Positions 1-64,000 of a stretch of 64,000 nucleotides of DNA are shown here, one piece after another; positions within the stretch are counted from its first letter, which is position 1; every line of letters begins with the position of its first letter. The notes beneath the pieces were generated by a model, which saw only the letters and a program-made list of their open reading frames with translations, was not told the DNA's origin and searched no databases. Source of the stretch: an uncultured delta proteobacterium (lineage in GTDB: Bacteria > Desulfobacterota > Binatia > Binatales > Binataceae); assembly GCA_963724765.1 (NCBI GenBank), contig CAVRVY010000002.1, forward strand, positions 32,001-96,000, read 5' to 3'. A program made the translations under genes and the position numbers.

Positions 1-111
1 TGCGAACGGGCACGCGTTCGACTCGACCGGCTTTGACCCTTTCCACTAGGGTGGCTTCGGTTGTATCTACAACCGCCGAAGCGGGCACGAAGAGGGTGGG
101 TTGTGTCCGTC

Positions 112-1245
112 TTACCGGCCAGAGGACTTCCGCAAACATTCCGGGGTCAAGCGAGTGCGACGATTCCGGAAATCAGACAGACCATAGACGCGGCGGACGT
201 TGTCGCCCAGGACGTCGCGCCGGCGCTGTGGGTCGGCTATCCTGGCGCCGAATTTCTCGAGCTCCTCGATATAGTTGCCGGTATGATCGGGATGCGGAAA
301 GTCGGTCGCCCAGAAAAAGCGATCGCTGCCGCACAGATCGACCATCGCGGGCAGTGACTTTTCGTCCGGATCGGCAGACACCCAGACGTTACGCCTGAAA
401 TAGAAGCTTGGCTTTTCCTTCAGCGGAACGCCGCGTCCCATGACGCTGTCGTAGACCGCGTCCATCCGGTCGAGCCAGTATTGAATCCATCCGGCACCGA
501 CTTCAAGAATCACGATCTTGAGCTTCGGGAACTTGTCAAAGGTGCCATATTGCATGAAGCTCGCGAGCGCATGACGGATCGCGTCGGACGCGGTGACGTT
601 GAGGAACCAATGCTGCTTGCGCACATACTCTTTGTCGTAACGGCCCGGCCAGCACCATTGCGGTTCGAGCGAGACGTGAATGCCGAGCGGAACATCAAGT
701 TCCTGCGCCTTGGCGAAAAGCACGTCGTGGTCGGTATGCGCGTGGGGCTTGCGATTCATCGTGAACTGCACGACCCATCCGCCCATGTGGCCGTCCTTAA
801 CGGCGCGTTCGAGTTCGTCGGCGGCGGCCTTCGGATCACCCAATGACAAGTGTGCCACGGGAATCAGACGTCCGCCGCTATCAGCACACCAATCAGTGAT
901 CCAGCGATTGTACGCCCGACACATCGCCTGCGCATAGTCCGCGTCGTCGCACTCGGTTTCCCACGTCAGCTCGAGGCTCGGGTAAATGATGGCGGCATCG
1001 AGGCCCTCGAGATCCAGGCGTTCGATACGCTCCTTGGCGTCGGCGGCGCCGAGCGGAAGCCGCTCGCCATATTTTATTCGCGGATCGAACTCCCCTTTTT
1101 CACGCGTCACCTGGCCCATCTGCGCAACCACGCCGAAGTTGCCGCCGCGGCTTACGCGCGAAGGCACGCCGTTGATTTCGAGATACTCGAGTCCGTCCTT
1201 GTCCTGCTTCATGCGGACCGCATTAGCCCGGTACTTGGCCTCGGG
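112..1245 (-). pseudogene. amidohydrolase family (Amidohydro_2) protein, N-terminus missing or garbled
   Basis: Motifs RAYNRW, LGIH, FDKFPKLKIVILEVGAGW, FWATDFPHPD. The frame runs upstream of the ATG (PEAKYRANAVR-MKQ) to a stop at 1246-1248, with no intact N-terminal DxDxH metal motif. Confidence 0.75.
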
Positions 1246-1541
1246 CTATGGACGCTGCTCGAGCTTGCGCCATCGCCCAGCGTTGCGCGGCGCTTGCGAC
1301 CGAAGCGTGTCGAGCGCCTGCTGCACGCGGACCGCATTCGGCGCCTCAGCGCGGAAGAAGTCGTTTCCGCACTCCAGGCGCCGGCCCTGACAGTGGCCCC
1401 CGGCGTAGCCGATGCGGCCTCCGAACATATCGCCTTGCTCCTACCACCGCGCCGACTTTTCCGGTCCACCGCGAAAGCGCTCACTCCGTTAAGCTTCACA
1501 ATCTTGTCATGAAACTCGCCCTGACGCCGGCCGCCTCGTGG

Positions 1542-1826
1542 TCAGATAATGGGTACGGTCTCGTCGAGCAGCGCCAGCATCGCCGTCCTGATCGCGCCGG
1601 GCAGCGCTTCGAATCGGTTCACGGTGTACAGCCGGTAGACGTTCCGGATGGCGCGCTCGCGATCACCGGCAGCCTTCTCGACGGCGTGGCGCAGGCGCCT
1701 GAACTCGTCGGATCCGCCGAGCATCCGAGCCCTGTCACCTTTCTGCTGATAGGTCTTGTTCGCGCCCATTATGTAGACGTTCACCCTCCATCGAAGTTGC
1801 TTCCAATAAAAAGCCGTGTCCCCCAC
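1542..1826 (-). CDS. hypothetical protein
   Basis: ORF with GGAGG upstream of internal GTG/ATG starts; no recognised motif. Confidence 0.35.
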   Translation of the reverse strand: MGDTAFYWKQLRWRVNVYIMGANKTYQQKGDRARMLGGSDEFRRLRHAVEKAAGDRERAIRNVYRLYTVNRFEALPGAIRTAMLALLDETVPII

Positions 1827-1874
1827 TCACCCCATAGTCCAATCCCGGGCCGGCGACCAAACCCGCGGCTGGGC

Positions 1875-1892
1875 GTTACTTTCGAAAGTAAC
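1875..1892. promoter_or_regulatory. perfect 18-bp palindrome GTTACTTTCGAAAGTAAC (operator or hairpin)
   Basis: Self-complementary, with outer arms gcggct/agccgc; lies between divergent ORFs. Confidence 0.45.
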
Positions 1893-2086
1893 CAAGCCGC
1901 CCGCGGTTAGGTTGAACGGTCCGCGTTGTGCTAGTCGTGTTCTATGGTTAGCGGCAACCGCCCCAGCCGACACGACCGCACGCATCTCCGGCTGGGGGCG
2001 GAACGGGCTACCCTAACGGCAGCCGCCCCGCCCGCGCGCCGGATGGTGACCGCGGTGGGGATTGGCTTCGGTGGAAAGGAATTCAG

Positions 2087-2305
2087 ATGAAAAGTGAAGA
2101 TGCCTCCAAAACGTCGCACTATACGGGGCCGATCAACGTCATGACCCTGCGCGAAGTTTCAGTTTACTTGCGAGTGCATCCGACCACGATCTACCGGATG
2201 CTGAAGCGCCATCAGCTTCCAGCGTTTCACGTGGGCAGTGACTGGCGCTTCAACATCGAAGCCATCGACCACTGGCGCTTGCAGCAGGGGAAGCCGGGCG
2301 ATTAG
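2087..2305 (+). CDS. excisionase-like helix-turn-helix (HTH_17) DNA-binding protein
   Basis: MTLREVSVYLRVHPTTIYRMLKRHQLPAFHVGSDWRF; paralog at 37818-38099. Confidence 0.85.
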   Translation: MKSEDASKTSHYTGPINVMTLREVSVYLRVHPTTIYRMLKRHQLPAFHVGSDWRFNIEAIDHWRLQQGKPGD

Positions 2306-3276
2306 TCGGCTCCTCGTTTGTGTGAGTCCACGGCGCGACGCCCAATTGCTTCGGACTCGGATACCATGTTGCTCCGAGGGCGTCGTAAGCCATATCGCCG
2401 CAATCGCGGACTCTGCAAGTGGCAGTCGCAGGAACAGTTACCTTTGCAGCGCTCGTGCTCTCCCGTTGAGCAGACAACGGTGTTCGAGCCCGGATACGGC
2501 CAGCTCGTGCTCATCCCTTAAGTGCCTCCGAGTAAAAAGATAGGAACTCGTTTAACCCAAACCGAACGCGTTGTGAGGAAGTTCCCAAGGGGTCGTTTTC
2601 GCGCGGATTCGAGTTAATATGGTCCCGTGAGTGACGAGGCTGCGACAGAAATAGCGCCTGCCCAACCGCGGACCCCATCGCGCGCCGCCCGAAAGCGCGA
2701 CGAGCGCGTGCGTAGAGTCGTGCGGCGCATCAAAAAGCACGCCACCAGACTCGACCAGCCGCATTTCGCAACGCTGCTCTACACTTACGGCACTTTTCCC
2801 TTAGTAACATGAGCCAACGCCGGATTTGTTGGGACCAATGCTGTAGCCTTCGATGTATTTGCTGTTCTTGGGGGCAAAGCGCGCGGGCATCAGGGGTCGG
2901 TGAACACCGAGTAGCACCAAGGACGGCCCGCCGACCGTCGGCGATGTCGAGAAATGGATCGAGCCGGGCGAGTCCTGATAAACCCGCTTCCCGCGTACAT
3001 CACGCGCCAAATTTCACCGGTTGGGTGATCGGAGCGGCGTGAAACGCTTGAGCTTTCGGCGGTGATGTGCGGCCAGTTCCTTGCCGAAGACGCGCCCCTT
3101 TTTCCACTTTGAGCGCATGATCTTGCGCGCTACGCCTTTACCTTTCGATGGCCGTCGGATGATCACTGTCCGATTCCCCCGTTCGAGTGCCGATGGTGAG
3201 CGCGCCGGTAGGACTGCGCATCGGCCTGCGGCGCGATGACGAATACCAATACACCGACGAGCAGTGCGACCGGGGC

Positions 3277-3408
3277 GCCGATCGTCCGCCGTTGGCGCAG
3301 AAACTTGGGCAGGATATCGCGCTCGAAAAAGACCCCCGGATGCACCGGCGCGCGCGTGATCTTATCGCGTTCAACCGCAAATTCTTCGGTCATCGTCTTC
3401 GTCTCCAT
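3277..3408 (-). pseudogene. higA: HigA-family antitoxin, N-terminal fragment
   Basis: RAPVHPGVFFERDIL (HPG motif); after ~44 codons it joins unrelated signal-peptide-like sequence. Confidence 0.65.
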
Positions 3409-3468
3409 TGTCTCCGTCTCGCTTGGTGTTGCCCCTGTCCATCACCGCCGCGCGACTTGCGCGTCTGG

Positions 3469-3570
3469 CTAGTGGTACTGTTCGAGATCGACTCGCCGGG
3501 CGCGTGGAGCATCCCACTCGAACGTGATGCACCACGGGCCGTTGATGTGAATGCTGTGGCGCACCGGCTT
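3469..3570 (-). pseudogene. higB: HigB-family (RelE/ParE) toxin, C-terminal fragment
   Basis: Manual translation KPVRHSIHINGPWCITFEWDAPRARRVDLEQYH*, a typical HigB C-terminus, directly upstream of the higA fragment. Confidence 0.7.
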
Positions 3571-3945
3571 GCTACACACGCTCGTGCTGAAAACTCCGAC
3601 AGCGGCGAAAATTCACCCTATTCCGACGACGACAACGATGGCGACGACTTAGCGTTTATCGAGCCAGAGGGCTAAACGGTGGTGGCGTGGGTACTCGCAT
3701 CAATGGCGCGAGCCCTGGCTGATGAGCGTACCCTCGCTGCTGATGAACAGTTCTTCGCGCAGTCCATGACCCTCGCTTCACTAAATCGGGCAAGGATGAA
3801 GTGATCGACCCCGGAGTTGTGGACAAGCGCATTCCGCGTGGGAGTGATTGATCTTTTCTAGCGCCTCGGGTCATGCCCCGGCAATCGCGGGATGCGGCGC
3901 CGTCGTGCGCGCGCGGCCGCGGCCGCACACGCGGGGTATGCCGCT

Positions 3946-4223
3946 TCAGTCGGCGACCATCCTGATACGCCGGATGCCGCAGTGTGGCTCGATCCCCATG
4001 TACTGGTAGTAACGCTGATGGTATTCCTCGGCGCGATAGAATATCGCGGCTGGAACAATCTGGGTGACGATGGGTCTGCCGAGCACACCCGATTCGTCGA
4101 GACGCTTCAGTGAGGTTTCCGCCGCCGCCTTCTGTCTGAAGTCGTGGTAGAAGATCACCGAGCGATATTGAGTGCCGACATCGGGTCCCTGCCGATTCAC
4201 CGTGGTCGGGTCGTGAATTTCCC
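3946..4223 (-). pseudogene. msrA: peptide methionine sulfoxide reductase A, C-terminal half
   Basis: [26 protein letters not shown]...[12 protein letters not shown]; the GCFW active-site half is absent. Confidence 0.9.
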
Positions 4224-4578
4224 GCCCGGTGGGAAGGGCCAGCTACAGACCGCTGGTCCGATACAAGAGCTTTCTCTATCAGGCGGCCAGTTGGAAGACG
4301 GCGCGGCGGGTGGTGGCGAAGGTAGAGTTCCACTTCGGCGAGTTGTTTCCCCGTGTCGGATTCATCGTGACTAATCTTACAGCTTCAAACCGGGCGGTGG
4401 TGCGGTTCTATAACAAGCGCGGCAGGGCGGAACAGTGGATCAAGGAAGGCAAGCAAGCGGTCGCGATGACGCGGCTTAGCTGTCACCGCTTCCGCTCCAA
4501 TGAAGTGCGGCTGTGGCTGAGCGTGATTGCTTATAACCTCGGGAACTTGTGGCGCCGGCTGGCGCTGCCGACGCAGAT
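4224..4578 (+). pseudogene. IS1380-family transposase, internal fragment
   Basis: YQAASWKTARRVVAKVEFHFGELFPRVGFIVTNL...FYNKRGRAEQWIKEGK...CHRFRSNEVRL; no IS ends. Confidence 0.85.
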
Positions 4579-4942
4579 GTCGAAGAGTTCACCTACCCAG
4601 CCCAAAGGCTCCCTTGATCGTGGCAAGCCGCAGCCGCAGAAAACGTTTCACACCCCTCTTCGTAGGCCATCATGGCGAGCGCTCTTCGGAGCCCGGATTA
4701 CATTCATCTGGATCCACATGAAACCGAATCGCGGTCGCGGAACTATTCGCTCCCTAGATAATGGGCAGGGCCGACTATCGGTCAGCCTGCTTTCTAAAAT
4801 TGGCTGTAACACAGAAGTGCCATCGCGGGAGGCGCTACGGCGGTACACTTTCGTGTGTCAAACGCGCATTTTCGTTCCAGAAATAACTAACGCATACCGA
4901 ACGTATGACCAGCGATCCACACCAGTATGGTAGATTGGCGCG

Positions 4943-5689
4943 ATGCGCGCCGCGCGAGTGTCAGGATTCCGAAGATTACGGGAACTTAAGAACATATCTT
5001 GGCTGTCGTCCCGCCAGCTGAATAGACTTGGCGATGCGCTGACGATAAGCAGGATTCAAAAGCGCGGCGTCATTTTCGATGAGAAGCACTCTCCTGAATC
5101 CGCTTACGTCTTACTCTCGGGGGTCGCGCGCATTACCTGCCGCAATCGCAAGGGCGATCGCACGCTGATGATGATGGTCGCGCCGGGCATGATTCCAGGT
5201 CTTCCCGAGGTGATTGCGGGAATCAGATATGACTTCCGCTGCGAAGCAGTTACCGACTGCCAAGTGGGAAACGTCACTCTGGCGACATTCATCGAAATCG
5301 CTCTGGGAATCGCATCTGCAGACTTCAAGCGCATGGCCGCCAGCTATTCGGGACCATGGGATCTATTGCAGTTGCGTTGCGCGAATTTCCCGGGCTGCAC
5401 GCTGGAAGAACGAGTCGCATTGACACTGCTGGAGCTAAGCGAGAATTTCGGTATGCGCGATCGACGAGGGGTGCGACTAAAACTGCCAGCTACGCACAAG
5501 GATCTTGCTGAACTGGTCGGCGCGACACGTCCGCGGGTGACCGAGCATCTCATCAGCTTTGAACGCAAGCACCTGATTGTACGCGACGGACGGCAGTTGA
5601 TTCTTAGACGCGACCGGCTGGAGAGCTTTCTTGAGGAGAGAGCTCCATCCTCCAACCTCGGCGACGCTGGAGATTTCCTCGGGCCGTAG
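4943..5689 (+). CDS. Crp/Fnr-family transcriptional regulator
   Basis: cNMP-type domain (AYVLLSGVARI) plus HTH (THKDLAELVGATRPRVT). Confidence 0.85.
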   Translation: MRAARVSGFRRLRELKNISWLSSRQLNRLGDALTISRIQKRGVIFDEKHSPESAYVLLSGVARITCRNRKGDRTLMMMVAPGMIPGLPEVIAGIRYDFRCEAVTDCQVGNVTLATFIEIALGIASADFKRMAASYSGPWDLLQLRCANFPGCTLEERVALTLLELSENFGMRDRRGVRLKLPATHKDLAELVGATRPRVTEHLISFERKHLIVRDGRQLILRRDRLESFLEERAPSSNLGDAGDFLGP

Positions 5690-5881
5690 CCCTTCAGAGG
5701 TCTTAGTCTTTGAGGCTGTGCGGCCACACCGCTCGAAAGCGGCCGAGGAGAAAATTTCGTTGCGAGCCCCTACCAGGCGGCAAATTTCGCAGATTCGGTT
5801 TGCGAGAGGTAGGACGAGAATTGAACGAACGTACGCTCGATGCGAAGGCGGTCATGGGCAAAATGCCCCGGAGGTATAGCC

Positions 5882-6865
5882 ATGCCAAGTGAAGTATTGC
5901 GAGAGCTCATTCTAGAACTTACCGAACCCGATCGGCTTGAAATCATCCGCGAGGCAGGGACACCTGACGATAGGCCGTCGCTCTTGCGCGGGGAGGCGGA
6001 GGAAGGACTGGTGGAAGAGGCCGATGCTTGGGTGACTCAGAATGGAGCCAAGATACTTCCGTACCTCTTGCGAAGAATCGATCCTTCAGACGATGAGATG
6101 GTCCAGCTTGTTCAAAGCGGAATCTTGCCTTTTGACCGTACTCTGCTGGAGCCGCGCGAATTTCTTGTTCGGTTTAGCCACCCGGCGATGCGCGGTGCTC
6201 TCGATGGTGGGCTGCCACTTTCCGAAATCGCAGCCACCTCGTTGGCTCTGACCGAACTCATTACCTCGCTGTTGGCGGCAAATCGCTCCTTTGGCGCGGA
6301 TGCGGTGATGCCGACTGTACGGATTGCTGCGGGCTCGGTTGACTTTCTCACCACGGGTCCTGGTCTCATCGGTGGTGGGTTGAGTTTACTCGCTGTGTGC
6401 GGGGTCGGCGTGATTTCTGCCCCCGTCATACCAGGAACGGCTGTCACGGGTGCGATCGATTTGGCGCTGAATTGGCAGAAGCAAAGTTCCGAAAAGGGAA
6501 GAAGCGACGCTGAGCGCGCGAAAACCGATGCCGAGAGGGCACGAGCGGATGCCGAGAGGGCAAGAGCCAATGCCAAAAAGATCGAAGCAGAAACAATCGG
6601 CCAGGAACTAGAGAATGAAATGAAGCGCATCCGACTGGGCAACTTGCCGGCTCAAGCGGAAGCCCATCGGGCGGTGAAGGCGGAAACGCCTCCGGCGTCA
6701 TTCTTTGTTCCTTTTGCGCTGATTGAGCGAAGCTCCCGGGAAAATGGCTTGGCGGCAGGGCACGGTGTTCATCTAGTCAATCGAGCATTGCCGTCGCTAT
6801 TCGGAATTCTGCGAGTGATGCCCGGACTGCTGATTTCCGTTGAAAATAATGCGGGGAATAGTTAG
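5882..6865 (+). CDS. hypothetical protein with Gly-rich hydrophobic segment and heptad repeats
   Basis: GGAGGT RBS before ATG 5882; GPGLIGGGLSLLAVCGVG segment; DAERAK/DAERAR repeats. Confidence 0.65.
   Translation: MPSEVLRELILELTEPDRLEIIREAGTPDDRPSLLRGEAEEGLVEEADAWVTQNGAKILPYLLRRIDPSDDEMVQLVQSGILPFDRTLLEPREFLVRFSHPAMRGALDGGLPLSEIAATSLALTELITSLLAANRSFGADAVMPTVRIAAGSVDFLTTGPGLIGGGLSLLAVCGVGVISAPVIPGTAVTGAIDLALNWQKQSSEKGRSDAERAKTDAERARADAERARANAKKIEAETIGQELENEMKRIRLGNLPAQAEAHRAVKAETPPASFFVPFALIERSSRENGLAAGHGVHLVNRALPSLFGILRVMPGLLISVENNAGNS
6506..6589 (+). repeat. in-frame 21-bp tandem repeats (3-4 units)
   Basis: gacgctgagcgcgcgaaaacc / gatgccgagagggcacgagcg / gatgccgagagggcaagagcc / aatgccaaaaagatcgaagca. 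Confidence 0.8.
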
Positions 6866-7273
6866 CAGCGGCCGACGATGGGCTGGCCCCCCTCTCGCGC
6901 GCCGCGAACGACACGCCGCGCAAATCTCACGGCGCCACTAAAACATTCACGCGCCCACCTCACGCCTAAATTTTACCGGCGGCGAAAATTTTTATAGCAA
7001 CTTGAACAAAATAATTTGACATACTCACACGGCTAGCGTTTGCGATCTGTCTAGGTGACTTGCGCACCTTCGCATCCATTGGTAACATAACATTAGTTGA
7101 TCGCGGGGCGAGCGCGAGTATTAAGTTATCGCGACTCGAAGTCGGCCAGGGGCTACAGGGGAACGTTGCGCGGGATAGCCGCGCACCTTTGTGGCCCTGG
7201 TTTTTTTTAGCGGCGAAGAATCGAGGTGTAAGCGCCGGAGAGAAAATCCCCCAGTGAAGCAGCCGGATAGACC

Positions 7274-7535
7274 TGTCCCTACTGAAAACTCGGAAAGCAT
7301 CGAAAGGTCTGGCGATTTATCTTGCCCTGCCATAGGGTCGCGGGCATGCTTGCATTCATCTCGGAACTTCTGTCATGGCTCGCTGGTCGGTTCCGCAACC
7401 GCGCGTAGTTGGAGCTCGAGATCATTGCGCTTCGGCACCAACTGGCAGTTCTGCGTCGCCAGCGTCCCGGACGGCCCCGGCTCTCCGCGCTCGATCGTCT
7501 ACTTTGGATCTGGCTCTACCGGGTCTGGTCGAGCG
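7274..7535 (+). mobile_element. IS remnant: left end plus N-terminal transposase fragment, same family as 7995-9209
   Basis: End-like tgtccctactgaaaactc; MLAFISELLSWLAGRFRNRA*LELEIIALRHQLAVLRRQRPGRPRL with an internal stop. Confidence 0.7.
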
Positions 7536-7580
7536 ACTTGAACAGCTATGCAGATTTCCCGAGAGATAAAGGCGGCCTTC

Positions 7581-7697
7581 TCACTCGATGCCCAGCACTC
7601 TTTTCTGAGCTGCCCAGTCGAGCGGCAACGCGGTGCGTTTGAGCAGTGTCTGCGCGGTAAGCTCCCTCGGCTGGCGACCTTCAACGATGGCCTCGAT
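7581..7697 (-). pseudogene. large serine recombinase, extreme C-terminal fragment
   Basis: Manual translation IEAIVEGRQPRELTAQTLLKRTALPLDWAAQKRVLGIE* aligns with VEAIVEGRQPADLS...LPPLWSAQQQALE of 24592-26280. Confidence 0.8.
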
Positions 7698-7722
7698 TTG
7701 TAAACTCCTACGGGTGTCGACA

Positions 7723-7994
7723 CTACTCGCGTCCCATGAAACCCTCGAGGTTACGCGAGCGTCCGGTCTGGCGCAGCTTACGCAGCGCCTTGGCCTCGAT
7801 CTGTCGAATGCGTTCGCGTGTCACCGCGAATTGCTTGCCGACCTCTTCTAGCGTGTAGTCTGTCTTTTGACCGATGCCGAAGCGCATGCGCAGGATCTGC
7901 TCCTCGCGCGGCGTCAGCGTTGCCAGCACTTTGCGGGTCTGTTCGCCCAGGTTGCTCTGGATCGCGGTCTCCATCGGCGAGGGCGCCAGCTCAT
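7723..7994 (-). pseudogene. rpoD: primary sigma-70 factor, region 4 fragment
   Basis: [18 protein letters not shown]...[28 protein letters not shown]; cut exactly at the IS end at 7995. Confidence 0.9.
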
Positions 7995-9209
7995 TGTCGT
8001 CCGCAAAAACTCGACGACCCTCATGCAGCGCGAGCCAGGAGGCTGTACTCGTGATGAAGTCCGTTCAGGACGGGGTGCGCCACAACTCGGCTTGATCGGT
8101 CGAAACGATGTCTCTGGTGTTGCAAACGCACGCGGAAATTTAGGGGCGGATCGGGCAGGCCGGGCCCCAAAGAAGAGTGCGGTCGGCCTCGATTGTAGTG
8201 CGGTAGCCAAGACCGTAGAGCTTTTCGAAGATGCTCCTCGGTCAAGGGGATAATCCAATCCAGACACTCACGCCGGAGTGTCCCGATTAGTCTTTCGCAG
8301 AGCGAATTCGCCTGCGGGCTGCGTATGGGTGTTTGGATGACCTCAACGCCCGTGCGCGCTACCGAAGCATCGAATCCGGGGGAGAAGATCGCGTCGTGGT
8401 CATGAAGGATAAACCGGTATGTGTGGTCTGACGGAATTGCTTCACGCAGCTGTTGAAGGGTCCAGGCTGCGGTTGGATGGGCAGTCGCGTTGATGTGAAT
8501 AATTCGGCGTGAGGCATGTTCCATGACCACGAGCACGTAGAGAATTCGAAAAGTGGCGCTCGCTACGACGCAGAAGTCACAGGCGATGATGGCCTCGGCG
8601 TGATTCTTAAGAAAGGTTGACCAACGCTGATCGCGGCGAGGGTTGCCGGGCGGTGCGGCCGGCAACTTTGGCAGATACTTCCGGATCGTGCGCGGCGACA
8701 CGCGCAGGCCGAGTTTCAGCGACAACTCGTTCGCAATTCGTTCCTCGCCCCACGAGGGGTTCGCACGAGCCATCTTGCGGATCAGGCGTTGGAGCTCCGG
8801 CGGAATCCGCGGCCGGCCAGATTGGCATTTCCGACGCCAGAAAAGCTGGAAGCCCTTGCGGTGCCAACCGATGAAAGTTTTGGGTCTCACGACGGTCAAT
8901 GCGCTTTGCCAATTGAACCAGCGGCTGAGCCACAGGAGGGTCAAGCGTGTTGGATAAGAGATCCGGCGAGGCCTGATTCTGCGTTCCTTGTAGAACGCGA
9001 GCTGTTTTGCGCAGCAAGAGATTCTCGGCCGCGAGCGAGCTTTTAGATCGTAAAGTGATGATCAAAAAGCGGAACAAGTCGGCAAAGAGGTTCAGCCAAA
9101 GCAGGCAGGATCTCATCATGGACCGATGGTCCCTATTTTCGGTCTTCTCCTTCAAATTGGTAGCAACTTAGCGCATTTCCAGTCAGGCCGGTAGTTTTTG
9201 CGGAGCACA
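7995..9209 (-). mobile_element. insertion sequence, 1215 bp, TGT...ACA ends (IS481/IS3-like integrase-core type)
   Basis: Terminal inverted repeats tgtcgtccgcaaaaact (7995) and revcomp tgtgctccgcaaaaact (ending 9209); no target-site duplication. Confidence 0.85.
8021..9119 (-). pseudogene. integrase-core (rve) transposase with a frameshift near 9005-9008
   Basis: DDE-type motifs ACDF, HDHD, QANSLCERLIGTLRRECLD, HYNRGRPHSSL; one extra A in cgc aaa A cag separates the N-terminus (LAAENLLLRK) from QLAFYKER. Confidence 0.8.
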
Positions 9210-9335
9210 GGTCTCGGTTTGACCAGCATGGAGGAGCGCGTCCGCATGGTGAACGGCAAATTTGCCATCCAGTCTCGGCCTGGAAGCGGGACCCTGGTCG
9301 AAGTTTATGTGCCCCTGGATGGGAACGTCGCATGA
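9210..9335 (+). pseudogene. NarX/UhpB-type sensor histidine kinase, last 41 aa
   Basis: GLGLTSMEERVRMVNGKFAIQSRPGSGTLVEVYVPL; ATGA overlap with the response regulator; begins at the IS end. Confidence 0.85.
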
Positions 9336-9970
9336 AGCATTCGAGGATACTGCTGGCGGACGATCACGCCGTCGTGGTCGAAGGTTTGCGCAGAATCCTT
9401 GACCGTCCGGAATTCGAAGTGGTGGACGTTGCCGGCGACGGCTGGAGCCTGGTGCAGGCCGCCGCCCGCTTGCACCCCGATGTAATCGTCACCGACATCG
9501 CCATGCCGGGCCTGAACGGAATCGAGGCCGCCCGCAAAATTCACGAACAAGACCAGAAGCCGAAAATCATCTTTCTCACCATGCATCCCGAATCGGTATA
9601 CGCCACGGCGGCCCTTGCGGCCGGGGCCTCCGGCTATGTGCTGAAGAGCGCAGCCGGTGAGGAACTGATCGCTGCCATTCGCGACGCGCTCGAAGGGCGA
9701 ATCTATATTTCGAAACTGGTCGCGCAGTCGAAGGGGCACGTTCGTGAGGTTGCGGGCAAAGCGGGCGGCGCAATCGATGGGCTGACGAGCCGACAACGCG
9801 AAGTGCTCCAATTGCTGGCCAAAGGACTCCAGGCGAAGGAAATCGCCGCCACGCTGAACGTGTCGTCCAAGACCGTGGAGTTTCACAAGTACCGGATCAT
9901 GAACGCGCTCGGTCTGCGCACGGTCGCCGACCTGACCCGCTACGCGATCAAGAACGGAATCGTGGAATAA
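9332..9970 (+). CDS. NarL/FixJ-family response regulator (REC + LuxR HTH)
   Basis: LLADDH, DIAMPGLNG, LTSRQREVLQLLAKG...KTVEFHK. Confidence 0.95.
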   Translation: MKHSRILLADDHAVVVEGLRRILDRPEFEVVDVAGDGWSLVQAAARLHPDVIVTDIAMPGLNGIEAARKIHEQDQKPKIIFLTMHPESVYATAALAAGASGYVLKSAAGEELIAAIRDALEGRIYISKLVAQSKGHVREVAGKAGGAIDGLTSRQREVLQLLAKGLQAKEIAATLNVSSKTVEFHKYRIMNALGLRTVADLTRYAIKNGIVE

Positions 9971-10133
9971 CGGCGCTTGCGCCACTGCCTGGCGCGGTCT
10001 AACCGACGTCTCGCCGGAGTCTGGAATTCGGGCTAGGGATTTTACTAGTCAAATTTCGCATCCGCATCGCCTAAAATTTCTTCAGGTTTCCTATGACGTG
10101 GAACCGAGTCGGGAGGGGTGAGGGGTGGCCACA

Positions 10134-10376
10134 ATGGCGCGGAAAAAAGGCGTCAAACAAGAGCCGGCCGTCGGAGAGAATCCGTCGCCGACGGAGGACG
10201 AGATCCGCAAGCGTGCGTATGAAATTTATTGCGCCCGTAATGGCGGTCCCGGCAGCGAAACGGACGATTGGCTCAAGGCGCAAGCCGAGCTCAAGGAAAA
10301 GCGCGCGATCTTTGCCGAGGGAAAATCCGGACGCGGTAAGGTTCCCGCCAGCCGGGCCTCGCAGCGACCGCGATAA
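10134..10376 (+). CDS. DUF2934 domain protein
   Basis: EDEIRKRAYEIYCARNGGPGSETDDWLKAQAEL. Confidence 0.8.
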   Translation: MARKKGVKQEPAVGENPSPTEDEIRKRAYEIYCARNGGPGSETDDWLKAQAELKEKRAIFAEGKSGRGKVPASRASQRPR

Positions 10377-10401
10377 AAGCGATAAATAAAGAAGACCACC
10401 A

Positions 10402-10845
10402 GTGGCGAAGTTCTTCAGGAAGATATTGTGTCCGATCGATTTTGATCGCAACTCGCTCGCGGCGCTTGATTACGCGCGCGATCTCGCCAAGCAGCAGGAT
10501 GCCACCCTCCACGTCTTGCACGTGGTATTTATCCCGATGGTCAGTCCGGGTTTTCCCGGCGAACCATATCCGGTGGTTTCCGAAGAACCGAGCAAGCTCG
10601 AACTGCAGGAAATCGCGCGCGAGCATCTGGACGGCAAGGTGCGATACCAAATCGAGACCCGCAGCGGCAGACCGGCGGAAATCATCAACCAGGCGGCGGA
10701 AGACCTCGGCGTCGATCTGATTGTCATGGCCACGCACGGCAGAACGGGTGTCACACGTCTGGTTCTCGGAAGCGTGGCCGAGCACCTAGTCCGCGGCGCG
10801 CGCCGGCCGGTGCTCACAATTCGGCCGCAAGAGGGTTCGGCGTAG
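10402..10845 (+). CDS. universal stress protein
   Basis: KILCPIDF...DLIVMATHGRTG...LGSVAE. Confidence 0.95.
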   Translation: MAKFFRKILCPIDFDRNSLAALDYARDLAKQQDATLHVLHVVFIPMVSPGFPGEPYPVVSEEPSKLELQEIAREHLDGKVRYQIETRSGRPAEIINQAAEDLGVDLIVMATHGRTGVTRLVLGSVAEHLVRGARRPVLTIRPQEGSA

Positions 10846-11001
10846 AAACTCTCCCGGCGGGAATCATTGCTGTCGCGGCGATCCGGACCCTCCCCAACGC
10901 GCGCTCAGTCGACTCTCCAGCAGGCTGCGGAAAAACGGCGGGCATGCTTGACTGTCGTTCGGACGTAGAATAACCCGAAATGAACCGGCGCGAGTCTCGC
11001 A

Positions 11002-11346
11002 ATGCATGAGTTGGCGCTCGCCCGTGACCTGCTGGCCGCGATCGAACGAAAGCTCGATCGCGGCGACGCGCGGGTTGTGCGTGTCAGGGTGAGCGTCGGG
11101 GCGGCGGCCGGAGTCGTGCCGGAATCGTTGCGTTTCGCATTCCGTGCCGTCTGCGAGTGCACGCGCGTGGACGGCGCCGACCTCTCTATCGCCACGATCG
11201 CCGCTCGCAGCCGCTGCGCCGATTGTGGCATAGTTTTCGAGTTCGACGGTTTGATCGGCCGATGTCCCGGATGCGGACGGCTCGGCGGCGAGTTCCTGTC
11301 CGGCGACGACGTGATCCTGCGGGCAATCGAGGTGACCGATGTGTGA
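11002..11346 (+). CDS. hypA: hydrogenase nickel metallochaperone
   Basis: MHE start, CADC and CPGC motifs. Confidence 0.95.
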   Translation: MHELALARDLLAAIERKLDRGDARVVRVRVSVGAAAGVVPESLRFAFRAVCECTRVDGADLSIATIAARSRCADCGIVFEFDGLIGRCPGCGRLGGEFLSGDDVILRAIEVTDV

Positions 11347-12043
11347 CACTTGCGGCTGTGGCGAGCCTGCCGTGCGGACCATCGATGTCAACGAGCGTCT
11401 GGTCGCATCGAGTGCGGCGCAGGCGGAACACAACCGCGCCCATCTCTCGCAACGCGCGATCCTTGCGGTCAACCTTATGGGCACGCCGGGCGCGGGAAAG
11501 ACCGCGCTGCTCGAGGCGGCGATCGCGAAATGGCGCGGCTCCCGGCGCATCGTGGTGATCGAGGGCGACCAGGCGACCGACCGCGACAGCGCGCGCATCC
11601 GTGCCGCCGGTGCGATCGCCCGCCAGGTGGAGACCGGTCTCGGCTGCCATCTCGATGCGCATCAGATCCACGACGCGCTGCATCATCTCGATCTCCGCGA
11701 CGGCGACCTGCTCTTCATCGAAAACGTGGGTAATCTGGTGTGCCCCGCGCTCTTCGATCTCGGCGAGCGGCTGCGCGTGGTGGTGACCAGTCCCGCCGAA
11801 GGCGCCGACAAGCCGCTCAAATATCCGCCGATGTTTCGCGCCGCGCATCTCGTGGTGCTGAACAAGTGCGATTTGCTTGCGCACGTGCCATTCGACCTCG
11901 ATGAATGGACCGGATACGTCCGTGCGATCAATCCGCACGCGCGGATTCTCAGGACCGCGGCGCTCCACGGAGAGGGTATCGGCGAATTGCTGATCGAAAT
12001 CGACAATGTGCGACAGTCGGTTTCCGCGGGCATTTCCGCATGA
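11339..12043 (+). CDS. hypB: hydrogenase nickel incorporation GTPase
   Basis: MCDTCGC, GTPGAGKT, GCHLDA, ENVGNLVCP, NKCD. Confidence 0.95.
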   Translation: MCDTCGCGEPAVRTIDVNERLVASSAAQAEHNRAHLSQRAILAVNLMGTPGAGKTALLEAAIAKWRGSRRIVVIEGDQATDRDSARIRAAGAIARQVETGLGCHLDAHQIHDALHHLDLRDGDLLFIENVGNLVCPALFDLGERLRVVVTSPAEGADKPLKYPPMFRAAHLVVLNKCDLLAHVPFDLDEWTGYVRAINPHARILRTAALHGEGIGELLIEIDNVRQSVSAGISA

Positions 12044-13146
12044 GTGAATCGCTGCACCTGCCCAAGTCCGCGCTCGAGGATCTGATCGCGATTCTGTGGC
12101 GCGAAGGCTTCCGGGTCCTCGGTCCGGTCGCGCGCGACGGCGCGGTCGGATTCGACGAGGTGCGCAAAGTGTCGGACCTGGCAGTCGCGATGCGCGAGAC
12201 GCAGGAGCCCGGGCGCTACCGCCTCGACCAGGGCGCGGCCGAAGAAATTTTCGGAGTGGTGAACGGTGCCGGTTCGCTCAAGCCGTTTTTCTTCGCGCCC
12301 GAAGAAACGCTGCTTACCTTGAATCGCGAGCGCCGCGGTTTCAAGGTCAGCGAAGTGACTCCGGCGGCCCCGCGTCTGGCATTCATCGGCGTGCGCGCGT
12401 GCGACCTCGCCGCGCTGGCCATGCAGGATCGCATTTTTCTCCACGACCGCTTTCACGACACGCACTACCAGGCGCGGCGCAAGGACGCCCTTCTGGTCGC
12501 CGTCAACTGCACCCGTTCCGCGGCGACCTGCTTTTGCGCCTCGATGAAGACCGGCCCGGAGGCCAAAAAGGGGTTCGATCTTTCCCTGACCGAGCTGGAA
12601 CAAGGCTTCGTGATGCGAATCGGCTCGGCCGCCGGCGAAACCATCGCCGCGAAGCTCGGCTTAAGTCCCGCGCCGGACGATGAGGTCGCGACGGCAAAAT
12701 CCCGGATCGACGGATGCGCCGCCGGCATGCGTCGCAGCCTGGACACCGCGGACCTGCCCCGCCTGCTCTACGACGAAGCCGAGAACCCGCGCTGGAAGGA
12801 AGTCGCCGCGCGATGCCTTTCGTGCACGAACTGCACGATGGTTTGTCCGACCTGCTTTTGCCACACCGTCGTCGATCAGGAAGAGATAGACGGCAACATG
12901 ACCCAGCGAGTGCGCAAGTGGGACTCGTGCTTTTCGCTCGAGCACGCGCATATCCACGGAATCAATTTCCGTCCGAAGATCGAGAACCGCTACCGCCAAT
13001 GGCTCACCCACAAGCTGGCTTCCTGGATCGATCAGTTCGGCGCCTCGGGATGCGTGGGATGCGGTCGGTGCATCACCTGGTGCCCGGTGGGTATCGATCT
13101 GACCGAGGAAGTCGCGGCCATCCGCGCCCATCCGGTGAAGCGATGA
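12040..13146 (+). CDS. group 3b [NiFe]-hydrogenase (sulfhydrogenase) beta subunit, 4Fe-4S
   Basis: [40 protein letters not shown]; ATG overlaps the hypB stop. Confidence 0.9.
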
Positions 13147-13970
13147 CTCCCTACATGCTATATCCGGCGCGCATTACCGGGCGCCGCACGGAGACCGCGG
13201 GCATCCACACGTTCACCATGCGCTTCGTCGACCGTGAAGTGCGCAGTGCGTACCGCTTCAGGGCGGGGCAGTTCAACATGCTCTATACCTTCGGCGTGGG
13301 CGAGGTCCCGATTTCGATCGTTTCCGATCCCGACGATCCGGAAAACCTCGAACACACGATCCGGATTGCCGGGCGCGTCACCGGCGTGATGGGCGGATGG
13401 AAAGTCGGCGACGTGGTGGGAGTGCGCGGCCCGTACGGCAACGGATGGCCGGTCGAAGAGGCGCGCGGCCGCGATATCGTGATCATCACCGGCGGCCTGG
13501 GCTGTGCCCCGGTCGTCGGGCTCATCAACTACATCTTCCGCCGCCGCGACCAATACGGCGAGTTGCATATTCTGCACGGCGTGAAGACGCCGCACGATCT
13601 TCTGTACCGCGAGCGCTTCGACGAGTGGCGCCGCGCTCCGCGCACCAAGGTCTACCTCACGGCGGACCAGCCCGACAAAAGCTGGCATTACAAAATCGGC
13701 GTGGTGACGGAGCTTTTCGACGAACTCACCGTGCCTCCGTCATCGATGGTGATGATGTGCGGCCCGGAAGTGATGATGCGGTACGCGGCTCATTCGCTGC
13801 GCGACAAGGGCATCGGCGACGAAGCGATCTATCTTTCGATGGAACGGCGGATGGAGTGCGCGGTCGGGCTTTGCGGCCATTGCCAGTACCGCGAGCATTT
13901 CGTGTGCAAGGACGGGCCCATATTTTCCTTTCGCACGGTCCGCGAACTGTTCGGGATATCGAACATATGA
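13143..13970 (+). CDS. group 3b hydrogenase gamma subunit (FAD/NAD(P)-binding, 2Fe-2S)
   Basis: [43 protein letters not shown]...VCKDGP. Confidence 0.9.
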
Positions 13971-14743
13971 AAGCTCGCGTCGCAGTATTCAAGTTCGCCT
14001 CGTGCGACGGCTGCCAGTTGCAGTTCCTCAACGCCGAGGACGAGTTGTTGAAGCTCGCGGGCCAGGTGGATTTCGTTTATTTCCCCGAAGCGCGAAGCCG
14101 CATGCTCGAAGGCCCGTACGACATCGCCTTCGTCGAGGGCAGCATCACGACTCCAGACGACGCGCGCCGCATTGTCAGGGTGCGCGAGGAAAGCCGCTAT
14201 CTGGTGACCATCGGCGCCTGTGCGGCGGCGGGCGGAATCCAGGCGCTGCGCAATTGGGCCGATGTCGAGGCCTACAAACGCGTCGTCTACCCGAGCCCCG
14301 AGTTCATCTCGACGCTTTCGACTTCCACTCCTGTTTCCGAGCACGTTCGCGTCGACTTCGAACTGTGGGGCTGTCCCGTCGACAAGCATCAGCTGCTCGG
14401 CGTGGTGCGCTCGCTGTTGTCCGGGGCGCAGCCGACGGTGCCGGGGCACAGCGTGTGCATGGAGTGCAAGCGGCGCGGCAACGTATGTGTGGTGGTGGCG
14501 CGTGGTGAGCCGTGTTTGGGTCCCGTGACGCGCGCCGGATGCGGAGCGCTGTGCCCCGCGTTCAATCGCGGATGCTATGGATGCTTCGGGCCGGCCGACG
14601 ATCAGAACATGGAATCGTTCGCGCGATTGCTGGCCGGCCTGGGGATTACGGGCGACGACGCCGTGCGGCGTCTGCGCGGAATAAACGGTTACGTGCGGCC
14701 CTGGCGGGAGACCGCGGATGCCATCGCGGCGGGCAAAAAGTAG
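13967..14743 (+). CDS. group 3b hydrogenase small (delta) subunit
   Basis: FKFASCDGC, VEGSI, GACA, WGCP, VCMECK, CLGPVTRAGCGALCP, CYGCFG. Confidence 0.9.
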   Translation: MKARVAVFKFASCDGCQLQFLNAEDELLKLAGQVDFVYFPEARSRMLEGPYDIAFVEGSITTPDDARRIVRVREESRYLVTIGACAAAGGIQALRNWADVEAYKRVVYPSPEFISTLSTSTPVSEHVRVDFELWGCPVDKHQLLGVVRSLLSGAQPTVPGHSVCMECKRRGNVCVVVARGEPCLGPVTRAGCGALCPAFNRGCYGCFGPADDQNMESFARLLAGLGITGDDAVRRLRGINGYVRPWRETADAIAAGKK

Positions 14744-16022
14744 AACCATCCAGATCAACTACCTGGCCCGCGCCGAGGGCGAGGGCGCCCTGCGCATCCA
14801 CCTGCGCGACGGCGAGTTGGTCGATCTGCGTCTCGAAATTTTCGAGGCGCCCCGGTTCTTCGAATCCTTTTTGCGCGGACGCGACTCGCGCGAGGCGCCG
14901 GACCTCACCGCGCGCATCTGCGGCATCTGCCCGGTCGCATATCAGATGAGCACGGTCCACGCTTTCGAGCGCCTGTACGGCATCGCGATCGATCCGGCCG
15001 TCCGCGAACTGCGCCGCCTCTATCTCTGCGGCGAATGGATCGAAAGCCACGCCCTGCACATTCATATGCTGGCGGCGCCGGACTTCCTCGGATGCGACAG
15101 CATCATCACGCTGGCCGACAAGGATCGCGCGGCGGTCGAGCGCGGCCTGAGAATCAAGAAAGCCGGCAACGCAATTATTGCGATGCTCGGCGGCCGATCG
15201 GTGCATCCGGTGGGCGCGTGTATCGGCGGCTTCACCCGAACCCCCGGGCGCGATCGGCTCGCCGATCTGCGCGAGCAGCTTCTCGGCGTTCGCGCCGACG
15301 CGGTCGAATGCGTGCGATGGGTTTCGCACTTCGACTTGCCCGCCGTTACCCGCGATATCGAATTCGTCTCCCTGCGGCATCCGCGTGAATATCCGATGAA
15401 CGAGGGGCGGATAACCTCCAGCAAGGGCATCGACGCGACGCCCGACGACTTCGACGATTTCTTCGAAGAGCATCAGGTGCCGTACTCGAACGCGCTGCAC
15501 TGCAAGGTCAAAGGCCGCGGGCCCTATTTCCTCGGGCCGCTTGCGCGCGTGAACCTGAATTTCGACCGGATGGGCCCGGAAGTAACCTCAGTCGCGCGCG
15601 AGACCGGAATCGCCTGGCCCAATTCAAACCCCTACACGAGCATCGTCGCCCGCGCCCTTGAAGTTTTGTACGCGATCGACGAGGCGGTCAGAGTGATCGA
15701 CGCTTACCAACCGCCGCCGGCGCCGGCCGCGTCGTTCCAACCGCGTTCCGGTGTCGGCCGCGCGATTACCGAGGCGCCGCGCGGCTCGCTGTACCACGCG
15801 TTCGAGACCGACCATCGCGGTCTCATACACTCTGCGCGAATCGTGCCGCCGACGTCGCAAAACCAGGCGCGAATCGAAACCGACCTGCGCGAGATGGTTC
15901 CGGACATCGTTCAGCGCAGCCAGGCCGAGGCCACGCACATGTGCGAAATGGCGATTCGCAACTACGATCCGTGCATTTCGTGTTCGACGCACTTTTTGAA
16001 GCTCGAGATCGAACGGCATTGA
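14718..16022 (+). CDS. group 3b [NiFe]-hydrogenase large (alpha) subunit
   Basis: L1 motif RICGICPVAY, EAPRG, L2 motif DPCISCSTH followed by a short C-terminal tail. Confidence 0.95.
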   Translation: MPSRRAKSRTIQINYLARAEGEGALRIHLRDGELVDLRLEIFEAPRFFESFLRGRDSREAPDLTARICGICPVAYQMSTVHAFERLYGIAIDPAVRELRRLYLCGEWIESHALHIHMLAAPDFLGCDSIITLADKDRAAVERGLRIKKAGNAIIAMLGGRSVHPVGACIGGFTRTPGRDRLADLREQLLGVRADAVECVRWVSHFDLPAVTRDIEFVSLRHPREYPMNEGRITSSKGIDATPDDFDDFFEEHQVPYSNALHCKVKGRGPYFLGPLARVNLNFDRMGPEVTSVARETGIAWPNSNPYTSIVARALEVLYAIDEAVRVIDAYQPPPAPAASFQPRSGVGRAITEAPRGSLYHAFETDHRGLIHSARIVPPTSQNQARIETDLREMVPDIVQRSQAEATHMCEMAIRNYDPCISCSTHFLKLEIERH

Positions 16023-18793
16023 TCCGCATTATCGGAATCGGCAGTCCCTTCGGCGATGACGCCGCGGGGTTGGAGGCCGCGCGAATGTTAGCCGCCGCGC
16101 CTGCGCCGAATTGCGAGGTCCTCGCGGCCGATCGCCCGGGTGCGGAGCTGGTGGATTTGTTGGAAGGCGCCGCCGCCGTGATTCTAATCGACGCGGTGCG
16201 CTCGGGAGCGCCGCCCGGGACGATCCATGAATTCCGGTTCGATGAACTGGACCGCTGCCCGACGGGCTTCGTGTCTTCGCACGATTTGGGCGTCGCCGCG
16301 GCAGTTCAGCTCGCGCGAAAGCTGGGGCGCGCGCCCGCGTCGGGCAGAATAATCGGAATTGAAATCGCATCAGGGAGCACGGCGCAGTTCGGCGGGCTGA
16401 GCGCCGGAACGCGCGAAGCGGTGTGCAGGGCGGTCGAGCGGGTGCGGTCGGCGGCCGTGGAATTCGACGATCGGGGACGCGAGTGCCTGATGATCGCCGG
16501 GACGGTTCAGGGCGTCGGTTTGCGGCCGTTTGTGTGGCGGCTTGCGAAATCACTGCGGCTCACCGGTTTCGTGCGTAACGTCCCCTCCGGAGTCGAGATC
16601 GAAATCGAAGGCGGCCGCGTTCATCTGCGCGAGTTTCGCTGCCGCCTGCAGGCGGAGCTTCCCTGCGCGGCCAGCATCGAAAGCATCGAGGCCGAGCCGC
16701 TGCCGCTGCGCGGCGACACGGAGTTTTCCGCGATGCCGAGTGAGCGCGGACGCGCCGCCACGACTATTCCGCCTGACCTCGCCGCGTGCGCCGAGTGCGT
16801 GCGCGAGATTTTCGATCCCGCCGACCGCCGCTATCGTTATCCATTTACCAACTGCACTGCGTGCGGTCCGCGATTCACCGTGGTTCGCGCGCTGCCCTAC
16901 GATCGCCGGAACACTACGTTGCGCGGCTTTCCGCTGTGCGGCCAGTGCCTGCGCGAGTATGAGGATCCTTCGAATCGGCGCTTCAGGGCCGAACCGATCG
17001 CATGTTCCGAGTGCGGGCCCAAGGCGTGGCTCGAAGTGAGGACGCCGGGATGGAACGACGCGGGGGCCGGCGGCGATTGCGTTGCGCGCGCGGCGGCGAT
17101 TCTGCGGGCGGGCGGTGTGGTCGCCGTTCAGGGCATCGGCGGTGTCCATCTCGCGTGCGACGCCACCAGCGAAGCGGCTGTCGCCCGGCTGCGGGTTATC
17201 AAAAGGCGGGTGGACAAGCCGCTCGCCGTCATGGTCGATTCGATCGGCGCGGCGCGAAGTTTCGCGGAGGTCTCCGCTGAGCAAGGTGACCTCCTCACGG
17301 AGCCGCAAGCGCCGATCGTTTTGCTGCGCAAAGGCAAGGGCGCTCGCCTCGCGCGTGCGATCGCGCCGGGAAACGACCACGTCGGAGTAATGATCGCCTA
17401 CTCGCCGCTGCATCACTTGCTGGTGCGCGACGCGGCTCGCCCGCTCGTAATGACCAGCGCCAACCGGCCGGGCGAGCCGCTGGCTCGCAACGGCGATGAA
17501 GCGCGCGCGATATTCGGGGACCAGGTCGACGCGTTGCTGCTGCACGACCGGCCCATACATCAGCGTTGCGATGACGGCGTCTGGATCGCCGGGCCGCGCG
17601 GTCGGCAACCGATTCGACTAAGCCGCGGCGGCACGCCGCGCGTGCTCAGCGTGCCGGTCGCGGCCCCGGTTCCGATTCTCGGTATGGGCGGCGATATCAA
17701 GAACAGCTTCTGCCTCCTGTCCAACGGCGCCGCCATGATGAGCCAGTACATCGGAACGCTGGAGAGCGTGGCGACGCAGGATCACTTTCGCGATTCGCTG
17801 GAGAAATGGATCGCGATGAGCGGTGTCGCGTTGCGCGTCGCCGCTCACGATCTGCATCCGCAATCGATCGGCCGCGAAATTGCGGAGCGCCTCGAGGTGG
17901 AAACCATCGGCGTGCAGCATCATCACGCGCACGTCGCCGCGTGCATGGCGGAAAACGGCCACCGGCGCCCCGTGATTGGTATCGCCTTCGACGGGACCGG
18001 CTACGGCCCCGACGGTGCAATCTGGGGCGGCGAGGCGATGATCGCCGACTATCGGGACTTTCGCCGGGTCTCGCATCTCCAGTATCTGCCGCTTGCCGGA
18101 GGCGACGCCGCGGTTCGCCACCCCACGCGAATCGCCGCGGCATTCACGCTCGCGCTGTTCGGATCGAAGTTCGGCGATCGAGTATCGGGGCTGGTGGGCG
18201 AAGAAAATGCGCGCATTCTCGCGACGATGGTCGATCAGCGTATCAACACGGTCGAGACTTCCAGTTGTGGCCGGCTGTTCGACGCGGTGGCGGCGCTGCT
18301 CGGTGTGCGGGACGAAATCACCTACGAAGCGCAGGCCGCGATCGAACTGGAAGCGCTGGCCCGCAGCGCGATTTCGTCGAATCATCTCTATCCGTTTTCG
18401 ATGCGCGACGGGGCCGTCCAGACCGGAGATATCCTCGCCGCCGTCATCGACGATCTGGAAAGCAAAACGTCGAAAGTTAAGATAGCGCGGGCGTTTCACG
18501 ACACGATGGCGGAAGTCGCGGCGCGAATGGCGGTGGACGCGCGCGCAAGCAGCGGCATCGGGGTCGTGGCGCTCAGCGGCGGATGTTTTCAAAACCGTCT
18601 GCTGCAAGCGGCGGCGATCCGGCGCATCGAGCGAGAAGGTTTCAGCGTCCTGGTTCATCGCCGGGTGCCGGCCAATGATGGCGGATTGGCCTTAGGGCAA
18701 GCGGTGGTCGCGGCGGCGCGGCTCAACTCTGAATCTCCGGAGGTTCGTCATGTGTCTTGGGGTGCCCGGCAGGATAATCACGATCGTCGATGA
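16019..18793 (+). CDS. hypF: fusion: hydrogenase maturation protease + carbamoyltransferase HypF
   Basis: TTG start overlapping the large-subunit stop. Protease motifs IIGIGSPFGDDAAG, LIDAV, SSHDLG run in frame into GTVQGVGLRPFV, CAEC, NCTACGPRF, QHHHAH, DGTGYG, PANDGG. Confidence 0.9.
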   Translation: MIRIIGIGSPFGDDAAGLEAARMLAAAPAPNCEVLAADRPGAELVDLLEGAAAVILIDAVRSGAPPGTIHEFRFDELDRCPTGFVSSHDLGVAAAVQLARKLGRAPASGRIIGIEIASGSTAQFGGLSAGTREAVCRAVERVRSAAVEFDDRGRECLMIAGTVQGVGLRPFVWRLAKSLRLTGFVRNVPSGVEIEIEGGRVHLREFRCRLQAELPCAASIESIEAEPLPLRGDTEFSAMPSERGRAATTIPPDLAACAECVREIFDPADRRYRYPFTNCTACGPRFTVVRALPYDRRNTTLRGFPLCGQCLREYEDPSNRRFRAEPIACSECGPKAWLEVRTPGWNDAGAGGDCVARAAAILRAGGVVAVQGIGGVHLACDATSEAAVARLRVIKRRVDKPLAVMVDSIGAARSFAEVSAEQGDLLTEPQAPIVLLRKGKGARLARAIAPGNDHVGVMIAYSPLHHLLVRDAARPLVMTSANRPGEPLARNGDEARAIFGDQVDALLLHDRPIHQRCDDGVWIAGPRGRQPIRLSRGGTPRVLSVPVAAPVPILGMGGDIKNSFCLLSNGAAMMSQYIGTLESVATQDHFRDSLEKWIAMSGVALRVAAHDLHPQSIGREIAERLEVETIGVQHHHAHVAACMAENGHRRPVIGIAFDGTGYGPDGAIWGGEAMIADYRDFRRVSHLQYLPLAGGDAAVRHPTRIAAAFTLALFGSKFGDRVSGLVGEENARILATMVDQRINTVETSSCGRLFDAVAALLGVRDEITYEAQAAIELEALARSAISSNHLYPFSMRDGAVQTGDILAAVIDDLESKTSKVKIARAFHDTMAEVAARMAVDARASSGIGVVALSGGCFQNRLLQAAAIRRIEREGFSVLVHRRVPANDGGLALGQAVVAAARLNSESPEVRHVSWGARQDNHDRR

Positions 18794-18998
18794 GCAGGGC
18801 CTGCGGATGGGCGAAATCGATTTCGGCGGCGTCACACGCAAGGTGTGCCTCGCCTATGTGCCGGAGGCAATCGTCGGCGATTACGCGATCGTGCACGCGG
18901 GTTTCGCGATCGGCAAGGTGGATGAAGAAGAAGCGGAGCGAACGCTCGAGCTGGTCGGCGAAATCGAAAGGCATCTCGCAGAGGAAGAGGAGCCATGA
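18750..18998 (+). CDS. hypC: hydrogenase chaperone
   Basis: MCLGVPG, VHAGFAI. Confidence 0.95.
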
Positions 18999-20107
18999 AA
19001 TTCCTCGACGAATTTCGCGACGCGTCCGTAGCCCATGGCCTGATCGAGCGGATTCGCCGAACCGTCACGCGGCCCTGGACTATCATGGAAGTCTGCGGCG
19101 GACAGACCCATACCATCGTTCGCTACGGACTCGATGAATTGCTGCCGCGCGAGGTGACGCTGGTTCACGGTCCCGGATGCCCCGTGTGCGTGACGCCGAT
19201 CGAGATGATCGATCTGGCGATCGAGCTATCGGGACGCCCGGGCCTTACGCTGTGTTCGTTCGGCGACATGCTCCGTGTGCCCGGCTCCTCGTGTGACCTG
19301 TTCGACGCGCGTGCGGCCGGCGCCGATGTGCGGGTGGTCTATTCGCCGCTCGATGCGCTGGATCTGGCCCGCCGCGAACCCGCGCGCGAGGTGGTGTTCT
19401 TTGCGGTGGGATTCGAAACGACCGCGCCGACCACTGCGATGGCCGTTCGTCAGGCCGCGCGTCTCGGAATCGCCAAGTTTTCGGTCATCGCCGCGCACGT
19501 GCGCGTTCCGCCCGCCATCGAGGCGATACTTTCCTCCAGCGACAATCGAGTGCAGGGATTTTTGGCGGCGGGCCACGTATGCACGGTCATGGGTGTCGAC
19601 GAGTACCGGCCGCTGGTCGAGAAGTTCAAAGTGCCGATAGTCGTCACCGGCTTCGAGCCGGTGGACCTGCTGCAAGGCGTGGCGATGTGTGTGGCGCAGC
19701 TCGAAGAGGGCCGCGCCGAGGTTGAAAATCAATACGCGCGAGCGGTGCGCAACGAGGGCAACGTCACCGCGCGCGATCTGATGGCGGAAGTGTTCACCTT
19801 CGTCGATCGGCGATGGCGCGGCTTCGATACCCTGTCGAAAAGCGCGCTGGCCCTGAGCGATCGTTACGCGGCTTACGATGCGATTCGGCGGTTTGGCCTG
19901 ACGCGGGCGCCCGCGAACGAGCCCGTGGAATGTCGCGCCGGCCAGGTGTTGCGCGGTCTGCTCAAACCCACGCAATGCCCGGCCTTTGGAAGCTCATGCA
20001 CGCCGGATCATCCGCTCGGCGCTCCGATGGTTTCCGCGGAAGGCGCCTGCGCCGCATATTTTCGTGCCGGCCGGCTCGCCGCGGCGGCGGAGACGGAGGC
20101 GAAATGA
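18995..20107 (+). CDS. hypD: hydrogenase formation protein
   Basis: [32 protein letters not shown]. Confidence 0.95.
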
Positions 20108-21171
20108 GCGCTTCGGATCGCAACGGCTCTCCGGCTTCGCTCAGTTGTCCCGTGCCGGCGCGCAAGGGCGAAGTCATCGTACTTGGTCACGGAAGCGGCG
20201 GGCGGCTGACGGCCGAATTGATAGGCAAAGTGTTTCTGCCCGCGCTGGCCAATCCAGTTCTCAGTCGCCTCAACAACAGCGCCGAGATAAAGGTGGGCGC
20301 GAGCCGGGTCGCGTTCACTACCGATTCGTTCGTGGTGAATCCGCTCCGCTTTCCGGGCGGCGATATCGGATCGCTCGCGGTCAACGGCACGGTCAACGAT
20401 CTGGCGGTGGCGGGCGCTCAGCCGATCGGATTGTCGGCCGCGTTTATCCTCGAAGAAGGCTTTCCGATCGCGGAACTCGCGGCGATCGTCCGATCGATGC
20501 GTGCGGCGGCCGACCGCGCCGGCGTCGCGGTGATCGCGGCGGACACGAAAGTCGTCGAACACGGCAACGCGGACGGCCTCTTCATCACGACCAGCGGCGT
20601 GGGCGTGGTGGCAGGCGGGGTCGAGCTCGGGCCCGAGCGAATCCAGGCCGGCGACGCGGTGCTGGTCAGCGGCCCGATTGGCGATCACGGAATCGCCGTG
20701 ATGTCGGCCCGCGAGGGGCTTGAATTCCAAACCACGATCGTCAGCGATAGCGCCCCGCTGAGCGGCCTCGTTCTCCCGATGCTGGAAAGCGGCGGGGCGA
20801 TTCGATGCATGCGCGATCCCACGCGCGGCGGCGTTGCCACGGTGGTCAACGAGCTGGCGAAAAGCTCCGGCGTCGAAATAGTCATCGAGGAGACCGCGGT
20901 GCCGGTGCGCGACGGCGTCCGCGCGGCATGCGAAATCCTCGGCCTCGATCCATTGTACTTCGCATGCGAGGGCAGGCTGGTCGCGATCGTCGACCAGGCG
21001 GATGCGGACCAAATGCTTGAGGCGATGCGCCGCCATCCGCTCGGCAGCGGCTCCTGTCGAATCGGCGCCGTTACCCGAAGCGGCGCGCCGCGCGTGCTGC
21101 TGCGAACGGCCTTCGGAACCATCCGTCTGCTCGACGTGCTCGCCGGCGCGCAACTCCCGCGCATCTGCTGA
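20104..21171 (+). CDS. hypE: hydrogenase carbamoyl dehydratase
   Basis: HGSGG, DPTRGG, C-terminal LPRIC. Confidence 0.95.
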
Positions 21172-21393
21172 GGTTGCTTTGGCCGCCGCCACCTCGTCCA
21201 ACGGCCTGAGCGCCATCAGCCGCGCGTTTGCGGCGAACCTGTCGAAGCAGTCATCCGTCTGGCACAATTATCATGATTCCTATGCGCGGAAAGGAGACAG
21301 GTCTGGCGCCGGAGGAGTCATCGTCATGCTCCGCAAACGGTCCGCGAGCGAAACGGCCAGCGCTCAAAGGCAAGTCTGAACGGCCCGGCCTCG

Positions 21394-21409
21394 TGGCACG
21401 GGCAATGCT
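21394..21409 (+). promoter_or_regulatory. sigma-54 (-24/-12) promoter-like element
   Basis: TGGCACGGGCAATGCT (GG-N10-GC) about 40 bp upstream of 21451. Confidence 0.5.
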
Positions 21410-21450
21410 CAAAGCTCAGGTAGTTCCAAACATTTGGACGAGGCCGAACG

Positions 21451-21942
21451 ATGGAAACCAAACAAGTGCCGCAAGCGGCGAGCGAAGAATCGCAGATGAA
21501 GTTCACTCTGGCGAAGCTGGCCGACGAAGACGTCAAGCTGAGGCAGCCAATCCTTGAGGCGGCCTGGGTCGCGGCCCGGCTTGTGCTCGACCCAGGCAAC
21601 CGTGAGTTGCGCGAACGCGCCGCCAAAGCATGGGCGCGGGTCGATTCCATCATCGTCAGACACCTCGGCAAGGAGGACCGGACCGTGTTCCCATGGGCCG
21701 AGTCGCTCGCGGAGTTTCCCCGCCATCTGGTCGATCGCGCACGTAAAAAGCACGAGCAGATCATGGCGTTGCACGATCTCATTGCCACGCATTCCTTTAA
21801 AAAGGGCGGCGATGACGAAGTCGCCGCCGATGGGCGCAACCTTTGCGTTTACGCGAACACGCTGGACGATCTCATAGCCGGCGAGGAACGCGAGCTGTTC
21901 CCCGTGATGCGCCGGGTGCTGTTCCGTCACCCGCAAACCTGA
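21451..21942 (+). CDS. hemerythrin-like (HHE) domain protein
   Basis: RHLGKEDRTVFP, KHEQI, GEERELFP; some His ligands appear missing. Confidence 0.7.
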   Translation: METKQVPQAASEESQMKFTLAKLADEDVKLRQPILEAAWVAARLVLDPGNRELRERAAKAWARVDSIIVRHLGKEDRTVFPWAESLAEFPRHLVDRARKKHEQIMALHDLIATHSFKKGGDDEVAADGRNLCVYANTLDDLIAGEERELFPVMRRVLFRHPQT

Positions 21943-21997
21943 GCCCCGGAACTTCCGTTTTGCCAACACCCGGCGTGCGAAGGAGGCCTATCCGAAG

Positions 21998-22205
21998 ATG
22001 ACCATCAAGCGAATCCTGGTGCCCACCGATTTTTCCGAGCCTTCGCTCAAAGCGCTCGACTACGCGATCGACTTCACACGAGCGCACAACGCCGAACTCT
22101 TGTTGCTCCACGTGGTCGAGCCCATCCGGCATACCCGGATGGTGCCCGACGTGGCGGCAATCCTGGAGCACCATCGCGCGGAGGCAGCCGAAAAAATCGC
22201 GGAGC
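21998..22205 (+). pseudogene. universal stress protein, N-terminal half
   Basis: KRILVPTDFSEPSLKALDYA; cut at ~22205 by the recombinase remnant. Confidence 0.85.
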
Positions 22206-22554
22206 TTCATTGCGCTGCGAATGAAGCGCCGGGGCGTGGAGATGCGACTCATAATCGGAGGCGCAGACGCCCCGCCGCGCAAGCCTGATGCTGCTCTGCT
22301 GAAAGCGATCGCGCTGGCCCATCGGTGGTTCGAGGAACTCACCTTGGGCCGAGCGACTTCGCTCGCAGCGATCGCCAGCAGCCAGGGCGTTAGCGATCGC
22401 TACGTCGCCCGCCTGATCCGGCTGGCGTTTCTCGCGCCTAAAATCGTCGAAGCGATCCACCGAGCGTGGAGAACTGGCCGATCTAAAACTCACCCCGCAT
22501 GTCGACCTGCCGCTAAACTGGACGACGCAGAAGCGAGTGGTCGGCCTCGAATAG
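22206..22554 (+). pseudogene. large serine recombinase C-terminal remnant (frameshifted)
   Basis: FIALRMKRRGVEMRLII...RLAFLAPKIVEAI, then in another frame DLPLNWTTQKRVVGLE*; paralogous to the end of 24592-26280. Confidence 0.85.
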
Positions 22555-22566
22555 ACCTATTGCTCC

Positions 22567-23394
22567 ATGACTAACGCCTCTAAAAACACAATTGTCAAGC
22601 TGCTGGCGGATGCTGGAAGTGCCTGTTTGGACTATCAGGATCGTTCGCTTCGCAATCTACCATCCAAGCGCGTTCAGGCCGATGAAATCTGGAGCTTCGT
22701 CTACTCGAAACAGAAGAATGTTCCCGAAGAAAAGCGCGGTCAATTTGGCTACGGCGACGTGTGGACGTGGACCGCGCTTGATGCGGACAGCAAACTAATC
22801 GTTTGCTGGCACGTAGGTACGCGCGATGCGGATGCGACCTACGAGTTCATGACCGATGTCGCGAGCCGCCTATCGAATAGGGTCCAGTTAACAACCGACG
22901 GCCATGCGGCCTATCTTAGCGCCGTGGATGCAGCTTTTAGTCGCGGCCCCGGTGTCGATTACGCTCAGTTGGTTAAAATCTATGGGACTTCGCCCGAAGC
23001 GCAGAGGCGTTACAGCCCGCCGATCTGCTTGGGTGCGCAAAAAAGCGAGATTCGCGGCACGCCCGATCCCGAGCACATATCGACCAGCTATGTTGAACGC
23101 CAAAACCTATCGATGCGGATGGGGATGCGCCGCTTTACTCGACTGACCAATGCCTTTTCAAAGAAGCTCGAAAACCATATGCACGCGCTCTCGATCTACT
23201 TCATGCACTACAATTTCGTCCGCATCCATCAGACGCTTAGGGTTACGCCCGCGATGGAAGCGGGCGTCACTGACCGGCTATGGTCGCTTGAGGATATCGT
23301 CGGGATTGCGGCGCTATCGAATAGCGTGCAACCGACTCCCAAAGGCCGCAGCCATTTGGACAACTTGAAAGGTGAAGTGTTACCAGTTTCGTAG
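22567..23394 (+). pseudogene. IS1-family transposase, probably truncated, no clear IS ends
   Basis: ADEIWSFV, TTDG, STSYVERQNLSMRM, RLTNAFSKK; short N-terminus. Confidence 0.75.
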
Positions 23395-23421
23395 AGCCTC
23401 GCTCCTAGACCAAGCCATAAA

Positions 23422-23443
23422 CGAAAGGGGCCGAGCCCTTTCG
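23422..23443 (-). terminator. rho-independent terminator
   Basis: Hairpin cgaaaggg-N6-ccctttcg followed by tttat on the minus strand, downstream of 23478-23762. Confidence 0.6.
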
Positions 23444-23477
23444 AGCTTCCGGCCACTCATCCGAAGTCGTGTTCGAA

Positions 23478-23762
23478 CTATTTCTTGACCTTCGCCTTCC
23501 TCGCCCGGGCCGCCGACCCATAGCGTTTACTGAAACACTTGCGGCATCGCCGATCCCGCCGCTTGATGAAACTCGGAGCCAGGTCATCGCTCCCGCAATA
23601 GCGGCAACCCAGTTTCCCTGATTTCGACTTGCTGCCCGCCTCCTTCCGGAGCGGCCGTGGGGACTCAGCCTTTTTCCGGACAGCTTTCTTCCCGGCCGAA
23701 GATGGAGAATGTCCGATCGATAGTTCATGCCCGCTTCCGTTCGCCTGTTTCGCGTGTTCCAT
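23478..23762 (-). CDS. small basic Cys4 zinc-finger protein
   Basis: CRYC...CRKC, Lys/Arg-rich; GGAG/GAGG upstream; own terminator. Confidence 0.65.
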   Translation of the reverse strand: MEHAKQANGSGHELSIGHSPSSAGKKAVRKKAESPRPLRKEAGSKSKSGKLGCRYCGSDDLAPSFIKRRDRRCRKCFSKRYGSAARARKAKVKK

Positions 23763-24128
23763 TCCCTCTAAATCTCCTTGAGCCGTAAGGGCTCGTCGGG
23801 ATGTTTGCTCTGGTCGGCGCGTGAAGCGAGTGGTTTCCCCGGTTTTTCCAACGTCATTCGCGCAGAAAAGGGAGAAGCCGGCTATTGGCCCGAATCGACA
23901 GTCTGATCGAGGCGATTGGAAGGCGAATGAAACCAGCGAAATCGCAGCAGAGAAAACGAGGTCTAATGAGAGCGTAAATGCCCAAGTCGCGCGCCGCGCA
24001 CGACTGGCTGTATGTCGCGAATCGAGCAATGTGTGTGTCATTGGGGCAGCAAATAGCGCGGCTCAAGGAGGAGCACATATGAGTTTTGAAGCCGAGTTGA
24101 AAGCCGAGAAGTGTCGAGAGAAACGACT

Positions 24129-24605
24129 ATGAAGCGACAGGTTCGGGACCGTGAAACCCTCGCGTCGGAAATTGCCAGCCTGTCGAAGCTAGGCATCGAC
24201 GAACTCCGCGAGCGCTGGAAAGCTATGTTCGGAAAGGCGCCGTCGCGCGATATCAGCCGATCGTTCCTGACGCGCGCGATCGCATATCGCCTCCAGGAAA
24301 AGGCTTTTGGCGGTCTTAAGCCCTCAACCCGACGCGTGCTGGCCGAGTTGGCCCATGATGGCGCTAACGAGTCGTCTTTGGCCGCGGAACCGTCTCGCAT
24401 CGTGCGGCCCGGCGCGGTGCTGGTGCGTGAATGGCGCGGTATCAGCCGTCAAGTAAGCGTTCTCGAAAAAGGATTTTGCTTCCGGGGCAAGCGTTATCGT
24501 TCGCTCTCGGGAGTCGCGCGCGAGATCACCGGGACTCGATGGTCGGGGCCGTTGTTCTTCGGCCTCAAGCGATCACAAGAGGAACGCCGCGATGGAACAC
24601 GCTAG
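24129..24605 (+). CDS. DUF2924 domain protein
   Basis: LRERWKAMFG, AIAYRLQEKAFGGL, PGAVLVREWRG, YRSLSGVAREITGTRWSGPLFFGL. Confidence 0.9.
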   Translation: MKRQVRDRETLASEIASLSKLGIDELRERWKAMFGKAPSRDISRSFLTRAIAYRLQEKAFGGLKPSTRRVLAELAHDGANESSLAAEPSRIVRPGAVLVREWRGISRQVSVLEKGFCFRGKRYRSLSGVAREITGTRWSGPLFFGLKRSQEERRDGTR

Positions 24606-26280
24606 GTCGCGAACACGACGCTGCGCGGTCTACACGCGGAAGTCTTCCGAAGAAGGGCTGGAGCAGGACTTCAACTCCCTGCATGCGCAGCGCGAGGCGT
24701 GTGAGGCATTCATCAAGAGCCAGACGGGCGAGGGCTGGCGGCTCATCAAGACCGCCTACGATGATGGCGGCCTTTCGGGCGGGACGATGGAACGTCCCGC
24801 CCTTCAACACCTGTTGGAAGATATCAGGCGGAGACTCGTCGACGTGGTGGTCGTTTACAAGGTCGATCGCCTCACGCGCTCGCTTGCCGACTTCGCCAAG
24901 ATGGTCGAGGTGTTCGACGCGCGCGGCGTTTCGTTTGTTGCAGTCACGCAGCAATTCAACACGACCACTTCGATGGGCCGACTCACGCTGAATGTCCTGC
25001 TTTCGTTCGCGCAATTCGAGCGGGAAGTAACGGGCGAGCGGATCCGGGACAAGATCGCCGCCTCCAAGCGCAAGGGAATGTGGATGGGCGGGGTATCGCC
25101 ACTGGGCTACGACGTCCGCGATCGCCGGCTGGTAGTCAATCGGCCCGAAGCCGTGACAGTGAAACACATCTACGAGCGATATCTCGAACTCGGTTCCGTC
25201 AGGCTCCTGAGAAACGATTTAAAGCGCCGCGAGATTGTCTCCAAAGTCCGGGTGTCGAAAAACGGCGTGCGATCTGGAGGTCGGCAATTCTCGCGCGGAG
25301 CTCTTTATGAGCTGCTGTCGAACCCGATCTACCTCGGCGAGATCCGCCACAAGAAGGAACGCCATCCAGGGCAGCACCAGCCAATAGTGAGCCGCGAGCT
25401 CTGGGAGAAGGTCCAACTGCGCTTGCGCGATCAAGCCGCCACGCATCGCGAACGCCCAACCAAGGCGCCGCCCAGCCCGCTCGCGGGTAAACTGTTCGAC
25501 GAGTACGGCGAGCCCCTGTATGTGCAGGGCGCGGTAAAGGGGACGCGCCACTATCGTTACTACGTCTCGCGTGGATTGGTCAGAGGGTCGGTACAAGATG
25601 AGCGGCGCGGGTGGCGCGTATCTGCACCGGAGCTTGAACGAGCCGTTCGCGCCGCGACTCAGCAGATTCTCGGTGATCGAGCGGCAATCGCCGGAGCGAT
25701 CGGGGAGCTCAACATAGATGCTAACCGATTGCCTTCCATCTTCAAGGTCGCCGAAGCTTGGATTCAAAGTCTGCGATCCGAAGCGGAAGCTGCATCAGCA
25801 CTGACCCGGCTGATCGAACGTGTCGGACTCAAGAAGGACGGCATCCAGATTTCTATCAAATTGCCGATCTCGTCCGATGAAGGGCGTGATGTCGCGACTC
25901 CGAACGAACCCGCGCTAAGTCGATTCGTTCCGATGCGGATGAAGCGGCGCGGCGTTGAGATGCGGCTGATCATTGATGGTGACGCCGCATCCTTAGCACG
26001 CATCGATCTACCGCTGCTCGACGCGACCGCCCGTGCGTATCGATGGTCCAACGATCTGTTGGCGGGTCGGGCGCGGTCGATCGGCGAGATAGCCAGGCGA
26101 GAACATCTTACGGCCCGTCACGTGCGGCGCGTGATGCGGCTGGCGTTCCTGGCGCCCAGGATTGTCGAGGCGATCGTCGAAGGCCGGCAGCCCGCAGACC
26201 TCAGCACTCTAGCGATGACCCAGAGAATCGAACTCCCCCCGCTCTGGAGTGCGCAGCAACAAGCTCTGGAATCCCGATAG
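24592..26280 (+). CDS. large serine recombinase (resolvase + recombinase domains)
   Basis: AVYTRKSSEEG (catalytic Ser), YKVDRLTRS, FAQFERE, PLGYD, NPIYLG. Confidence 0.95.
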   Translation: MEHARSRTRRCAVYTRKSSEEGLEQDFNSLHAQREACEAFIKSQTGEGWRLIKTAYDDGGLSGGTMERPALQHLLEDIRRRLVDVVVVYKVDRLTRSLADFAKMVEVFDARGVSFVAVTQQFNTTTSMGRLTLNVLLSFAQFEREVTGERIRDKIAASKRKGMWMGGVSPLGYDVRDRRLVVNRPEAVTVKHIYERYLELGSVRLLRNDLKRREIVSKVRVSKNGVRSGGRQFSRGALYELLSNPIYLGEIRHKKERHPGQHQPIVSRELWEKVQLRLRDQAATHRERPTKAPPSPLAGKLFDEYGEPLYVQGAVKGTRHYRYYVSRGLVRGSVQDERRGWRVSAPELERAVRAATQQILGDRAAIAGAIGELNIDANRLPSIFKVAEAWIQSLRSEAEAASALTRLIERVGLKKDGIQISIKLPISSDEGRDVATPNEPALSRFVPMRMKRRGVEMRLIIDGDAASLARIDLPLLDATARAYRWSNDLLAGRARSIGEIARREHLTARHVRRVMRLAFLAPRIVEAIVEGRQPADLSTLAMTQRIELPPLWSAQQQALESR

Positions 26281-26515
26281 ACTCACGCGGGCGTAATTGC
26301 TTGCGTCAGGTAGCGTTCTTCCCGAGAACGCTTCTCCGCAAAATGTCGGCCGGTGCGCAGATGGACATGCCAAAATCGCGAACAGAGAATTTTAAGCGAT
26401 TTTCACGCTCAGCCCCTGCCGTTGGCATTCTCCGCGTCCACGGCCGCGCGTGAATCGCGCCCCACGCGCCGATTTCATCGCTTCTCCATAATGTAGGGAA
26501 GCATGCCAGACTGTG

Positions 26516-26606
26516 TGGCGGAGAGGGGGGGATTCGAACCCCCGGAGCCACAAGGGCTCACGTGATTTCGAGTCACGCCGGTTAAACCAGACTCCCGAAC
26601 CTCTCC
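26516..26606 (-). tRNA. tRNA-Ser(CGA)
   Basis: Acceptor stem GGAGAGG/CCTCTCC-G-CCA, anticodon arm CGTGA-CTCGAAA-TCACG, long variable arm, GGTTCGAATCC T-arm. Confidence 0.95.
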
Positions 26607-26729
26607 GCAGAGGCAGCATTGATGTTTGCTCGGCCGCAGTCAAGCTGACGCTGGCGGCGGGCTCGCGGCGTTGCCCGGCGTCGTGCGGGTCTGATAGCTT
26701 CCGGCCACAGGCACCGGAAGAGGGTATCG

Positions 26730-28061
26730 ATGGCTTCCGCAGTAAAGACGGCTTTTAACTGGCGCGAGCAGTTGGGAGCCAAGCTGGTGACGCCCGAAGA
26801 GGCGGTTGCGCATGTTAAGTCGGGCGATCGGATCACCGCCTCGATTGCGCATGTAACGCCCTTCACTCTGTTCCACGCGCTGGCCGCCCGCCTGATGGAA
26901 ATCGAGCGGGTGGTCATCAGCTATAGCGCGGCGCTGTTCGCTTTCGACCTGCCGGGCGTGGGCGAGCGCTTTCGGCTGGAGTCGTTTTATCTATCGCCGG
27001 TGGATCGCCAGCTTTTCCGCGACGGGATGGGCGAGTTCGTGCCGGTCAGTTACTACCGCGCCGGCCACCTGCCGCCGGGATTCGACGACTTCAACGTCTT
27101 TCTAATGACCGTCTCGCCGCCAGACGCGAGCGGCGAGGTCAATTTCGGCGATTTTCAGATCATGTCGAAGCTGTGCGCGCGCAACGCCGACTTGGTGATA
27201 GCGGAGATCGACCCGCACTCCATTCGCATCTGTGGCGACAACTCGATGCACATCTCGGAGATCGACTACTTCGTCGAGCGCACGGTTGGGATGCCCGAGA
27301 TCACGGCCCCGCCGGCCTCCGAAGAGGAGCGCCAAACTGTCGATACGATCGGCGCGCTGGTCGCGAAGGAGCTGATTCCCGATCGCGCCACGATCCAGAT
27401 CGGCGTTGGCTCGACCTCCGGGATGCTGATGTCGCATCTGCGCCGCCATCACGACCTCGGGATGCAGACCGAGATCATCCCCGTCGGTAGCACTGAGCTG
27501 GTGCGCGAAGGCGTGCTGACCGGGAAGCACAAGAAGATTTTTCCGGGCCTGGTGGTCGGCAGCGGCTTCGCAACCGGCACGCCGCGCGAGCAGTTGGAAT
27601 ACGCCGACGGCAATCCGGTCTTTCAGCTCTACGACTTCAACTTCACCGACGACATCCGCACCATCGCGCGCGAGGACGGCCTGATCTCGGTCAACAACGC
27701 ACTGTGCGTTGACCTCACCGGGCAGGTCGGTTCCGAGTCGGTGGGCCATCAGATGTACACCGGCACGGGCGGGCAGATAGCTTTCGGCGTCGGCGCCTCG
27801 CTGGCCGGCGGCAAATCGATCATCGTACTGCCCGCAAGCGCACTCAGCGCCGGCAAACGCGTCTCGCGGATCACCCCGAGCCTCCCGCCGGCGACGGTCT
27901 TTACCCTGCCGCGCGCCTTTGTCCACTACGTGGTGACCGAGTATGGAGTGGCGAAGCTCGCAGGCAAGTCGCTACGCGAGCGCGCGCGCGAACTTGTGGC
28001 CGTCGCGCATCCCGACTTCCGCGGCGAATTGACCGCCGAGGCGCGCAGGATGTACGCGTGA
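26730..28061 (+). CDS. acetyl-CoA hydrolase / 4-hydroxybutyrate CoA-transferase family
   Basis: TIQIGVG, GMQTE, VDLTGQV, GTGGQ, VVTEYGVA, AHPDFR. Confidence 0.9.
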   Translation: MASAVKTAFNWREQLGAKLVTPEEAVAHVKSGDRITASIAHVTPFTLFHALAARLMEIERVVISYSAALFAFDLPGVGERFRLESFYLSPVDRQLFRDGMGEFVPVSYYRAGHLPPGFDDFNVFLMTVSPPDASGEVNFGDFQIMSKLCARNADLVIAEIDPHSIRICGDNSMHISEIDYFVERTVGMPEITAPPASEEERQTVDTIGALVAKELIPDRATIQIGVGSTSGMLMSHLRRHHDLGMQTEIIPVGSTELVREGVLTGKHKKIFPGLVVGSGFATGTPREQLEYADGNPVFQLYDFNFTDDIRTIAREDGLISVNNALCVDLTGQVGSESVGHQMYTGTGGQIAFGVGASLAGGKSIIVLPASALSAGKRVSRITPSLPPATVFTLPRAFVHYVVTEYGVAKLAGKSLRERARELVAVAHPDFRGELTAEARRMYA

Positions 28062-28107
28062 CGCAGGGCTGTGCGGCTCAGAACCCGATGCGCGTGACTC
28101 GAACGCG

Positions 28108-28338
28108 CTAGATCGGACGCGGCGTGTAGATTCCCTCGAATCCCGGCGGACGCCATCCGCCGTTTGCGCACACTAGGCAGACATTGAACTGTTTGTACTT
28201 GCCGTTTTCGCGGCCGAGCAGGCTGACCATGCTCTCGGTCGAGACGGCTTTGTTGCAGGCGACACAGGTCGCCGCCAGGGCTTTGTTGTCTTTGGCTTTT
28301 TCGCTGGGCATCGTGGCTAATCGGAGCGGCCTGCGCAT
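28108..28338 (-). CDS. small CxxC...CxxC hypothetical protein
   Basis: CVAC...CLVC. Confidence 0.55.
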   Translation of the reverse strand: MRRPLRLATMPSEKAKDNKALAATCVACNKAVSTESMVSLLGRENGKYKQFNVCLVCANGGWRPPGFEGIYTPRPI

Positions 28339-28371
28339 GGTTCAGCCGCGGTGCATGATTTCATAGTCCTT

Positions 28372-29527
28372 CTAGTATTGTGTCCCACAAATAACTTTAC
28401 AGGAGTGAGGCCCATCTGCTATGGTCCGGTGGAGGTTGAATGGGATGGGCAGGCCGAATGCAGCCTTGATGATTACTCAGTCGGAGCGGTCGCAACTGCG
28501 CTCGATCGTGCGTTCGCGCAGCCTGCCGCATTCGTTGGTGCGGCGCGCACAGATCGTGCTGCTGTCGGCCGCTGGCGCCGCCAACAGAGAGGTCGCCAGG
28601 CGCTGCGGGGTTAGTGCTCCGGTGGTCAGTCTGTGGCGCCAGCGTTATCAGCAACGCGGCATCGCCGGGCTGCACGCGGAACTTCGTCCGGGCCGACCGC
28701 GCAGCCATAGCGACGAACAGGTAGCGGGCTTGCTGCGCAAGGTACTGCACAGCAAGCCCGCCGTCGCCACCCACTGGAGCGTGCGCAGCGTGGCGGCGCA
28801 TACTGGCATCTCCAAGAGCACGGTCGCGCGCTACTTCGCGCTGTTCGGCCTGCAACCACATCGGAGCAAGAGCTTTAAGCTGTCCACCGACCCGTTCTTC
28901 GTCGAAAAGGTCCGCGACATCGTTGGGCTTTATCTTAATCCGCCGGACAACGCGCTGGTATTGTGCGTGGATGAGAAGAGCCAGGTGCAGGCCTTGGAGC
29001 GCACCCAACCAGTGCTGCCAATGGGGCTCGGTTATGTCGAGGGAGTGACTCACGATTACTATCGTCACGGCACTACCACGCTCTTCGCGGCACTGGACAT
29101 CGTCGACGGCGGGGTCATCTCCCAGTGCAAGCCGCGCCATCGCCACCAGGAATTCCTGAGCTTTTTGAAACATCTCGATGCTAATATGCCGGCCGATCTT
29201 GAACTGCACCTGATCGCCGACAACTACGCGACTCACAAGCATCCCAAAGTCAGAGCGTGGCTCGCCAGCCATCCGCGCTTTCACCTTCACTTCACGCCCA
29301 CCTACTCAAGCTGGCTCAACCAGATCGAGCGCTGGTTCGCGCTTATCACCCAGCAAGCGATTCGCCGCGGCTCGTTCCGCAACGTCCGGGAACTGGTGGG
29401 GAAGATCGACGCCTACGTGGCTCATTACAATGCCCACAAGCGGCCCTTCGTCTGGACTGCCACCGCCGACTCGATATTCAACAAACTCCAGCGCATCTGT
29501 AAACTTATTAATGGGACACAACACTAG
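28372..29527 (+). mobile_element. complete IS630-family element
   Basis: 31-bp imperfect inverted ends ctagtattgtgtcccacaaataactttacag / revcomp ctagtgttgtgtcccattaataagtttacag; CTAG (TA target) at both ends. Confidence 0.95.
28445..29527 (+). CDS. IS630 transposase
   Basis: CVDEKS, YYRHGT, IADNYATH, PTYSSWLNQIE. Confidence 0.95.
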   Translation: MGRPNAALMITQSERSQLRSIVRSRSLPHSLVRRAQIVLLSAAGAANREVARRCGVSAPVVSLWRQRYQQRGIAGLHAELRPGRPRSHSDEQVAGLLRKVLHSKPAVATHWSVRSVAAHTGISKSTVARYFALFGLQPHRSKSFKLSTDPFFVEKVRDIVGLYLNPPDNALVLCVDEKSQVQALERTQPVLPMGLGYVEGVTHDYYRHGTTTLFAALDIVDGGVISQCKPRHRHQEFLSFLKHLDANMPADLELHLIADNYATHKHPKVRAWLASHPRFHLHFTPTYSSWLNQIERWFALITQQAIRRGSFRNVRELVGKIDAYVAHYNAHKRPFVWTATADSIFNKLQRICKLINGTQH

Positions 29528-29528
29528 T

Positions 29529-29580
29529 TGCCTTGCTAATATGCCTTGCCAATATACCTTGCCGATGTACCTTGCCGACG
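29529..29580. repeat. 4 x 13-bp tandem repeat
   Basis: tgccttgctaata tgccttgccaata taccttgccgatg taccttgccgacg. Confidence 0.85.
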
Positions 29581-29617
29581 CGGCTCGCGCAATGGCGCGA
29601 GCGTTTGCGCGGCCATC

Positions 29618-29953
29618 TCAGCGGCTGGCGGAGCCGATCGCGATCCCGATGATCAGCGCGAACCCGACGATCACGGCAAGCGCGAGCCATCCGCCGACGC
29701 TGTGCGCGCGTTGCTGTTGCTCGGGGCTGATCGGAGTGTCGACGTGCGCCGAATGGACTCCGCTCCGGTAGCCGCTGTGCGAGGTGTAGTAGATTCCCGT
29801 GCCCGGGATGCCGACGGTGCGGCGCACGCCCCGCGGACCCATCGTGAGATGGGCGCCACGCACCCCGACGGTGAGACTTGGCCCCGACTTGGAGAGGTTG
29901 ACCGAGAGGCCCGGGAAGATTCGCAGCCGGCGGTAGAATCGAAAGTTGCCCAT
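29618..29953 (-). CDS. DUF4236 domain protein with C-terminal TM helix
   Basis: FRFYRRLRIFPGLSVNLSKSG...TVGIPGTGIYY. Confidence 0.85.
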   Translation of the reverse strand: MGNFRFYRRLRIFPGLSVNLSKSGPSLTVGVRGAHLTMGPRGVRRTVGIPGTGIYYTSHSGYRSGVHSAHVDTPISPEQQQRAHSVGGWLALAVIVGFALIIGIAIGSASR

Positions 29954-30015
29954 CGCGTCAGCGCCCGATTATAGACGAGCGCCGTGACTAATGCGCGAGC
30001 TATTGTGCGCGCGAG

Positions 30016-31089
30016 CTATTGTGCGATCGACGCGAGCATCGCCGCCGTCTCGCGCAGCAGTTGCGCGACCAGGTCGGCAGCCGGTATCTCCCGCGCGAGC
30101 GGCGCCGCTTGCCCGGCCCACAAAGAAAGGCAATCGGCGTTGCCCTGCCTGGCCGCCGTGGTGCGCATCGGACGGGTCAGGTTGTTCTGCGCGGGGTAGG
30201 GCAAAAGATGGTCTTCGTGGCCGCGCATTGCCGCTGCAAACTCATTCGTGATCCCGCGTGCGAGCCGGCCGCTGAACGCGCGCGTCAGCGTCGTGCCGTC
30301 GTCGCGGGCCGCGCGAATAGCCGCCTTATGGGCGGCCGGCGCGCCACTCTCCGGACAGGCCAGAAATGCGGTTCCCAGTTGCACGCCGCTTGCGCCGAGC
30401 GCCGCGGCAGCGACGATTCCGCGGCCGTCCATTATTCCACCCGACGCGATCACCGGAACCGAAACCGCGTCGGCCATCTGGGGCACCAGCGCGATCGTTC
30501 CGACCAGGCTGTCCTCGAGCGAGGTGATGAAGGTGCCGCGATGGGCCCCGGCCTCGCTGCCCTGCGCGACAATCGCGTCGACGCCCGCCTGCTCCAGCGC
30601 TCGCGCCTCGGCGACCGTCGTTGCGGTGCCGATCAGCTTGATTCCGCGATCCTTCATCCGCTGCATGATGTCCGCCGCCGGGATGCCGAAGGTGAAGCTG
30701 AACACCTGAACATTCGAGCGGATGACCGCTTCGACCTGCTGCTCGAACGGCGGCAATGAGGCGGCCGGAGCCGCCGGCGGCGGCAGGCCGAGCCGCTCGT
30801 GCCAGGGGGCGATCAGCTTGAGCATTGCCGCCGTGTCGGAAGAGCCGGTGCCGTCGTAGCCGCCCGCGAACAAGTTCACCGCGAATGGTTTATCGGTCCG
30901 TTCGTGGATCTCCGCGATCGCTTTGGCGATATCTTCGGGTGTCAGGTAGCCCGCGCCGAGCGAGCCGAGGCCTCCCGCGTTGGAGACCGCAGCGACCAGC
31001 GCCGGAGTGCTGGTCCCCCCGGCCATCGGCGCGAGAATGATCGCGTTCTCGACACCCATCATGGACGCCAGTTTTCGAAATCGCCGCAT
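30016..31089 (-). CDS. nitronate monooxygenase family flavoprotein
   Basis: LAPMAGG, QGSEAGAHRG, ASGGIMDGRG, SLWAGQ. Confidence 0.9.
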   Translation of the reverse strand: MRRFRKLASMMGVENAIILAPMAGGTSTPALVAAVSNAGGLGSLGAGYLTPEDIAKAIAEIHERTDKPFAVNLFAGGYDGTGSSDTAAMLKLIAPWHERLGLPPPAAPAASLPPFEQQVEAVIRSNVQVFSFTFGIPAADIMQRMKDRGIKLIGTATTVAEARALEQAGVDAIVAQGSEAGAHRGTFITSLEDSLVGTIALVPQMADAVSVPVIASGGIMDGRGIVAAAALGASGVQLGTAFLACPESGAPAAHKAAIRAARDDGTTLTRAFSGRLARGITNEFAAAMRGHEDHLLPYPAQNNLTRPMRTTAARQGNADCLSLWAGQAAPLAREIPAADLVAQLLRETAAMLASIAQ

Positions 31090-31144
31090 GACTGCTCTCT
31101 CGTATTGAAGGTTTTGAAAACGCCGCGAACGTTCGACTAACGTA

Positions 31145-31636
31145 TCAAGTATAGCCAGAGCCTCGGCGAGCGCGGAAGAAGTCGCGCAACAGCGCGGCGC
31201 ACTCGGGCTCCATCAGACCGCCGTAGACCTCGATTCGATGGTTGAGGCGGCCATCGCGTCCGATGTCATACACCGATCCGAGCGCTCCTGCCTTTTCGTC
31301 GCGCGCGCCGAAGTAAAGCTCTGCAATTCGTGCGTGAACCATCGCACCGATGCACATCACGCATGGCTCGAGCGTCACGAACAGTGCCGCGCCCTCCAGC
31401 CGGTAGGCGCCGAGCGCGGCGGCGGCCTGGCGAAGCGCCAGCATCTCGGCGTGGGCCGTAGGATCGCTGAGCGCGATCGGGCGGTTGTGCGCCGCCGCGA
31501 CTATCACCTCTTCGACGCCTTCCGCGCGGCGGCTGACAACGAGCGCGCCGACCGGCACCTCGCCCTCGGCGGCGGCGCGTTGGGCCTCGGCAATCGCCTC
31601 GGCCATCAGTGCGATCTGTCGTTCGCGATCGATCAT
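31145..31636 (-). CDS. tadA: tRNA adenosine(34) deaminase
   Basis: GEVPVGA, DPTAHAE, TLEPCVMC. Confidence 0.95.
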   Translation of the reverse strand: MIDRERQIALMAEAIAEAQRAAAEGEVPVGALVVSRRAEGVEEVIVAAAHNRPIALSDPTAHAEMLALRQAAAALGAYRLEGAALFVTLEPCVMCIGAMVHARIAELYFGARDEKAGALGSVYDIGRDGRLNHRIEVYGGLMEPECAALLRDFFRARRGSGYT

Positions 31637-31750
31637 CTCTGCGGCCTGCTGACAATGCTACATTGACAAGGCGGCGGCGCCCAACCGAGAATCCGCTTCA
31701 GGACCGGGACGAAACGTCGTGGATGGCGCCGAAATGGTTAAAGACAGAAA

Positions 31751-32074
31751 ATGGAAATCGGCGAAATTCTTCCGGAAGAACTGAGCGAGCGGCTCAAGCG
31801 GGGCGAGCGGCCTTTGATTCTTGACGTGCGCGAGCCCGAGGAGATCGCGATCGCGCCATTTCCCGGCGCCACGCATATTCCGATGGGCGAGATTCCTTCC
31901 CGCGTGACCGAACTCGACCCCGACCAGGAGACGGTCGTGGTATGCCATCATGGAGTCCGCAGCGCACAGGTCGCGATGTACCTGGCGCGGCTCGGTTTCG
32001 AGCGCGTGTCGAATCTGAGCGGCGGAATCGATCTGTGGTCGGCGACGGTCGACCCTGCGGTGCCGCGTTACTGA
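31751..32074 (+). CDS. rhodanese domain protein
   Basis: LDVREP, CHHGVRS, LSGGIDLW. Confidence 0.9.
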   Translation: MEIGEILPEELSERLKRGERPLILDVREPEEIAIAPFPGATHIPMGEIPSRVTELDPDQETVVVCHHGVRSAQVAMYLARLGFERVSNLSGGIDLWSATVDPAVPRY

Positions 32075-32125
32075 GGCTCGGCTCAGGCGGCGAGACAGGC
32101 GCGCACGACAATCGGAGGCAGGCGC

Positions 32126-32944
32126 ATGACTTACCTTGCGGCGGCAATCCAGATGGCGGCGGGAAGCGACAAGTCGGCCAACCTCGAGCGCGCCGAGCGC
32201 CTCATCCGGCTCGCCGCGGCGCGGGGCGCCAACCTGGTCGGATTGCCCGAGACCTTCAACTGGCGCGGCAAGCGTTTCGAAGAGGCGGCCGCCGCGGAAC
32301 CGCTCGAGGGCGGATCGCTGGCGGCGATTTCGCGGCTCGCTCGCGAGCTCAGCCTGCATATCGTGGCCGGCTCGATAACCGAGCACGCGCCCGGCCAGCT
32401 CAAGCGCCACAATACCTCCGTGCTGATCGGCCCCGATGGCACGCTCCTGGCGGTCTATCGCAAAATCCATCTTTTCGACATCGACCTGCCCGGCCGCGTC
32501 ACGGTCAAGGAGTCCGACGTCAAGCTCGCAGGCAGCGAGGTCGTCTCGGCGCGCACGCCGCGCGGCACGATTGGCCTTAGCGTCTGCTACGACCTGCGCT
32601 TCCCCGAGCTTTACCGCCGGCTGACTTTCGCCGGCGCCGAAATAATCACCGTGCCGAGCTGTTTCACTTTCCCCACTGGCGAGGCGCACTGGGATGCGCT
32701 GATTCGCGCCCGCGCGATCGAGAACCAGGCCTACGTCATCGCGCCGGCGCAATTCGGGACCAACGTCCACGGCTTCAGCGACTATGGCAACTCGATGATC
32801 GTCGACCCGTGGGGGCGCGTGATCGCGCGCGCCTCCGACCAGGAGGGCGTGGTCATCGCGCCAATCGACCTCGATTACCTGGCGCGAGTACGGCGCGAAT
32901 TGCCGGCGCTTGGCCACGCGCGTCTGCGCGAGGGCCTCGGCTGA
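32126..32944 (+). CDS. carbon-nitrogen hydrolase (Nit1-like)
   Basis: LPE, YRKIHLFD, VCYDLRFPE, ARAIEN. Confidence 0.95.
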   Translation: MTYLAAAIQMAAGSDKSANLERAERLIRLAAARGANLVGLPETFNWRGKRFEEAAAAEPLEGGSLAAISRLARELSLHIVAGSITEHAPGQLKRHNTSVLIGPDGTLLAVYRKIHLFDIDLPGRVTVKESDVKLAGSEVVSARTPRGTIGLSVCYDLRFPELYRRLTFAGAEIITVPSCFTFPTGEAHWDALIRARAIENQAYVIAPAQFGTNVHGFSDYGNSMIVDPWGRVIARASDQEGVVIAPIDLDYLARVRRELPALGHARLREGLG

Positions 32945-33231
32945 GCGCCGCTCCGGTAAAGGTGCGGACGATCGCGGCGCGCTTCGCTTCTGCGGTAAGA
33001 TCGCGCTTGGGCGATTTGGGGCGGGTAATGATGAGCATGGCGAAGGCCTCGCGCTTGACGCGCGATAGGCTACGGGTCTAATCAGGCACTACTCTCGCGA
33101 TTCTCGCGGACCGGCTCGTATCCTCAAACGGCGGCGCTCGCCTGAGCCGGCGAAATTCGCAGACGGCGAGGGCGCCGGTGGAAGGGCGGGTGGCGCCGCG
33201 GCGGGATATACGCACTGAGGAAAAATTTCAC

Positions 33232-34407
33232 ATGGCAGAAGGACCGTTGTCTGGTTTTCGCATTCTCGACCTGACCCAGGTGGTTTCGGGACCGTTTTGC
33301 GCGATGCTGCTGGGCGACCTCGGCGCCGACGTTATCAAGGTCGAGCCGCCCGAGGGCGATACCACGCGGCGGATCGGACGGCCGCGCAAAAACGGCGTCA
33401 CCGCGTCGTTCCTGAATTTCAACCGCAACAAGCGCAGCGTCGTGATCGATCTCAAGAAGGAACAGGGCCGCGACCTGGTGCGGATGCTGGCCGTGCGCGC
33501 CGACGCCTTTATCGAGAACAACCGCCCCGGCGTCGCCGACCGCCTCGGCATCGGTTACGCCGACATCCGCCGGCTCAACCCGAAGATCGTCTACTGCTCG
33601 ATCTGCGGCTTCGGTCCCAAGGGCCCCTACGCCAACGCGCCCGCCTACGATCCGGTCATCCAGTGCTTCTCGACCATGGCGGCGCTGCAGGGCCGGCGCG
33701 GCGGACAGCCGACCGTGGTCAAGATGGCGCTGGCCGACAAAATCAGCGGGATGACCGCCGCGCTCAGCATCGTGAGCGCGCTGCATGCGGCGCGTAATCG
33801 TGGCGTGGGCCAGAACATCCGCATCCCGATGGTCGAGGCGATGATGGCGTTCACCTGCAACGACACCATGGTGGGCTATACCTTCGTGCCCGAGGACGAG
33901 TACAAGGACCAGGCGCCGAAGAGCCAGAGCCTCGATCCATTTCCGACCAGGGACGGATGGATTTCGGTCGCGCCGTTCACCGACGAGCAGTTCGAGCGCC
34001 TGTGCCTCGGCGTCGGCCATCACGAATGGTGGACCGCGGTTCCAGACCGCACCGAGCGCATCCGCGGCATCCTGCGCGGGCTCGCCAAGACGCTCCCCGA
34101 GCGCACGACCGCCGAGTGGCTCGCAGTGCTGGAGAAAGCCGACGTGCCGGTCGGCCGCGTCAACGATTACGAGACGTTGTTCACCGACGAAGAGATTGTC
34201 GCCAACGAGAACTTCACCCTGTACGAGCATCCCGACGCGGGCACCGTGCGCACGGTAAATCCCGGCGCGCGTTTTACCGAGACGCCGGCGCGGATGTGGC
34301 GGATTCCGCCGCGCCTGGGCGAGAACACCGAGGAAGTCCTGCGCGAACTCGGCGTCGAACGATCGACGATCGAAGAGTTGCGCAACGCCAAGGTAATCAA
34401 CAGCTAG
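33232..34407 (+). CDS. CaiB/BaiF family III CoA-transferase
   Basis: ILDLTQVVSGP, DLGADVIKVE, NRNKRS, PRLGEN. Confidence 0.95.
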   Translation: MAEGPLSGFRILDLTQVVSGPFCAMLLGDLGADVIKVEPPEGDTTRRIGRPRKNGVTASFLNFNRNKRSVVIDLKKEQGRDLVRMLAVRADAFIENNRPGVADRLGIGYADIRRLNPKIVYCSICGFGPKGPYANAPAYDPVIQCFSTMAALQGRRGGQPTVVKMALADKISGMTAALSIVSALHAARNRGVGQNIRIPMVEAMMAFTCNDTMVGYTFVPEDEYKDQAPKSQSLDPFPTRDGWISVAPFTDEQFERLCLGVGHHEWWTAVPDRTERIRGILRGLAKTLPERTTAEWLAVLEKADVPVGRVNDYETLFTDEEIVANENFTLYEHPDAGTVRTVNPGARFTETPARMWRIPPRLGENTEEVLRELGVERSTIEELRNAKVINS

Positions 34408-35033
34408 GAAAACAGTTCGGGGACGTGCTGGCTGAGATAGACCAGCGCATGGTAGAGATATTGAATCCCCGACACCACCAGGACTGCGCCGGTCAGGTAC
34501 AACAGCGCGTACCAGTCGCGCTGGCTCAGTCCGAAACGCTCCGCCAGCGTGCCAATCACGCATACGATGAGCAGCAGCGTGGTCAGTTTGCCGAACATGC
34601 TCGGGCGGACCGGAAAACGCTCGCCCGCGGCGAACGAAATCATCAGGTAGCCGAGCACGAGCACGATGTCGCGGATCGCGGTCAAGATCAAAAGCCAGAC
34701 CGGAAGCTTGTGCTCGAAGGTCAGCACCACCAGGGCGCTCAGCAGCATCAGCTTGTCGGCAAACGGATCGAGGATCGCGCCGAGCTCGGTGCGGATATCG
34801 AACCATCGCGCGACGGCGCCGTCGAGCGCGTCGGTCGCCGCCGCCAGCGCAAAGACGTAAAGGGCCGACGTGAAACGGTCCTTGCTGAGGAGGACCAGGA
34901 AGATTGGCACCATTCCGATGCGGCAGAGCGAGATGATGTTGGGAAGCTTGAGCAGATGGCCGAGGCGCACACGGCCGACCACCGGCAGGATGCCGCCCGG
35001 CTTTGGCGAAGAAGTCGAGATGTGTGCGCCCAT
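34404..35033 (-). CDS. CDP-alcohol phosphatidyltransferase
   Basis: LPNIIS, DALDGAVAR...GAILDPFADK. Confidence 0.9.
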   Translation of the reverse strand: MGAHISTSSPKPGGILPVVGRVRLGHLLKLPNIISLCRIGMVPIFLVLLSKDRFTSALYVFALAAATDALDGAVARWFDIRTELGAILDPFADKLMLLSALVVLTFEHKLPVWLLILTAIRDIVLVLGYLMISFAAGERFPVRPSMFGKLTTLLLIVCVIGTLAERFGLSQRDWYALLYLTGAVLVVSGIQYLYHALVYLSQHVPELFS

Positions 35034-35066
35034 CGTCGCTCAGTTCTCGGGTCAGTTCGCTGCGGC

Positions 35067-36359
35067 TTAAACAATCGCCGCTTTGCGCAGCCGTCCGGCC
35101 ACCGGCGCGCTGACTCGCGCCCGCAGCGAGACCGTGCCGTCGCTGTATTCCTCTCCCAGCACCTCGCCGTCGCGCCGCGCCATCGCGACCAGGTCACCGC
35201 GCCCGGCTGGCAGCATTACCGTCACTTCCTCGCGCCACGCGCTGAACCATCGCGCCATCGCGCCGAGCAGTTCGTCCAGCCCCCGGCCGCGTAGCGCTGA
35301 GATCGCGACCGTGTCCGACGCGATCGCAAGCCGCATCCCATCGGCCGGTACCAGGTCTACCTTGTTCATAACCACGATTCGCGAGGCCGCCCCTGCGCCG
35401 ATTTCCTCCAGCACCCGGTCAACGATTTCCATCCGCTTGGCCGCCAGCGGCGAGCTGGCGTCGACCACGTGCAGCAGCAGATCGGCGGTCCGGACTTCCT
35501 CGAGCGTGGCCTTGAAGGCCTCGACCAGCATATGCGGCAGGCGATGGATGAAGCCGACCGTGTCGGCCAGCATCACCGTCACCTTACCCGGCAGCCGCAG
35601 GCGTCGGATAGTCGGGTCGAGCGTCGAGAACGGACGATCGGCGGTTTCGACACCGGCCTGTGTTAGCGCATTCATCAAGGTCGATTTCCCCGAGTTGGTA
35701 TAGCCGACCAGCGCCACGGTCGGATAGGGAACCTCGAGCCGGCGCCGGCGCTGGATTGTGCGCGTGCGCTCGACTTCGCCGAGGCGCTGGCGCAGGCGCG
35801 TGAGGCGCTCGCGCACGCGGCGGCGGTCGACTTCAAGCTGGGTTTCGCCGGGGCCGCGGATACCGATACGGCCGCCAGAGGCGCCGCCGCCGCCGGCCTG
35901 GCGCGAGAGATGGGCCCACTGGCGCGTCAGGCGCGGCGCCAGGTAACTGAGCTGCGCAATCTCGACCTGGAGCTTGCCCTCCAGGGTGCGTGCGCGCTGG
36001 GCGAAGATGTCGAGGATGAGCTGGCTGCGATCGATCACGCGCAGCTCGAGTTCCTTTTCCAGATTGCGCGCCTGCGCAGGGCTGAGCGCGTCATCGAAGA
36101 TCGCCAGCGTGGCGCCGCGCTCGCGCGCGAGCTCGCGCACTTCCTGGACCTTGCCGCGTCCAATAAAGGTGCGCGGGTCGGGGCGCTTGAGTTTTTGGCT
36201 GACGGTGGCGGCGATTTTCGCGCCGGCGCTCTCGGCCAGCGCGGCGAGTTCGCCGAGCGAGTCTTCGCTGGCGATCTCACCGTTTGAGCCGGCCAGTTCG
36301 ACTCCGACCAGAACTGCGCGTTCGGCATCCTCGATGGTGGGGCTATGGGAAAAGCTCAG
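35067..36359 (-). CDS. hflX: ribosome-splitting GTPase HflX (probable CTG start)
   Basis: ERAVLVG, LAESAG, TFIGRGK, GPGETQLE, GYTNSGKS, DTVGF, NKVD; frame open to CTG 36359 with GAGGT 6 nt upstream. Confidence 0.85.
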   Translation of the reverse strand: MSFSHSPTIEDAERAVLVGVELAGSNGEIASEDSLGELAALAESAGAKIAATVSQKLKRPDPRTFIGRGKVQEVRELARERGATLAIFDDALSPAQARNLEKELELRVIDRSQLILDIFAQRARTLEGKLQVEIAQLSYLAPRLTRQWAHLSRQAGGGGASGGRIGIRGPGETQLEVDRRRVRERLTRLRQRLGEVERTRTIQRRRRLEVPYPTVALVGYTNSGKSTLMNALTQAGVETADRPFSTLDPTIRRLRLPGKVTVMLADTVGFIHRLPHMLVEAFKATLEEVRTADLLLHVVDASSPLAAKRMEIVDRVLEEIGAGAASRIVVMNKVDLVPADGMRLAIASDTVAISALRGRGLDELLGAMARWFSAWREEVTVMLPAGRGDLVAMARRDGEVLGEEYSDGTVSLRARVSAPVAGRLRKAAIV

Positions 36360-36412
36360 AGGCCAACCTCGCTGCGGGCTGGATTAGGAATCCAAAGAAT
36401 CGAATCGCGCAT
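36356..36412 (-). CDS. putative 18-aa leader peptide MRDSILWIPNPARSEVGL
   Basis: AAGGATAAGGAGC before the ATG; TGA overlaps the hflX CTG (CTGA). Confidence 0.4.
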   Translation of the reverse strand: MRDSILWIPNPARSEVGL

Positions 36413-36536
36413 GCTCCTTATCCTTGATCCTAGCAAAAATGCGGTGCCCTATGTCAGCACTTTTTTACCGCACCAAGCGCGTGCCGACGCTCTCTTGAAC
36501 GGCACTGCTTCGTCCGCCAATTGATCAGTTGCGGAG

Positions 36537-37418
36537 CTAGCGGCCGAGGTAGCGCCGCAAAAAATCGAGACTCGTTTGCCAGGCGTCCTCGCGGGCTGCC
36601 GCGTCGAGGCCGTGCCCCTTGCCGGGATATATTTTCATCTCGTGGGGGCGGTTGTAGCTCGTGAGCAGCGCGTCGAGCTCGTACGCGTAGCGCACCGGGA
36701 TGGTCGTGTCGGCGTCGCCATGCAGGATCAGCGTGGGCGGCATGTTCGCCGCCGTCGGGATGTAACTATTGTTCATTCCTCCGTAGTACTCGATAACGGC
36801 TGCCACCCGGCCGCCTTCCGACGCGCCTACAGCCAGCGCCAGGAAAGCGCCCAGCGAATGCCCTAGCAGGGCGATCCGATCGCGTTTTACCGTGGGATTG
36901 TGGCCGAGCGCGTCGATTCCGTCAGCGATTTCGCGCGTCCAGATCGGAAAATTTCCGTTGACCCAGGCCGCGAAGCCCTTTCCGGTCACCGGGAGATCGC
37001 CCGGCCGCGCCGGACCCGCCTGACTGTAGTATTCTATGAACATCGAGTAGTAGCCGATCGCCGCCAGGTTGCGGCAATTCTCGACGAAGCCCTCGTCGCC
37101 GACGCCTCTGGGGACCGCGCCATGTAGCAAGATGACCGCCGGATGGGCTCCGGGCGCGAGCGGCACGCAGTAGAAGTCCTCGACCGGCTTTCCAGCCGAC
37201 TCGAATTGTTCGTAATGAACCTCGATTGGATGAGAGTCAGGCGAAACCAGTACAGCCGGCGAGACCTGCGCGGCCGGCCGGCCGGAAGCACCGGCGGCCG
37301 GCGGCATGCCGAAAGCCGATAAAAGGCCCGCGTCGAAAGACGATGAAAGGACGAAGATCGGCGCGGCGGACGCGAGCATCCGGAGCAAAAGAGAATGTCG
37401 CGAGGCTCGCAGGCTCAT
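36537..37418 (-). CDS. dienelactone hydrolase family protein, probably exported
   Basis: VILLHG, GHSLG, LILHGDAD, YPGKGHG; signal-like N-terminus; start uncertain. Confidence 0.8.
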   Translation of the reverse strand: MSLRASRHSLLLRMLASAAPIFVLSSSFDAGLLSAFGMPPAAGASGRPAAQVSPAVLVSPDSHPIEVHYEQFESAGKPVEDFYCVPLAPGAHPAVILLHGAVPRGVGDEGFVENCRNLAAIGYYSMFIEYYSQAGPARPGDLPVTGKGFAAWVNGNFPIWTREIADGIDALGHNPTVKRDRIALLGHSLGAFLALAVGASEGGRVAAVIEYYGGMNNSYIPTAANMPPTLILHGDADTTIPVRYAYELDALLTSYNRPHEMKIYPGKGHGLDAAAREDAWQTSLDFLRRYLGR

Positions 37419-37817
37419 GGCGTGTTGCTCAGTGCCGTGGCGCCACTGTTCAGTTCGAGCGCTTCGTACGCCATCGCCTGGTCCTGTCTGTTGATCCTGC
37501 CTGTTGGTCCCGCCTGTTATAGCCGAAGTCGGGGACGGCCCGCCGCCGTCCCGTGCGCGCTCCAACTTAACCGAACGCGCCGCGTTCGCACCAATCGGGT
37601 GACGAGCTGATCAGGATTTTTTCGGGTCTACTGGAGGATGATTAATTTACTCAAACTGCTTTAAAAGTGACATAGAGGGCTCTTCGCTTGTGGCACATTA
37701 GCGCTCTAACAAGCACTCACACGCACATTCTACCTGCTCTTCGCACAAGGCATCTTGACTCCGCTAAGGTCACAACAGACGCTGGGAATTGAAAAGTGAG
37801 TTCGCCGGCCGCTGCGA

Positions 37818-38099
37818 ATGAAAAAAGGGACTCCCCCAAAAAAAATTTCAAACAGGCCCATTCAAAGTATGGCTGAAGTAGCTCAGAGCGATCAGATTTT
37901 CACCATCAAGGAATTGTCGGAACACCTGCGCGTTCATCCGACGACGATCTACCGCTTGCTTCGACAGGGGCGGTTGCCCGGCTTCCGCGTCGGCAGCAAC
38001 TGGCGATTCAGCCGCGAAGCAATCGAACAGTGGGAACGCGATCAGGCCGGTAGGGCAGGAAGTCCGCCGCGCCGCCGCCGCGCCCGCCGCCATCACTAG
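37818..38099 (+). CDS. excisionase-like HTH_17 DNA-binding protein
   Basis: FTIKELSEHLRVHPTTIYRLLRQGRLPGFRVGSNWRF. Confidence 0.85.
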   Translation: MKKGTPPKKISNRPIQSMAEVAQSDQIFTIKELSEHLRVHPTTIYRLLRQGRLPGFRVGSNWRFSREAIEQWERDQAGRAGSPPRRRRARRHH

Positions 38100-38327
38100 A
38101 AACAACCGACATTCTCGCACGATTTGCCCACACGGATTTGCCCGGGTAACCTGCCCGCTCAATTTGCGCGTGTGACGCGCTCCGCGCACGCCGGCTCCGC
38201 CGCATGCCGCAAGACCACGCGGCCGGCCGTCCGCGCGACGTCGAGCGTTCGGCGGCGGCACGTTTGACAACCGGCCTTCATTCCGAATAGCTAACCTCAA
38301 ATACGTCGCCGGAGAGTGTTGATAACG

Positions 38328-39140
38328 ATGCCGACCAAGTACGTGGAAGTGCACGGCTGCGCCACCTACTACTACTATGCGGGACAAACCACGCTGCCCG
38401 ACGTGGTGCCCGACCTCTCGCGCGGCCGCAAAATCGTCATGGTGCACGGCGCCGGCTCCAACGGCCATAGCTGGCACAATCAGGTCGACCATCTCGGCCG
38501 CGCCCACAGCCCGATCGCAATCGATCTGCCGGCGCACGGCCGTTCCTCGGGCGTCGAGGGGCTCAAGACGGTCCAGGAGTACACCGACTTTGTGGTCGCC
38601 TTTCTTGACGCGCTCGGTATCGGCTCAGCAGTGATCGCGGGACGCTCGATGGGCGGGGCGATTGCGATGGACATGGCGCTGCGTTACCCGAAGCGGGTCG
38701 AGGCGATCGTGCCGGTCGTGACCGCGGCCAGGTTTAATATCGAACCCGGACGTATCGACGCGCTGCGCGGGGTCGCGATGGGCCGTGCGCCGCAGGCTTT
38801 TGTCACATACGGTTACTCGCCCGCTACCGTCAAAGATCGGTTCGAGATCGTGCGCGAGGGCTGGATGGAGCAGATCCAGACCGACCCGCGCGTGCGCTAT
38901 ACCGACATGGTGGCCTGCACGCGATGCGATCTGCGCGAGCAAATCGCGCGCATCGACAAGCCGGCGTTTGTTTTGGCCGGCGCGCACGATCCGATCACTA
39001 CGCCCGCCGACGCCGAACTTATAAACGGGTGTATCCGCGGCTCGAAAATGCGCGTGATCGCCGACGCCGGGCACCATCTGCCCAACGAGCAGCCGGCCGA
39101 AATCAACTCTGCCATCGAGAGTTTTCTCTCCGAACTTTAG
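38328..39140 (+). CDS. alpha/beta-fold hydrolase
   Basis: VHGAG, DLPAHG, GRSMGG, HD, AGH. Confidence 0.9.
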   Translation: MPTKYVEVHGCATYYYYAGQTTLPDVVPDLSRGRKIVMVHGAGSNGHSWHNQVDHLGRAHSPIAIDLPAHGRSSGVEGLKTVQEYTDFVVAFLDALGIGSAVIAGRSMGGAIAMDMALRYPKRVEAIVPVVTAARFNIEPGRIDALRGVAMGRAPQAFVTYGYSPATVKDRFEIVREGWMEQIQTDPRVRYTDMVACTRCDLREQIARIDKPAFVLAGAHDPITTPADAELINGCIRGSKMRVIADAGHHLPNEQPAEINSAIESFLSEL

Positions 39141-39154
39141 TCAGGGAGCGTCCG

Positions 39155-40315
39155 ATGAGCCTAAGCCGCAAGACCGCGCTGGCCGGCGTGTACGAGCATC
39201 CGGCCCGCTTTGCGCCCAACAAGAGCATGTTCCAGATCATGGCCGAGAGCGTACGCGGCGCGCTCGACGACGCCGGGCTCAAGATTCAGGACGTCGACGG
39301 CGTATGCACGACCGGAATCGGGATGAGCGGGATGGGGATTGTGGGGTTCTGCGATTACATGAACCTGACGCCCAACTTCGTCGACTCGACCTCGATCGGC
39401 GGCTCGTCATTCGTCGCCCATACCGCTCATGCCGCGGCCGCGATCGCGGCCGGGCTGTGCAAGGTCGCCGTGGTGGTCTACGGCTCGACCGCGGCCTCGC
39501 AGCGCTTTGCGATCGGTACCGGTGGCGGGGGCGGCGGTAGCGATCCGTGCGATCAGTATGAAGTGCCGTTCGGGCCGACCACTGTCGGAGCCTACGCGAT
39601 GATGGCGCAGCGTCACATGTACGAATATGGCACGACTTCGGAGCAGCTCGCCGAAATCGCGGTCACGATGCGCCTGCACGCCTCGATGAATCCCGCGGCC
39701 AAGTATCGTGATCCGATTACGGTTGAGGACGTGATGGCCTCGCGCATCATCTCGTCGCCGCTGCATTTGCTCGACTGCTGCATCATCAGTGACGGCGGCG
39801 GCGCGCTGGTGGTGACCTCGGCCGAGCGCGCGCGCGACCTCAAGAAGAAGCCGGCTTACATTCTCGGTTGCGGCGAGACCGTGCGCCACCCGGCGCGGGG
39901 CCGGCGCGACTTTATGGAGATGGCGGCGGCGCAATCGGGACCGCTCGCCTTCGAGCGCGCCGGCGTCACCCCGGCCGACATCGACATGGCGATGATTTAC
40001 GACTCGTTCACGATTACGGTTCTGATGACGCTGGAGAATCTCGGATTCTGCAAAGGCGGCGAGGGTGGCGCGTTCGTCTCAGGCGGACGGCTCCGCTACG
40101 ATGGAGCGCTCCCGACCAACACCGACGGCGGCGGGCTGTCGTCGAACCATCCGGGGATGCGCGGAATCTTTCTGGTGATCGAAGCGGTTAAGCAGTTGCG
40201 CGGCGAATGCGGGCCGCGCCAGGTCAAGGACTGCGCGCTGGCGCTGTGCCACGGCACCGGCGGCACGCTCGGCATCCGCCACTCCGGTGCGACGCTCATC
40301 CTGGGCAACCAGTAG
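39155..40315 (+). CDS. thiolase-like (SCP-x/Ltp2-type) protein
   Basis: SIGGSS (no nucleophile Cys), DCCIISDGG, YDSF, NTDGGGLSSNHPG. Confidence 0.9.
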   Translation: MSLSRKTALAGVYEHPARFAPNKSMFQIMAESVRGALDDAGLKIQDVDGVCTTGIGMSGMGIVGFCDYMNLTPNFVDSTSIGGSSFVAHTAHAAAAIAAGLCKVAVVVYGSTAASQRFAIGTGGGGGGSDPCDQYEVPFGPTTVGAYAMMAQRHMYEYGTTSEQLAEIAVTMRLHASMNPAAKYRDPITVEDVMASRIISSPLHLLDCCIISDGGGALVVTSAERARDLKKKPAYILGCGETVRHPARGRRDFMEMAAAQSGPLAFERAGVTPADIDMAMIYDSFTITVLMTLENLGFCKGGEGGAFVSGGRLRYDGALPTNTDGGGLSSNHPGMRGIFLVIEAVKQLRGECGPRQVKDCALALCHGTGGTLGIRHSGATLILGNQ

Positions 40316-40348
40316 GCAGCGGCGAAACAGTAAGACAGGAACTCCACG

Positions 40349-40780
40349 ATGGCTGACGAAAAGTCGGACAGGAAAAAATACACCAAGCCGCTGCCGCGCC
40401 TTGACGAGGAGAGCCGCCCGTGGTGGGAGGCGCTCAAGCGTCACGAGCTGTATATCCAGAAGTGCCGCCACTGCGGTGATTTGCGCTATTACCCCAGGGC
40501 GCTGTGCACCAACTGTCTAAGCTCCAGCATCGAGTGGGTGCGCTGTGCCGGAAAAGGCAGGGTCTACACTTATACGGCGACGATGCAGAACCAGGCCCCG
40601 GGCTTTCGCGAATCGCTGCCCTACGTGATGGCTTACGTCGAGCTCGACGAAGGGCTCAAGGTGCTGACCAACCTTGTGGAGTGCAAGCCCGATGAGGTTA
40701 AAATAGGAATGCCCGTCGAGGCCGTGTTCGAAGACGCCACGCCCGAAGTGACGTTGCTCAAGTTTCGCCCGGCGAGGTAA
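40349..40780 (+). CDS. DUF35 Zn-ribbon/OB-fold protein
   Basis: CRHC, CTNC, GRVYTYT, PYVMAYVELDEG, IGMPV. Confidence 0.9.
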   Translation: MADEKSDRKKYTKPLPRLDEESRPWWEALKRHELYIQKCRHCGDLRYYPRALCTNCLSSSIEWVRCAGKGRVYTYTATMQNQAPGFRESLPYVMAYVELDEGLKVLTNLVECKPDEVKIGMPVEAVFEDATPEVTLLKFRPAR

Positions 40781-40793
40781 GGACGTCGTGTAA

Positions 40794-41489
40794 GTGCCAA
40801 CAATCCTCGACCTCCACAGCCACAGCGAAGCCTCGGAAGACAGCCGCGCGCCGCTGGAGGCCTACCTCAACTGGATCAAGCTGCGCCACCAGGAGCGTCC
40901 CGTCGACGGTATCGTGCTCACCGAGCATCGCCAGTTCAACGCCGGCCCCGACTACCGCGCGCTCGAGGACAAGTTCGGCCTGATGGTGCTCAAGGCCTCC
41001 GAAGTCGAAACCGACTACGGCCACGTGCTGGTCTTCGGTGTGACCGACGAGATGACGCGGCGCTTCGATTTCGCCAACGTGCGGCTGAACGCGCAGGAAC
41101 TGATCGACGAGGTTGCGCGGATGGGCGGAGTCGCCGTGCCGTGCCATCCGGGGCGCCCGACCGTGGGCCTGTACGAGCATTACGCGGTCAAACCGCCGCT
41201 CGAAAACGTGATCGCGGTCGAAGTTCTCAACGGTGGCTCGCGCAAGGGCGAGGATGATCGCTCGATGGAGCTGGTACGCACCTACGGCTATCGCGCGGTG
41301 GGCGGCTCGGACAGCCACCTGGTCAGTCTGATTGCGCTTTGCGCCACGCGCTTCGAGGCCGACATCCGTTCGATCGAGGACCTGGTGCGCGAACTCAAAG
41401 AGGGCAAGTACGAGCCGGTCGATTTCCGCCCCAAGCGCAAACCCGTGCCGGCGGCGGTTCCGGACGAGGTAAGGCACAATGGCGGTTGA
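40794..41489 (+). CDS. PHP-domain metallophosphoesterase
   Basis: DLHSHS, LTEH, GHVL, CHP, GGSDSH. Confidence 0.85.
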   Translation: MPTILDLHSHSEASEDSRAPLEAYLNWIKLRHQERPVDGIVLTEHRQFNAGPDYRALEDKFGLMVLKASEVETDYGHVLVFGVTDEMTRRFDFANVRLNAQELIDEVARMGGVAVPCHPGRPTVGLYEHYAVKPPLENVIAVEVLNGGSRKGEDDRSMELVRTYGYRAVGGSDSHLVSLIALCATRFEADIRSIEDLVRELKEGKYEPVDFRPKRKPVPAAVPDEVRHNGG

Positions 41490-41925
41490 TTACGATCCGG
41501 CGCTGATCGGCAGAGTCTTCGAAGTGACCGACCCGGTCATCGTCAGCGCGGAGGACATCGGCAAGTTCTGCACCGCCATCGGCGAGACCAATCCGCTCTA
41601 TACCGACGAGGCGGCGGCGAAAAAGGGACCGCACGGAACCATCGTCGCGCCGCCGTCGTTCGCGGTCACCTTCCGCAACGGGCGCCATTTTTTCACCCAC
41701 GTGCCGCGCTTCGGCGCCGCCGGTTTTGACGCCGGCAAGGACGTCGAGTTCGTTACGCCGATTCGCCCCGGCGACAAGATCACGCTCGGCTCCCACGTCA
41801 AGGAAATCTACGAGAAGACCGGGCGCAGCGGCTCGATGGTGTTCGTGGTGGTGCGCTCGACCGTGCAAAATCAAAACGGCGAGGTCGTCGCGCACATCGA
41901 CCATCGCTTCATGAACCGGCCGTAG
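41479..41925 (+). CDS. MaoC/HadA-like hotdog protein
   Basis: IGETNPLYTDEAAA...IVAPPSF, PIRPGD. Confidence 0.85.
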   Translation: MAVDYDPALIGRVFEVTDPVIVSAEDIGKFCTAIGETNPLYTDEAAAKKGPHGTIVAPPSFAVTFRNGRHFFTHVPRFGAAGFDAGKDVEFVTPIRPGDKITLGSHVKEIYEKTGRSGSMVFVVVRSTVQNQNGEVVAHIDHRFMNRP

Positions 41926-41926
41926 G

Positions 41927-42349
41927 TTGCCAATGCCCATCACGAAATTCGACGCGGTCAAGATCGGCGATACGCTCGGCCCGCAGGAGATCTTCCTGAG
42001 CAAGGACCAGGTGCGGACCTACGCGCGCACCTGCGGGATGGACGTGCCGCGCTTCACCGACGACGAGGGCGCGCGCAAGGAAGGACTGCCCGGGATGATC
42101 GCGCCGGGCAACCTGAGCCTGGCGATGCTCTCGCGGCTGGTGACCGATTGGATCGGGCAGAGCGGCGCGCGCCTCGCGCGGCTGGGGACGACTTACCGGC
42201 AGCCGGTGCAGCCCGACCATACGATTACACTGAACGGTTTTGTCACGCACACTGAGCCGGCCGAAAAGCGGGTCGAAATCGACGTTTGGATCGAAAACGA
42301 GGACGCCGAGCGCCTCGTGATCGGCACCGCCAGCATCGAGTTCCCGTAA
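41927..42349 (+). CDS. MaoC/HadB-like hotdog protein
   Basis: DDEGARKEGLPGMIAPG; canonical DxNPxH motif absent. Confidence 0.8.
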   Translation: MPMPITKFDAVKIGDTLGPQEIFLSKDQVRTYARTCGMDVPRFTDDEGARKEGLPGMIAPGNLSLAMLSRLVTDWIGQSGARLARLGTTYRQPVQPDHTITLNGFVTHTEPAEKRVEIDVWIENEDAERLVIGTASIEFP

Positions 42350-42399
42350 GCCGCGTCAGTCCGCAAGCGGGGTCAGCGTTGGATCTACCGGCGCGCCAC

Positions 42400-43002
42400 C
42401 TACAGCAGGGCGCCGCGGAAAGGCTCGTCGCGCACCGGCGGATATTCGATCAGACTGAGCGCCCAGCGCCGCGCCTGGCGCAGCGCCTCTTCGGCGCGCT
42501 TGAACAGCCGCTCGCGATGCATCGTGTTCCACACGTAGACGTCGACTGACGGCTCGTCGCTTAGCGTCACGTCGAGCATCCAGTCTTCGAGCTGCGGCCC
42601 GCACACCAGCAGCCGCACCACGCGGCCGTGATCGAGGATTACGCCGCGCGCCTCGCTCGGCAGACGAAACTCATCCTTGATTCGCTTGATCAATCGCGCC
42701 GGATAGTGCTCCTCGGTCATCGCGACGTAAACCCATTGACCGGCTTGCGGATTGGCCGCGCGCGCGATGCGCAGGTTGTTGTCGGTCAGGTCTTCCTTGG
42801 CGCGGTCCTGGTCATAGTCGCGCGCGACCGAATAGAAACCCTCGACGATCGGCAGTTGCAGCGGCGCCTGGTCGGAACCGGCCTCCTTGGGCGCGTCCTG
42901 TTCGGCGCTTGCTGGATCGGGCGCGGCCGCTTCGGGTTTGCGCGGCCGTTTGACCGAGGTCTCGACCCACCATCGGTTTTCGACATTTGGCTTGTGCGCC
43001 AT
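42400..43002 (-). CDS. hypothetical protein
   Basis: 200-aa ORF with host-like codon usage; no motif recognised. Confidence 0.65.
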   Translation of the reverse strand: MAHKPNVENRWWVETSVKRPRKPEAAAPDPASAEQDAPKEAGSDQAPLQLPIVEGFYSVARDYDQDRAKEDLTDNNLRIARAANPQAGQWVYVAMTEEHYPARLIKRIKDEFRLPSEARGVILDHGRVVRLLVCGPQLEDWMLDVTLSDEPSVDVYVWNTMHRERLFKRAEEALRQARRWALSLIEYPPVRDEPFRGALL

Positions 43003-43088
43003 CGCGCTTACATCATAGCCGCCGCACAGGCCCGCAGGCGATAGTGATGCCGCGGTATCGGAGGTGCGCGGCGAGGGTTAGTGAAAGA

Positions 43089-43634
43089 CTAGACGCGGCG
43101 CCGGGCCGCGCGCGAGCGGCGCCGTCGCGCCGACGGAGTCACCTGGCGAGTCGATGAACCCGTCCGTCGCGGTGGAGGGCTTGCGCGCCGGGGAGTCGCG
43201 GCTGTACGGCGCGCCGTGCGCCCGGTCATTTGTAGCCGCGCGCGCAGCCGCTTGCGCTGCTCGGGACGGCGCAGTCCGCGCACCATCCTGACCGCGAACG
43301 CGTCGGCCTTGCGCTCGGCGTCGGTCCAGAACAGATAGTGCCCCATCTCGTGATAAAGCATCGCGATCCACATCCGTTCCTTGTTGTAGATACGGCCGCG
43401 CTTCCAGTTCTCGGGATGGACCAGATGGATGCGCCCGTCCTCGAAGGTCTTCCCCGCGGTCTTGCCCCAATCCAGATATTCGTACCATTCGATCGCAGGG
43501 CGTTTGACGTTGTAGTAGCGGCAGAAGTCGGAAATCGCGCGGCGAAATGCGCCGGCGCGATGCTGGCGGAAAAAAAGCACGAGATTACGGTCAATCTCCC
43601 TACGATTGACGATAGGCGGAACAATCATTCGCAC
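43089..43634 (-). CDS. small HExxH metallopeptidase-like protein (ImmA/IrrE-like)
   Basis: LYHEMGHYLFWTDAERKADAFA; Arg-rich tail; GGAGGT 9 nt before GTG. Confidence 0.7.
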   Translation of the reverse strand: MRMIVPPIVNRREIDRNLVLFFRQHRAGAFRRAISDFCRYYNVKRPAIEWYEYLDWGKTAGKTFEDGRIHLVHPENWKRGRIYNKERMWIAMLYHEMGHYLFWTDAERKADAFAVRMVRGLRRPEQRKRLRARLQMTGRTARRTAATPRRASPPPRRTGSSTRQVTPSARRRRSRAARRRV

Positions 43635-43884
43635 GGACCGAGGACCTCCGGGTTGGCGCCCACGGATCATAGAAGGCCGATGGCCGAGGCGTCAAACGAG
43701 GCGCGAGAAATCCAGAAAACCCTGATTTTTCATGTAGTTAGAGCGTGGCGGAACGCATCGCGGACGATGCTGATAAGGGCCAAATTGGACTAACGCGAGC
43801 GATGCGCGGCTCGAAGCCTCGCGGCCGCAAGCCATCCACGTCTTCAATCACGTCAACGCGGCAGAAGGCTGTCGCCATCCCCCG

Positions 43885-44382
43885 TCATGCGCGACGGGCG
43901 TGCTGCAGAACCCTCGGGCGCTTCACACGACGGCTGCGATTGACCGTCATGTGCTGGAGGCGTCCCGCCTCCTTCAACCGCAATCGCGCCAGTGGTAACT
44001 GCGAATCCTCTGCGCCGGCCGCCAGGCTGCTCAGGCGAAGGCGCAGAGCTTCCGAGCTTATCTCGAGCGCGTCGCAGACGTTATCGAAACTGAACGCCAC
44101 TCTGCTGCCGGGCGCCATCACCCATCGCGCGGCTTCGATAAACAGTCGCCGCTTGCGCACGCTGAAGGCCCCGCGCCAGTCCTGCAGGATGTTGATCGCG
44201 TCGGCCAGCACCGCAAGCATCAGTCGCTGCTCGCTGGTGAAGCGGTTTCTGCCGACCAATTCGAAGAACTGGCTGGGCAGGATAAGGTCCGAGGCCGTGA
44301 ACGAATCCGGCGCTTGCGCGCCAAGGTTGCGCTGCCGCATAGCTAACACTCCTGCCTGGTCCGGACGAGCGACTTGCCGCAC
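43885..44382 (-). CDS. conserved hypothetical protein
   Basis: EQRLMLAVLADAI...AARW...FSFDNVCDALEI; start uncertain. Confidence 0.7.
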   Translation of the reverse strand: MRQVARPDQAGVLAMRQRNLGAQAPDSFTASDLILPSQFFELVGRNRFTSEQRLMLAVLADAINILQDWRGAFSVRKRRLFIEAARWVMAPGSRVAFSFDNVCDALEISSEALRLRLSSLAAGAEDSQLPLARLRLKEAGRLQHMTVNRSRRVKRPRVLQHARRA

Positions 44383-44712
44383 AAGGCTCGCCCGGGTTAG
44401 CCCGCGTATCCCCCAGCTCCTAAGTTATCGTCCCCTATAGCTCAGAGCGTGGTTAGCCGACCATAGTGATGCCAAGGGGGCATTTCAAGAGTGTGTGGCT
44501 AAATTCTTTTGCAAGCTCAGCTAATGATCCAGGCATACAAAGGTCACCAGCTTGGCCCCATTTTGGGCGATCGACGTGGCCCGAATTATGACGAAATTGT
44601 GATCGATTCTTGAACCCGCCGGGGGCCTCGGATTGCACTAGGGACGCCCGGCGGCCATCTGTTATAGTTCGCATACAAGCCACTGGACTGGACCGGGCAC
44701 GGAGGACCTGCG

Positions 44713-45087
44713 ATGGCGGATTTCTTTTCCAAGGAGACGATTAAGAGCCTGCGCAAGTTGCGCAAGCTCAAGCCCGACTATTTCAAGGGCTTAATGGACT
44801 GGGATGAGATGATCTTCAGCGACGGCGCGCTACCCGCCAAGACCAAGGAACTGATGGCGGTTGCGGCGGCGCACGTCACGGACTGTCCGTGGTGTATCGA
44901 GGAGCATGTCAAGCGCGCGATCAAGCAGGGCGCGACGGACGAGGAGATCGCCGAAGCGGCGTTCGTCGCGATGTCGCTGAGGGCCGGCGCGGCGTTTGCC
45001 CACTCGTCGATCGCAATGGCGGTGAGCGACGAACAGCGGGCCGAGGTGGCCGCGCAGGTGCACGATCACGAAGGCCACAATCACTAA
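44713..45087 (+). CDS. carboxymuconolactone decarboxylase/AhpD-like protein
   Basis: [30 protein letters not shown]; GGAGG RBS. Confidence 0.9.
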
Positions 45088-45106
45088 GGCGCACGGAGCA
45101 GCGGAG

Positions 45107-46270
45107 TTGTCGGTAATGGAGCAGGCAGGGACGCGCCGCACGACGCGGCAAATCGGGATCGGCGCACTGAAAGTCGGCGGCGACGCGCCGGTGGTCGTAC
45201 AGTCGATGTGCGCGACGCGCACGATCGATATCGACCAGACCGTGGCGCAAACGCATCAGCTTGCCCGTGCCGGCGCGGGAATTGTGCGGATCGCGCTCGA
45301 CAATGAAAAGGAAGTTCCGGCGCTCAAGGAAATTCGCGCACAGACACGCGGTATCGTATTGTCGGTGGACCTCCAGGAGAACTACCGCATCGCCGGCAAA
45401 GTCGGACCGCACGTCGACAAGATTCGCTACAACCCCGGCCATCTGCACCATATCGAGAAAGCCAAAAGCGTTCCGCAAAAGGTGCGATGGCTGGTCGAGG
45501 TCGCGCGCGAACACAACCTGGCGATTCGAATCGGGGTCAACTGCGGCTCGGTGGCGCCGGCCTTTCTGGAAAAACATCCCGGCGATCAGCTAAGCGCGCT
45601 GGTCGAGTCGGCGGTATGGCACTGCGAGCTGATGGACGAGCTGGGATTCGACCGTTTCGTGGTTTCGCTCAAGGATTCCGACCCGGCCAAGGTGCTGGAA
45701 GCCAACCGGCGCTTTGCCGCGCGCCGCCCCGACGTTCCGCTTCATCTCGGAGTCACCGAGGCGGGACTGCCGCCCGACGGCATCATCAAGACCCGGATCG
45801 CGTTCGAGAAGCTGCTCGCGCAGCACGTCGGCGACACCATCCGCGTCTCACTGACGCTGCCCAACGAGCGCAAGCACGAAGAGGTTACCGTTGGCCATCA
45901 GATCATCCAGGACGTCGCGAGCGGACGCTTCATCTCGGTGCCCAACTTCGGCACCGGTCTCAACATCATCTCGTGCCCGTCGTGCTCGCGAGTGGAGAAC
46001 GAGAAGTTCGTCGAGCTGGCGCAACAGGTGAAGGAAGTCACGGCCTACGCGTCGCGCCATCGGATCACGATTGCGGTGATGGGGTGCCGGGTGAACGGGC
46101 CGGGCGAGACCGACGACGCGGACCTGGGACTGTGGTGCGGTCCGACGACGGTGAATCTCAAGAAGAAGGATCGCAAGCTCGGCAACTTCCGCTACGACGA
46201 CGTGTTGACGCGCCTTCGCGTCGAAGTCGACAAGCTGATCGCCGAACGCTCGGCGGCCGCCAACAACTGA
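45107..46270 (+). CDS. ispG: (E)-4-hydroxy-3-methylbut-2-enyl-diphosphate synthase
   Basis: [46 protein letters not shown]. Confidence 0.95.
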
Positions 46271-46362
46271 CGGATCCAAAAAAGAGCCGTGTCGGCATGG
46301 TGGGCGCGTGCGCCCACTCCATGCCTTGAGCTGGCAGGCGGCGCGCGCGTTTCAGAAGCTCG

Positions 46363-47109
46363 CTAGCACCGCTTACACATCTGACAGCCGGCAAGCGAGC
46401 AGTAGGTTTCGTCGCCGCGGGCGACGAAGCGCTGCTTGCAAACGGCGCACCTGGCGATCCGCTCGTCGGGTTCGAGCATCGGTTCAAGCTTCTCGTGTAT
46501 CAGTTCGTCGAGATCGTCGTCCCACGGGTCAGGCGGAGCTGCAGGCGCGGATCCGCCCGCGCCTGCAGCTCCGCCAGGCGAGGGCGCCGACCGGCCGTGG
46601 CCGGCCGCGCCTGCGGCCTTGGAACGCGTCACTGCGGGTGCCCCCACGGCAGCGCCCGCAGTGACGCCCGCTGCGCCCGGGTGGCGCGGAGCGCGGCCCT
46701 TGGCCGCGCTCCGCGCCGCCTCGCGCGCCAGCTCGTCGGCCTCTTCGTTGCGCGCGTCGCCGGCGTGTCCGCGCACCCACTGGAACCTCACGTCGTGCCG
46801 GGCGACCTCGCGGTCGAGCTGTTGCCACAGGTCGAGGTTCTTGGTACGGCGCCAGCCCTCGTTCATCGTTTTGACCAGGTACTGGCTGTCGCTGCGCACG
46901 ATCACCGGGACGCCAGGATCGAGGGCGCGCAGCGCCTCGATCGCGGCCATGATTTCCATCCGGTTGTTGGTGGTTTGTGAATCGCCGCCGCTAAGCCGAT
47001 GCGTGCCGTTGGGCCTGACGATTACGACGCCCCATCCGCCAGGCCCCGGATTGCCCTCGCAGGAGCCGTCGGCGTAAACGAGAAGCGGCGCTCGTGATAT
47101 CGCGGCCAT
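46363..47109 (-). CDS. rnhA: ribonuclease HI with C-terminal linker and Cys-rich domain
   Basis: YADGSCEGNPGPGGWG, TTNNRME, SDSQY, WVRGHAG, NEEADELA. Confidence 0.9.
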   Translation of the reverse strand: MAAISRAPLLVYADGSCEGNPGPGGWGVVIVRPNGTHRLSGGDSQTTNNRMEIMAAIEALRALDPGVPVIVRSDSQYLVKTMNEGWRRTKNLDLWQQLDREVARHDVRFQWVRGHAGDARNEEADELAREAARSAAKGRAPRHPGAAGVTAGAAVGAPAVTRSKAAGAAGHGRSAPSPGGAAGAGGSAPAAPPDPWDDDLDELIHEKLEPMLEPDERIARCAVCKQRFVARGDETYCSLAGCQMCKRC

Positions 47110-47133
47110 AGCTCGGTCTTCCGGAACTGAGCG

Positions 47134-48588
47134 TCAGGCGCCGCGCTCGCGGCGCAGGTCGTCGAACCATCGCAGGTAATGGCGCGCCGACACGGTCCAG
47201 GAAAAATCCGCGGCGAAGCAATTGTCCATCAGGCGGCGCCAGGCCCCGCGGTCATCAAAGAGCCCCCGCGCCCGCGCCATCGCGTCCACCATCGCGCCGG
47301 CGCGATAGTCAGTGAACATGAAGCCATTGCCGGTCCCGACTTGCGGATCGAACTCGGTGACCGTGTCCTTGAGCCCGCCGGTCGCGCGCACCAGCGGCGC
47401 GGTGCCGTACTTGAGCGCATACATCTGCGTGAGCCCGCACGGCTCGAACCGCGACGGCATCAGGAAGATGTCGCTCCCGGCCTGAATCTGATGGGCGAAG
47501 GCGTTGTCGAAAGCGAGCTGCACGCGCAACTGGCCAGGGAAGCGTTCTTCGGCGGTCTTGAAAAACTTCTCCAGCGCCGGATCGCCGCTGGCGAGCATGA
47601 CGAGCTGCACGCCGAGACCCATCACCGCGTCGAGCGCCTCGCCGAGCAGGTTGATACCCTTTTGCGGGGTCATCCGCGTGACCATCCCGACTATCGGCGC
47701 GTCGTCGCGATCGGGCAGGCCGGCGAGCTTGCGCAGCGCGCGGCGGCAGACCGCCTTGCCTTCGCGCCGCGCCGGTGTGTACTTGGCCGCGATCATCGGG
47801 TCGATCGCCGGGTCCCATTCGGTATAGTCGGCGCCGTTGATGATCCCGACGAAGCGGCGGCCCTTGTGGCGCAGCACTCCTTCCAGGCCGAAGCCCAGCT
47901 CCGGATCGCTGCTAACCTCGCGCGCGTAGGTCGGGCTCACGGTCGAGGCGCCATCGGCCAGCACGATCGCGCCCTTCATCAGGTTGACGCGTCCCCAGAA
48001 CTCCAGACACTCGACGGAGAAGTAGGAGCGGTCGATATTGAGCAGACCGAAATCCGCTTCGTCGAAGATTCCCTGGAAGGCGAGGTTGTGCACGGTGAAA
48101 GCCGTTAGCGCAGAGCCAAGCGCCTCGCGCAGCGCCGGGTCGGCGCTCGCCACGATCGGCGCCACCGCCGCGTGCCAATCATGCGCGTGCAGGACGTCGG
48201 GCCGGATGAAGCGCGCCGCGGCGAGCGCGGCCGCGCGGCCGAACATCACGTAGCGATGCAGATTGTCGGGATAGTCCGCGCCGCGCTCGCCGTAAACTCC
48301 CGCGCGATCGAAGCAACCCGGATGCTTGATCAGGTAGAGCGGCACGCCGTCGCGGGTCTCGGCCCGCAGCAGGTCGAAGCGCTCTGAGGAATCGCCCATC
48401 GAGACCGAGAGATTCTCGGCCACCGGCGCCGTTTTGAGCGCGTCGAGCACGCCGCGGTAGCCGGGCAGGATCACTACGGGCTCGGCGCCGCTCTGCTTGA
48501 GCGCCGCGGGCAGCGCGCCGATTACGTCGGCGAGTCCGCCGGCCTTCGCCCATGGCGTGATCTCGGCGGCAACGATTGCGATTTTCAC
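47134..48588 (-). CDS. glgA: glycogen synthase
   Basis: KAGGLADV, HAHDWH, PSRFEPCGLTQ. Confidence 0.95.
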   Translation of the reverse strand: MKIAIVAAEITPWAKAGGLADVIGALPAALKQSGAEPVVILPGYRGVLDALKTAPVAENLSVSMGDSSERFDLLRAETRDGVPLYLIKHPGCFDRAGVYGERGADYPDNLHRYVMFGRAAALAAARFIRPDVLHAHDWHAAVAPIVASADPALREALGSALTAFTVHNLAFQGIFDEADFGLLNIDRSYFSVECLEFWGRVNLMKGAIVLADGASTVSPTYAREVSSDPELGFGLEGVLRHKGRRFVGIINGADYTEWDPAIDPMIAAKYTPARREGKAVCRRALRKLAGLPDRDDAPIVGMVTRMTPQKGINLLGEALDAVMGLGVQLVMLASGDPALEKFFKTAEERFPGQLRVQLAFDNAFAHQIQAGSDIFLMPSRFEPCGLTQMYALKYGTAPLVRATGGLKDTVTEFDPQVGTGNGFMFTDYRAGAMVDAMARARGLFDDRGAWRRLMDNCFAADFSWTVSARHYLRWFDDLRRERGA

Positions 48589-48661
48589 TTTTTCACCGAT
48601 GCTCTTTTTGCGCCCGCTCCCGCACCTGAGAGGGTGTCGATAAACCCAAAAATCGCTCCGC

Positions 48662-48700
48662 GTCGATCCTTCACTTCGGCAACCTTCGTTCAGGATGACA
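48662..48700. repeat. REP-like palindromic element in the galT-glgA spacer
   Basis: gtcgatccttcacttcggcaaccttcgttcaggatgac resembles GATCCTTCGCTTCGCTCAGGATGAC-type extragenic palindromes; single copy here. Confidence 0.45.
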
Positions 48701-48768
48701 TCAAAAAGGTTCTCTTTCTGGGGCGAGAGCTCAGAGGGAAACGTGAAAAAAAGAACGCCTGCTAAAAT

Positions 48769-49809
48769 TCAGCTCGCCGCCTGCTCGACCTGCGGCCCCG
48801 GCTGCGATTCGCTCATCGCCAGCGCCTCGCGTAGGGCCTCGGCCGCGTTTTCGGGCGGCACCGGGTTGATATAGAAGCCCGTGCCGACCTCGAAGCCCGC
48901 CACCTTGGTCAGCGCGGGCGTGATCTCCATGTGCCAGTGATAATGCTTGCTCTGGGCCTCGCGCAGCGGCGCCGAGTGGATGATGTAGTTGAACGGCGGA
49001 TCGTCGAGCGAGCGCTTGAGCGCGCGCAAGCTCGCCTTGATCGCGCTGGCGAAGCCCGGGTACGACGTCGCCGCATGCTCGAAGTGCGATCCGTGAGTCT
49101 TGGGAATCAGCCACAACTCGAACGGAAAGCGCGCGGCGAAGGGCGAGGCGGCGATAAATTCGTCGTTTTCGAACACCACGCGGCGGCGGTCCTGGCCCTC
49201 CTGATCGACGATGTCACAGAAGATGCATCGTTCCTTGAGCGAGTAGTAATCGCTCGCGCCGCGCAGCTCCTGCTGTACGTTGAGCGGCAAAATCGGCAGC
49301 GCGATCAGTTGCGAGTGCGGATGCTCCAGGCTCGCCCCGGCTTCGGCGCCGTGGTTCTTGAAAATCAGCACGTAACGGAAACGTTCGTCGTGCGCGAGGT
49401 CGAGCGTGCGCTCGCGGTAGGCCCACAGCAGCTCTTCGATCTGACGCAGCTCGAGGTCGGCGAGGCCGCGATCGTGGTCGGGGCTCTCGATCAGCACCTC
49501 GTGGGCGCCGATTCCATTCATCAGATCGTACAGCCCGTCACCGCGCCGTCCCGCCGCGCCCTCGATGCGCAGGGCTGGGAACTTGTTGCTGACCGCGCGC
49601 ACCCGCCATCCCGGCCCATTGGGCTGCGAGTCGTTTTCACGGTAGGCGAGCACTTCGGGCGGAGTCATCTGCTCCATCCCGGCGCAAAACGCGCACGGCG
49701 GTCCCTTGCGCTGGTCACGATTTGATTTGAAATCCGACGGACGCTTGCCGCGCTCGGTGGCCATGATCACCCAACGTCCGACGACCGGATCCTTTCTCAA
49801 CTCAGGCAT
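48769..49809 (-). CDS. galT: galactose-1-phosphate uridylyltransferase family
   Basis: CAFC, NKFPAL, GASLEHPHSQ, HWHMEI. Confidence 0.9.
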   Translation of the reverse strand: MPELRKDPVVGRWVIMATERGKRPSDFKSNRDQRKGPPCAFCAGMEQMTPPEVLAYRENDSQPNGPGWRVRAVSNKFPALRIEGAAGRRGDGLYDLMNGIGAHEVLIESPDHDRGLADLELRQIEELLWAYRERTLDLAHDERFRYVLIFKNHGAEAGASLEHPHSQLIALPILPLNVQQELRGASDYYSLKERCIFCDIVDQEGQDRRRVVFENDEFIAASPFAARFPFELWLIPKTHGSHFEHAATSYPGFASAIKASLRALKRSLDDPPFNYIIHSAPLREAQSKHYHWHMEITPALTKVAGFEVGTGFYINPVPPENAAEALREALAMSESQPGPQVEQAAS

Positions 49810-49931
49810 CTAGAGCGCCTTCTCCCTGATTGATTGCGCGGGGCTACCGCACGGTGCGGCAATATTAGCCGTCATCGGTAGCGTTGCGCTAGGCAGAGAG
49901 ACTTCAGGGGTCCCCAGGGCGGGGCTACCCG

Positions 49932-52364
49932 CTAGTTCAGCACGGTGCGCTCAGCGCCCGCCGGCGCGGGTTCCGGATGCTGTTCGACACCGTCGCGCAG
50001 CGCGTGGCGCAGAACCTCGTCGACCGTATCGACGAACACGAACTCCATCTCTTTGCGCGCTTCTTCGGGGATATCTTCGAGGTCGCTTTCGTTGCGCCGT
50101 GGCAGGATTACGGTCTTGATTCCCGCGCGCCGCGCCGCCAGCACTTTTTCCTTGACTCCGCCGACCGGCAAGACCTTGCCGCGCAAGGTGATCTCGCCAG
50201 TCATCGCAACGTCGGAGCGCACCGGGCGGGCGCTCAGCAGCGAGGCGAGCGAGGCCGCGATGGTCACGCCGGCGGACGGACCGTCCTTGGGGATGGCGCC
50301 GGCCGGGACGTGTATATGAAGATCGGATTTTTCGAAGAAGTCGGGCGCGATGCCGAGTTGTGCCGCGCGCGATCGCACGTAGGAGAGCGCCGCCTGCGCC
50401 GACTCCTTCATCACGTCGCCGAGCGAACCGGTGATCGTGACGCCCTTTTGTCCGTTCATCCGGGTGCTCTCGATGAACAGGATGTCGCCGCCATTGGGCG
50501 TCCAGGCAAGGCCCGTCGCGACGCCCGGCTCCTGGGTGCGCTCGGCCGCCTCGGAGAAGAACCTGCGCGGGCCGAGAAAGCGATGGAGCATGTCGGGCGT
50601 GACGCGCTCGGGGGCGGTTTCGCCCTCAGTGAGCGCGCGCGCGATTTTGCGGCATACGCGGCCGATTTCACGCTCGAGGTTGCGCAGCCCGGCCTCACGC
50701 GTGTAGCTGCGGATGATTTCGGACACCGCTTCCTTGGCGAACTCGATCTTGATATTGCCCAGCCCATTCTCGGAGATCTGCTTGGGCACCAGGTGGCGTT
50801 CGGCGATTTGGAGTTTTTCCTCCTCGGTGTAGCCGGGCAACTCCAGCACTTCCATCCGGTCGCGCAACGCGGGCGGAATCGGATCGAGCACGTTAGCGGT
50901 GGTCAGGAACAACACCTTGGAGAGATCGAAGGGCACGTCGAGATAGTGATCGACAAAGGCGTTGTTCTGCTCGGGATCGAGCACTTCGAGCAGCGCTGAG
51001 GCCGGGTCGCCGCGAAAGTCCGTCCCCAGCTTGTCGACTTCGTCGAGAATGAACAGCGGATTGTTGGAGCCGGCGTTGCGCAGCCCCTGGATCATGCGCC
51101 CGGGCAGCGATCCGATGTAGGTGCGGCGATGGCCGCGAATCTCGGCCTCGTCGCGGATGCCGCCGAGCGAGAGCCGCACGAACTTGCGTCCCAGGGCGCG
51201 CGCGATCGAGCGCCCGAGCGAGGTCTTGCCGGTTCCCGGCGGGCCGACGAAACACAGGATCGGCCCCTTGGTGTCGCTCTTGAGCTTGCGCACGGCGAGA
51301 AACTCGAGGATGCGTTCCTTGACCTTTTCGAGATCGAAATGGTCTTCGTCGAGCACCGAGCGGGCGTGCTTGATGTCAAGATTGTCATCGGTCGAAACCG
51401 ACCATGGCACGGTGACCAGCCAATCGAGGTAGGTCCGCACGACAGTATGCTCGGCCGATTCGGGCGGGATCATCTTGAGCCGATCCAGCTCCTTGTCGGC
51501 CGCCTTGCGAGCGTCCTCGGGCATCTTGGCCGCCTCGATTTTCCTCTCCAGGTCTTCGATCTCGGAGGATCGCGCGTCGCCCTCTCCAAGCTCCTTCTGA
51601 ATCGCCTTGAGCTGCTGGCGCAGATAGTACTCGCGCTGGTTCTTGTTGAGCTCGGTCTGGACCTGCGACTGGATCTTGTGGCCCAGCTCAAGCAGTTCGA
51701 TCTCGCGCCCCAGGATAACAATCAGCTTTTCCAGGCGCGCGCGCACGTCGTTGGTCGACAGCAGATCCTGCGACTCCTCGACCGCGATCTTCAGGTACGA
51801 GGCGACCATGTCGGTGAGGCGGGCGGGCTCGCGCACCTGCATCGCCATCACTTGCAGTTCGTCGGGCAGATAAGGCACCAGCGAAACGAACTTGGAAAAC
51901 TGGCTCACCAGATGAGCCTGCAGCGCGTCGAGCTCCTTATCGCCCTCGACCGCCTCGCCCAGGCGCCGCACGTTGGCGCGGAAGTACGGTTCGAGTTGGA
52001 CGAAATCGAGCAGATCGATTCGCGCGATGCCCTGCACCAGCACCCGCACGCTATGGTCTGGATACTTGAGCATCTTGAGAATCCGCACGGCCGTGCCGCG
52101 CGGGAACAGCCCTTCGGGGGCCGGATTTTCCTCTTCGGGATTTTTCTGCGCGGAAAGCCCGATTACCCGTGAAGCCTGTCCCACGTCCTCGATGAGTCTG
52201 AGCGAGGCTGGACGCGACACCAGGAAGGGATGAATCTGGTTAGGGAAGATTACGATGCCGCGCAGCGGCAGCACCGGCAAAACATCGGGCACCTCGACCT
52301 TGCTTAGATCTTCTTCGATGTCGAAGCGCTTTTCGCCTTTGGCCTTATCCGATTTTTCTGCCAT
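49932..52364 (-). CDS. lon: ATP-dependent protease La
   Basis: [29 protein letters not shown]. Confidence 0.97.
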
Positions 52365-52490
52365 AGATGCTGAGCCGCCTCTCCAGTAGCGGACGAGAGC
52401 CGCCGGCGCTTCCACCCCCGCAATCGATTAACGTATTATACCCCCTGCGGGCAGACAAGCTCGGCCTCGCTGCATACAATCTAGCCACGA

Positions 52491-52952
52491 TTGGTGGTTC
52501 ACGCCAATTATCGAGGCAATAGCTTGGCGAAGCATCAGTTCGAGAAAGTTTTCACAGTAGAGGAAGCCAACGCCCTAATCCCGCGCATGGAAGTTCTGGT
52601 GCGCGGACTCCAGGTGGAGGCCGACACCTTGCGCGCGCGCATCCGCGAACTTGCCCGCCGCGACGATTCCGCTATCACCGGGATGCCACTGTCCGATCTC
52701 ATCGAGCGCTATCCCGAACTCAAGGAAAATGCTGCGCGGATGGCCGAGACGGCCGGGCAGGTCGAGAACCTGGGATGCTTCCTGAAGGATATCGATCAGG
52801 GCCTGGTCGACTTCCCCTACGAGATCGAGGACGACGTGGTTTTTTTGTGCTGGCAATCCGGCGAGCGCCAGATTATCGCCTGGCACACCATCGATTCCGG
52901 TTTCTCCGACCGCCGGCCTCTGCCCGGCGTCAACAAGCCGTACCTGAATTGA
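52491..52952 (+). CDS. DUF2203 domain protein
   Basis: FTVEEANALIP, LKDIDQGLVDFP, LCWQSGE, WH...GFSDRRPL. Confidence 0.85.
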   Translation: MVVHANYRGNSLAKHQFEKVFTVEEANALIPRMEVLVRGLQVEADTLRARIRELARRDDSAITGMPLSDLIERYPELKENAARMAETAGQVENLGCFLKDIDQGLVDFPYEIEDDVVFLCWQSGERQIIAWHTIDSGFSDRRPLPGVNKPYLN

Positions 52953-53031
52953 TCATCTTGATCTCCTCGCGACGAGGCCCAAAAGCGAAGCTCCCAGAAG
53001 CGGAGTTCCCGATTCCAGCTGCGAGGTCTCG

Positions 53032-53499
53032 ATGGTAGCCGTGCTGTTCGTATATTTGCTGAGCCTGGTCTGCTGGCTGGGCGGCATGGTGTTTTTCATA
53101 GCGGTCACGCAGAGCGCCTTCGCGGTGCTCCCAAAGGCGGAGGCGGGCAAGTTCCTAGCCGTGCTGTTTCCGCGTTACTACCTGCTCGGCTACATCTGCG
53201 GCGCGATCGGATTAATCCTGGCGATCTATCTGTGCGCGACGCGGATGCCGCGGATGTGGTGGGCGATGGCGGCGCTGGCGCTGCTGATCGCATTGGGGCT
53301 GACCGTCTACGCCGGCGCCGTGGTGCGGCCCCGGGTCGACGCGATTCGCACCGTGACCGAGGAGGCGAATCCTGATCCCGCGCGCCGCGCCGAATTCGAC
53401 CGGCTGCATCATCGCTCCGTCATGCTCAATGGCGCAGTGATGCTGCTCGACCTGGGGGCGCTGCTCGCAAGCGCCGCCGCGCTCACGCCTCGAACATAA
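53032..53499 (+). CDS. DUF4149/TMEM205-like membrane protein
   Basis: WLGGMVFF, FPRYY, FDRLHHRS. Confidence 0.8.
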   Translation: MVAVLFVYLLSLVCWLGGMVFFIAVTQSAFAVLPKAEAGKFLAVLFPRYYLLGYICGAIGLILAIYLCATRMPRMWWAMAALALLIALGLTVYAGAVVRPRVDAIRTVTEEANPDPARRAEFDRLHHRSVMLNGAVMLLDLGALLASAAALTPRT

Positions 53500-54257
53500 T
53501 GGATAATGGCGCGATCAAAGCGGTGGTGTTCGACCTCTTCGACACCCTGGTAAAGTGGGAACCCGAGCGGCTGCCGCTTTTGCACTGGCGCGAGCATTCC
53601 GCCCACAGCACGATTCCGTGGATATTGCCGTCGCTCCAGGAACGGATGGGTCCGCGCTTCGAACTCGAGAGGTTTCTCACCGTTTATCACGACGTGATCG
53701 ACGAGATTAACGCCGAGCGCGAACGCGAGGGTATCGAAATAACCTGCCAGGAGCGTTTCGAACGCACCCTGGAGCGTCTGGGCTACGCGGACCCCGCGGA
53801 GCGCGGCCTCCTCGCCTTCCATGTGACCCGCGTCCACATGGACGGCGTGCGCAAGGTCACCTTCGCGCCGCCCGAGCGCTCCGACGCCGTGCGCCGGCTG
53901 GCGCCGCACTTTCGCCTCGGCCTGCTCTCCAACTTCGACGACGCGCAGTGCGGGCGCGAGGTGCTGCTCGATACCGGCGTCGCCGACCTGTTCGAGGCGG
54001 TGATAATTTCGGCCGAGGTCGCCCTGCGCAAGCCCAACCCGCTTATCTACCAGCGCGTTCTGACGATGCTGCGGCTGGATCCGCACGCGATACTGTTCGT
54101 TGGCGACACGCCGCGCGAGGATGTGCTCGGGCCGCGGCTGGCCGCGATGCGCGTGGCGTGGGTGAACAAGCGCGGCGCTCCGCTGCCCGAGGGCATCCCG
54201 CAGCCCGACCTGACCGTCGCGGACATCGCCGAGCTTCCCGCTCTGCTCGGAGTGTGA
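53499..54257 (+). CDS. HAD-family hydrolase
   Basis: FDLFDTL, LSN, RKPNP, VGDTPREDVLG. Confidence 0.9.
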   Translation: MDNGAIKAVVFDLFDTLVKWEPERLPLLHWREHSAHSTIPWILPSLQERMGPRFELERFLTVYHDVIDEINAEREREGIEITCQERFERTLERLGYADPAERGLLAFHVTRVHMDGVRKVTFAPPERSDAVRRLAPHFRLGLLSNFDDAQCGREVLLDTGVADLFEAVIISAEVALRKPNPLIYQRVLTMLRLDPHAILFVGDTPREDVLGPRLAAMRVAWVNKRGAPLPEGIPQPDLTVADIAELPALLGV

Positions 54258-54263
54258 CCCGCG

Positions 54264-54824
54264 ATGCTACGGCGTCCGGCAATCGCGGTGATCGGCGGCG
54301 GCGACGGCGCCAGCGTCGAGGTGCTTGAACTCGCGCACAAGGTAGGAGCCGAAATCGGCGCGCATGGCGCGACGCTCATTTGCGGCGGACGCGGCGGCGT
54401 AATGGAGGCGGCGGCGCGGGGCGCGTTCGAGCGCGGCGCGCATACCATCGGCGTTCTGCCCGGTTACGACCACGGCGCCGCCAATCCGCATATCGAGTTC
54501 GCGATCGCGACCGGGATGGGCGAAGCGCGCAACGCGGTCGTAATCGGCAGCGCCGACGCCGTAGTCGCGCTCGCCGGCGAGGGCGGCACGCTGAGCGAAA
54601 TCGGCTTTGCGCTCAAAATTGGCCGCCCCATCGTTGCGCTTCGTGCATGGCCGCAAATCGAAGGTGTCGAGCACGCCGACGAACCCGACGCCGCCGTGGG
54701 CGAGGCGATTCGGATGGCCCGGCTGGCGGCGGCTCGCCACGCGCGCAAGGGCAAGCGCGCAAGGTCGAACGATCAGAATCAAGCGCCCGACCTTGAAGAT
54801 GGCCGGAAAGGAGTAAAACCCTAG
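54264..54824 (+). CDS. LOG-like / TIGR00725 family protein
   Basis: CGGRGGVMEA, TGMGEARN, GEGGTLSEI. Confidence 0.85.
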   Translation: MLRRPAIAVIGGGDGASVEVLELAHKVGAEIGAHGATLICGGRGGVMEAAARGAFERGAHTIGVLPGYDHGAANPHIEFAIATGMGEARNAVVIGSADAVVALAGEGGTLSEIGFALKIGRPIVALRAWPQIEGVEHADEPDAAVGEAIRMARLAAARHARKGKRARSNDQNQAPDLEDGRKGVKP

Positions 54825-54831
54825 AGCTGCG

Positions 54832-55242
54832 ATGCCTGGGGCGGCACATGACAAGGTGCTCGAAGAGCTTCAGCAGGGGCCGTTCTCGGCCGCGCTGCGG
54901 TTCACGATCGAAGCGCGCGGCGAGGGCGAGGCGACGGTGCGGATGCCGTTTGGCGAGGGCCTCCTCAACGCCGGCGGCCCCGGCGTCCCGATCCACGGCG
55001 GCGCGATCGCGGCGCTGGCCGACTTCGCCGCTTGCGCCGCGATCTGGACGATGCCGCAGACGCGCAGCAGCGCGACCATCTCGATGACCATCAACTACAC
55101 CGCGCCGGCAGTGAAAACCGACCTTGTCGCGCACGCCCGGGTGCGCCGCGGCGGCAAGCGTATCGCCAGCATCGCGGTCGAAATCCGCGACCAGCGAGAC
55201 GCGCTTATCGCCGACGCGCTGGTCACCTACAAAATTGCCTGA
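54832..55242 (+). CDS. PaaI-family thioesterase
   Basis: IHGGAIAALAD, INYTAPA. Confidence 0.9.
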   Translation: MPGAAHDKVLEELQQGPFSAALRFTIEARGEGEATVRMPFGEGLLNAGGPGVPIHGGAIAALADFAACAAIWTMPQTRSSATISMTINYTAPAVKTDLVAHARVRRGGKRIASIAVEIRDQRDALIADALVTYKIA

Positions 55243-56011
55243 CTCGGCCGCGATACTCGCCGCGGTGCGCGCGGCCGCCGCGCGCTACGGGCTCAACCTG
55301 TGCGCCGCGCTCCCGCTCGCCCGTTACGACGCGGCGGTCCAGCCCCAGGCGCGAGCGTCGCTCATCGACCCGGCTGCGCGCTCGATCGTGGTGCTCGGCA
55401 ACGGCGGAGGTGATTTCTGGGCGGCATTCAAGCGGCATGCGGCGCGCAACCCCGGATGGTGGGAGCGCGAAAATCCGCTCGATGACTTCACCCGTGATGT
55501 GGTCGAGCGCGAGGTCACGGCGCCGCTGCGCGATGCTGCGCTCCGCTACACCATCGTCCATCCCTTCATGCACGGCGGACCGACGCTCAACTTCGTCGAA
55601 CTGGGCAAGGCGGCGGGAATCGCCGGGCCGAGCATCCTCGGCGTCGTGGTGCATCCGGTGTTCGGTCCGTGGATCGCGTTTCGCGCGGCGCTGCTCCTGG
55701 AGGCCCTAATCGACACGCCGGGCGACGCGCGCGGATTCGATCCGTGTCTCGGATGTGTCCCGCGCAGTTGCCTCAGCGCGTGTCCGGTCGGCGCGGTGAG
55801 TTTTCCCGCCGGATGGGACGTGCCGAAATGCCTGACGCATCGGGTCGAGGTCGAGCCGGATTGCGCCGGGCGATGTCACGCACGAGTTGGATGCGTTCTC
55901 GGCCCGGAGCATCGGTACGCTGACGATGAGCTCGCGTATCATCAGATGCGCGCGCTGCGCGCGATGCGCCCGTACTACGAAACGCACATCAAGCCCAGGC
56001 CGCGCGGCTAG
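55235..56011 (+). CDS. CblC/QueG-like domain + 4Fe-4S protein
   Basis: NPLDDFT, HPVFGPWIAFRAAL, PCLGC...CLSACPVGA; TTG start overlapping the upstream stop. Confidence 0.7.
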   Translation: MPDSAAILAAVRAAAARYGLNLCAALPLARYDAAVQPQARASLIDPAARSIVVLGNGGGDFWAAFKRHAARNPGWWERENPLDDFTRDVVEREVTAPLRDAALRYTIVHPFMHGGPTLNFVELGKAAGIAGPSILGVVVHPVFGPWIAFRAALLLEALIDTPGDARGFDPCLGCVPRSCLSACPVGAVSFPAGWDVPKCLTHRVEVEPDCAGRCHARVGCVLGPEHRYADDELAYHQMRALRAMRPYYETHIKPRPRG

Positions 56012-56058
56012 TTACTAGCGAAGTGTGCGCGCCGCGCGGCTGAAACGCGCGACGCCGC

Positions 56059-57000
56059 TTAACGCCAATCATCGAGTATGTAGTTGCCTGAGCGGTTGTA
56101 GGCAGGCTCGTTGGGACTCTGCATCACGACGCCGATTCGCTCGGCGCGAAATCCACGCGCCGCCAACTTCCGATGCGCCCGCTCGCGCGCGAAGTTGACG
56201 CTAGCGCGCAGCTGATGCGCTCCGGCGCCCAGCGCTAGCGCCTCGCAGGCGTCGAGCATCTCATCGAAGTCGCGCTCAGCACGCTTGTCCGGCCGCGCGG
56301 CCGCGAACTTGACGAAGCACACGCCGCTGCCGGCCTCGCTCGCGCGCCCGATATGCGTAACGGCGAACCAGGACACCTTCGATCCGCGCCGCTCGAGGAT
56401 GGTCTCGCCCAAGCGCAGCCGATCGGCCGCCTCGATCTCGCGCCGCAGGTCGAGCCCGGCGAAAAATGAATCGGTAAGCTCGCGGCAGGCCGCGATCGTT
56501 TCTGTCTTTGCGTTCGCGGAGAGCGCGGAGAATTTTTCGTACTCGACCTGATGCTGCCGCGGCTGCAGTTCCTTTTGCATCACCGCGCTTAAAAAGCGCG
56601 GCCAGAATCCGTAGCGCTGGTAGAGCGCGATGTGCTTGGGGCTCTGCGAAAAAGTATAGAGCCCGCGATGACGCACGCCCCACCGCTCTAACATCGCCAT
56701 TGTGGCCTCGACCAGATGCTGACCGACCTTCTGATCCCATAGCTCCGGACGCACCGAAAGCGGGCCGAAGTAGGCGAGGCTGCCCCATCGCACGGCGAAG
56801 TTCGATCCGGCAAGCCGCCCGTTGTGCTCTGCGGCCAGCGCGCCCTCGGGATCGGAGCGACATCGCGAGTGCGCGTAGCCGGCGTCGTCCCACATCGCGG
56901 CCGGGTCCTTTAGCCCGATGAAGGTGCCGAAGGCGAGCCGCATGATGCGGTCGGCCTCGTCGAGATCGCTTTCGACCAGAGGCCGCACGAGGATGGTCAT
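56059..57000 (-). CDS. GNAT-family acetyltransferase (tandem domains)
   Basis: GPLSVRPELWDQKVG, LYQRYGF. Confidence 0.85.
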   Translation of the reverse strand: MTILVRPLVESDLDEADRIMRLAFGTFIGLKDPAAMWDDAGYAHSRCRSDPEGALAAEHNGRLAGSNFAVRWGSLAYFGPLSVRPELWDQKVGQHLVEATMAMLERWGVRHRGLYTFSQSPKHIALYQRYGFWPRFLSAVMQKELQPRQHQVEYEKFSALSANAKTETIAACRELTDSFFAGLDLRREIEAADRLRLGETILERRGSKVSWFAVTHIGRASEAGSGVCFVKFAAARPDKRAERDFDEMLDACEALALGAGAHQLRASVNFARERAHRKLAARGFRAERIGVVMQSPNEPAYNRSGNYILDDWR

Positions 57001-57053
57001 GTCATTTCAGCCGGACCGAGTTGGATGGCCCGCGCCCAATTCGCTGCCGCGAA

Positions 57054-58025
57054 TCATTTAAGCCGTTTCGCGACCTCGGTGGCGAAGTAGGTGAGGATCA
57101 TGTCGGCGCCGGCCCGCTTGATCGAGGTCAGCACTTCCATCACCGCGCGCTCCTCGTCGAGCCATCCGTTAAGCCCGGCCGCCCGCAGCATCGAGTACTC
57201 GCCCGAGACGTTGTAGGCCGCCACGGGCACGCGGAACTCGTGCTTGGCGCGGTAGATCAGGTCGAGATACGGCAGCGCCGGCTTGACCATCACGATGTCA
57301 GCGCCCTCGGCGAGATCGAGCGCGATCTCGCGCATCGCCTCATCGCCATTGGGCGGGTCCATCTGGTAGGAGCGGCGGTCGCCGAACTGTGGCGCCGACT
57401 CGGCGGCCTCGCGAAACGGCCCGTAGAAGGCCGAGGCGAACTTGGCCGAGTAAGCCATGATCGGAACGTGCACGAAGCCGTTTTCGTCCAGCGTTTTGCG
57501 GATTGCGCCGACCCGCCCGTCCATCATGTCCGACGGCGCGACCATGTCGGCGCCGGCGCGCGCGTGCGAGAGCGCCTCGCGCGAGAGCAGCTCGAGCGTC
57601 GCGTCGTTGTCGACGTCGTTGCCGAGCACCACGCCGCAATGACCGTGGTCGGTGTACTCGCACATGCAGACGTCGGTTATCACCGCGAGGCCGGGCACGT
57701 GCTCCTTGATTTCGCGAATCGCGCGCTGCACCTCGCCCTGGTCGTTCCACGCCTCGCTGCCGTGAGGGTCCTTGCGCTGCGGGATGCCGAACAGGATGGT
57801 CGCCGGGACGCCGGCCGCGTGCGTCTCACGCGCGGCGCGCACTACCTGATCGACCGACATCTGCGCCACGCCCGGCATCGAACTGATCGGACGTTTGACG
57901 TCGCGTCCCGGGCAGACAAAAAACGGCTGGATAAGATCGTCGGGCGCAAGGCGCATCTCTCGGACCATCCGGCGCAGTGTCTCGGTGCGCCGAAGCCGCC
58001 GTGGGCGATTGATTGGAAACGCCAT
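57054..58025 (-). CDS. hemB: porphobilinogen synthase
   Basis: [31 protein letters not shown]. Confidence 0.97.
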
Positions 58026-58126
58026 CGGGATGCTTACCCCCTCAAGGGCGGAACTCGGACTTGACCTCAGATTATATTGATGAGACGCGGCGGAACGAAA
58101 CCGTTCTTGCGCGCCGGGAATGACGA

Positions 58127-58162
58127 GCGGCGGGCGCCCCGGATGACCGGAACGCCCGCCGC
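58127..58162. terminator. GC-rich hairpin, probable terminator
   Basis: gcggcgggcg...cgcccgccgc downstream of the phosphodiesterase gene. Confidence 0.5.
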
Positions 58163-58204
58163 GTTTGTGGCAGAGTCTGCCCGCCCCCCCCCTTGGGCGT
58201 GCGC

Positions 58205-59959
58205 CTACTCTGGGAGCGGGAGTCCCGGCAGAACCGGGGTATGCTCCAACCGAACCGCCTTCAGGCTCTGCGGATTGAGGCCCAGCGCCTTCAGGATCGT
58301 TGGCGCGACCTGTTTGGTCTGCACCGGGGTGGTGACCGTATTGGCCGGAATATTCGGGTTCGACACCAGCAGGATGACGTTGGTGTCGTCATGCGAGAAG
58401 CCGCCGTGCTCCGCGAGCTTCTTCACACTGTTGGAATAGGTCACGCCGATATTGGGAGTAACGAGGATATCCGGCGCGCGGGAATCTCCGGCATCGTAGT
58501 ACAAGGCAATCGAGGGGCCCGAGAAAATCTCGCCGATGCCCGCGATGTTGTCGGCCAGCGGCAGCGCGGGTGACGCGGTCTCGAGCGCTTTGACCTCGGT
58601 AGCGACGTCGCACGTAGACGTCAGCCAAAGCAGGGCTACGTCATCCTCCGTCGGTCCAATCTGGGTTAACTCCGAAGCCGGCAGGCAGGAGGCCAGAATT
58701 GTGGCCGGATCGTTGGATCCATCCGGCTGATAGCGGCTGGAATCGACCGGCGACTGGCCGTGCTTCGCGGTGATGATGAAGAGCGTCGATTCAAGCAAAT
58801 GCTTCTTCTTCAATTCAGAGAGCATCAGCCCGATCGAGGTGTCGACATACTTGATCTCCTGGAACAGCGATGGGCTGGGGGTTCCAATCGAATCAAGGTA
58901 ACCGCCTTTGGTGCTGTAAGTCGGAGACATCGGTGGTATGCCGCCGTTGTGCTGATATATCAACTTTTGCCCGATGCTCACCGCCTGGAAATTCATGCCG
59001 AAGATCGTCGGCACCGGCTTCTTGTGGACGCCGTCGTGGTCCTTGCCGTTGATCTCGTTAAGGATGGCCTGCACCTTGAGGCTGTCATAGCACTGGATGT
59101 TCAGGAAGCTTCCCGTGTAGTCATCGGCCGCGCTCACGGCGAACTGGTCCGGCAGGCTGGGGTTGCAAGTGTTGAGCGCTGGAGTCGCGCCGGCCTCGAA
59201 ATCCGCGGAATCGGAGTTTATTTCCGGCGCGAAGTAGTCGTTGACATTGGAGTCACTGGAGGTACCGGTAGGGCCGCCCACCGACGAATACGACGGATGC
59301 TTGTCAGCCCAAGCCGTATACCCTCCTGCACCGTGGATGACTCCGAAAATCGTGTTGACACGGACAAAGTTCCATGGATAAACGGGATTGCAATTCTCGT
59401 CGCGTTCCAGCCGGGTCGGATCGATCGAGTTGACCCCGCCGTCGCCGGTCGGCGCGCCACCGTTGAGAAACATCTGATTGGCGATGCCCGGGACATTGAT
59501 ATTGATGCCTTCGTCGAATTCAGTGCTGGTGCCGGACGGGGTTGCTCCAGACGTGCAAGAGCCGCCTAACAACCCGTTGCCCGTATCGTCCAACGGCGGA
59601 TTGAGCGCGCGGTCGTAAGCCACATCGTAATTGACGCCCATCGTGCGCGGCGAGCCACCGGTCATCAGCGCCATCAGCCCCGGAAATGAATCCGACGGCT
59701 TCGAGGTCGACGTGTCCAGATAATTCACGCCCATGCTTCCGAGCTCCGCCAGGTTGGGGCAGTAGGGATTGCCGCCGTTGAAGCCCGGGATACCTTTGGA
59801 ACAGTTCAAATAATCAAGCGCGTGGAACCCGTCGATGCTGATTAAAAGCACGTGGTGGATGTCATCCGAGTCGGCGAAAACCTGCTGGATCGACGCGACC
59901 AGCAGGAAGGTGCCGACAATGGCGCCTACTCTTAATTTCTTACCCATATTCCCCTCCAA
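58205..59959 (-). CDS. secreted alkaline phosphatase superfamily (NPP/phosphodiesterase) protein
   Basis: Signal peptide, LISIDG, PSDSFPG, ITAKHG, AEHGG, QVAPTIL. Confidence 0.85.
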
Positions 59960-60001
59960 GGATTTGAGATTAAAGACCGACGCGGATGATTACTGAAGCA
60001 A

Positions 60002-60028
60002 ATGAATTGAGAATGACGCGAGTGTTAA
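60002..60028 (-). promoter_or_regulatory. Pho-box-like 11-bp-spaced repeats
   Basis: Minus strand TTAAC/GTCAT/TTCAT at 11-bp pitch, upstream of the phosphodiesterase. Confidence 0.55.
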
Positions 60029-60178
60029 GTTAAGGTTGCGAAAAATCTCAGTTAGAAGCAGGACGAACTGAGTATAGTGTCGCGTGATATAACGAAAGAT
60101 CTGCCGCTGAGCGTTTGGCTAATCGAAGAAAGTAACTTGCGCAAACCTATCTGAAAGAACGAGCGCCGCCGCAGCAAT

Positions 60179-60205
60179 TTAACGCGTCGTTAATCGCGCG
60201 ATAAC
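60179..60205 (+). promoter_or_regulatory. Pho-box-like 11-bp-spaced repeats
   Basis: TTAAC/TTAAT/ATAAC at 60179, 60190, 60201. Confidence 0.5.
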
Positions 60206-60292
60206 TCTGGCGATGATTAAGCGTGCTATCTACCGGACGCAACCGTTCGCATCCAGACATCCATGTTCAAAAACGCCAGGAGGTAGGGGACT

Positions 60293-61414
60293 GTGAAAAC
60301 TGCTCTGAGTCAAAGAGGTGTCGCTGCCCGGGCCCTTGCCGGCGGCGCTTCGCTATTGCTGCTCGCCGCGCTGCGGCCGGCGCCCGCTCGCGCGGTCAGT
60401 CCGTCGGCGGTCGCTCCTTATTCGTTCAACACCTTCGCTATATCCGAGAACGGCTATACCGCGCCCGATTCGATCACGTTTTCGCGCGACAACGTCTTCG
60501 TTGGCTATGGCAACGGCGGTAACCCCGACGGCTCCGGCGGCGCGATGAGTACGATCGTCAAGTACAAGATGGACGGAACGGTGGTGAAGACCTACACCGT
60601 CGTCGGCCATAACGACGGTCTGAGATACAATATCGAGACCGGCGATCTGTGGGCGCTGCAGAACGAAGACGCCAACACCACGCTCATCATCATCGAGCCA
60701 GGCACCGGCACGCAGAAGACCTACACCATCGGGACTGGACCGCACGGCGGCGGCTATGACGATATCGATTTCGACGGCGATGCGATCTATGTAAGCGCAT
60801 CCAACCCTTCAATTGAGACCGCGCCTGGAATCGCTCGGCTCAAGCTGAAGGGCAATAAGGTCGAACTGACCGGCATCCTCAACGACGATGCGTCGGCGAC
60901 CGACGTGGTCACCGGCGAGACCGTGACGCTCAATCTTACGGATCCGGATTCGATGATAGTCGATCCGTACGGTGAGCTGCTGCTCGACTCCCAGGCCGAC
61001 GGCGAGCTCATCATCGTGCAGCATCCCGGAAAAGGTTGCCAGAACAACCTGCTCGTGCCGCTGTCCTCGGAGGTCGGCGGAACGACGCCCGGCAATACGA
61101 CGGCTGACGACACGGTCTTTGCGAATGACGCGCAAGGCACGCTGCTCGTCGCAGACAAGGATGGCGAAGCGGTCTACGCGATAACCGCAGCGTATTTCGC
61201 GCCGGGCGCGGCCTACACCGCCATCGTGGCGACCACCACGCCGGGCGGATCAACGGCTGCGGCCTTCGTCGGGCAGACCAATCTGACTACGGGCTTTGTC
61301 ACTCCGATCCTTAATGGACTCCAGAATCCCGGCGGGATGGCGTTTATCCCCGCCGATAGCCACCCGAGTCTTGTGCCAGCGTCTGTAGTCGAAAAGGCCA
61401 ACGAATGCCCGTAG
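60293..61414 (+). CDS. secreted acidic beta-rich (propeller-like) hypothetical protein
   Basis: Signal peptide ending ARA; PDSI, GHNDGLR, LQNED, GGYDD, TDPDSM; AGGAGG upstream. Confidence 0.8.
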   Translation: MKTALSQRGVAARALAGGASLLLLAALRPAPARAVSPSAVAPYSFNTFAISENGYTAPDSITFSRDNVFVGYGNGGNPDGSGGAMSTIVKYKMDGTVVKTYTVVGHNDGLRYNIETGDLWALQNEDANTTLIIIEPGTGTQKTYTIGTGPHGGGYDDIDFDGDAIYVSASNPSIETAPGIARLKLKGNKVELTGILNDDASATDVVTGETVTLNLTDPDSMIVDPYGELLLDSQADGELIIVQHPGKGCQNNLLVPLSSEVGGTTPGNTTADDTVFANDAQGTLLVADKDGEAVYAITAAYFAPGAAYTAIVATTTPGGSTAAAFVGQTNLTTGFVTPILNGLQNPGGMAFIPADSHPSLVPASVVEKANECP

Positions 61415-61448
61415 CCGGTATGATTAGCGAGCGATTTGAAACTAAACC

Positions 61449-61475
61449 ATCATTCGTCCGACACATTGCCGTAAC
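61449..61475 (+). promoter_or_regulatory. Pho-box-like 11-bp-spaced repeats
   Basis: ATCAT/GACAC/GTAAC at 61449, 61460, 61471, upstream of pstS. Confidence 0.5.
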
Positions 61476-61553
61476 AATAGTTTGGTCCGATTGGACACTG
61501 CGGAGGTATGTTCTCGCCGGTCGAGCGACCTCCGAAAACCTGAGGAGAGACCT

Positions 61554-62621
61554 ATGAGGATTGTGCGCAACGTACTGCTGCCTATTGTCGTGTCGCTGAT
61601 GGGCGTGGGGCTTGTGACCTTGGGCAGCCGTTTCGGCGCGAGACTTGATTGCGGCGCGGCGCTCGGCGCCGAGGGCGCGATCACTTTGCAGGGCACCGGC
61701 GCGACGTTTCCGGCGCCGCTCTATCAAAAGTGGTTCACCGAATATAACAAGGCGCATCCCGACGTGCAGATCAATTATCAGGCGCTAGGCAGCGGCGCCG
61801 GAATAAAGCAGTTCCAGCAAAACCTGGTCGACTTCGGGGCCAGCGATGCGGCGATGACCGACGAGGAGATGGCCGCGGTCAAAGACGGGGTCGTGCTGCT
61901 CCCGATGACCGCTGGCGCAATCGTGCTCGCCTACAATCTGCCCGACGGTCCGAGCGAGCTTAAGCTCTCGCGCGAGGCTTACGTGGGAATCTTCCTCGGC
62001 AAAATCACCCAATGGAATGACCCGGTTATCGCCAAGGCTAACCCGGGAGCGAAACTGCCGGACACCAAGATAACCGTCGTGGTCCGCTCGGATGGAAGCG
62101 GTACCACCTTCGTCTTCACCTCGCACTTAAGCGCCATCAGCGATGCCTGGAAGAGCGGGCCGGGCGCGGGCAAGTCGGTCAACTTTCCGACTGCGGTGGC
62201 AGGCAAGGGCAACCCCGGTGTGACCGCGCTGATCAAGGAGACTCCGGGCGCGATCGGTTACGTCGAGTACGGTTACGCGGTGCAGACCAAGATGCCGATG
62301 GCGTCGCTCGAGAACAAGCGCGGCAAATACGTGAAGGCCGGTCTGGCGACCGGCAAGGACGCGCTCGCGAGCGTTCAGTTGCCGGCCAACCTGCGCGCGT
62401 GGATCACCGATCCCACAGGCGCGCAGTCCTATCCAATCGTCACTTATACCTGGTTGCTTTGCTACAAAAAGTATAAAGACCCGAAGACCGCCGCCACTCT
62501 CAAGTCCGTGATTCAATACGGCCTCACCCAGGGCCAGTCGTTCAGCGTCGATCTCGGCTATATCCCGCTACCCGCGAACGTCGTGGACGCGGTCACCAAG
62601 GCGCTCCAACAGATCTCATGA
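61554..62621 (+). CDS. pstS: phosphate ABC transporter substrate-binding protein
   Basis: GTGATFPAPLY, GSGAG, DFGASD, RSDGSGTT, YPIVTYT. Confidence 0.95.
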   Translation: MRIVRNVLLPIVVSLMGVGLVTLGSRFGARLDCGAALGAEGAITLQGTGATFPAPLYQKWFTEYNKAHPDVQINYQALGSGAGIKQFQQNLVDFGASDAAMTDEEMAAVKDGVVLLPMTAGAIVLAYNLPDGPSELKLSREAYVGIFLGKITQWNDPVIAKANPGAKLPDTKITVVVRSDGSGTTFVFTSHLSAISDAWKSGPGAGKSVNFPTAVAGKGNPGVTALIKETPGAIGYVEYGYAVQTKMPMASLENKRGKYVKAGLATGKDALASVQLPANLRAWITDPTGAQSYPIVTYTWLLCYKKYKDPKTAATLKSVIQYGLTQGQSFSVDLGYIPLPANVVDAVTKALQQIS

Positions 62622-63709
62622 CCCCAGGCGAGGCTGGAGCAGCGCGTAATATCTTCCACCCCGGCGGGCACCCAGGAGATGAAGTGATAGTGCCTGCCGG
62701 GACGAACATATCTCGGCCCCCCTCCGCATTCGAGATCGCCGCCGATCGCATATTTCGGCGCTGTACGCTGGCCATCGCATGGTTCACGGTCATTCTCGTC
62801 TTCTGCGTGGTCTTCAGTATCGGGCGGCAGGCGATGCCGTCGATTCGCAGCTATGGCCTGGGTTTTCTGAGCGGAACCGCCTGGGACTCCAATCGCGCGC
62901 AGTTCGGAATCCTGCCGGCGATCGTCGGGACTTTGTATAGTTCGATACTCGGATTGGCCATCGGAACGGTCTTTGGCCTGGCTATTGCCATATTTCTGAG
63001 CGAAGGCTTCCTGTCCTCCGGACTTGATACCGCGCTCGGCTACTTGCGGCTGTCAGAGTATTCGTGGCTGAACTCGTTACCCAGACGCCTCGAGAATGTG
63101 CTCAAAATCACCGTCGAGTTGCTGGCCGCGATCCCCAGCGTCGTTTACGGGCTGTGGGGAATCTTTGTCGTGATTCCATTCGTCCGTCCGCCGGCGAACT
63201 GGCTGCACTCGCATCTCGGATGGATTCCGATTTTCGGCACTGGCCTTAGCGGTCCCGGGTTGCTGCCGGCTTCGATCGTGCTGGCAATCATGGTGCTGCC
63301 GACCATCTCCGCCATTTCGCGCGACGCGCTGGTCGCGGTGCCGCCGAAACTGCGCGAAGCCGCCTTCGGGATGGGCGCCACGCGCTGGGAGGCGATCCTG
63401 GCGATTTTCGTGCCGACCGCGGCGACCGGAATTTTCGGCGCGGTCATCCTGGGGTTCGGCCGCGCGCTGGGCGAGACGATGGCGCTCGCGATGCTGGCGG
63501 GCAACGCCAATGTAATCAGTTGGTCGCTCTTTTCGCCGGCCAATACGCTCGCGGCGCTGCTCGCAAATCATTTTCCGGAAGCCGACAAAATCGAAATCGG
63601 CGCCCTGATGTACGCCGCCCTGGTGCTGCTGGCAATTACCTTGGTGGTCAATATCATCGGCACCTTGATCCTTCAGCGCGCCGACGCGGGCCTCAAGGGG
63701 TTGCGCTGA
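62618..63709 (+). CDS. pstC: phosphate ABC transporter permease
   Basis: ELLAAIPSVVYGLWG, EAAFGMGATRWE, GRALGETMA. Confidence 0.95.
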   Translation: MTPGEAGAARNIFHPGGHPGDEVIVPAGTNISRPPSAFEIAADRIFRRCTLAIAWFTVILVFCVVFSIGRQAMPSIRSYGLGFLSGTAWDSNRAQFGILPAIVGTLYSSILGLAIGTVFGLAIAIFLSEGFLSSGLDTALGYLRLSEYSWLNSLPRRLENVLKITVELLAAIPSVVYGLWGIFVVIPFVRPPANWLHSHLGWIPIFGTGLSGPGLLPASIVLAIMVLPTISAISRDALVAVPPKLREAAFGMGATRWEAILAIFVPTAATGIFGAVILGFGRALGETMALAMLAGNANVISWSLFSPANTLAALLANHFPEADKIEIGALMYAALVLLAITLVVNIIGTLILQRADAGLKGLR

Positions 63710-64000
63710 TGGCGGCGCCGATACAGGGTCCGGCCGCGAGCCCCGAGATTGACCTGGAGGGTCTTGAGCACTCGTTGCGCCGGCCACGCACGCTTTTCAG
63801 CTACCTGATGAGCCTGCTCACCGGTGCGGCCACGATCGCCGCACTTTTTCCTTTGTTCTCAGTGCTTTATCTGCTGGTAGTGCGAGGCGCTGCAACGCTT
63901 AGCCTGAGCACGTTGCGCGACCTTCCGCCCGCCGCGATGGAGGCCGGTGGCGGCTTCGGCAATGCCATCGTGGGCACGTTCGTTGTAGTTGCTATAGCCA
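63709..64000 (+). CDS. pstA: phosphate ABC transporter permease, partial (runs off window)
   Basis: ATG overlaps the pstC stop; PLFSVL...GGGFGNAIVGT. Confidence 0.85.
   Translation, partial: MAAPIQGPAASPEIDLEGLEHSLRRPRTLFSYLMSLLTGAATIAALFPLFSVLYLLVVRGAATLSLSTLRDLPPAAMEAGGGFGNAIVGTFVVVAIA

Follow-up and report, generated by a model that had tools for sequence, protein, structure and literature searches.

HypF is the enzyme that starts hydrogenase metal-centre assembly, and a small protease finishes the nickel-iron hydrogenase. The finishing enzymes closest to the protein described here are the HycI/HybD/HoxW endopeptidases (PF01750, TIGR00072), of which the solved examples are E. coli HybD (1cfz), HycI (2e85/2i8l) and that of Thermococcus kodakarensis (5ija). 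For HypF, the solved structures are those of Caldanaerobacter subterraneus (3vth/3vti), T. kodakarensis (4g9i) and E. coli (3tsp/3tsq), and the hydrogenase to be compared is the group 3b enzyme of Pyrococcus furiosus (HydBGDA/ShyBCDA). The window, that is, the whole 64,000-nucleotide stretch of Binataceae DNA analysed, carries a gene in which protease and HypF are one polypeptide. Unlike the free endopeptidases of 150–165 aa, the protease is the N-terminal domain of a 924-aa protein and its C-terminal helix runs straight into HypF; unlike known HypF, the HypF body bears a 147-residue protease domain on its N-terminus. The product is probably a genuine bifunctional maturation protein, an endopeptidase gene having been fused to hypF, and both activities most likely persist.

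The operon and the junction

The fusion sits in a self-contained, group-3b-like module made up of hypAB, the hydrogenase beta, gamma, delta and alpha genes, the fusion gene and hypCDE:

11002..11346, + strand: hypA-like gene, 114 aa, CxxC...CPGC pairs (translation, named by eye without a family scan)
11339..12043, + strand: hypB, Ni-insertion GTPase (Pfam cobW; TIGR00073, 236 bits against a cut-off of 121)
11905..13146, + strand: hydrogenase beta subunit, Fer4_22, HydB/ShyB-like (longest ORF; true start probably near 12040)
12714..13970, + strand: hydrogenase gamma subunit, FAD/NAD(P)-binding and 2Fe-2S (longest ORF; true start probably near 13140)
13397..14743, + strand: hydrogenase small (delta) subunit (longest ORF; true start probably near 13950)
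14718..16022, + strand: [NiFe] large (alpha) subunit, 434 aa (RICGIC and DPCISCSTH motifs; family scans)
16019..18793, + strand: fusion gene, HycI-type endopeptidase and full HypF, 924 aa (ORF, Pfam/NCBIfam, fold matches)
18750..18998, + strand: hypC, 82 aa, starting MCLG (NCBIfam scan)
18995..20107, + strand: hypD (Pfam HypD, 496 bits)
19813..21171, + strand: hypE, with the canonical C-terminal PRIC (longest ORF; true start probably near 20100)

Genes in the operon overlap, which points to translational coupling. As in P. furiosus, the four hydrogenase subunits are encoded in the order beta-gamma-delta-alpha, and the top NCBIfam match of each is the corresponding sulfhydrogenase subunit. These are sulfhyd_HydB/ShyB for the beta subunit, where relatives align from residue 46, and sulfhyd_HydD at residues 190–432 for the delta subunit, which also matches Oxidored_q6 at 203–339; family matches to the gamma subunit begin at about residue 144. 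In contrast to members of the group 3b models, all four subunits, beta included, score far under the equivalog cut-offs (e.g., alpha, 228 versus 700–880 bits), suggesting a distant bacterial relative of sulfhydrogenase. Judged from gene order and best NCBIfam matches, the enzyme appears group-3b-like.

The original prediction of an in-frame protease–HypF fusion was borne out, with one ORF, both domains over their HMM cut-offs, conservation among relatives and purifying selection (dN/dS 0.23–0.38, 6 pairs). The single 924-codon ORF spans window positions 16019–18793 (+) with no internal stop or indel. It begins with a TTG that shares bases with the TGA stop of the large-subunit gene (TTGA). This start is preferred over a longer GTG start at 15941 because homologues begin at the same MIRIIGIG, while a non-conserved 3' tail overlaps hypC by 44 nt. 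Pfam places HycI at residues 27–142 (44 bits, cut-off 23), followed by Acylphosphatase (158–237), two zf-HYPF, Sua5/YrdC (361–522), HypF_C (551–645) and HypF_C_2 (654–894), and all five families of the HypF part exceed their cut-offs in the order acylphosphatase (ACP), two zf-HYPF, YrdC-like, Kae1-like. The NCBIfam matches are hydrog_prot TIGR00072 at residues 4–144 (94.5 bits, cut-off 47.45) and hypF TIGR00143 at 158–898 (753 bits, cut-off 466). The parts of the gene are as follows:

16019..16459, + strand: endopeptidase domain, residues 1–147 (putative metal ligands D13/D14, D58, H88)
16460..16489, + strand: junction, residues 148–157, from the end of the protease helix to the native HypF N-terminus, free of linker and stop
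16490..16729, + strand: HypF acylphosphatase domain, residues 158–237 (Pfam; R169 and N187 retained)
16787..17038, + strand: two HypF zinc fingers, residues about 257–340 (eight Cys invariant; RRFRAEP, with R323 for the canonical His)
17099..17584, + strand: YrdC-like domain, residues 361–522 (K400, S480 and N482 retained; Q371 for the canonical Lys)
17669..18700, + strand: Kae1-like domain, residues 551–894 (H634, H638, D658 and D887 retained; Y577 and T580 for His and Asp)

A lost stop or a frameshift, introduced by sequencing or assembly, could merge two genes in this way, and one contig of the window's assembly does end in a broken HypF copy, with frameshifted copies also present in some related long-read assemblies (L011; P0106–P0111). 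However, dozens of assemblies, independent of one another and drawn from five source collections, carry the fusion, which is also present in 9 reference genomes. The original prediction had suggested looking for an indel or stop in reads across the junction, and two independent short-read contigs cross it with 0 differences, no indel being listed; these exact matches come from two runs, X4 (16199–16663) and X1 (16410–16549), one of which may be the source sample. Assembly error is refuted for practical purposes by these three lines of evidence, and the chance that it explains the gene is negligible.

The junction also bears on whether the halves part during or after synthesis, by internal initiation or proteolysis, in which case the fusion would be mere co-translation of two ordinary proteins. 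Met158 lies at the very start of the HypF part, with GGGGA 12 nt upstream (by eye), and the gene overlaps of the operon would suit coupled initiation. Nevertheless, this position is L, I or V in relatives, so that there is no conserved internal start. In the predicted model the last protease helix (129–149) continues into ACP strand 1 (152–162) at a pLDDT of 83–88, with no linker or disordered segment to cut, and the junction lacks any site resembling DPCxxCxxH. Such a separation seems very improbable.

Distribution and copy number

Among 104 homology matches, 67 (P0002–P0067, P0069) contain both HycI and HypF domains and are 55–94% identical over residues 1–200; these fused clusters include a few truncated members, and about 67 fusion protein clusters are labelled Candidatus Binataceae. 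Of the window's family, 49 genomes were sampled and nine carry a full-length match, or 10 of 50 when the window's own is counted; loci L011–L013 repeat the entire operon. An entire uncultured lineage has thus inherited the fusion. In eight of the nine relatives it is the only HypF match (E ≤ 1e-10) and the only HycI-family match, 'only copy' meaning the only copy found in genomes of 93–97% completeness, and each of the five relatives checked for hydrogenases has a single [NiFe] large-subunit gene, which abuts the fused gene. With a sole HypF and a sole HycI-family domain serving one hydrogenase, both halves are very probably active, a view that draws on copy number, conservation and motifs. 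On a different contig, beside a second hydrogenase, the window's own genome also encodes a free protease and a HypF of the canonical type, so that this particular organism does not strictly depend on the fused gene for HypF or protease function.

Other Binatia carry an unfused operon (L014, L015 and L017, 59–61% identical; L016, 41%) followed by a free protease, which in L017 is 158 aa long, and free protease homologues 53–72% identical to the fused domain are common in the same class. One canonical HypF lies elsewhere in three of the four genomes with this operon, and HypF was not found in the fourth, G302. Relatives with two ORFs had been named at the outset as evidence against a fusion. Some do have a separate protease ORF, but hypF is not the next gene and the sole HypF is canonical and lies elsewhere; because hypF does not adjoin, these relatives show the unfused state and not a split of the fusion gene.

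In the HypF tree, the fused HypF bodies form one clade, and there are independent HycI–HypF fusions outside the Binataceae clade (P0071, P0256/P0392, P0094), in at least two lineages. The original prediction knew of no description of the architecture, and no paper describing it was found in the literature searched. Whether the architecture was already common is a question with a divided answer: there are many entries in public databases, but they are filed under the plain name "HypF". The architecture is unremarked rather than unseen.

The protease domain and the HypF body

The protease motifs noted in the original prediction are all present, as GDDAAG, IDAV and SSHD. In a sequence alignment to 1cfz they fall on TDEAIG, ADAI and SPHQ of HybD, whose metal-ligand positions are Glu/Asp16, Asp62 and His93, and none of D13, D14, D58 and H88 varies across an alignment of 59 fused proteins. 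As in the HycI/HybD/HoxW family, HMM cut-offs are exceeded, the fold is predicted to be HybD-like alpha/beta (N-domain model against HybD 1cfz_A: E 9.8e-8, target-normalised TM 0.78, rmsd 2.7 over 153 columns), and the gene comes after that of the large subunit, whose stop it overlaps. The protease domain falls short of the narrower HyaD/HybD subfamily model TIGR00140 (44.5 versus 151.8 bits). The large subunit encoded at 14718..16022 ends in DPCISCSTH followed by a 9-residue C-terminal tail, FLKLEIERH, and is the presumed substrate.

The N-terminal domain might instead be a dead relic or a pure docking domain, the large-subunit tail being removed by something else or never. Its Pfam HycI score of 44 bits is under those of many free proteases of the same class (60–115 bits), and its sequence match to HybD is weak (E 4e-5). 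Against this, all three ligand positions are invariant, the dN/dS values are low enough to count against decay, and the HycI domain is as conserved within the clade as the ACP domain (mean identity 68%, versus 66–80% for the HypF domains). Furthermore, eight relatives have no other HycI-family sequence that could be found, the five of these that were checked have their sole large subunit directly upstream, and a cleavable tail is retained on the large subunit in the window and in loci L011–L013. A loss of protease function is highly unlikely on this evidence.

The HypF body has the same four domains in the same order as the solved HypFs, exceeds the TIGR00143 equivalog cut-off, and is 38% identical to C. 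subterraneus 3vth. In an AF2 model of the fusion (pLDDT 85), it matches 3vth_A with E 9e-83, a target-normalised TM of 0.94 and rmsd 2.3 over 756 columns. As is usual for the family it adjoins hypCDE, hypE lying two genes downstream and ending in PRIC. The clade is an isolated one: in a set of 1.84 billion representatives, the best match from outside it shares 48% identity (656 versus 1270 bits).

Residues were compared between 103 canonical HypFs and 19 of the fused clade. The catalytic and ligand residues (the ACP Arg/Asn, the eight zinc-finger Cys, the YrdC Lys and SxN, and the Kae1 HxxxH and two Asp) are kept: all 122 proteins share R169, N187, S480, N482, H634, H638, D658 and D887, K400 is retained in 19/19 fused-clade and 94/103 canonical proteins, and C257/260/279/282/307/310/329/332 are all present and invariant in the fused clade. 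The Kae1-like motifs, originally read as intact, are among them. Five other near-invariant positions, the His of RRFHAQP, the Lys of KGIGGFHL, the second Arg of RRxRGY, and the His and Asp of SQHIGDL, are replaced throughout the clade. They are H323 (H in 100/103 canonical; R in 17/19 fused), K371 (K in 98/103; Q in 16/19), R534 (R in 99/103; L in 15/19), H577 (H in 94/103; Y in 16/19) and D580 (D in 96/103; D in 0/19). The window protein has R, Q, L, Y and T at these positions, as do 13–17 of the 19 clade members, and R534L sits in the YrdC–Kae1 linker (residues 523–550), just ahead of the Kae1-like segment. The earlier list of altered positions therefore stands for five clade-wide replacements, now quantified, while the E for Q in RRFHAQP (27/103 canonical) and the Y in SQYIG (7/103, and also the solved T. 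kodakarensis HypF) are less unusual than first thought. Each replaced residue is at least 91% conserved in the 103 canonical HypFs, and for this reason unchanged HypF chemistry is only an assumption. The five replacements sum to a net charge-neutral change, and we infer that these remodelled, non-catalytic residues may reflect mutually compensating changes within an internal interface or a tunnel.

Tethering and biological meaning

The fusion would have arisen when a hydrogenase-specific endopeptidase gene, directly after the large-subunit gene, joined a hypF gene. Its N-terminal domain would most likely clip the 9-residue tail off the upstream-encoded, group-3b-like large subunit once nickel is in, and its HypF body would most likely convert carbamoyl phosphate to thiocarbamate on the C-terminal cysteine of HypE, the source of the CN ligands. 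Given one hydrogenase and one dedicated hyp set per genome, such a fusion would be affordable, with the specific protease and the general HypF probably needed together and in similar small amounts. In PMC5299533, engineered HydD/HyaD-T18 domain fusions still interact with the large subunit, hypF-dependently, suggesting that these proteases tolerate an appendage at their C-terminus.

It could be speculated, with the original prediction, that the protein is also a scaffold, in which the protease domain, bound to the still unprocessed large subunit, keeps HypF, and hence HypE and HypCD, at the client, so that maturation would begin and end on a single physical assembly. With a linker-free junction, the protease and ACP domains must lie against each other, the clade-specific changes at conserved HypF residues could mark a new interface, and the fusion arose more than once (P0071, P0256/P0392, P0094); family proteases also form stable complexes with their large subunit (PMC5299533). 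However, the protease–substrate interaction described there needed hypF, i.e., loaded cofactor, which argues that the protease engages late, with HypF's job already done. Moreover, the other fused lineages keep the canonical HypF motifs, so fusion does not demand the residue changes, and operon adjacency alone equally predicts repeated fusion. A scaffold is accordingly an unlikely reading. A bolder version of it, quite unlikely in our view, would make the protease domain the part that recognises the client, docking HypF, and with it HypE and HypCD, on a nascent large subunit, and the same doubtful reading would take the five replacements, as a coordinated set, for a rebuilt inter-domain tunnel or gate that makes CN-ligand synthesis depend on whether the client is present. 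This, if true, would be the first natural evidence of an endopeptidase in the assembly complex from the start and not as a late finisher. No evidence was seen that the tether adds a mechanistic step.

For the bifunctional maturation protein preferred here, the chemistry is not new, both halves being textbook proteins. It is a natural case of a hydrogenase-specific finisher and a general first-step enzyme in one polypeptide, usually the lineage's only copy of each, and it is suited to testing whether maturation factors work together in a single complex or freely, one after another. Because annotation pipelines call the fusion plain HypF, genomes of this lineage seem to be without a maturation protease for their only hydrogenase. 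By genomic necessity, the HypFs of the fused clade function in the absence of five residues retained by almost every other HypF, so that residues regarded as 'invariant' are dispensable or replaceable, a guide for structural biologists. Finally, hypAB-hyhBGSL-(hycI~hypF)-hypCDE is a compact and complete gene set with which a soil-bacterial, NAD(P)-linked hydrogenase could be expressed in a heterologous host.

Gene structure and operon context

The fusion gene is an uninterrupted frame of 924 codons (window 16019-18793, + strand), and the original prediction that it joins a hydrogenase maturation protease in frame to a full-length HypF, with no stop between them, agrees with both Pfam and the curated models of NCBI. 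By Pfam, the domains of HypF are all present and in their usual order:

Residues 27-142: HycI protease domain
Residues 158-237: acylphosphatase domain of the HypF part
Between the acylphosphatase and YrdC-like domains: two HypF zinc fingers
Residues 361-522: YrdC-like domain
Residues 551-894: Kae1-like domain

The general hydrogenase-protease model of NCBI covers residues 4-144 (94.5 bits, cut-off 47.45) and the HypF equivalog residues 158-898 (753 bits, cut-off 466). The protein was modelled with AlphaFold2 from an alignment of 59 fused homologues, giving a mean pLDDT of 85 and a pTM of 0.76. In this model the HypF body superposes on 3vth, a solved HypF structure of full length, with a target-normalised TM of 0.94, and the N-terminal domain on E. 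coli HybD, 1cfz (TM 0.78, E 9.8e-8). The modelled junction has no linker, the last protease helix (residues 129-149) being followed two residues on by strand 1 of the acylphosphatase domain (residues 152-162). The residues past the helix, DDRGRECLMIAGTVQGVG, are the native N-terminus of HypF; the free HypF of the same genome starts NRRARVRIRLDGIVQGVG. A complex prediction between the protease domain (1-150) and the HypF body (157-924), using the 59-row alignment for each, scored 0.00, a value that speaks neither for nor against docking of the two.

The gene overlaps its neighbours at both ends. Its TTG start and the TGA stop of the upstream gene overlap as TTGA, an arrangement also seen in three close loci and replaced by ATGA in more distant ones, and the start of hypC precedes the stop of the fusion gene by 44 nt (window 18750-18793). 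The last 22 residues of the protein (903-924) are unconserved, with 17% mean identity, and are missing in most relatives (904-905 aa), so that this tail looks like a recent read-on across the hypC start.

The fusion belongs to a complete, self-contained module consisting of hypA (11002-11346, named by eye), hypB, four hydrogenase subunits, the fusion gene, hypC, hypD and hypE. The subunits are ordered beta-gamma-delta-alpha upstream of the fusion, and the best NCBIfam match of each is the matching sulfhydrogenase (group 3b) subunit, at scores far under the equivalog cut-offs. The nickel-iron ligand motifs RICGIC and DPCISCSTH are present in the large subunit, the His of the latter being followed by a nine-residue tail, FLKLEIERH. 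Tails of this kind are what HycI-type proteases remove. The C-terminus of HypE is the canonical PRIC. hypA is preceded by two ORFs named by eye from their translations, a putative LuxR-type response regulator (212 aa, window 9332-9970) and a putative universal stress protein (147 aa, window 10402-10845).

Authenticity, distribution and dependence on the fusion

An assembly artefact could be ruled out because fused homologues are numerous, the operon recurs elsewhere, and independent contigs match exactly across the junction. A homologue search limited to long proteins and scored on residues 1-200 gave 104 matches, and the search proposed earlier for proteins with both domains was productive, as 67 of these (P0002-P0067 and P0069, 55-94% identity) combine protease and HypF. 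Their sources are NCBI, ENA, JGI, Logan and a fifth collection, and where a database name is given it is 'carbamoyltransferase HypF [Candidatus Binataceae bacterium]' or 'hydrogenase maturation protein HypF'. The whole operon is repeated gene for gene on three named MAG contigs. At the junction, where a read-level check had been suggested, short-read contigs from two public runs, each belonging to a different study, X4 (16199-16663) and X1 (16410-16549), are identical to the window, with no indel; one of the runs may be that of the source sample.

A HycI scan of 301 genomes of the class, a count that includes one unpublished genome (G208) adding only a non-fused match, found a HycI match within a frame of at least 870 aa in 12 genomes. 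Ten of these have true fusions, all in the family of the window, namely the window's own genome and 9 of 49 others, and these nine were confirmed by full-length matches of 60-80% identity. The two frames from another family are not fusions. Among HycI frames of 580-926 aa from other families, which at first resembled additional fusions, those of four genomes (G176, G188, G171 and G018) were scanned. In each of them HycI forms the C-terminus of a long GC-rich frame that lacks stops; these are therefore free proteases. Two of the four, G171 and G018, belong to a group of 15 frames (580-760 aa) in which the match to HycI is weak, and the others of that group (about 11; G112, G246, G192, G036, G088, G096, G133, G211, G270, G148, G051, G040 and G077) were assumed to be so.

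In eight of the nine fused relatives (genomes 93-97% complete) the fused gene is the sole HypF match (E<=1e-10) and also the sole HycI match, while two copies of the fused type occur in the ninth. Hydrogenases were checked in five relatives; each has a single large-subunit gene, which immediately precedes the fused one. In most carriers, therefore, one protein must supply both functions for the only hydrogenase. Mean identity within the fused clade is 68% for the protease domain, against 66% for the acylphosphatase and 71% for the Kae1-like domain, and the protease-domain dN/dS among four loci is 0.23-0.38. None of the 59 aligned fusions varies at the residues that align with the metal ligands of HybD (D13/D14, D58 and H88).

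The genome of the window departs from this single-copy pattern, as it also carries a canonical HypF of 769 aa and a free protease of 162 aa on another contig, beside a second hydrogenase cluster (contig C4, locus L009, 809-15142). That cluster begins with the small and large subunits, followed by NifU-Rieske, DUF5947, DUF6084 and an unassigned 443-aa ORF, and continues with the free HycI protease, hypC, two SIS-domain genes, hypD, hypE and the canonical HypF. Each of the organism's two hydrogenases thus has a full hyp set of its own. A third HypF, of the fused-clade type (RRFRAEP, QGLGGVHL, RLSRGSTP and SQYIGTL; 57-86% identical to the window's protein), lies at the end of contig C3 (locus L010, ~12995-15246, minus strand) and is followed by hypD and hypE. 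This copy is spread over three or more reading frames and stops with the contig at the position matching residue 171, so that the region where a protease domain could lie is missing; it represents a pseudogene or else a misassembly.

Unfused relatives and origins

The possibility that relatives encode the two proteins as separate ORFs was realised only in part. The same four-subunit operon, followed by a free protease gene, occurs at L014, L015 and L017, labelled as Binatia-type MAGs (protease 59-61% identical; 158 aa in L017), and at L016 (41%). However, no hypF was found downstream of the free protease within 8 kb at three of these loci or within ~1.7 kb at L014. Three of the four genomes have one HypF elsewhere, just 41-45% identical to the fused body, and none was found in the fourth. 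Free proteases that share 53-72% identity with the fused domain are plentiful, and several of the nearest 'free' matches are truncated or frameshifted fused genes. In several long-read MAG assemblies (P0106-P0111; L011 ~9059-9074) the fused gene is frameshifted just past the junction or within the HypF body, leaving ORFs of 186-257 aa, made up of the protease and part of the acylphosphatase domain, that resemble free proteases in database searches.

A HypF-body tree (FastTree, 125 sequences) was built from 19 Binataceae-type fusions, three other fusions and 103 canonical HypFs. All 19 Binataceae-type fusions fall on one side of a branch with a support of 98. The clade is also isolated among 1.84 billion cluster representatives, where its own representative scores 1270 bits (65% identity) and the next complete HypF 656 bits (48%). 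By this tree, a protease was joined to HypF on at least two or three occasions, since the other three fusions sit elsewhere in it: P0071 (965 aa), P0256 (928 aa, GenBank MDI6839963.1, named 'carbamoyltransferase HypF') and P0094 (942 aa, with an N-terminal domain under the Pfam threshold). P0256 has a fused relative, P0392, 44% identical to it. The HypF-body tree is clearer than that of the protease domain (175 rows, 159 columns, quick search), in which fused and free forms are interleaved and the fused or free state requires a minimum of 18 changes, just four of them forced by well-supported branches, this domain being too short for counting events of fusion or fission. Some of the 'free' rows close to the window in the protease tree are fused genes cut short or frameshifted.

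Outside the window, the HycI domain (64% identical to the window's) was also seen with a class I fructose-bisphosphate aldolase (PF00274) in a 532-aa ORF, P0068. Contigs of 281, 88 and 4.7 kb carry an ORF of this type intact, and one of 80.7 kb carries it in pieces of 201 and 329 aa; it may represent a real fusion or a recurrent read-through.

Replaced HypF residues and probable function

The altered residues at usually conserved HypF positions, first noticed in the window's protein, are real and clade-wide.

Residues replaced in the fused clade (motif residue; position; canonical HypFs; fused clade)
RRFHAQP His; 323; H 100/103; R 17/19
KGIGGFHL Lys; 371; K 98/103; Q 16/19
RRxRGY second Arg; 534; R 99/103; L 15/19
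SQHIGDL His; 577; H 94/103; Y 16/19
SQHIGDL Asp; 580; D 96/103; D 0/19

The aromatic residue at position 538 (89/103 canonical) is also lost in the fused clade. The residues that we take to be catalytic or metal-binding are the Arg and Asn of the acylphosphatase domain, the Lys and Ser-x-Asn of YrdC, and the HxxxH and two Asp of Kae1. Apart from the YrdC Lys, present in 19/19 fused-clade and 94/103 canonical sequences, they are invariant in all 122 HypFs (19 fused, 103 canonical), so the Kae1-like motif residues are intact, as had been proposed. The eight zinc-finger Cys are invariant in 59/59 fusions. The independent fusions P0071, P0094 and P0256 retain the canonical motifs at most of the replaced positions, P0094 alone among them sharing the Lys-to-Gln change, which shows that fusing as such did not cause the replacements. 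The five changes sum to no net charge (H to R, K to Q, R to L, D to T), which suggests that an internal contact may have been remodelled in a compensated way.

Genome content, conserved motifs and fold together make it most likely that both halves keep their ordinary jobs: the HypF part would make the HypE thiocarbamate, and the protease part would clip the large-subunit tail once nickel is inserted. On the same grounds, the fusion is best explained by gene order and by a single hydrogenase and hyp set. In a lineage where the genes run large subunit-protease-hypF and a single hydrogenase has its own hyp set, joining protease to HypF would cost nothing. It is improbable that the protease domain instead acts as a scaffold, tethering the cyanide-making machinery to its client large subunit. 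Published two-hybrid data (PMC5299533) indicate that such proteases engage the large subunit only after HypF-dependent cofactor synthesis, a timing more in keeping with a separate, late step than with an early scaffold.

The suggestion that the architecture was undescribed holds for the literature, as full-text searches, judged mainly from abstracts, found no paper mentioning a HycI-HypF fusion, giving just engineered tags or fusions and general papers; 'HypF' and 'maturation' have no occurrences in the main text of the Binatota genome paper (PMC8262859). It does not hold for the sequence databases, where the architecture is already present many times, always as plain HypF. The fusion is a natural experiment on the organisation of the maturation complex, and the fused clade is one on which of the 'invariant' residues of HypF are truly required.
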